Shown here in pieces: positions 1 to 41,961 of a stretch of 41,961 nt of DNA. Under the pieces are notes generated by a model. It searched no databases, was not told the origin of the DNA, and worked only from the letters and a program-made list of their open reading frames with translations. The DNA comes from Tubiluchus corallicola. Its lineage: Eukaryota; Animalia; Priapulida. Within the stretch, counting starts at the first letter, position 1, and the number at the start of each line of letters is the position of its first letter. Position numbers and translations under genes: made by a program. Where the stretch lies: the NCBI GenBank assembly GCA_030141605.1, contig JAQGDQ010001416.1, positions 1 through 41,961 on the forward strand, read 5' to 3'.

Positions 1-330
1 TAGCTAAGATAAAAAGTTAAAAAATAATTGCAAATAGGAATTTATTCAGTAGTTTGTAGCTAAGATAAAAAGTTAAAAAATAATTGCAAATAGGAATTTA
101 TTCAGTAGTTTGTAGCTAAGATAAAAAGTTAAAAAATAATTGCAAATAGGAATTTATTCAGTAGTTTGTAGCTAAGATAAAAAGTTAAAAAATAATTGCA
201 AATAGGAATTTATTCAGTAGTTTGTAGCTAAGATAAAAAGTTAAAAAATAATTGCAAATAGGAATTTACTCAGTAGTTTGTAGCTAAGATAAAAAGTTAA
301 AAAATAATTGCAAATAGGAATTTACTCAGT
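1..330. repeat. 56-bp tandem minisatellite (~6 copies, runs off the left edge)
   Basis: Unit TAGCTAAGATAAAAAGTTAAAAAATAATTGCAAATAGGAATTTATTCAGTAGTTTG repeats at 1, 57, 113 and onward, nearly identically. Confidence 0.95.
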
Positions 331-1012
331 TTTTCATTTCTAAAATACATTTAAATCCTTTGCAGTGATACATCAGCCATACTAAGGTGATGAGTTATGA
401 CTTATGCTTCTATACTGGTAATGCTGCGCCCATTGGCTAATAGATTCAGTGAGTTAATTGGGTCAAAACACTTTCAATCCCAAAGTGAGTCTATTCAGTC
501 TCGCCTACTGCATCTTAAAAAGCTGCACGATTTAAGTACTTTATGAACTCAGAAATACTTCCTTCAGTAGTTAAGAAACGTGATACAATATAAGAAGTGC
601 CTAGTTGAGTGAGGTATTTTGCAAAATGATTGTTTTCATGTCGTGTCCTAGCAAAGTGATCGGAACAGCGAGCCAAACAAAATTAAGGATTTCTGTCTTA
701 GTATAATGCTAGGAAATTTTGAGGAACAGTATTAAAGATAATGCAATGTTATCTTTCTGAGCATCGCAGTTTTAAATCATTTAACTCCATGCGTGCTTGG
801 TGCGTATATTGGCTACTAATTAATACTGTGAGGATGTAACTACAGTTAAAATAATGTTTGAAGATAGTACTGTCTATGGAAATATATATAAGTAGTGAAA
901 ATTCTTACAAAATTGACATTTTATTAATTCATCATGACTGTGATTGGCAGAATTTTTATAAACCATTGCGGTTTATTTTACCAATTATTACGTATTGCAA
1001 TTAATGAGTTGG

Positions 1013-1160
1013 AGAAAGGAGACAGTGAAAAATTGTGGACTAGTCGGGATTTGAACTTGAGACCTGGGATTAGTTCTCCCGGTGCTGTACGAACTAAGTT
1101 GCCAGCTAAGTATGACAGAGCGCACTTAAGATTTCTTCCTTGTAGCTCACAATCCGACAG
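1013..1160 (-). mobile_element. tRNA-like short interspersed repeat, copy 1
   Basis: Highly similar to 10997-11135. The minus strand has a B-box-like GTTCAAATCC followed by a T-run. Confidence 0.7.
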
Positions 1161-1178
1161 CGCCACCTATACCCATGA

Positions 1179-1323
1179 TAGACGGTTTAGTCTAGTGGTA
1201 ATGCGTCTGCTTTCCGTCTGGGAGGTCGTGAGTTCGAACCGGCGGCCGGGTCGTACCAAAGACTTTAAAAATGGTACCTGCTATTGCCCTGCCTGATGCG
1301 TGGTATTTAGGGTAGAAGTGAAG
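1179..1323 (+). mobile_element. tRNA-derived SINE fragment, possibly MetaSINE-type
   Basis: A-box-like TAGTCTAGTGG and B-box GTTCGAACC at tRNA spacing, then ACCAAAGACTTTAAAAATGGTACC, which from memory resembles the conserved Meta central domain (not checked by search). Confidence 0.6.
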
Positions 1324-1429
1324 TAACAATAGTCTCTGTTATGTAGTTGTAGGTTGTTATTTACAGTCAGCGATAATAGCTCTTTGAACTAATGTTAATT
1401 GTTGACCCAAAAGCCAACTTTAAATAAAG

Positions 1430-1607
<178 letters not shown>

Positions 1608-1768
1608 TAGTAGGGGGATGCTTTCGGTACCAAAAGTATTGATATCAATTTTGGCACTTTACATCCAATATTTCTAATCTTTGTGCTACTTTGTTGTTTG
1701 CTCGCCCTGCTAATCTGAGAAATTGTAGTGTTTCAATAATATACCTTTCTGTGTTTATTCTCGTTCAG

Positions 1769-1945
1769 GTGTTTGACGTCCGTTTAAATAACGTGGACGT
1801 CGTCTCCGATCTTGACATATTCAAAGAAGTGGGCCGAGGTGTCGCACATGACGAAATCATCGAATTCAAGGTGTCCAAGGGAAAGCTTCTTTTAGATGAC
1901 GATCAGATGCCATTTAATGGCGATTTAAAAGTTGAGTTTGTTAAG
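1769..1945 (+). CDS. MLEC: malectin, internal coding exon (177 nt, phase 0/0)
   Basis: TTCAG acceptor and GTAAG donor. Encodes VFDVRLNNVDVVSDLDIFKEVGRGVAHDEIIEF...KVEFVK, matching the malectin motif VFDVxLN..DLDIF..VG...AHDEII. Confidence 0.93.
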
Positions 1946-3139
1946 GTAAGAAGTCTGAAATATCGTAGCTGTAATTGTTTTATAACATTTGTAAGGATTT
2001 CAAATATTGTTTATGATTGTTATGCAACGATTCACATTTCAATCTTTTGTCACTAATGGCTGAAATGTTTACTATTTTACTATTGTTTTGTTTGTTTTAT
2101 ATTTTTTCTTTTGTTATTGCTTTATTTTGATCATTTTATTTAAGTAATTAACAAAAATTGCATCTAGTGTCATCAATTTTTTTCTGCTGTTACAATGTTA
2201 ATTTATAAGGGGTGAGTGACTAGATGACCTACGGTCTTTCCTCGCCCCATGTCCATGGGTAAAGTAAAGCTTTTTTGTAAAATGGAAATTTGTGATACAA
2301 TATTGGAGAAAATAAGTGTCTGTGTCCAATAATTCTTCAAGTAAGTTAAGTAATACTTGAACATACTTGTAGTCATGGAAACACTGTCTACAGAGGTTAA
2401 TACCACTGAATGCTTTATTGTAACATAATCAGCACAGAAATGTCTCACATATCCCATAAAGTGGATTAACCTGACTGTTCAGAGCACAGGTGAGTAAAAC
2501 AGACAGGTAACAAACTGAAAAAAAACTGACCAAAACCAAAAGCTTTACATTCCCGCCACAGATGGCGCCTCATGCACGAATTTGTAAGATCAACAAAAAA
2601 AGCTAAGTCTGCTACAATACTCATGATCTTAGTTTTTGCTCAATTTTTGTAAATATGTAAATTTCGTAAACAACCTCTTTGTTTTGTAGTTTTGTTAATT
2701 TGCAGTAATTTTATAATTATGTTTTTTTCATAATACTGTTTGTAGATAACGCTATTACTAGTTAGGCGCATATGTTGTGTATGATTGACCGGTATGCTGC
2801 CTCCGGTACGCAGTATTCATTTCTTATGCGCAATGTATTTTTGCTTCGTATACATAAGTTTTTAATTGGGAGATAAACAGTTTATCTATCTATCTACTTC
2901 AACATTTCAAGTAAAACTTTTTTAACAATTGTTAAGTTGTCGCGATTCCTGTAAAATATACATGTGTATATTGGACGTTAAAGTTTTGTCTACTCTTCAG
3001 TTTTGGGTCAGAACTGTACTTTTAAAATGTAATAGCATCATAAATATGATTACTCTCTGGGAACAGTGTAGTGGCGCTACCACTGCAGTTACTCTTTTAA
3101 AAAGTGGTTGTTGCAATTCTAGTTAATTGCTGAATGAAA

Positions 3140-3257
3140 CTACGGCCAAATCACGTTGAAAACACCGGTTCTCATCTGATCACCGAAGTTAAGCAACGTA
3201 GAACCTGGTTAGTACTTGGATAGGTGACCGCCTAGGAATACCAGGTGCTGTAGGCTT
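3140..3257 (+). pseudogene. 5S rRNA-derived head of the SINE
   Basis: CTACGGCCAAATCACGTTGAAAACACCGGTTCTC...GAAGTTAAGCAACG...TTAGTACTTGGATAGGTGACCGCCTAGGAATACCAGGTGCTGTAGGCTT is a near-complete metazoan 5S with several substitutions. Confidence 0.9.
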
Positions 3258-3710
3258 GCGGGATGCCCACACTGTATCTCGACACTAGGCGGAGGAGCTG
3301 CACAAGCAGCCAACGGCTAGAGGGCGGAGGAGGTCAAGTGACCCAACGGCCATGTGTAGAGGAGTAAACCTTCCAAATCAGGAGTGGAGCCCCGAAAGCG
3401 GACCAGTGCAGCACGCTCACTGACTCCAGCAGCTCCTGCAGCCAACCTGGTGCCAAACGTATCGCTCCGCTTTCCTTTGGACTACACCAGCGAGGAAGAG
3501 AGGTGGTTCCTGTTGTCTGGGCAACTCAGGATCTCCATACACCTTGCCCAGGCGTGCGCCCTGGAGAGGCCACTCCAGTGGTTCAAGGATCGGATTGCTC
3601 AGCCACAGTCGACGCTGCAGCTCCATCAATGTGATCAATTACTGACTCTCTTGGTGCACACTCCATTGTCTTCCGAGGCAGAAGGATGCCAACAACAACA
3701 ACAACAACAA
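3140..3710 (+). mobile_element. 5S rRNA-derived SINE (SINE3), full length, with RTE-derived body and (CAA)n tail
   Basis: 5S head at 3140-3257 without an oligo-T terminator, ~430-bp body, (CAA)7 tail, and 10-bp TSD CTGAATGAAA at 3130-3139 and 3711-3720. A second copy of the body is at 32331-32683. Confidence 0.9.
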
Positions 3711-4215
3711 CTGAATGAAAGTGATGCCACTACTTTCCCATTTTGCATCAACTTCTGTCTTTTGAGTATCGTTGATGTAATGCAGTGCAAAGTGTAGATT
3801 TCATGTTTTAAGAGCTAGTTAACAATCATAATTAAATTGTTATTAACATGTTTATTTACTTTAAAAATCAATGGTTTAAAGTTGTTGTCACTAAGCAACA
3901 ACTGTTCACTTTTGGGTGGTATGTGTTTTCCAAGAGAAGATTCAGAAGTAACAATGACCAGCAAGGCACATGGCGCATTAAAGTGTTGCCTCGCTGTGCA
4001 TGAGTTCATTACAACTACAAGTACACAATTAACTAAACCCGTGCAACTCTTCAGCTACTATGAAAACAACATGGAGACATTAGCTGTCTACCTCTAGAAC
4101 TAAATGCAGTGCATAGTACTGTTACAGCGCTACTTAAAAAAGTAGTGAAATTACAATTTACCACTATTTATTTTCAAAGTAGTGACCCTACTCCATTGCT
4201 ACTAATTTTTGTTGT

Positions 4216-4653
4216 GCTATGTAGTGGCAGTACAGTAGCTACTTGAGCTATTTAGTGGTAGTACAGTAGCTACTTGAGCTATGTAGTGGTAGTACAGTAG
4301 CTACTTGAGCTATGTAGTGGTAGTACAGTAGCTACTTGAGCTATGTAGTGGTAGTACAGTAGCTACTTGAGCTATGTAGTGGCAGTACAGTAGCTACTTG
4401 AGCTATTTAGTGGTAGTACAGTAGCTACTTGAGCTATGTAGTGGTAGTACAGTAGTTACTTGAGCTATTTAGTGGTAGTACAGTAGCTACTTGAGCTATG
4501 TAGTGGTAGTACAGTAGCTACTTGAGCTATGTAGTGGTAGTACAGTAGCTACTTGAGCTATTTAGTGGTAGTACAGTAGCTACTTGAGCTATGTAGTGGT
4601 AGTACAGTAGTTACTTGAGCTATGTAGTGGTAGTACAGTAGCTACTTGAGCTA
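4216..4653. repeat. 31-bp tandem minisatellite (~14 copies)
   Basis: Unit GCTATGTAGTGGTAGTACAGTAGCTACTTGA. Confidence 0.95.
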
Positions 4654-4948
4654 CTTTCCAATGTAGTGCTTTTTTGTAATCAATGATGTAAATTGTAAAA
4701 TAGATGCAGATTAAAGAAAGAGGTTTTAATCCTCTGAGGTTACAGTGGTATTTGCTCTAAATGCCATAATGAAAAAAGGCGTGCTATGTACTGTACCAAT
4801 GCTGATTTGCTACGGCTGCTGTAGGTCAGCGCTCAGTGAAATAGTGCTTAATGTTGGTGATACTCTAGATATAACACTGATTTTATTTCACAATGTATTA
4901 TAAGAACTGTTTAAGTAAACTGCAATCAAACTCCACGTTCTTTTCCAG

Positions 4949-5006
4949 ACGGACAGAGACAATCCCAAAGTAAATGCAGTTTACGTCATGAAGGGAACGA
5001 AAGATG
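4949..5006 (+). CDS. MLEC: malectin, short coding exon (58 nt, phase 0/1)
   Basis: TTTTCCAG acceptor and GTAAG donor. Encodes TDRDNPKVNAVYVMKGTKD (malectin DNPKV motif) and joins both neighbouring exons in frame. Not in the ORF track. Confidence 0.92.
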
Positions 5007-5049
5007 GTAAGTTATTCAAATTGCTGAATAAAGTTAGGACTCCATGAGT

Positions 5050-5440
5050 GCGTAATGCGTGACCCGTAACCCGTAATGCGTGACCCGTAACCCCTAATGT
5101 GTGACCCGTAACCCTTAATGTGTGACCCGTAACCCCTAATGCGTGACTCGTAACCTCTAATGTGTGACCTGTAACCCCTAATGTGTGACCCATAACCCCT
5201 AATGTGTGACCCGTAACCCCTAATGTGTGATTTGTTATCACATAATATGTGAACTGTAATCTGTAATATGTGATCGGTAACCCGTAGTGTGTGATCCATA
5301 TTCCATAATGTGTGATCCATGTTCGATAATGCATGACCCGTAATCCGTTATGTGCGATCCGTGATCCGTAATGTGTAATCCATATTCCGTAATGCGTGGC
5401 CGTAATCCGTAATGTCTAATGTGTAATCCGTGATCCATAA
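5050..5440. repeat. degenerate 21-bp minisatellite
   Basis: Unit approximately GTGACCCGTAACCCCTAATGT, decaying to the right. Confidence 0.85.
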
Positions 5441-6326
5441 TGCATGCAAGTTGACCGTTTCCATGTGTCCACACAGGTTGTGTGTTTTAACAAAATTGCG
5501 ATGCTCTTTCCGCCATTTTGGCTACTGTTCGTGAAAATTGGCAGTAATAGTTTTTGGAAGCCGTGTTTCTGTCGAAATTCCAGCACTACAGCGATCAAGA
5601 TTTAATCACAGCGGTGGTCATTTTTGACAGTTTTCTGACCGTAGCTGATAATTTTTCTGTTAGACACGAAAATTCAAAGGGAAGCCGCAGGTTTTGGATG
5701 CATGCTGCAAATGCAATTAGCCTTTTGCAAATGTAATTACACTCATATCTCTCTTTGCCAGACAAAAATGGGAAGATGTTGGTCCGAATTTGCCGACTGT
5801 CCGTATTTGCCGATACTAAGCTAAATATAGCAGTCGCCGTGTATTAGACTCGCAATTAATGTAGAATCAATCGCCTAATTGCCTCAAAAACGTCTAGTAT
5901 GGGCCACTCCTATGCAAAAGTATATAAAAACTATTGGCAGTTGATTCAAATAACTCTGCATTATTGACTCTAAACCACTTACACATGCTGATTAAACCAT
6001 TAAAGATGCTGACATACAGGCTGCACACGTGTCCATACATGCTGATTTGATGTAAACAAAGTGACGGCCTGCCAGCTAGCGGTCAGCTCGCTAAATAACA
6101 AACTGTGTCCGTAGTATGCCGGACTTTCTATGGACCAGATTTTGTCCGTTGTTGCCGGTATCAGCAAAAGTGAGGACCGGCAAACCGAGATATGAGTAAA
6201 AACTCTTCTGCAAAAACTCAAATGGAAGAAATATTACTGTGTTCAGGTCCTGAATTGACCAAAACTCACCTGACCAGGAAGCCAGTCAGAGAAAATGGTC
6301 ATCGGAAGCTTTAAAACTCACTAAAT

Positions 6327-6786
6327 CACCTAGGCAATGACATTTGTTGTGTGATGCATATTTGAACGATAGTGATCACGTTCGATTGAGTATCATCTAG
6401 GCAATGACATTTGTTGTGTGATGCATATTTGAACGATAGTGATCACGTTCGATTGAGTATCACCTAGGCGATCACATTTGTTGTGTGATGCATATTTGAA
6501 CGATAGTGATCACATTCGACTGAGTATCACCTAGGCGATGACATTTGTTGTGTGATGCATATTTGAACGATAGTGATCACGTTCGATTGAGTATCATCTA
6601 GGCAATGACATTTGTTGTGTGATGCATATTTGAACGATAGTGATCACGTTCGATTGAGTATCATCTAGGCAATGACATTTGTTGTGTGATGCATATTTGA
6701 ACGATAGTGATCACGTTCGATTGAGTATCACCTAGGCGATCACATTTGTTGTGTGATGCATATTTGAACGATAGTGATCACCTAGG
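6327..6786. repeat. 67-bp tandem satellite, left part (~7 copies)
   Basis: Unit CACCTAGGCAATGACATTTGTTGTGTGATGCATATTTGAACGATAGTGATCACGTTCGATTGAGTAT. Confidence 0.95.
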
Positions 6787-7964
6787 TGTAAGGTTCTTAC
6801 ACATAGCTAAACTAGATATTGCTGTAGTATAGTCTGTGGGAAGGGCTTCCTACCTATCACCCCTTCTTTCATAATATACTATAACCTATCCATGCATAAC
6901 ATGATCTTAGAAAGTGCATGACACAGATATCCAGGAGAGTACAGTGTAACTGCTGAATCTGAAAGCAGCTAAAATGCGTTAACTCTTATTAACTTTAACT
7001 TTACTTTACGAAAATGGTTAAAATCCTAAACTTGATTATATAAGAGTCTGAAGCACTAAACTTGTGCACATCTACTATTTGACTGATCTAACATAAAGAG
7101 ACTATCAGTGGTGATACCAAACTACTTCAGTTTTGATGTTGTGGATGGAGCTTTATTCACACTGATGAGATGTTGGAACTCTCTACGATGTGTCTTATTC
7201 TAAACTACATGGAAATGCGTGACTAGCCACCAGTGTCCAGACGTTGTGGATTGTGGACGTATCCTGAGTCAACCACAGAGACTTGTGAGCCATTCCTTAG
7301 TTCATGTTTGATTGGTGCTGCAGCCGGCGTCATCACCGTTGATTGTTATGGCCATAGACTTGAAGTCGTTGATGTGTTGCTGTGACTGACTGGAGTGAGC
7401 TACGTCCGCGGACTCCTCTCCCATGTCCTTGTCCTCTCAGGGGAAGGGTTAACTGATAAGTAGACATTTTGTTTTCTTTTCACTTTTTCATAACTGCTTT
7501 TATGCGAAACTGTTATTGATAATATGACCTGTTCTGATTTATCTAAACAGAGTAAAAAGTAAATAAAAATAGTAAACATAATCATAATCTTTTCCTCCAT
7601 TTCATAAAAGATTTTGTTGTCGGAATGTTTGGAATCTATGTATGTCATGGTCAACATGGAAAACCATAACGCCTAAGTAGACCCCCGTAAAACGTAACAT
7701 CAAGCCTTAGACCCGCTGGTTTTTCAAGTGAGCCCTTCGACATTGCAACCTCACTAAAGACATATTAATTATACCTGTGTCGTTGAATTTTTGGTTCATA
7801 TGCCTTGTTGCCCTCTGGAAAATTGTAGGACAACAACCGCCCACGTATGTTGCACAACCCTTTTATTGTGAATAAAAGATGACGCGACAGGTTAGTCAGA
7901 TTTGTGGATGAGTTGGGAGGTAAAGAGTCGCACCCCCACCATAAAAATCTACTAGCTCCCAACA
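6787..7964. mobile_element. probable solo LTR (1178 bp) inserted in the 67-bp satellite
   Basis: Starts TGT, ends ACA, and is flanked by the 5-bp duplication CTAGG (6782-6786, 7965-7969). No long ORF. The satellite resumes in register after it. Confidence 0.75.
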
Positions 7965-8430
7965 CTAGGCAATGACATTTGTTGTGTGATGCATATTTGA
8001 ACGATAGTGATCACGTTCGTTTGAGTATCACCTAGGTAATGACATGTGTTGTGTGATGCATATTTGAACGATAGTGATCACGTTCGATTGAGTATCACCT
8101 AGGCAATGACATTTGTTGTGTGATGCATATTTGAACGATAGTGATCACGTTCGATTGAGTATCACCTAGGCAATGACATTTGTTGTGTGATGCATATTTG
8201 AACGATAGTGATCGCGTTCAATTGAGTATCACCTAGGCAATGACATTTGTTGTGTGATGCATATTTGAACGATAGCGATCACGTTCATTTGAGTATCACC
8301 TAGGCAATGACATTTGTTGTGTGATGCATATTTGAACGATAGTGATCACGTTCATTTGAGTATCACCTAGGCAATGACATTTGTTGTGTGATGCATATTT
8401 GAACGATAGCGATCACGTTCGATTGAGTAT
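7965..8430. repeat. 67-bp tandem satellite, right part (~7 copies)
   Basis: Same unit as 6327-6786. Confidence 0.95.
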
Positions 8431-8715
8431 GGATCACGTATGGATTGCGCTTGACATACGCATGGAAACACTTCCACGTGTTTAAATACAAACTGTTGTA
8501 TATGCATGACAGATCACGCATTAAGTACACATGGTGTACTTGTATCTTAGTTCACCCATTGTATCTTAAGGGTGAACAAGTGTCAAATCTTATAGAAGTT
8601 TTTGCATGTGGTTATTATGCTCATTATCAATGCTTGTAGTGGCATCGTTAATTTTTACATATTATAATTATGCACATTTTAATACATATTGAAATTACAT
8701 TAATTAATTTCCTAT

Positions 8716-9470
<755 letters not shown>

Positions 9471-9615
9471 ATAATAGTAAAAAATCATTTGGAAATTTCT
9501 AGAAAATAAATTTTTCGAGTTGAGAAGTTTATAACATAAATGAACATTATCCATATTAATTCAACGAAACTTCCTTCTTTATTGCCTGCATAAATGACAT
9601 ATTTTTCTAATTTAG

Positions 9616-9854
9616 ATGTAGCAAAATTACCGGAATGGCCGACAGAACCTGTGATCGATGACGACGAACACGAGCTTTACGATGAAGAAGATGAAGAGCC
9701 GGCAAAACCGGCAAAACGACCGCCAAAGAAGCACAAGCCTTCAGGACCCAAATTAGCCGATCCGTATGCAACGACGGACACGCATACGATGTTACCAATT
9801 TTAGTGGCAATTGGTGCTTTTATACCGCTGCTATTTTGCTTGTGCAAACTTTGA
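9616..9854 (+). CDS. MLEC: malectin, terminal coding exon (acidic linker plus C-terminal TM anchor)
   Basis: TTTAG acceptor, phase 1. Encodes DVAKLP..acidic stretch..SGPKLADPYA..MLPILVAIGAFIPLLFCLCKL*, typical of the malectin C-terminus. Confidence 0.95.
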
Positions 9855-10996
9855 TATAGTGAATTGACGTTTCTTATTCTTCATTCCATCGTCAGTTTTG
9901 TTCTTCGATCTACATTGTCGTTTCGATTCTTCGTTAATCCGACTTGTTTAATGTCCGCGGCTGCAGTTTACCCGCCCGGCGTGCTCAGAACAACATTTTA
10001 ATTAGCCAGTTTGGATACTGAATAATCAAAACACATCTGCAGCAACAACAAATTATTATCTGTGCATCATTTTTGGAACTACGAAAGGCGTCTTCAAAAT
10101 GAATTCTGTCATCAAATATCGGGATTAGCTCTAGTGAGTAAATAATCTTCTGAAGTTTCCTTAGCAGCTGTATTTCTGTGATGAGAAAAACACGTTTAAA
10201 TTTCGACGATTTTAGTGAGTAGTTTTACCACCAGGTGGTGTTGGTGGTGCTGTTTTCCAATATATGCACTACGGGGCGCTTACGCATTTTTCTACCAATA
10301 ACAATGTCGTAAATTTGAACATGATGCGTTAGTTCCTGGATGTTTCGATAGTGAAAAAATTGAATGTGTCTTGAATCGGCTTTCCATTCTGGAATGCTGT
10401 GTAGTACATTGACTGATGACATACATTGCGAAAACAATGCGTGTCGTCATTAACATAAACATATGCAGTAAAAATAATTTTAAGTTTTGTGTCTCAATGA
10501 ATATTTTTTTAATTTTTTCACAAAACTGTGATTGAAATTTCTGAACTTGGAAAACTCTGTGCATGACTGTTCTCTTGTCTCTAGTAGTTAACCAAATGCC
10601 AACTGGTATGAATTTTCTAAGCGTTTCCATTTCTATATTACCGAAATCATAAGTTTAAAGTAAAAGTAAACGTTTTTTTAATAGGCGTGATAAAATCTTT
10701 CTGCAACTAATTTGCATTTTTGCTACTGTACGAATAGTAGTTTCCCACCTATGGCTGGCATAGTTAAATTATTTTATGGAAAATTTTTGGAAAATTTTTT
10801 GAGCCGCCTGTTCCAGTATCTAGCATTCAAGGTTCTAACTCATGTCACGGAACAGTGGAAAAAGTTGAAAACTTGTAATGCAATAGTTGATTTTTTCATC
10901 TGAAAAATGAGCAAATTCGGCAAAATCACAATTTAGTAGCACCGTAAACCTGTAAAGGACCATGTAGACTTTCTGGTGTACTTGATAACTAAATGG

Positions 10997-11135
10997 AAAA
11001 AGGAGACAGTGAAAAATTGTGGACTAGTTGGGATTTGAACCTGAGACCTAGGATTAGTTCTCCCATGCTGTATGAACCCAGCCAAGTATGACAGAGCACG
11101 CTTAAGATTTCTTCCTTGTAGTTCACCATCCAACA
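10997..11135 (-). mobile_element. tRNA-like short retroposon, copy 2, with 15-bp TSD
   Basis: Perfect direct repeat TTGATAACTAAATGG at 10982-10996 and 11136-11150. B-box GGTTCAAATCC on the minus strand. Confidence 0.8.
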
Positions 11136-11223
11136 TTGATAACTAAATGGTTTGCTATAGGAAGGGTCCTACTAAAACAGTGATGTTAAAACGTTCAGTT
11201 TTGCGTGTTCATTATATAGTCTG

Positions 11224-11470
11224 TAAAGGTACTTTCAGACTAGCGAGTCTTCAATTGCAAGTTTTCTCTCTGACAGCAAACCTGCAAGTGTGAACAGCTC
11301 TGATGAGTTTCTTGCAGCAAGCAGAAAATTGAGATTCAGCTCACACTTGCTCTCGGAGAGTAACTCACAGCAAGTTTTGCTGTCTAGTGTGAACATGCTT
11401 GCGAGTTACTTGACTAGTTTCTTGGCAAGTTTACTGGGCAAGAAAACTCACTAGTCTGAATGCATCTTTA
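11224..11470. mobile_element. MITE with ~25-bp imperfect TIRs
   Basis: TAAAGGTACTTTCAGACTAGCGAGT ... ACTCACTAGTCTGAATGCATCTTTA, with internal palindromes and TA/TWA flanks. Confidence 0.7.
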
Positions 11471-12435
11471 GGATAACTTTTACATGCCTCGTTTGTAATA
11501 TGTAACATCCATAGAGGACTGTCTGCCTTATGATTTTAGTAGTTTATGTTCAGTTAGCCTGCTCACATTGAGGCAGTTTACCCAGTTTGATTTTAGACTC
11601 TCAAGTGCTTGTTTGGCACACGTTTGAGCACACACGTCAGATATAGCGCTCCTTCTAAATGATAAAGCATAATGGTTATACATTTGCCAGTTGGCAATTT
11701 TGTCTGTCTTCTTTATGGGCAGTTAAAATAGCAGACCATACAATGCGTATGTTGGTCGTATGCTACATCGCAGAGAAGAGCATTGTAGTAGCTTGAACTT
11801 GGTCATACTGTACACCATCACGAACTAGTTTGCAAACAACGTGAGTAAGCTCATTCAGTGTGAGCAGGATATGCTGTCATATATGTTGCAATGAGAGTAA
11901 CTTTGTGTTAAGTGTAGGAAAATGATATTTTTGTAGATATGCTGATTGTTATATTGTGATGTTTTACATATTTTTATCTACGTGCGTAACTCTTTGTGCT
12001 TGTGTAACTCGTTCTCATTAACTGTATATTGCACAAATTTAAAGGCCCGTTAACAGTTATTAGGAGACTGTTCGAATGCTGCATTCACGTCGTTAAAACA
12101 GTTTTTGCAACGGCAGTTCACTTCCGAATCGCTGGCTAGGCATGTACCTGGCTTGTCTCGTGTTACTACGATAAATGCGAATGCATACATGACTTATAAA
12201 AACGTTCATTTTTTATGAAATGGCAAAAGTGAACTTGACTTTGTTTAAATGGTAAAAAATGTGAGCTAGAATTAACCATGTAGCAGACAGAGTTCATTTG
12301 TCTGATGTACATATAGCGAATAATTAAAATGACTTTTTTTCTGGAAGAAAACATTTGTATATTCAAGTTTCATGGTGAAATGGTTCATCACATTTGACTT
12401 GATACTAACTTAATAGCCTGGTTAGTACATCTTCT

Positions 12436-12807
12436 TATAGGTTTTACACGTCAAATGTAGACCTACGTTAAGTCAAATGTAGATTTAGGTAATTCAAATG
12501 TGTCTTGGTAACTCAAATGTAGACTTAGGTGGTTCAAATGTGTTAACAATGGTTTTCAAGAAATCTTGAGCGTTTTTGGTAAGTCAAATGTAGACACATG
12601 TGAAGTCAAATGTCCTATGTCTACATTTGACTTACCTAAGTCACATTTGAGTTACCAAAAAACATTCAAAATTCCTGTGTCTACATTTGACTTACCTAAG
12701 TCACATTTGAGTTACCAAAACACATTCGAAATTCCTGTGTCTACATTTGACTTACCTAAGTCACATTTGAACTTTCCTGTGTCTACATTTGACGTGTAAA
12801 ACCTATA
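12436..12807. mobile_element. foldback-type MITE with perfect 27-bp TIRs and internal TCAAATGT sub-repeats
   Basis: TATAGGTTTTACACGTCAAATGTAGAC ... GTCTACATTTGACGTGTAAAACCTATA. The same family lies at the centre of the 39.6-42 kb foldback. Confidence 0.85.
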
Positions 12808-13314
12808 TTAAAGCATGACTTTAGATGATTACCTTGGTCAGTTTGGTATGAACGCAGCTACAATGTCATCAGTGTGTTTATATACGAGTAAAGTTTAGGT
12901 TACAATCAGAAGTAATTTTAGTGGACAGTGGTCAGTGACCGTGTGTGCCACAACATCAGCTTTCTTCTCAACTTAGGACACATTTTAGGAAAGATTTTAG
13001 CTGTTTTTGTTTATATTTGTTTTGGTGGTAATTCAGTTAGGATTTTTCTTGTGATTTTATAAAATATAGCAAGTTAAAAAAAATTCGGTGATAGTTCTGT
13101 TACTGAGTTAGCATTCTTTTGCTTACAAATTTGGTCTTGTATCGTCCGTCTTTGGGCACATTACACTCTATTTGCAGTATAAAAATGCTGTTATCTCTGC
13201 CCGCCAATTGATTAGTATCATTTCAGCCAATACTCATCAAATGACATCCAGTATTTGTATGATTGAGTCTGTGACATTTTGCTGTTTGTGAATTTTAATT
13301 ATTTTTGAGAATTT

Positions 13315-13345
13315 AATAAAAATGTTGTTCGTTTTATTTAATAAA
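13315..13345 (+). promoter_or_regulatory. candidate malectin polyadenylation signals
   Basis: AATAAA at 13315-13320 and 13340-13345 with GT/T-rich flanks. These are the first AATAAA found by eye after the stop codon. Confidence 0.4.
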
Positions 13346-13373
13346 TTTAAGATTGCCTTGTTTCTGTCATAAT

Positions 13374-13963
13374 CAGTGGCGGCTCGTAGCTAAAATTAGT
13401 GGGGGTGCTGCTTCAGAAATTTGTTAGCCATTATTTTAATACGTGTAAAACGCAACAAACATATGCAATTTTAATGTTGTAGTTATGTTTGAAGATCGGG
13501 TGTTGAACGAGCTCTTTTCTTAACTGCAACTTTCTCACGGAGAGACAACAGTGAAAAATTAAGCTGTTGTAGTTCACTTACAGTCACAGAACTTATTTCT
13601 TGGAGATGCAAGGCGTCCATTATTAAATAATTTATGTTTTAAGCACACACAATAAGTTTAAATTTTATCATATCTAAGAATATGACAGTACTCGGTAAGC
13701 AAGTCGCAATTGTTACTGTGATAGACACAGTACTTTTCTACCTAGCAACAGACGATAGCATACAGCGTGTTATCTCAGACCACGTTGCTTGGATTGTGAA
13801 GCAAATTGTACTTCCCTCACGCGCTCCGGTTCCGCATAAGTGTAAAAAAGAGCTAAAGAAAAAGGACTTGTTATGTTGAATATTATCGAAAATTATTGTT
13901 GAAAATATAACAATGAGTGAAAACAGGGGGTGCTGCAGTACCACAGTACCTATACACGAGCAC
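13374..13963. mobile_element. possible degenerate hAT-like non-autonomous element
   Basis: CAGTGGCGG start and subterminal GGGGGTGCTGC at both ends. The right TIR and TSD are not clear. Confidence 0.35.
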
Positions 13964-14204
13964 TCAAATTGGACAAATTTCTATTTCAGACGATGACAAA
14001 CAAGATGTGACATTTTGGCAAAAATAATTCATCATTACTGGGCGTAATTGCAATGACGATTTGTTAGTATATGCTTGTAAATGAGCATTAATGAAAGATG
14101 AGCACGATATTCTTTTCAAGCGTTGGTATACCTCAGGGTGATTGCTTAAGTTCTGTTCTGTTTAGGTTTTATCTTGCTATGACTTCAGCAGGTTGTGAGA
14201 TGTG

Positions 14205-14950
14205 AAAAATCGTCGTCGTCTAGGTGCTGCTATGTTCTAAAACATGGAAAGTCCCACCTGTTGATGCCACGCATTCCTGTCCATCGCCACTGCCCACGAT
14301 GCATCACCCTCAAATCTAGATGTGCATTTGCTAAATCTTTTTACCCTATATCTGTATACGTCAGTAACTGACCCTCTCTCGGCCTTTTTGTCGTTTCAAG
14401 CCTTTTACGTAATGTTGTAGGAAGAGGAGATTCCTGAGATAATCTTCTTCTATTTGTTTACTCCAAGGATTCTTCTTAACCACTTCATACACATCATTAT
14501 TGGATATTTTTTCAGGCCACTTAATATCTAACAATTTTCTACAGAGACATCTTTGGAAAGCGTCAATTTCCTGTTTAACTTTTAGTGTCTATAGTTTAAC
14601 ATTGTATAAAAACACAGGTTCAACTAAGGGATCTAAAGGGATCTGACTTGGTTTCTAGAGAAAGTCTTTTGTTTTCGAATAAGTAGACAGTGCAAGAATT
14701 TTCCTTCCTTGTATGTCGGCTCTCGTGTCTAACAAGCTACCAGGGCATTTGTATCTTTTCCATGAATCATTACCTCCTCTTCGAATATGGTAGTCTTCCG
14801 TCTTTGTAATGTTGACTTTACGATTACATTTTTCTAAATGGCGGCTGATTGTACATTTTGCGTCTTGCTGTTCCTCTATGTTAGCTGTAATGTATGTAAC
14901 ATCATCTATGCCATTAATGTATGCATACATGAATTTTAGATCAGTCATCC
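14205..14950 (-). mobile_element. degraded RTE-like LINE relic (RT C-terminal region)
   Basis: Broken minus-strand translation contains NITKTE..WKRYKCPGSLLD..LVEPVFLYN..IDAFQRCLCRKLLDIKWP..AMDRNAW. A (GAC)n-like tail lies near 14210. Confidence 0.65.
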
Positions 14951-15010
14951 TCAGATTACCTCATCATAATTATCCAATATATAGAAAGCCTTGATATCTT
15001 TAGTTTAATA

Positions 15011-15434
15011 CAGGCATGTGCAAATTATCTCACTAGCCGGGCCACATTAAACTTTCCCGCAATTCTTGCTGGCCACAGGCAGTTTGGAAAGGGAGCCAAG
15101 TACAGTAGGACCTAATAACGATGTTTTTGCAACCGATTTGCGCACATCATTACTACTACACTAAGAAACTATTTTAGAAATTATTAAAATTTATATTAAA
15201 AACCATATATTTCGTCATGTCCGACAGTGACATTAAGTGACAACGGTCTTGTAAGGATTAATGTCATCCGATCTAGACGAAAAAACTACCCGCACTATCT
15301 TTGCGATATTGGCGCGGACTTCAGCTGGATCGCGTGGGCCGCACTTTCATTACCTTGACGAACCTCTTCGCGGGCCCCACAAAATCTCTCGACGGGGCGT
15401 AAGTGGCCCGCGGGCCGCAGTTTGCACACCCCTG
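15011..15434. mobile_element. hAT (Charlie-like) MITE
   Basis: TIRs CAGGCATGTGCAAA / TTTGCACACCCCTG, GGCCCGCGGGCC subterminal motifs, and 8-bp TSD GTTTAATA / GTTTAATG. Confidence 0.8.
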
Positions 15435-16014
15435 GTTTAATGCATTATCTTGACAACATTCGCTTCATCTTGAGAATGTAGACGAAGTTACACAAGCCAA
15501 ACAATTAAACAATTACTGAGAGGAAAACATAAATTCAATGCCCGTAACACGAATTAATCTGTAGACTAAAAATAACACTGAGTAACCATTCTTGGAAAAA
15601 GTTAGATAATGATTAGCCGCCACGTGCACGTTGTTTATTTATTAAAAGCCCAGCCTTTAACGTTAACTATTAATTATAATTATAATTCACTTGTACATGT
15701 AGTAGCTAAATGATTCACTTTCTTTCTTTCTCACCATCCTCCTGGTAGATTTTCATCTGTCAGCCGGCGAACACTTGATACAGTTGTGTTCGCCATGAGT
15801 AATTGATTTACTATTAACATAAAATCAAGATGGTGAATTTGAACCGATTTTCCCTGCTACTTAACGAATTTCAGACATACACATGTAACTAGGTTTCATA
15901 GCTTGTTGCACCATTCTTGAATGTGAATTTAACCCTTGTTTCCCTTTTTGCATTATTGTGTATTTTCTTTTGCTTACAAAAGAGAAAACATCAAAGGTTT
16001 TCTAATGTTTTCTG

Positions 16015-16170
16015 TTTTTTCTCTCTCTCTCTCTGTCTCTCTCCCTCTCTGTCACCCTCCCCTCTCTCTCTCGCTTGCCACCTTCTCTCTCTTGTCTCTT
16101 GTTCGCTCTCTTTGTCTCCCTTCCGCGTCTCGCTGCCTCTCCCTTTTTTCTTTTTCTCCCACTCTCACTC
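16015..16170. repeat. CT-rich low-complexity tract
   Basis: Directly visible. Confidence 0.85.
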
Positions 16171-16659
16171 TGTAAAATTCATTTACGTTCTCTCTGTCTA
16201 CATTGCTGAATCATCTTGTATGTTCTAATTTCACCCCAGTTATTATCACATCTTCATATTTTTTTCCGAATGAAAATTTGTTATTGCGAACTTTTTTAAC
16301 CTTTGTATAAAGTTGACATTTTCTGAAAAGGAGAAAATTTTTGACCACGAAATGTCAAAGATTGTCATCCCTGTCAAAGATTGTAAAATATTAATTTTAT
16401 TGTCAATAAACCACCATTACCATTACTATTTCATCTCTCATGTTATCACGGAAAAGGTCCTGGCTTTTCTTCCTGTAACCACATTTCACTCGACCTGGAT
16501 TTACAAGAAACGTAGGTCACGCCTTGCTGGTCCCACTCTTGTCCTTCTGGATAGTGCATTATTGGGGTTCTTTACTGACTAACAAATCAATTATTGATTG
16601 AATAATTGAGAGAGTTATTTGATTGGCTAACTTTTCCACAGTTAGATCTAGCGCTTATG

Positions 16660-17001
16660 ATCCACAAAGAAGTGGTCAGACCCGCTCTAATCTATGGGCT
16701 GGAAGCAGCTTCTCTAAAGAAGACCGAAGAGAAGAAAATGGGTGTGGTGGAGACGAGGATGTTGAGATGGATGGTGGGAATAACAAGAAGAGATAAAATT
16801 AGAAATAATAATATCAGAGGAACAGTAAAAGTAGTGGAAGCCTCGCAAGATTGCGATGGTATGGACACCTGAAAAGAAGAGTCAGTGAAGATCATGTGGG
16901 AAGGGAAGACATAAATGAAGAAATGGTCAACAACAGGAATGCGTGGAGAAGACTCATTCACAACGGCGACCCCGAATAGGGAAAAGCTGGGAAGAAGAAG
17001 A
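16660..17001 (+). mobile_element. 5'-truncated RTE-clade LINE fragment
   Basis: Encodes VVRPALIYGLE..ETRMLRWMVGITRRDKIRN..IRG..RLRWYGH..RNAWRRLI. (GAA)n tail and 16-bp TSD AGATC(T/C)AGCGCTTATG at 16644-16659 and 17002-17017. Confidence 0.88.
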
Positions 17002-18999
17002 AGATCCAGCGCTTATGTCACGAGTAAAAATATTCAAGACGGATATGGGCGAGTTGGAGGGTGGATCGTCTAAGGGGGCACATAATTTCATTAGCCAGGG
17101 CCCCCAAAGGTCGTAATCCGCCCTGCTAAGACCTGAGTACTGACAGCAAAGTTCAAAGAAGAATGTTGGTGTTAAAGGTGAACTGTCTCCTGGTCGTGAG
17201 ATAAACCGACTCACAGGTGACGCCACTTACACTGAATAACCACAAAAGGAGAAAAGATGAAAACTGCATAATGCGATGTTTGATAACTAGAATCAGCTTT
17301 TATTTTTTCAACCGTTAATAAATCCAAGAACTAAAGACAATAAATAAAGCTTGAAGCACGTATGTTTACTGTAATTACAGTATTGTAACTGTGACAGTTA
17401 CAGTAGCGTTGTCAGTTTTACATACCTGCTTCTAAACTAGAATCTACATACCTCATTATAATTAAGGTATTATTAATGTATATACACCTGCCATTTTGAG
17501 ACAGCAGTGCCTTCACAACATTACCTTTACTTGTAACACTTTAAACATCTATAAAATTAACAACAAAAAATCAATACTTTTACGCAAACAGTGCACAGTA
17601 AATTATATAATGGTGTTTTGATTAAAACATGTGACAACAAGTATTCACAAGAATTAGCGATAAAATATTTTGATCACAAACATAATAATATGGATTAATG
17701 AAGGCAGTAAACAATATTACACATGTATAGGTGCAACATATAGATTTGCCAGATATACCTTTGCATATAAATAAATAACAATGTATAATGATCTAATTAT
17801 GTATGTTTGGTCTATAGGTTATATGTATAATATTAGCTTTATAGAGATATAATACAGCAATATCATACAAAGTTCTACATCTTAGATTTAGTAGGAAACA
17901 CACGTACATGACATCTACTGTTTATCCTACAATCAAATGCCATCAGAAAAACTAAAAGTCTATTCACACTGAAGCTAGTCACTGCCCATGCTGAAGATTA
18001 TGAAGAAAGGCTAGAACAGATGGGCCAGCTAGTTAATACTCTCCCTTTGAACACATGGATGGCATGTAAAATATTTGCTCTACAGGACCTGGAATACTCA
18101 TTGAGCAGGCTACTGAAACAGACTACCGGCTCAATAATCCGTTTCTATGCTCCTTTCAGTGTGATCAGTGTTGACAGCCCCAACAGTTTAAGGTGAACAT
18201 TCAGGTTACTGACTTAAATGGAATGTTGGAATATTTCTTTCAGTTATCATATATTATTTTATACTATATTCCGTGTCACAGAATTTCCTACGCTTTGGTA
18301 CATAATTATTAAGCTGATGAAAGTTTACTTCTAAATAAAAGATGCTTAATAATACCTATCAAACACAGCCACAAACATAGACAAAAAATGGTATGTTATA
18401 ACCAATAAATAAAAAAATGTAAACATAGAGGGCTACGCTAACTTTAATATTAAACCCAAGCATGACTAGAAGTGTAGCAGTGTGCTACTGATCTAACTAC
18501 AGACCCACAGATCATAAGAAACGACATAATAATTATCAGCTATTATTAACTTGATTAACATCAAAAACGCGCAGGAAACAAAAGCAAAACATGACGTAAC
18601 AATAATTAGCTAACTGAGCAAATGAAAACACTTGCTGAATTCAGCATCCGATGAGCAGCAGCAGCAGCAGCAACAACAGTAATAAGCATTAATTTAAGCT
18701 TACCCCTTGTACATCACAGTCATGCTAACAGAGTATACTATCATATCAGTAAACAAGCAAAAAAAATCGTACAGTAAATAAGACGGACTACTTCCTGTGA
18801 CATGTTTTGTACTGCTCACAGTGGCTTTGACACACCTGTAAGTTTAATAAGGTCTTAAACTGCGCTGAACTGTGTTGTATCAAATCAGTGTGACATTACG
18901 TTACTGTAATTCTGCATCAGCACATCGTTAACGCACTTTAACTTACTATAAATGGTGTTAACACAATATCAGTTCAGCACAATAGCACTGATAGAAGTA

Positions 19000-19960
19000 A
19001 AATTACATTAAGCAGTGTCAGCACATCAGTGACGGCCTTGAAATTGCATTAAGCAGTGTCAACACATCAGTGATAGCCTTGAAATTGCATTAAGCAGTGT
19101 CAGCACATCAGTGATAGCTATGAAATTGCATTAAGCAGTGTCAGCACATCAGTGATAGCCTTGAAATTGCGTTAAGCAGTGTCAGCACATCAGTGATAGC
19201 CATGAAATTGCATTAAGCAGTGTCAGCACATCAGTGATAGCTATGAAATTGCGTTCAGCAGTGTCAGCACATCAGTGATAGCTATGAAATTGCGTTCAGC
19301 AGTGTCAGCACATCAGTGATAGCTATGAAATTGCATTAAGCAGTGTCAGCACATCAGTGACGGCCTTGAAATTGCATTAAGCAGTGTCAACACATCAGTG
19401 ATAGCCTTGAAATTGCATTAAGCAGTGTCAGCACATCAGTGACGGCCTTGAAATTGCATTAAGCAGTGTCAGCACATCAGTGATAGCCTTGAAATTGCGT
19501 TAAGCAGTGTCAGCACATCAGTGATAGCCTTGAAATTGCATTAAGCAGTGTCAGCACATCAGTGATAGCCTTGAAATTGCATTAAGCAGTGTCAGCACAT
19601 CAGTGATGGCCTTGAAATTGCATTAAGCAGTGTCAGCACATCAGTGATAGTATGAAATTGCATTAAGCAGTGTCAGCACATCAGTGATAGCTATGAAATT
19701 GCATTAAGCAGTGTCAGCACATCAGTGATAGCCTTGAAATTGCGTTAAGCAGTGTCAGCACATCAGTGATAGCTATGAAATTGGCTTAAGCAGTGTCAGT
19801 ACATCAGTGATAGCCTCGAAATTACATTAAGCAGTGTCAGCACATCAGTGACGGCCATGAAATTACTTAAGCAGTGTCAGCACATCAGTGATAGCCTTGA
19901 AATTGCCTTAAGCAGTGTCAGCACATCAGTGATAGCCTTGAAATTACTTAAGCAATGTTA
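19000..19960. repeat. 41-bp tandem minisatellite (~23 copies)
   Basis: Unit CATTAAGCAGTGTCAGCACATCAGTGATAGCCTTGAAATTG. Confidence 0.95.
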
Positions 19961-20545
19961 ATACGTCAGTGATTGCGGAGTTTTCAAGTTACTAAAACAG
20001 TGTCAGTACATCAGCGATGCGCCTGAGATTACCGCATCATTGGATGTGTTAAATTTTGTTGCATGAAACAGGAAAAAGAATAAACATGTTTAAATATATG
20101 ATTAGAAAAAAAGAACAACCATGCATACATTAAACAAAAGAACATGCACATCAAAAATACCGTTTACAAAACAACCAATAATTATTGTATTGGTTAAATT
20201 AAATTATTACTTTGTTACACTTTTTTGGCAAATAGCCAGTGCCCACCATTGGCAGACAACTATTGCTGATGATTAATAACTAATATTTAAAACATTATTA
20301 ATTAGCAAGAACTTCTTGTGCACATTAAACACATTCTAAAACGTGTGGTTGTAGTGCAGCTAACCTATTATAATCAGACGAAATCTACCATTCTAAACAA
20401 ATAAACTCCTATGTTAATCTACAAGTTTGCATTCGTTTCTTTTGTTCATTTTCGTTGATATACATTCATTTTTTGTTTGTTTGTTTACTTGCCTGCTTCT
20501 TCCTCCTTCGCTTTGTTTTCGGTTTTATATTCTTTAGTCAAAAAG

Positions 20546-20561
20546 TTTATTCACGTTTATT
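20546..20561 (-). promoter_or_regulatory. candidate proximal VGLUT polyadenylation signals
   Basis: Two minus-strand AATAAA about 230 nt past the stop codon. A distal candidate is at 17299-17304. Confidence 0.35.
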
Positions 20562-20781
20562 TGTTCATCTATGACCTTAACTAGCGATTATGGTTTTCCA
20601 CACGTATTTTCAGGTCGTTTTTCTGGGTGTAGTAGCTTATAGTTATAGCAGCAACACAAACTGTACGTTATAATGCTGATGCATTTCTATTTTAGTAGAA
20701 AACTACCGTTTCTGTAACATTTAAATACAAACTATATCACTACAAATGCTTTAATCTAGAACACAGTGTCGTCTAATAAGG

Positions 20782-21168
20782 TCAAAGGTCGCGATTGCTA
20801 ATCCCGCCATGCAAGTAGTCCGGTTGAGCTGGTTCCTGCACAAACTGCTCTTTTGTTTCAAACAAAGGATTTGGTACCGAGATTGGTTCAAACGTGGGTT
20901 GGGCCATATATCGCTCATCACCAACAAAGCTGTCATCAAATGCACTGCCAGCAAACTGGTTGGCACCTTTTCCCATCGCACCATAACTGGTTAGTTTGCC
21001 AGTGTATTCGTCCGCCATTTGCGGTGGCTCAGGTCGCCAAGTATCCGGCTCGTGAGGCGGATCTGCCCAGGGTTGCTTTTCCCCAGAAGCAAATATGGCG
21101 TAAAACGTGACGCCAGCAAAGTGGATTAGACTGGCAATAAGGAAAACCTTTTCCCATTCTTTTGCAGT
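20782..21168 (-). CDS. VGLUT: vesicular glutamate transporter, terminal exon (387 nt)
   Basis: TTTCAG acceptor. Encodes [35 protein letters not shown]...ISNRDL*; [14 protein letters not shown] is VGLUT-typical. Confidence 0.93.
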
Positions 21169-21266
21169 CTGAAACAGATTAAAGAAAGAAACGTATTAGA
21201 CAGCAATAACGAGGAAACATTCACTAAAGTTTTGCACTATCATATGAGATTTGCTAAGAATATTAA

Positions 21267-21722
21267 CCCTTTTGGACACGTTGTATCCCGTGGGATACGA
21301 GAATATTTTCTGCCTTTAAAATTAATAAAATTTTAAAACGACAGTTATTTGATCTGTTAGTAGTTATTTTGATTTAAGCCAATAACAATAGACTAAAAAT
21401 GGTGATAAAATGGCAAACTAGAAAATCTACATAGCATAAAAAACTGTGCAAGGTACAGTACTTTAGAGACGACTTTGTACAGATCAGCATAGCATGCATA
21501 CTAAATGTCTTAAATACTTTGAGAAATTATCAGCAATTGCAAAATGAAGCACATTTTATGCTTCCATTGAATGCCAATGTATCCCGTGGGATACAGGCTA
21601 TATTTAGCACGCAGGCACAAATAGAAAAAAAATTATTATGTGTAAACAAGATGGACATACTGAATTAAAGTACCAAGCCAAAAAATATTTTCTTATTAAA
21701 AAATAATTTGGGACTGAAAGGG
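21267..21722 (+). mobile_element. piggyBac-like MITE (456 bp), copy A
   Basis: TTAA|CCCTTT ... AAAGGG|TTAA, with the internal palindrome GTATCCCGTGGGATAC twice. Confidence 0.85.
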
Positions 21723-22164
21723 TTAACGACTCTGGAGTATGCAGAAGCAGCGTCAGCACATCAGAATACCCATAAAATTAATCTAAGCAGAGATAGCACA
21801 TTATTGATTCACTAAATTTATTTTAAGTTGTGTTAGTAAATCTCTGATACGCTCAAAATTATCTTATAGCAGTGCGAGCTAAAGTTAGCACATTAGTCAC
21901 ACATTTGGCAGCAGTTGTAGAAGTTCTTTACGAAATGTGAGCTTGACCTCTCCCTGAAGAATCCATTTAACACTGCGTAAAACTGTTTATACTTTAAGAC
22001 TTTTTAACTCCTTAAACTTTTTAAGACTTCGGGGAAAGATTAGCGTACTATGTAGTAAGTTGAACATATCTCGGACAGAAATAAATTTTTCGGAAAACGA
22101 AAGTCTGCTGACCACTTTTCCTGAGCAAGACGATCAAAATCTCAATAATTTTTATGAAAATCTT

Positions 22165-22428
22165 GGCGAGGCGAGGCGTGGCGTGGCGAGGCGAGGCGAG
22201 GCGAGGCGTGGCGAGGTGAGGCGTGGCGTGGCGTGGCGAGGCGAAGCGTGGCGTGGCGTGGCGAGGTGAGGCGTGGCGTGGCGTGGCGTGGCGTGGCGTG
22301 GCGAGGTGAGGCGTGGCGTGGCGAGGCGTGGCGAGGTGAGGCGTGGCGTGGCGTGGCGTGGCGTGGCGTGGCGTGGCGTGGCGTGGCGTGGCGTGGCGTG
22401 GCGTGGCGAGGCGAGGCGAGGCGAGGCG
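22165..22428. repeat. (GGCGT/GGCGA)n pentamer microsatellite
   Basis: Directly visible GC-rich island in an AT-rich intron. Confidence 0.95.
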
Positions 22429-23118
22429 ATGTGACCAGAGACAAAGATCTTGTACCACTTGTGGAAACAGCAACAAAAATGGTAGCAGAGTAAAACTGGC
22501 AATGCACCATACAGCAATTGATGTTACTGATTTTTGCTAGTAGCTGAACAAATTTTAAATGCCAGCTCATAAACAATTTCAGCAATTAAATATGAAGTAA
22601 GCTAATTGGAAGAGCAGATCATGACATATTGATTTACAGTTAGGAATGTGCTGCATGTATCAAGGCCACCCATTAAGGTTATCAGCATGCACAATAAGCT
22701 TTTTTACAGTTTCGTTGTGCGCACGCGCAGTTGCTATATGTCAAAGGTTAAGTCTACCATAGCAGCACGTTTTAACTACAACCGTCACGTGACATATGGG
22801 TAAATCAAAGCCGTCTGCCGCGTCAGTTCAGTAGCTTCAGTTGTTTTGCGTGGACTTTACGTAGTTGTGCATTAGTGCATAGAGTGATTTACTAGCAGGA
22901 TTTTGCTTGAGAACAAGAAAAAATGACCTAGGCAGGATTCTAGCTAGCTGTTAAAACTGTTACTATTACAATAGCATGAGCAGCGAGGCGTTGTCAAGTG
23001 TCCACAAATGCGTTGTCTGGTACACTTTACCTTTGACCCTTTCAAGATCATCATCAATCGCTGGAGCTGTGAAAAGGCTTATTTACAAGAAAATAAAAAA
23101 AAGGTTCTGGCAACTCAC

Positions 23119-23246
23119 CTCATTAATAGTAAGATTTTCTACAATAATTGGGCATATCATTCCAGACAAAGTACCAACACCATTTGATATTCCCATGAGT
23201 ATGCTCGCATAACGTGGAGCAATGTCCAGATGATTCACGTTGAATC
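23119..23246 (-). CDS. VGLUT: VGLUT exon (128 nt)
   Basis: TTGCAG acceptor and GTGAGT donor. Encodes [43 protein letters not shown], an SLC17/VGLUT signature. Confidence 0.96.
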
Positions 23247-23711
23247 CTGCAAAAGAGTGTTAAAATTCCAATAAGTTTGTGCACACTGAAACAGTTCATT
23301 AGAAAAGATTTATTTATTGAGAAGTGCCTTACTCTCGTCTGGCTTACTCAAGCATTTGCTCAAGTAACCAAGGTTGTTTGTTTATAGGGTTTAGAGTGAC
23401 TGGCTACTCACATAGTTGCAGCTGTCTTATGCATTTAAACAGTGAACTTAAAATGGTGATTTGTACAGTGTCCTGAGATGGTTTATCGTGACTTTGTCTC
23501 AGAATTCGCAGCTGTTTAACTTCAAGAAAGCAGTCATAGTGTTACTCAGAAACTCAGCTTGACTACTCTGCTAGTTTACTCAAAGATATACAGTTTATGG
23601 AGATGGTTCAATGTTACATCTAGTTTTCCTCCAACGGTTTAGGCACGTAACTTATTATCACATTTTATAAGTTAGTACACTTTACCAAAGTTTTCTTAGT
23701 TAACCTGGTTA

Positions 23712-25340
23712 AAATGCTCTCAAGTAAACAAGCTCACAATCAGAAATGCTCTCAAGTAAAAGAGCTCACAATCAGAAATGCTCTCAAGTAAACAAGCTCA
23801 CAATCAGAAATGCTCTCAAGTAAACAAGCTCAAAACCAGAAATGCTCTCAAGTAAAAGAGCTCACAATCAGAAATGCTCTCAAGTAAACAAGCTCAAAAT
23901 CAGAAATGCTCTCAAGTAAACAAGCTCACAATCAGAAATGCTCTCAAGTAAACGAGCTCAAAATCAGAAATGCTCTCAAGTAAACAAGCTCACAATCAGA
24001 AATGCTCTCAAGTAAAAGAGCTCAAAATCAGAAAAAGCTTTCAAGTAAACAAGCTCAAAACCAGAAATGCTCTCAAGTAAACAAGCTCAAAACCAGAAAT
24101 GCTCTCAAGTAAAAGAGCTCAAAATCAAAAATGCTCTCAAGTAAACAAGCTCAAAACCAGAAATGCTCTCAAGTAAAAGAGCTCAAAATCAGAAAAAGCT
24201 TTCAAGTAAACGAGCTCACAATCAGAAATGCTCTCAAGTAAAAGAGCTCAAAATCAGAAAAGCTTTCAAGTAAACGAGCTCACAATCAGAAATGCTCTCA
24301 AGTAAACAAGCTCAAAATCAGAAATGCTCTCAAGTACACGAGCTCACAATCAGAAATGCTCTCAAGTAAACGAGCTCACAATCAGAAATGCTCTCAAGTA
24401 AACAAGCTCAAAATCAGAAATGCTCTCAAGTACACGAGCTCACAATCAGAAATGCTCTCAAGTACACGAGCTCACAATCAGAAATGCTCTCAAGTAAACA
24501 AGCTCACAATCAGAAATGCTCTCAAGTAAACAAGCTCACAATCAGAAATGCTCTCAAGTAAACAAGCTCACAATCAGAAATGCTCTCAAGTAAACGAGCT
24601 CACAATCAGAAATGCTCTCAAGTAAAAGAGCTCACAATCAGAAATGCTCTCAAGTAAACAAGCTCAAAATCAGAAATGCTCTCAAGTAAACAAGCTCAAA
24701 ATCAGAAATGCTCTCAAGTAAACAAGCTCACAATCAGAAATGCTCTCAAGTACACGAGCTCACAATCAGAAATGCTCTCAAGTACACGAGCTCACAATCA
24801 GAAATGCTCTCAAGTAAACAAGCTCACAATCAGAAATGCTCTCAAGTAAACAAGCTCAAAATCAGAAATGCTCTCAAGTAAACAAGCTCAAAATCAGAAA
24901 TGCTCTCAAGTAAACGAGCTCACAATCAGAAATGCTCTCAAGTAAACAAGCTCACAATCAGAAATGCTCTCAAGTACACGAGCTCACAATCAGAAATGCT
25001 CTCAAGTAAACAAGCTCAAAATCAGAAATGCTCTCAAGTAAACAAGCTCACAATCAGAAATGCTCTCAAGTACACGAGCTCACAATCAGAAATGCTCTCA
25101 AGTACACGAGCTCACAATCAGAAATGCTCTCAAGTAAACAAGCTCAAAATCAGAAATGCTCTCAAGTAAACAAGCTCACAATCAGAAATGCTCTCAAGTA
25201 CACGAGCTCACAATCAGAAATGCTCTCAAGTAAACAAGCTCAAAATCAGAAATGCTCTCAAGTACACGAGCTCAAAATCAGAAATGCTCTCAAGTAAACG
25301 AGCTCACAATCAGAAATGCTCTCAAGTAAACAAGCTTAAA
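23712..25340. repeat. 32-bp tandem minisatellite (~50 copies)
   Basis: Unit AAATGCTCTCAAGTAAACAAGCTCACAATCAG. Confidence 0.97.
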
Positions 25341-25446
25341 AATCTAGACCAGTAAGCAGTAATTTGCAGTCAGTCAGTAACTCCATCTGAAAGAAGAGAG
25401 TCCAAATTGTCCACACTAAGTAAAGCAGTGATCAATGGTCACCTAC

Positions 25447-25557
25447 CAGATATGGCAAAACCGCTAAAGCCCACTGCAATGATGAGAGAGGTCATTGCTG
25501 TTACAGTACTTCTTGTATAACCGACCACCAGAAGAAAGACAGCTTCCATTCCAAAAC
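25447..25557 (-). CDS. VGLUT: VGLUT exon (111 nt)
   Basis: TTTTAG acceptor and GTAGGT donor. Encodes [38 protein letters not shown]. Confidence 0.95.
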
Positions 25558-25644
25558 CTAAAACAAACAGGCGAAATGTCAAAAATAAGATTTTGTTCCA
25601 AACCACTCTTGAGAAATGAATCAACAGACAAAGTGACTTTACTG

Positions 25645-25880
25645 GAGTGATGGTGATGTTGATGATGATGATGATAATGGTGGTAGTAGTGGCTGTGGTA
25701 GTAGTAGTTGTGGTGATATTGCAAATGGTGCAAGTGGTGGTGACTTTGGTGGCGATGGCGGTGGTGGTGGTGGCGGTTTTGTGTTCGTGGTTGTGATGGC
25801 GGTGGCGGTGGTACTGCTGGTAGTGATGATACCTATGACTATGTTACTGATGATAGAGGATGATTAGGATGATGATGGCA
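25645..25880. repeat. degenerate (GAT/GGT/GTA) trinucleotide tract
   Basis: Directly visible. Confidence 0.8.
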
Positions 25881-26058
25881 CATAAAAACTCTATTAATTG
25901 ATCATTCTGTACAGCATGTCTTAGAAGACGCAAATTTTAGGAACTTTGAAATCAAAGATTTATATTTTTGCAGATAGATGTCGCTGTGCAAAATTAAACT
26001 CTCTTTACGTAACGGTACTTGAATTACTACCGGTAACTTGTTTTTATCTATGACGTAC

Positions 26059-26191
26059 CTCCACAGTTGAAGATTTTTCTCACATTCGTGGTAGAAAGAT
26101 AACGATGAGTTCTTAACCAATCAGCCAACTGACCACCAAATGGCACGATGCAAGCCATAACAAAATGTGGCAGTGCTGATAACAGACCAGA
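26059..26191 (-). CDS. VGLUT: VGLUT exon (133 nt)
   Basis: TTTCAG acceptor and GTACGT donor. Encodes [45 protein letters not shown]. Confidence 0.95.
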
Positions 26192-26764
26192 CTGAAAAAA
26201 ATAATGCATGAAATTTAAAAACCATAATTATTTACTATAATACTCTATTTTTAAAAAGAAATTTCTGTTAAAAGATGAAACGACCCTAATTTGTCTTTGG
26301 CTGATCAGTTAGTTTTTCCTGGAGTAGCAGCAGAACACTGCACAGCTTGGACTGCAGTAAGCAGGCGATCAATAAATTAGTGTGTACGATCACGCAAGTG
26401 TACACCAGACTAAGCTACTTAATAGGCTAAGTTGGAGTGCTTAAAAAGGGCACATTTTTCTTAATTTTATCCAATTAAATCACTCATAAATGTTTAAACA
26501 AATATCATGATTAGATAGCCAAGATTCTCCTGAATAGAACAGTACCTAATTTGTAATCATTTAGTTACGTCTGTACTCATACAGTAGCAGAAAAGTCATA
26601 GGTCTTGTAAGATCTATTTGAATGGTGCTGTCCTGAAGAATTTAAGCTGAATTTAATTATTGTAATGGGTTATCCCATTAGCCAGATATTTTTAAGCTTT
26701 TAGCACAGCAAGAGCATTTTTTGGCTCATGCCACAACAAAGTTCACCACAATAAAGATACTTAC

Positions 26765-26914
26765 CTGCGAGATTTTAAAATTAAAGACTTCTTTGAAATA
26801 CGTTGGCTGGCTTAACAGGAAGAGATAAAACGTCCAACTTCGGCAGAAATTAGCAACTATTATGGCATAAACTGGCATGGACGTGGCGAATTTAACCCAA
26901 GGTATGTTTATAAA
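26765..26914 (-). CDS. VGLUT: VGLUT exon (150 nt)
   Basis: TTTCAG acceptor and GTAAG donor. Encodes [50 protein letters not shown]. Confidence 0.96.
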
Positions 26915-27476
26915 CTGAAAAGAAAGAAAAACGTGGGTTACCAAAATGTATAGTTCTACAATTATTTTTTACCACATTATATTCTTATGATTGATGGTGT
27001 TGTTTGGAAGAAGGTATCTTAATTTGATAAGAAGCACAAATACTAATGAAGTAATGAAAAGTGACATTTTGTTGTTACAAAACATCATGATTCAGTAATT
27101 ATTTAACATACTGCTTATTTCCAGGTATGAGTCAATAAAAAAGTCAATGAATGTGATTTATTCAACCAAAGTAATGTGCAGCAAGTAAAACTTTCTTGTT
27201 AGTAGAAAACGTTGATTTCATCGACAACTTTAAAACTCAACAATTTCACTTCAATTATTCATTCTGCAACATCATTTTTTAAATTTTCAAATAATTCAAG
27301 TTTAACAACAACCGAATTTACACCGTTCAATCAACTTTTTTCATTTCCAACAGAATGTCAAAAATATAGATCACTAGAAGACTGTCTATAAAAATACAAG
27401 AGTATGGCTTCACGATGGGTGTGATCATTCGCGTTGCTATTCAGGCGCAATGTATATCCTTTCATTAATTTTTTAA

Positions 27477-27932
27477 CCCTTTCAGTCCCAAATTATTTTT
27501 TTAATAAGAATTTTTTTTGTCTTGGTACTTTTGTTCAGTATATCCATCTTGTTTACACATAATAATCATTTTTTCTACCTGTGCCCGCGTGCTAAATATA
27601 GCCTGTATCCCACGGGATACATTGGGATTCAATGGAAGCGTAAAATGTGCTTCATTTTGCAACTGTTGATAATTTTTCAAAGTATTTAAGACATTTAGTA
27701 TGCACGCTATGCTGATCTGTACAAAGTCGTCTTTAAAGTACTGTACCTTGCGCAGTTTTTATGCTATGTAGATTTTCTAGTTTGCCATTTTATCACCATT
27801 TTTAGTCTATTGTTATTGGCTTAAATCAAAATAACTATTAACAGATCAAATAACTGTCAGTTTTAAAATTTTGTTAATTTTAAACGCAGAAAATATTCTC
27901 GTATCCCACGGGATACAACGGGTATGAAAGGA
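27477..27932 (-). mobile_element. piggyBac-like MITE (456 bp), copy B, inverted relative to copy A
   Basis: TTAA flanks at 27473-27476 and 27933-27936. Reverse complement of 21267-21722 with scattered substitutions. Confidence 0.85.
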
Positions 27933-28546
27933 TTAAATAACATGTTTAAGGTGGCAACATTGTCCCTTAACTTTAGACGCACAAGCAAAACTATGTAGCA
28001 AACTACAAACTCGAAGTGTATGACTACATAGTTCCACTTATGACAATCGGAATGATTACATTCTATTTAATGTAAAATGCAATTGTGTATAATGTAAAAT
28101 AAATATGTCTATTAATCAATAATTTGTATTTCATTTCGACTGTAAATATTTTCGCGATTCTTTGTAATTTGTCGTCCAACCGAACTAAAGTCATTTTCTT
28201 CTGAACATGTCAGATCTAATGTACCATAGTGACGATTGCTTCGGGCCAGTTTTTTTCTAGGTACACCTATTTACATCATGCATTCGAGCGTGTAGGTAGA
28301 ACCTCGCCTTTGTTCATTTTCCCAGATAAGGCCATAAATGACAAGTCGCAATAAGTCCCCAAAATCGCCCGAGGGTCGTGGTAATGAGAAGTCTAGACGC
28401 TAGACTTTTGCGGTATACGCATGGTCAAATTCTTTTACCGGTCACGCGTTGTTAAGTTGCTGCCATAAAGCGTCTCCGTCCCAGCTTATTCCGGGTTGCA
28501 GCGAAAGCTGAGAATAACTTGAAAGATTGTCGCCGTCAACGCCACC

Positions 28547-29479
28547 ATGAAGGAGATAATTTTAGCCGTCGTCTACGTGTTTTTAACGATTCTTGGCCTC
28601 ACTGGCAATAGTTTGGTCATTTTTCTTGTTGCTAAGAGCGCCAGACTCCGCAACAGTACCAACATTCTAATCCTCAATTTGGCTGTCGCTGACCTGCTCT
28701 TTGTCGTCTTCTGTGTGCCCCTGGATGGAGTTTACATGGTCATGGGCTCATGGCCCTTCAGTGTGCCAGCTTGCAAGATGATGAACTATTTCATTATTGT
28801 GTCGATATTTGTCAGCATTTATACGCTGGTTATCATTTCATTTGAGAGACTTCTTCTGACGAAGCATTCATCCGGAAGGAAACGGCTTCAGTATTACCGT
28901 GTGCTGTTGCCATTATTGTGGATGGTTGCCTTTGCCGTCAGCATTTGTGGACTTTTAAATTCTGTGGTTTTTCGTGTGGCTGATCAAAGAGTTTGCTTTT
29001 TTGGGACAAAACAGTACGGTTGGATACTCATATTTGTGTTTGGATACCTTCTACCGCTGCTGACATCTGGTGTCGCATACGCTCTACTGTTTAAATTCAT
29101 TCTGCATCAGCGCCGCGTGGTGGACGACAGCAAACAACTGGACAAAATTAAGTCAACCACAGGTACCATTGCTGTTGTAATCATTGCATTTGCCATATGC
29201 TGGCTTCCTTACCACATTGTCATGCTTGACTCGACAGTAGGGAATGCCACCATACAGATGAGCATTCATGCTACATGGATTGTACCATCAGTAACCTGCC
29301 TTGCGTATTTTAATTCCTGTATTAATCCAGTTCTATATGGATTTCTCATGCCAGAATTTAGAAAAGAAATGTGGCGCATGCTCCACAAGACAAAGAATGT
29401 GGATGGCAGCAAGGTATCAACTATTAAAACTTTTGATACAGATTATGATCTTGAAAACAAAGGCTGTCCACAAAAGTAA
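28547..29479 (+). CDS. intronless class A GPCR, galanin/allatostatin-A receptor-like, 310 aa, nested antisense in a VGLUT intron
   Basis: Seven hydrophobic segments with motifs GN (TM1), NLAVADLLF (TM2), WPF..C, ERL at the DRY position, CWLPYH (TM6) and NSCINPVLY (TM7). GCCACCATG Kozak context, upstream in-frame TGA at 28520-28522, AATAAA at 29751-29756. Confidence 0.92.
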   Translation: MKEIILAVVYVFLTILGLTGNSLVIFLVAKSARLRNSTNILILNLAVADLLFVVFCVPLDGVYMVMGSWPFSVPACKMMNYFIIVSIFVSIYTLVIISFERLLLTKHSSGRKRLQYYRVLLPLLWMVAFAVSICGLLNSVVFRVADQRVCFFGTKQYGWILIFVFGYLLPLLTSGVAYALLFKFILHQRRVVDDSKQLDKIKSTTGTIAVVIIAFAICWLPYHIVMLDSTVGNATIQMSIHATWIVPSVTCLAYFNSCINPVLYGFLMPEFRKEMWRMLHKTKNVDGSKVSTIKTFDTDYDLENKGCPQK

Positions 29480-29874
29480 ACAGAAGCAGAGATTAACACT
29501 CTTGGTTTCTTGACATTAACAGCATTCAGTATCGTATGTTTGCACCTGTACTTAACCTAGATACTTGTGACCAGTGGAAACTAATGAATCAACATTGTGC
29601 AATTAGAAGTAAAAATGATGTAAATTTAATGCATTTATTAATTATTTTAGTCAGTTTTCCATGTAAAGATTAGACGCAGGTTGTTTAATTACGGTTACTG
29701 TATAGTATGGTGTAGGTATTTGTCCATTGCTCAATGTAAGGTATCTGATGAATAAAAACTTTTGAAGATTGTGCCGTAACTGCTCTTACGTAAAAGTATG
29801 AATCAGCATTTTGGCGTTTGGTATTAATTTTTGGCAGTTCGTCTGATAATCACATGATTATGATAACAGTCATC

Positions 29875-30430
29875 GTGTGTCACATTGTTTGCTCACCTTG
29901 CTGTCACGCATGCTACATTGTTTGCTCACTTTGCTATCATGTGTGTCACATTGTTTGCTCACTTTGCTGCCATGCAAGTTACATTGTTTTCTCACTTTAC
30001 AATTACATGTGGCACATTGTTTGTTCACTTTATTGTCAAGTGTGGCACATTGTTTGTTCACTTTGCTGTCATGTGTGTAACGTTATTTGTTCACTTTGCT
30101 ATCCTGTGTGACACTTTGCTGCCATGCACGTTACGTTGTTTGCTCACTTTTTGCTATCATGTGTGTCACATTCTTTGCTCACTATTCTACAATGCATGTT
30201 ACATTTTTTGCTCACTTTGCAATTACGTGTGTCACATTGTTTGTTAACTTTGCTGTCATGTGCGTTACGTTGTTTGCTCACTTTGCTATCATGTGTGTCA
30301 CATTGTTTGCTCACTTTCGTGTTATGGGTATTACATTGTTTGCTCACTTTACCATGACGTGTGTCATATTGTATGCTCACTTTGCTATCACGTGTGTCAC
30401 ATTGCTTGCTCATTTTACTGTCATGTTGTG
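29875..30430. repeat. 33-bp degenerate minisatellite (~17 copies)
   Basis: Unit approximately GTGTGTCACATTGTTTGCTCACTTTGCTATCAT. Confidence 0.9.
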
Positions 30431-32309
30431 TGCCAGATCATTTGGTGTGGTACTTTTATCAATTCTTTGGAGTCCCAATGTGTGTCACACTCTCTAGTGT
30501 TGCTTTGTGTGACTTTGGCCAGTATACATTGCTTGACATTACATTAAATATCATATTTTTTGGTGTCACTTTGTGCGTCAAATTGTTTGATGTTGCATTG
30601 TATCTCACATTGTTGTTAATTAAATTTACAAGTCACAAGAAACGTGTAGTTCTTCGAAATACCCCAAGAACGCTGAACTCGCATTCCTTTTCTAATTTCT
30701 TTGCGTATTTTAATTGACTTTCTTTTGTAAAGCTGTGGAGGCGCCATTGTGAGACGTTTTAAGCTTAACCCGTGTTTAATTCTGCGAAAAATCTAACATG
30801 TTATGTTTGTTTAGCAACATAAATTTTACAGCCATGTTATTATGATCATAGACATAAACGATTATAATATACAATTATACTGGCAGGCGTGTATTGAAGA
30901 TCGCTTGTATAGCCTACAGCTGTGCACACGTCCGGTTATTGAAACTCACGGTAACGTTAGCTAATAAACATTGATTGTACAAGGTAATCTGGAAAAACCA
31001 TCGCTGAACGCTGGGATTTCTATGTATTGGACTGCTGTCCGCTTTTAACGGAGGCAGGGCGGATGCCACCGCGGCCACCACCGTGCGGCATGTCCCAATT
31101 AAGTCCTTCAACACCAAACCAAAACAGAACCCGAATAATAGAGTCGAAATGACAATTTTATTACTACATATCACACCCCCAATAAGGAACAAACAGTTTA
31201 CCTAGAAGAACGGAGTTTGCGGCAAAGCCTGTGAAATGTGAACAGAGCTGCAATGAAAGACACGACCACTGACAAGGGTCTACAGCAGACCTTCCCTCTT
31301 TATAAGCTCAGGTGTGCACGTGACTAGTGGCTTTTGCTAACACAAGGTCAGAATACGAGTCTGTGCTAGATAAAGCCACGTTCACACGCACACCTGAGAA
31401 GTCTACTGTATTCCCTGCCAGCATTACACTTCATCTCTTCACAGCCCTGTAGTACAGCATGCAGACTAGTTGTGGCAGGACCAAAATCTATTTGATTGCT
31501 GAAGATTGCTTGCTAAGCACCCATCATGACTGCTCAGCTACTTCCTCGCACAAAAAGTGTGAAAAGGTGAAATCAAGTTCAAAAATAATCCAAGGTTTTT
31601 CTTTTCTTGCAAAGTTCTGAGGAAACTTAGAACAGCTGAGCAAAATTAGTAACTGAAGTTTACAAATGTGTGCTGATCTTTCTGTTTCTGACAGATTTCT
31701 AGTTTCATTGCAATAAGCTACTTCTGCATTATACAGGAGGGTTGGTGTGTCAAGGGTAGGTTGAAGCAGTCCTTACTGTCTAAAGGGTTAAGGGTTTATG
31801 AGGAACTAGGTTAAAACGAACCATGGGCATCTTTTGCACTGAAAATGACTCAGTGATGAACAGTTTATTGCAGGGGAGAATTAGTCGCAAAGCTGATGGT
31901 TGAAAGTAAATTTTTGCTTTATTTGGAGTAAATAAAAAAGTACTGGCCTTTAACTATACTCTGCTATAACAAATCTTTTTAATACTGAAATATTTTATTA
32001 TAGTTTTTCCGTACAAAGTCTATTGGAGCTAGTTGGTTTGCTCTTTTTCAACCTGTCCATTTTACCAATCATTTTAATCACGATTGCGATTTTGACGATT
32101 TAAGCTACTAACTCCTCACTCGTCAGCAATTATCATTAAACTTCAACCTTCGACAACCTGTTATTAAAGTTTGATTAAAATTTGTTATAAGAGCTAAACT
32201 TCAATAATTCAATACAATATAAATGCAATTCTGCAATTCTTGAACATCTGCCATGATTTATTTGTGTGCTGGTTTCTTTCTATAATTATGTATACTATTA
32301 ATCTAAGTT

Positions 32310-32683
32310 AGGTGAACCATGGTCTACCATGGTCAAGTGAACCAATGGTCATGTGTAGAGGAGTAAACCTTCCAAATCAGGAGTGGAGCCCCGAAGGTGG
32401 ACCAGTGCAGCATGTTCACTGACTCCGGCAGCTCCTGCAGCCAACCTGGTGCCAAACGTATCGCTCCGCTTTCCTTTGGACTACACGAGGGAGGAAGAGA
32501 GGGGGTTCCTGTTGTCTGGGCAACTCAGGATCTCCATACACCTTGCCCAGGCGTGCACCCTGGAGACATTCAAGGATCGCACTGCTCAGCCACAGTCGAC
32601 GCTGCAGCTCCATCAATGTGATCAATAACTGACTCTCTTGGCGCACACTCCATTGTCTTCCGAGACAGAAGGATGCCAACAAG
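32310..32683 (+). mobile_element. 5'-truncated copy of the 5S-SINE body
   Basis: 32331-32683 matches ~3331-3695 closely. 11-bp TSD TAATCTAAGTT at 32299-32309 and 32684-32694. Confidence 0.9.
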
Positions 32684-32819
32684 TAATCTAAGTTCATTGA
32701 AAAAAATCTTGCCATGTAACTGGGTGTAAGTACTACCAGGGTTTCAACTTGTCCCAGCCTGTGTTACAACATACCCCCACCTGGAAGATTTTTTTGTTGA
32801 TATCTCAAAGGCTTTGTAA

Positions 32820-33345
32820 CCCCTTACCTTACCTTAGACCTTAGTCCTTCCTGTGCGGATGCACATTGGGCAAACAGCATTTTCCACTGGGTTCTATCGG
32901 CGGCTTCTCTTTCGATGTTCTCCCAAAGTCTGTTCATAGCCCGAAGGTCTTCTTTGAAAGATCTGCGCCACGTTGTTTTTCCTTTTTCCACCAGGTGGTT
33001 CCCAGCGTAACGCTATTTTGGAGTGGCGTTGTTCTGGTAGGCGTAGAATATATCCAGCCAATCTCAGCCTTCTCTCTGCGACTATTTCCTGAGTTAGTTT
33101 GATATCGCTGCTGTGACTTTCCAGGTTTCGCTGGCATAAAGAGCCATTGGCAGCACAATGGTATTGTACAAACGAAGCCTGATTTTCAGGTCAATTTTCT
33201 TGCTTGCCCAGATTTTTCCCATCTTCCTAAATGCTGCTGCTGCTTTGTCAATTCTCACCCTGACGTCTCTTTCTGCGCCTCCATCACAACTTCATCACAC
33301 TGCCAAGATATGAGAAGCTGGCAACGTTCTCAATCAGTTGTCACC
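32820..33345 (-). mobile_element. degraded RTE LINE 3' fragment
   Basis: Minus strand encodes IENVASFSYLGS..DGGAERDVRVRIDKAAAAFRKMGKIW..RLYNTIVLPMALYASETWK. Short-repeat tail (TAAGG-like) near 32820-32845. Confidence 0.8.
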
Positions 33346-33352
33346 CCTTACG

Positions 33353-33743
33353 CAGTGGCGGATTATGATTTTATGGGCCTTAGGCTTGAGCTTGGAACGG
33401 GCGGCCTTTTAAATGTTGCTGCACTGCTGAGCTGACGTGTTTTTGTGGAGCTCTCGTCGTTTGTAAGTTTGTTTAATTTTGTGAGTTTTTGCCCACCGAT
33501 TGTGATAAAAATTATATCTTCTTGATCCTTAAGTTGTGGACTAGGACTAAATAAACACGATTACAGCTTGGTGAGTTTCTGGGTTAGATGTCAACTAAAA
33601 TAAGCCAATCAGAAACTCTGAAAGTAACTTTAGTTTCTTACTAATTTCTTTTATTTCGTTTTTTTCGTTTTATTTTGCCGGGCCCCTTTTGATCCCGGGC
33701 CTTAGGCTTCAGCCTATTCAGCCTATAGGGCTATCCGCTACAG
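33353..33743. mobile_element. hAT-type MITE
   Basis: Imperfect 11-bp TIRs CAGTGGCGGAT / ATCCGCTACAG and perfect 8-bp TSD CCCTTACG (33345-33352, 33744-33751). Confidence 0.85.
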
Positions 33744-33899
33744 CCCTTACGGTGTCAATAACTAAATCTGTAGACGGCTTTGTGCACCTAGTACTAAAGT
33801 ACTAGTCTATAGCACAGTCACAGAGCGTTTATAATACATTTACAAGTGAAAACATGCAAAATGGTTCAACAATCTCCGGTCTCTCCTATTTAGTCTCAG

Positions 33900-34214
33900 C
33901 TGTCGCTGATGCTACTATCATTGTTGTTGCCAGCTGCTGCTGCTGTTTTTGCAGTTGGCGTTGTTGTTATTGACATCTCCGTTATTGCTGTTACATTGTC
34001 GCTGTTACTGTTGGTGTGGTCTTTGTCGCTGTTGCTGCTGCTGTTGCTGTCGCTGTTGTTGTCCTTATTGCTACTTTATAGCTGTTGTTGCTATTACTAA
34101 GTTTGTTTCTGTTAGTGTTGTTATTGCTACTTTTACATTTAAATGTTGTTTTTATTATTTTTGTTGTTATCATTGCCGTTATTGTCATCATCATCATCCT
34201 AAATAATTATCATT

Positions 34215-34259
<45 letters not shown>

Positions 34260-34273
34260 TGCATCAGCATCAG

Positions 34274-34363
<90 letters not shown>

Positions 34364-34372
34364 TACTATTAT
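33900..34372. repeat. (GTT/GCT) and (CAT)n trinucleotide tracts
   Basis: Directly visible. Confidence 0.9.
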
Positions 34373-34437
34373 TTGGGCTGCCTTCAATCACCTATGTTTC
34401 CAAATTAACTAAGCGGTAATACGTGAAGGAATCTTAC

Positions 34438-34571
34438 AGAAGGACTTTCTGATACATCGCCTATGCTTTCTTCTATATAGATCCTTTCTGCTTTGCTAAT
34501 AGTTGGATGAGATGCAGGTTTTTCGCAACACGTCCAGTTGAAACCTATGCTCCACACAATGCCAAATACAC
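34438..34571 (-). CDS. VGLUT: VGLUT exon (134 nt)
   Basis: TTTCAG acceptor and GTAAG donor. Encodes GVFGIVWSIGFNWTCCEKPASHPTISKAERIYIEESIGDVSESPS (HPTIS..E..YIE motif). Confidence 0.93.
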
Positions 34572-34614
34572 CTGAAATATCCAAAATATTTTGCATATTT
34601 GTCCAAATACCCAC

Positions 34615-35130
34615 CAACTGTACGTACATCGTAAAGACATTGAAACATACGTCGACTGCACAAAATACATCGTAAAGAGATCGAAACACACACATCGACT
34701 GTACAAGCTACAAAATAAAGAGGTCGAAACACACACATCGACTGTACAAGCTACAAAATAAAGAGGTCGAAACACACACATCGACTGCACAAAACACATC
34801 ACAAGGACATAGAAACACACATCGACTGAACAAACTACATCGCAAAGACATCGAAACACACATCGACTGTACAAAATACATCGTAAAGAGAGCGAAACAC
34901 ACACATCGGCTGCACAAAATACATCGCAAAGACATCAAAACATACATCGACTGTACAAAATACATCGCAAGGACATTGACACACACATCGACTGTACAAA
35001 ATACATCGTAAAGAGGTCGAAACACACACATCGACTGCACAAAATACATCGTAAAGAGGTCGAAAGATACACATCGACTGTACAAAATACATCACAAAGA
35101 CATCAAAACATACATCGATGTACAAAACAC
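34615..35130. repeat. ~41-43-bp minisatellite (~12 copies)
   Basis: Unit approximately ACATCGACTGTACAAAATACATCGTAAAGAGGTCGAAACACAC. Confidence 0.9.
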
Positions 35131-35230
35131 ATATGAAATGTGTAAAATATTGACAAAAATACGCCACCAATTTACTGTAATAACATATGAACTTTAGACA
35201 TGTCAATTTATGCAGGAAATCTTAATTTGG

Positions 35231-35427
35231 TATTTTAAAAGACAACTTTATCATTAAAAATTTAAGAATTTTTCGAAACTGTAAAAACATTCCAGACGTT
35301 TCGCCTGCACTATCCAGTTCAGTCGTCTTCAGCTACAAAACTGAATAGTAGAGACACAACGCCTGGAGTGTTTTCACAGTTTCTTAAAATTCTCAAATTT
35401 TTAATAATGCATTTGCCGTTTAAAATA
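35231..35427 (-). mobile_element. inverted-repeat relic with hammerhead-like core, probably Penelope-like pseudo-LTR
   Basis: ~70-bp imperfect arms. Minus strand 35332 to 35295 reads CTGAAGA-C-GACTGAACT-GGAT-AGTGCAGGC-GAAACGTC. Confidence 0.55.
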
Positions 35428-36043
35428 ATTAAATGATAATTGCAACAGCTAGCAAATTAATTAATGTGATATTTGATTAGGGAATTAGGCTTCGCATTCG
35501 GCGTGCCTATTCCATACTTTTCATTTAACTTAGAACTTCATGTGTAATGAATTTAAATTCTTACTTATAAGTGGATATGGCACCTATATGCGATACAGAT
35601 GCGGCCGGATTATCCTATAGGATGCAACCTCGAATTTTTTTAACGTATGGTAAAAATTCCGCTTCTTCACTACGGCTTTGTTGAAATATGTGCTAATTTG
35701 GTTTGCAATAAATATTAAAACAGTGGTATTTCTTGAATAATATTTTATTACAAATAAAAGATAGCTATTTTACTTTGTGTAAATAATTTGCAATAAGTTT
35801 GCTTCAAGCTATGTAAATGACGCTAACATATGTCAACATTCAATATTTCAATATTTCAAAATATTTCGATATTTCACATATTACATTATTTTTAGCTACA
35901 GTTTAAATTTTGATCCTGTTGCCCCCTAATTTTGAGTGGACATCTTAGAATTAATTAATAAATAGAAGAATAGATGGCGCCACGGTGGTTTTTATGATTG
36001 ACAGTTAGGACACATGATCGTTATGGTAGAAAATAAGACCTAC

Positions 36044-36130
36044 CGTAGAAATAAAAACAAGCCTGCCATCCCAAGTAGTCAGTCAGAATGCCACTGAGCG
36101 GCATACCAACCACAGCGCCTGCGTATGACC
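36044..36130 (-). CDS. VGLUT: VGLUT exon (87 nt)
   Basis: TTTCAG acceptor and GTAGGT donor. Encodes [30 protein letters not shown]. Confidence 0.95.
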
Positions 36131-36442
36131 CTGAAAAACCACATTCAAATTTAGTGATTAATTATAGGAACGAGTGATAAAAATTGCTACAGGCGGCAGC
36201 ACCGCATTTGAAATACTGACCCAAGGTTTCTGTTTCGATAATCTAGGAATCTATAAAATTAAATCACGTGGGTGGTTAGAAAAATTCTGAAAGCATTTTC
36301 ATTAAGTATTAAATGGGCTTATAGGTGAAGTAGTTTAGTTTAGTTAGTGAACAATCTATCAAAATAAAATGCTGTCATTGAAAACAAATTGATTTGTACA
36401 GTTTACCACGCTGGGAGAGGGGTCGTACCGCCTACAAGATAC

Positions 36443-36862
<420 letters not shown>

Positions 36863-37092
36863 AGTACAAGGCCTGTCCGCTTATACTTTGCACTGTACCA
36901 GAAACACCCTGAGCCCGGCACAGTAGGCAATAATTACAACAGTTATGAATCAATCATGAATTTTTCTGGCACCAATAGTAACATTTTAAATAATTATCAA
37001 CAATAATTGCTGTCTGACTAGATGGATTACTGTAATACACGCAATTTACAGTAGGACTTTCTCAGCGTATTGAAAATTAATATTGTTCTTAC

Positions 37093-37180
37093 CACAAAAT
37101 GATATAGTAGCTAACCGACTGCGCTCCATTGGAGGGGCCCACCAGCGCCACATACCGTGACAGCTTGGATACGTCACTCC
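37093..37180 (-). CDS. VGLUT: VGLUT exon (88 nt)
   Basis: TTTTAG acceptor and GTAAG donor. Encodes [30 protein letters not shown]. Confidence 0.96.
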
Positions 37181-37611
37181 CTAAAACAATGAAAACAATG
37201 GCATAAATTTCCTTCTTTACCAATGTTACGTAGGCTACAGTAGCGAATAGGATACGTCACTTCCTAAAACAATGAATACAATGACATAAATTTCCTTTAT
37301 TATCAGCGTTACGTAGTCTACAGTAACGATTAGGATACAACTCTAGCTATAACAATGAAAACAATGACATAAATTTCCTTTATTATCAGCGTTACGTAGT
37401 CTACAGTAACGATTAGGATACAACTCTACCTATAACAATGAAAACAATGACATAAATTTCCTTCATTATCAGCGTTACGTAGTCTACAGTAATGATTAGG
37501 ATACAACTCTAGCTATAACAATGAAAACAATGACATAAATTTCCTTCATTATCAACGTTACGTAGTCTACAGTAACGATTAGGATACAACTCTAGCTATA
37601 ACAATGAAAAC
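37167..37611. repeat. 83-bp tandem repeat (~5.4 copies) spanning the VGLUT exon acceptor
   Basis: GGATAC recurs at 37167, 37250, 37333, 37416, 37499 and 37582. Copy 1 includes 14 exon nt. Confidence 0.92.
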
Positions 37612-38245
37612 ACTAGTAGAGCAGGTAAGCATAAAAATTGTTCACTTTTTAAAAAATATAAAATTTCTAATGTAGGTAGGGAATATCATAATGTTTCGTT
37701 CTAGATGTGGAGGGAAATCAGATTTCACCTTTGTGGGCTGTTAGAGGTCAAATTCAAAATGGCCACCATCGAAAATAGCAAATGTCTTTAAATCGTCATA
37801 ATTTTGCCAATATTTAACATAAAACGGCATATAAAAGATCTAAATTTGCTGGAATTTAATTTGAAATCTATTAAAATATATATAAAAACAAAATTTGAAT
37901 ATGTAAGTTTGCGTTTTACAGACATCCAAGATGACGTTTAAGATTCCGATTCTTTTGAAGTACCCAATTTTGGCTGTCTTGTCTATTATGCCACCATAGG
38001 CTATCTCAGTAATCGCAGGTTGCAAATTATTGAAGAAGCACAGTCTTGTTCTATGTATACAATAAATGCATTGCTTCAAGGTTGTGGTTAGCAGCTATTT
38101 TGTTTTCATCAATCATCTGCCAGGTTCTGGGTCTTTCAAATTTACTATCAAAATGTAACTGAAATAGGAATTAAAACCGGAATATTGCAGCAGCACCATC
38201 TACCTGTGAAAATGCAAATATAGCAAAAATATTTTTTTAACTTAC

Positions 38246-38360
38246 CTCTACTAGACCTTGAAGTATCCTAACAAATATGGCTAAACCTATATTGACTTTG
38301 CAGGCACCAGGAATGAGCATATTCAAAAAAGCTGATGTGCCTATTGCAACACCAAAACAC
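38246..38360 (-). CDS. VGLUT: VGLUT exon (115 nt)
   Basis: TTACAG acceptor and GTAAG donor. Encodes RCFGVAIGTSAFLNMLIPGACKVNIGLAIFVRILQGLVE. Confidence 0.95.
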
Positions 38361-38382
38361 CTGTAAGGCAAAGTATTTGCAA

Positions 38383-38448
38383 TTATTATCATTATCGTCG
38401 TTGTTAGCATCATCATCAATATAATAATAATCATCATCATCATCGTCG

Positions 38449-38500
<52 letters not shown>

Positions 38501-38606
38501 AATTGTCATTATCACTGTCATTATCGTTGTCATTGTCATCGTCATCAACATCATCATCGTTATCCTCATCAATGTTACATCATCATTGTAATTGTCATTA
38601 CCATCG

Positions 38607-38658
<52 letters not shown>

Positions 38659-38790
38659 ATCATTATCATTATTGTCGCCACCGTCATCATCACAACCATT
38701 GTTTTTATCATCAACATCATAATCATTGTCACCATTATCATCATCATCCTTGTCATCATGGTATTGTTTATCACAATTAGCATCATAGTC
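38383..38790. repeat. (CAT)n-rich trinucleotide tract
   Basis: Directly visible. Confidence 0.9.
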
Positions 38791-39084
38791 ATTGTCTTTG
38801 CCATCAACGGTCCATTGTCACTCTTATTATAAAGAAAAGAATGACAAAGAAAATGAGAATGATAATAACAATAAGAACAACATTAGTTCAGTAACTACAA
38901 CAACCAACAATGGCAAAAACATTGGCAACAATAACACAACAATAGTAGCATTAACCATAGTTACAATATGTTACAACGATACTAGCTGAGTATATATAAA
39001 TTAATAACCAAACAAACAATTGTTTGTTTAATTATTTAGGATAATTATTTACAAACAGTTTAACTGATAAACTTCTGTTTTTAC

Positions 39085-39203
39085 CTATTAGCAGGAAATC
39101 GTGCAGCGATGAGCCCTCCTGGTATTTGTGTTACCAAATAACCCCAGAAGAAGGCGCTGTCTAACAAACCAATTTGTGATGGCTTCCAATCAAACTCTTT
39201 TTC
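39085..39203 (-). CDS. VGLUT: VGLUT exon (119 nt), most 5' exon found in the window
   Basis: TTTCTAG acceptor and GTAAA donor. Encodes EKEFDWKPSQIGLLDSAFFWGYLVTQIPGGLIAARFPANR (FFWGY..TQIPGG motif). Confidence 0.95.
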
Positions 39204-39594
39204 CTAGAAAAAAACAGCCAGGTAGTAGTTTATATCTAAACCTCATCAGCGCTTGTTGGACATTTGACAAGAAACAAAAAAATATGAAAATCTGCATCGA
39301 AACTGACAAAACTTGAGAGCCACAGTGGTTGTTTCCTTTTGTTTTAAAAAATCGATCCCCATTCTAATTACACACTCACGAAGAGATAAACTATTTCGCT
39401 CAAAAGTTATTTTGGCAAATCTTGTGATAGTTGTGTGACTATCAAGATTTAGCTAAAGTAAGCCTTACAAACATTGTAATTCCTCTAGGCCTGGCAACTC
39501 TAGGATAATTATTGTTTAACATTGCTAGGCAATTAGGGTTACAAATATATTTGCATATATTTAGTGAATAATTACTATTCACACAATACATACA

Positions 39595-39872
39595 CTGTTT
39601 ACAAAAATATAAATACGTACATATATAACACTACAAAACATACACTACGTTACTAACAACACAATGATACAAGTTAAATTCAATAATTAAAACTAAATAC
39701 AAAACATCAAACTTTGCTGTATAGTCCCTATACTATAACATAGATATACATATATTTACGGTAGTTACGTAGACATGATTATAGTATTTAATTTACATAA
39801 ACGATCCTAGTTTTATATATATATAAAACTAGGATTGATATATACATATTTTATATATCAATATAAAACTAT

Positions 39873-39903
<31 letters not shown>

Positions 39904-39932
39904 AAAACGACCTATATGTATGTATATATCTA

Positions 39933-39970
<38 letters not shown>

Positions 39971-41570
39971 CATATAGGTCGTTTTTTAAATTTATAAAAC
40001 AAATTTTGTATAGCATTTGAACCAAAAATTACAAACAAATTTGAGAATTTCTAAATCGAAAATTTTAGCTTGACATCGTCTGATAAGTAAGTAAAGTTAG
40101 AATATGTATATAGAGACTGCCCCTGTATAAAGTTGTTTCTTGGTTGTTCACATCTACTAAAGTGTAAGAGCAAGTAGCGATTATGTTTTAAAATGAAAAA
40201 AAGTCACATGTTTTTAACAAATTTACACGAACATGTGCAGCGTGCCGATCAACCTCCGCGAAACATCAGTATCTACATGTCAAATGTAGACCGCGTTAAC
40301 TCAAATGTAGATTTAGAAGTAACTCAAATGTGACTTAGGTAAGTCAAATGTAGACGCAGGAAAGTTCAAATGTGACTTTGGTAAGTCAAATGTACACATA
40401 GGAATGTCGAATGTGTTTTGGTATCTCAAATGTGACTTAGGTAAGTCAAATGTAGATGCGGTACTTTGAATAAATCGATAATTAACTCATTTAAGTGCAA
40501 ATTAGAAAAAGATAAAACCAAATTAAAATTATATTTTATGGTCATGGTGCTATCGGCAGCATCAATTTTCATTATATTTAATTAATTTGCAACAATTTGT
40601 GTGGACGTTAATACATTTTTCAAATATAAAGAAAATGTTTATTTGATAGTTTTAAGTAATGCATTAGCACTGCATTAATGAATTAGTTTCTCTTAAGAAA
40701 CATTGTTTATTTTAAGAATGTATTGTTTTCTCTAACAGTTCCAATGGTATGTAAAGTTTGCAGAACATTAGTGAACCTATAACGTTGTTATTTTAACTTA
40801 AGACCAATTATTAAATTGAAATTAAAGAAGATTAAATTTAACATCCTTAAACTTTACCACCTATCCACATTTGAGATACCAATGTCACATTTGACTTGAC
40901 ATGTGTCTACATTTGAACTTACCAAAAACGCTTAAGTTTTCTTGAAAACCATTGTTAACACATTTGAACTACCTAAGTCTACATTTGAGTTACCAAGACA
41001 GATTTGAACTACCTAAGTCTACATTTGAGTTACCAAGACAGATTTGAACTACCTAAGTCTACATTTGAGTTACCAAGACAGATTTGAATTACCTAAATCT
41101 ACATTTGAGTTACCAAGACAGATTTGAATTACCTAAATCTACATTTGAGTTACCAAGACACATTTGAATTACCTAAATCTACATTTGAGTTAACAAGACA
41201 CATTTGAATTACCTAAATCTACATTTGAGTTAACACAGGTCTACATTTGACATGTAGATACTGATAAGTTTCGCGGAGGTTGATCGGCACGCGTTGCACA
41301 TGTTCGTGTAAATTTGTTAAAAACATGTGACTTTTTTTCATTTTAAAACATAATACGCATTTGCTCTTACACTTTAGTAGATGTGAACAACCAAGAAACA
41401 ACTTTTATACAGGGGTCAGTTCTATATACATATTCTAACTTTACTTACTTATCAGACGATGTCAAGCTAAAATTTTCGATTTAGAAATTCTCAAATTTGT
41501 TTGTAATTTTTGGTTCAAAATGCTACATAAAATTTGTTTTATAAATTTAAAAAACGACCTATATTTATGT

Positions 41571-41619
<49 letters not shown>

Positions 41620-41648
41620 TAGATATATACATACATATAGGTCGTTTT

Positions 41649-41686
<38 letters not shown>

Positions 41687-41961
41687 GTTTTATATTGATA
41701 TATAAAATATGTATATATCAATCCTAGTTTTATATATATATAAAACTAGGATCGTTTATGTAAATTAAATACTATAATCATGTCTACGTAACTACCGTAA
41801 ATATATGTATATCTATGTTATAGTATAGGGACTATACAGCAAAGTTTGATGTTTTGTATTTAGTTTTAATTATTGAATTTAACTTGTATCATTGTGTTGT
41901 TAGTAACGTAGTGTATGTTTTGTAGTGTTATATATGTACGTATTTATATTTTTGTAAACAG
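39595..41961. repeat. large inverted repeat / foldback (arms >=720 bp, ~900-bp spacer)
   Basis: 39595-~40316 is the reverse complement of ~41213-41961 and runs off the window. The spacer contains the 12436-12807 MITE family and a 40-bp tandem array at ~40960-41230. Confidence 0.9.

What the first reader, a model, noticed from the sequence alone, without database searches (positions are those of the whole stretch)
3130..3720. 5S-rRNA-headed SINE with an RTE-LINE-derived body, mobilised at least twice
Seen: a near-complete 5S rRNA (3140-3257) lacks its T-run terminator and is fused to a ~430-bp body with no TTTT, a (CAA)7 tail and a perfect 10-bp TSD. The distal body still translates as SRIGLLSHSRRCSS (3583 onward). 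Established: 5S-derived SINEs (SINE3) are much rarer than tRNA SINEs, and RTE-mobilised SINEs often have bipartite bodies made of LINE 5'UTR plus 3' end (springhare Ped-1 is a 5S example). Inference: the peptide resembles the C-terminal Cys/His motif of RTE-clade ORFs, and the proximal body resembles an RTE 5'UTR, both from memory. This would be a possibly undescribed invertebrate SINE3 using the Pol III type-1 promoter and parasitising an RTE LINE.
Basis: partly seen in the sequence, partly recalled or inferred. Interest (0 to 1): 0.85.

Follow-up and report, generated by a model that had tools for sequence, protein, structure and literature searches.

The report
5S-headed SINE built from RTE ends
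This is one copy of an abundant short jumping repeat in an invertebrate genome, made of a 5S ribosomal RNA head joined to the front and back ends of an RTE-type retrotransposon; it is likely copied by that retrotransposon's enzyme, the design is already known from other animals, and the head sits where a related retrotransposon's predicted self-cleaving RNA ends.

Summary
Observation confirmed and extended. Window 3139-3710 is a 5S rRNA head (Rfam, 101.9 bits), a 433-bp body, a (CAA)7 tail and a 9-10-bp target duplication. A 5'-truncated copy at 32.3 kb has its own 11-bp duplication.

It is a family, not a one-off chimera. In two public runs from different studies, contig depth runs unbroken across the head-body joint, thousands of times above the flanks, and 138 and 41 contigs start at the head with unrelated flanks.

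The body is bipartite. 3262-3580 matches the 5'UTR (83%) and 3581-3690 the ORF end and 3'UTR (74%) of one intact 1048-aa endonuclease-RT element (L001); 3.4 kb between are missing. A covarying 3' hairpin is kept. The head joins within about 4 nt of where L001's predicted HDV-like ribozyme ends, as Kojima (2018) argued RTE-derived SINE bodies should.

The architecture is known (Ped-1, CoeSINE5, SINE-1_Pmo, insect HaSE3), and this scan noted similar elements in other genomes. Pol III transcription, the host's own full RTE and catalogue status (Dfam, Repbase) are untested. Verdict: a new member of a known kind.

The parts
3130..3139 (+). Left target-site duplication (10 bp; the last base may be the element's first base, making it 9 bp)
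   Evidence: null 4 of 5000; contig exits peak at 3139
3139..3257 (+). 5S rRNA-derived head with type-1 Pol III promoter boxes (A about 3187-3201, IE about 3204-3209, C about 3217-3234, by recalled numbering); no T-run terminator
   Evidence: Rfam RF00001, 101.9 bits; boxes printed; this copy differs from the contig majority at 3174, 3203 and 3222
3258..3580 (+). RTE 5'UTR-derived body, starting at about the 3' end of the related RTE's predicted HDV-like ribozyme
   Evidence: 3262-3580 = L001 2035-2357, 83% over 323 columns; 29 of 82 RTE loci match this part; predicted ribozyme in L001 ends at 2030-2032
3581..3689 (+). RTE 3' end: last ORF codons (Cys/His motif remnant, 3583-3624) and 3'UTR with a 4-bp hairpin at 3668-3679
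   Evidence: 3581-3690 = L001 5771-5872, 74%; 13 of 14 aa match the P0124 C-terminus; hairpin covariation
3690..3710 (+). (CAA)7 tail
   Evidence: RTE loci L012, L056 and L078 also end in CAA-type repeats
3711..3720 (+). Right target-site duplication
3741..3744 (+). First flanking TTTT, predicted Pol III stop for this copy
   Evidence: inferred function
32299..32694 (+). Second copy, 5'-truncated, of the 12-nt-deletion subfamily: TSD 32299-32309, 21 extra nt, body 32331-32682, short CAA tail, TSD 32684-32694
   Evidence: the same deletion appears as loose ends in 42 and 27 X1 contigs

Best explanation
The element is a full-length copy of a high-copy repeat family made of a 5S rRNA head, an RTE-type 5'UTR segment and the same RTE's 3' end; it is likely transcribed by Pol III from the head and likely reverse-transcribed into new sites by the host's RTE protein. 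Origin (inferred): an internal deletion of about 3.4 kb joined the RTE's two ends, and a template switch put a 5S rRNA in front, at the point where the RTE's 5' HDV-like ribozyme ends, so the RNA would not cleave off its own promoter. Mobilisation (inferred from known RTE SINEs): the RTE endonuclease-RT would bind the retained 3' hairpin and CAA tail and insert copies by target-primed reverse transcription, leaving 9-11-bp duplications and frequent 5' truncations. Shown here: anatomy, TSDs, family status, bipartite homology, a conserved hairpin and pieces of a matching RTE in the same runs. Not shown: transcription, the host's whole RTE, ribozyme activity.
For: Family. X1: 17342 contigs laid, summed depth 0.9-2.4 million over head and body against 167-180 on single-copy flank. 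X3 (another study): 1684 contigs, 26-145 thousand against 41. The tool warns that summed depth is no copy number; I use it only as an order of magnitude. Depth has no step at 3257/3258. 7 of the 16 listed pieces have >=31 nt on both sides of that joint, each with 5-20 differences from the window copy. 138 X1 and 41 X3 contigs leave the element at 3138-3140 into unrelated flanks (agreement 0.40-0.49). RTE origin. Both body halves match L001, whose intact 1048-aa ORF carries EEP and RVT_1 domains. 25 of 29 5'UTR matches end at 3574-3583; there are no minus-strand hits. 58 of 76 full-length relatives match the window peptide at >=10 of 14 residues at their C-terminus, against 4-6 of 14 at best elsewhere in the same ORFs. 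Matching RTE in the runs. 7 X1 and 4 X3 contigs leave at 3580, and 1 X3 contig enters at 3583. By eye, the X3 exit matches L001's continuation at 20 of 30 positions in register, and the entering letters add the missing cysteines of the motif. Hairpin. 98.4% of cells paired, 3 of 4 pairs with two-sided changes, 0 of 500 shuffles reach the covariation score. Ribozyme. A complete HDV-like fold is found in L001 (1856 to 2030-2032) and, with different paired letters, in L004. Controls: first descriptor 0 of 35, 0 of 36 and 0 of 180; second descriptor 0 of 35, 0 of 36 and 1 of 360.
Against: No RNA evidence was obtained. The host's full RTE was not recovered: L001 is a relative from another sample (83% and 74% identical), so the ribozyme-end joint is read from a relative. 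No listed loose end shows the host RTE upstream of 3258 (12 of 143 rows shown). Rfam has no family hit on L001's 5' region. The descriptors found a fold in only 3 and 2 of 36 upstream regions, and the core in 4 of 23, where L034 and L054 lack an adjacent P2. Run X5, with the same species label as X1, holds only 5S-like and flank fragments and no body. X1 may be the window's own source. The 5'-flank contigs are not individually shown to carry the body. RTE clade was assigned by architecture, not by a tree. The hairpin was read off these same sequences and only loci with a motif anchor were aligned (16 of 29), which favours it.
Confidence: 0.88

Rival explanations
1. A one-off or rare chimeric retrocopy: an RT switched from a non-autonomous RTE RNA to cellular 5S rRNA during this single insertion.
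For: A headless body exists in the window (copy 2), and 7 X1 contigs start at 3259 with unrelated flanks. P0121 looks like a headless bipartite derivative of the same RTE family in another sample.
Against: Depth is continuous over the joint and divergent bridging contigs occur in two studies. Head-start contigs outnumber 3259-start contigs 138 to 7 in X1. The A at 3149, where the Rfam consensus has U, also appears in the loose-end consensus of both runs, pointing to a family master rather than fresh 5S.
Confidence: 0.03
2. The family is real, but it moves as a Pol II-transcribed non-autonomous LINE (from read-through transcripts); the 5S head is a passenger, not the promoter.
For: No transcript data. 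Type-1 promoters are thought to depend on upstream signals and to be weak after retroposition (passages in PMC3272025 and PMC8010984). This copy has a change in box C at 3222.
Against: 5' ends cluster within 3 nt of the 5S start, as expected for an internal Pol III promoter. The contig majority has G at 3222. The ribozyme that would trim a read-through transcript is absent from the element.
Confidence: 0.07
3. The partner is not an RTE-clade LINE but another single-ORF endonuclease-RT clade.
For: No reference tree was built; Pfam and Atlas give only generic EEP and RVT_1 labels.
Against: A single ORF of about 1045 aa with APE and RT, a short 3'UTR and a simple-repeat tail fits the RTE description in PMC2887409. 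Several relatives are named 'craniofacial development protein 2-like', a name I recall as deriving from a BovB/RTE endonuclease.
Confidence: 0.04

Closest known systems
Ped-1 (springhare), CoeSINE5 (coelacanth), SINE-1_Pmo (python): 5S head plus bipartite RTE body (Kojima 2018, PMC5786205; Ped-1's 5S head per PMC3272025 and PMC8010984 passages)
   Same: 5S-derived head, RTE 5'UTR piece that is not the extreme 5' end, RTE 3' end, microsatellite tail (CoeSINE5 also ends in CAA repeats).
   Different: Longer (572 nt against 225-241 nt for CoeSINE5 and SINE-1_Pmo), with a 323-nt 5'UTR piece and the last ORF codons retained. Four short body motifs were absent from that paper's supplement, which suggests an independent origin from another RTE subfamily.
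HaSE3 (Helicoverpa armigera), PxSE4/PxSE5 and SINE3-1_TC: insect SINE3 families (PMC3272025, PMC8010984)
   Same: Invertebrate 5S-headed SINEs; HaSE3 shares its 3' end with HaRTE1 and carries an RTE 5'UTR piece.
   Different: HaSE3 is low-copy and arose by a head swap on a tRNA SINE. PxSE4's head is about 63% identical to 5S. Here the head is a near-intact 5S, the body is wholly RTE-derived, and no tRNA-headed sister was seen among the listed loose ends.
Bipartite non-autonomous RTEs (RTESINE1/2, WALLSI3, Bov-A, RTE-N2_Lch; PMC5786205)
   Same: Internal-deletion derivatives with only the 5' and 3' ends; P0121 appears to be one from this RTE family.
   Different: They usually keep the LINE's own 5' end; this element has replaced it with 5S.
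RTE family of P0122, P0124 and L001 (cluster includes Pocillopora verrucosa XP_058971727.1)
   Same: Source family of both body halves.
   Different: Autonomous, about 4.0 kb, with a predicted 5' HDV-like ribozyme; from other samples, so not the host's own driver.

Membership tests
SINE (SINEBase criteria, PMC3531059) | Short (<1 kb; <700 bp), interspersed, non-tandem | tested here: met
   572 nt; unrelated flanks; two dispersed copies in the window
SINE (SINEBase criteria) | [quoted passage not shown] | tested here: met
   138 X1 contigs with unrelated 5' flanks; depth ratio about 10^3 to 10^4. Indirect: no assembly was available
SINE3 | >=60% identity to 5S rRNA over >=60 nt at the 5' end | tested here: met
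   RF00001 full-length, 101.9 bits
SINE3 | Boxes A, IE and C present | tested here: met
   (positions by recalled numbering); one copy-specific change in box C
SINE3 | Transcribed by Pol III from the internal promoter | not testable with these tools
   no RNA holder listed
SINE3, as against a 5S pseudogene | Extra body sequence shared among copies | tested here: met
   continuous depth and bridging contigs
RTE-mobilised bipartite SINE | [quoted passage not shown] | tested here: met
   L001, 83% and 74%
RTE-mobilised bipartite SINE | Partner LINE present in the same genome | tested here: inconclusive
   only loose ends of about 30 nt at 3580 and 3583; the three LINE fragments in the window are unrelated or distant
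RTE clade (partner) | Single ORF with APE and RT, short 3'UTR, simple-repeat tail | tested here: met
   description in PMC2887409
RTE clade (partner) | RT phylogeny groups with RTE references | not tested
   no named reference sequences were among my tool results
RTE-type insertion signature (PMC6007223) | TSD starts with T about 10 nt after a T stretch, or its first base matches the tail repeat | tested here: inconclusive
   TSD 1 starts with C (continuing the CAA tail), TSD 2 with T; no T5 stretch upstream of either; n = 2
An already catalogued family (Dfam, Repbase, SINEBase) | Consensus match | not testable with these tools
   databases not held; SINEBase supplement unreadable

The most novel reading that the evidence does not exclude
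An undescribed, young SINE3 with thousands of copies, in an animal group for which my searches found no SINE3 (other notes of this scan suggest a priapulid), born by swapping the RTE's 5' self-cleaving ribozyme for a 5S promoter almost to the nucleotide. It would be a directly testable case of the proposal that RTE-derived SINE bodies must shed the ribozyme, and of a type-1 promoter succeeding at dispersed sites.
Probability: 0.45. Interest if true: 0.55.

Novelty: new member of a known kind. Interest (0 to 1): 0.38.

Why it matters
It adds an independent origin of the 5S-plus-bipartite-RTE design outside vertebrates and insects, with both junctions mappable on an intact relative. If the head-body joint also sits at the ribozyme end in the host's own RTE, it turns Kojima's suggestion about ribozyme loss into a simple experiment. 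A very abundant SINE3 also bears on the view that type-1 promoters work poorly after retroposition. Practically, such copies inflate 5S rDNA counts and produce false protein calls.

Tried and rejected
No whole genome is held, so copies were counted from run contigs. An exact 21-nt 3' motif found 0 matches in metagenome contigs. No RNA holder was listed, and X6 laid 0 contigs; neither is evidence on expression. No tRNA gene in the window, and no Rfam hit above chance in the body.

An HDV-like fold inside the SINE using a 5S-derived P1 appeared with a loose, uncontrolled descriptor (5 overlapping hits) and vanished with the controlled ones: rejected. Lack of TTTT as evidence of selection: rejected. 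My first idea that the body starts at the RTE's extreme 5' end: rejected, since L001 and P0121 share sequence upstream of the joint.

Host clade could not be fixed: GPCR hits are at most 36% identical among the top full-length hits and span insects, oyster and fish; the Atlas gave no useful hit; a 5S motif was in no paper. My recalled impression of a molluscan 5S is not supported by any search. Viral contigs gave no RTE relative; the two genome-contig hits are short contigs, likely eukaryotic contamination. None of the 82 loci holds a 5S head. P0245 among the representative hits is a chance match to a Cys/Trp repeat. No look-alike among earlier findings by sequence.

Literature searches that found no description of this family: (listings; open-access library only); one search found no paper for the CFDP2 name.

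Full report
Observation. Window 3138-3256 matches Rfam 5S rRNA over the whole model (101.9 bits, E 2.4e-21). It runs without a T-run into a 57% GC body, a (CAA)7 tail (3690-3710) and a repeat of the 10 bp that precede the head. With tandem arrays masked, 4 of 5000 random site pairs share >=10 bp (170 of 5000 unmasked). The lack of TTTT is not informative (6363 of 10000 shuffles). A second copy at 32331-32682 is 92% identical to 3332-3695, lacks the head, has a 12-nt deletion and has its own 11-bp duplication.

Family status. No assembly is held, so I laid public run contigs on the locus. Six runs were listed and four laid. X1 (possibly the window's source) laid 17342 contigs and X3 (another study) 1684. 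Summed depth over head and body is 0.9-2.4 million against 167-180 on single-copy flank in X1, and 26-145 thousand against 41 in X3. The tool states that this is no copy number; I take it only as an order of magnitude (10^3-10^4). At 3138-3140, 138 X1 and 41 X3 contigs continue into mutually unrelated, AT-rich flanks (15 of 429 loose-end rows shown). In a second lay on 3170-3340, depth passes the head-body joint without a step, and 7 of the 16 listed pieces carry >=31 nt on both sides, with 5-20 differences each. Most contigs are >=95% alike (12576 of 17342 in X1), so the family is fairly young. The 12-nt deletion of copy 2 marks a subfamily (42 and 27 contigs). Against: X5, with the same species label as X1, holds only 5S-like and flank fragments, and X6 holds nothing. 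I cannot say whether this reflects a loose label, a related species or filtering.

Origin of the body. A search with a non-coding frame of the body found three proteins among 52 candidates. P0122 is an endonuclease protein whose called ORF runs into its own 5'UTR and matches 3352-3585 at 77%. Its full-length relative P0124 (1048 aa, EEP and RVT_1) ends in a motif matching window 3583-3624 at 13 of 14 residues. 58 of 76 full-length relatives reach >=10 of 14 at the C-terminus, while the best match elsewhere in those ORFs is 4-6. DNA of 82 related loci was fetched and 30 match the body. L001, with an intact ORF at 2680-5826, matches both halves: 3262-3580 to 2035-2357 (83%) and 3581-3690 to 5771-5872 (74%), with 3413 nt missing between. 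25 of the 29 5'UTR matches stop at 3574-3583. Contigs in X1 and X3 leave the element at 3580 (7 and 4) and one enters at 3583. By eye, the X3 letters resemble L001's continuation (20 of 30, and 17 of 28, in register); this is the only sign of the host's own RTE. The X1 exit consensus is mixed (agreement 0.55). A 4-bp hairpin just before the tail is kept in both window copies and covaries across 16 RTE loci (98.4% of cells paired, 3 of 4 pairs with two-sided changes, 0 of 500 shuffles). 13 of 29 loci had no anchor and were left out, L004 was re-anchored by hand, and the structure was read from these sequences. The RTE label rests on architecture (PMC2887409, passages) and a recalled protein name, not on a tree.

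The 5' joint. L001 begins at about 1856 with a predicted HDV-like ribozyme: a 7-bp P1, a 9-11-bp P2, P3/L3, and a candidate catalytic C at 2016, ending at 2030-2032. Window 3258 corresponds to about L001 2031, so the 5S head is attached within about 4 nt of the ribozyme's end. L004 has the same fold with different paired letters; L034 and L054 have the core only. The descriptors hit 3 and 2 of 36 upstream regions, against 0 of 251 and 1 of 431 control sequences. Rfam has no matching family. Kojima 2018 (PMC5786205, parts 1-4 of 5 read, plus supplement passages) notes that RTE pieces in SINEs are often not the extreme 5' end and suggests that a ribozyme would cut off the head; PMC6765202 (passages) states that RTEs carry HDV-like ribozymes. 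This element fits that idea, but through a relative that is 83% identical. Seven X1 contigs start at 3259 with unrelated flanks; they may be truncations at the base of the 5S helix or a small headless family.

Mechanism. Shown: anatomy, TSDs, family status, bipartite homology, hairpin conservation. Inferred: Pol III transcription from boxes A, IE and C (the contig majority has G at 3222 where this copy has A, so this copy may be silent), termination at the first flanking T-run (3741), and RTE-driven target-primed reverse transcription. Confidence 0.88. Rivals: one-off chimera 0.03, Pol II passenger head 0.07, non-RTE partner 0.04.

Comparison. The design is known: Ped-1, CoeSINE5, SINE-1_Pmo and HaSE3. 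Insect SINE3 families are described in PMC3272025, PMC8010984 and PMC10886601 (passages). Passages of PMC4758252 and PMC4824008 on molluscan SINEs showed no molluscan 5S-headed family. PMC6007223 (passages) gave the insertion signature, inconclusive here with two sites. PMC3531059 (passages; supplement unreadable) gave the SINE criteria; its family table, and Dfam and Repbase, could hold this family and were not seen. Searches did not find it described. Earlier notes report 5S+RTE SINEs in planarians and 5S+Rex1 SINEs in fish genomes (unchecked).

Verdict. A real, abundant, probably undescribed SINE3 family of a known architecture. Interest 0.38; the ribozyme-end joint is the part worth a follow-up.

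Noticed in passing
window 28523-29479 (+): Intronless rhodopsin-family GPCR (PF00001, E 1e-47); best hits are allatostatin-A/galanin-receptor-like at only 30-36% identity.
   Followed up: partly
window 20782-21195 (-): Open frame that by eye resembles the C-terminal exon of a vesicular glutamate/SLC17 transporter; no Pfam or useful Atlas hit.
   Followed up: partly
window 1643-2056 (+): Open frame that by eye contains a PTEN/tensin C2-like stretch; the SINE may lie in an intron of this gene.
   Followed up: no
window 39595-40451 and 41082-41961; related pieces at 12445-12800: Long inverted repeat (93% over about 880 bp) with internal 20-42-bp minisatellites, running off the window end; foldback-like element, with a dispersed relative.
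   Followed up: no
window 21263-21726 and 27473-27936: Two inverted copies of a 465-bp repeat, 93% identical.
   Followed up: no
window about 14650-15270 (-), 16650-16950 (+), 32790-33260 (-): Three decayed LINE RT fragments; none matches the SINE body.
   Followed up: partly
window 3147-3254 (table 5c): A minor variant in X1 in which the 5S head is followed by a second 5S head (depth 893).
   Followed up: no
window 32310-32330: 21 extra nt between copy 2's left TSD and its body; by eye a near-duplicate of the adjacent body sequence, as from repeated priming or slippage at the 5' junction.
   Followed up: no
P0124 family: RTE proteins 70-80% or more identical occur in a coral, a gastropod, a stomatopod, a shrimp and a sea urchin, which may reflect horizontal transfer; not tested.
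   Followed up: no
L034 about 2001-2055, L054 about 386-440: HDV-like core whose P2 partner seems displaced by an insertion after the catalytic motif.
   Followed up: no
L081, L082: RTE fragments on short contigs of two bacterial assemblies, likely eukaryotic contamination.
   Followed up: no
window 6325-6781 and 7965-8430; 4212-4653; 19000-19973; 23712-25336: Homogeneous minisatellite arrays (67, 31, 41 and 32 bp); the 67-bp array occurs twice.
   Followed up: no
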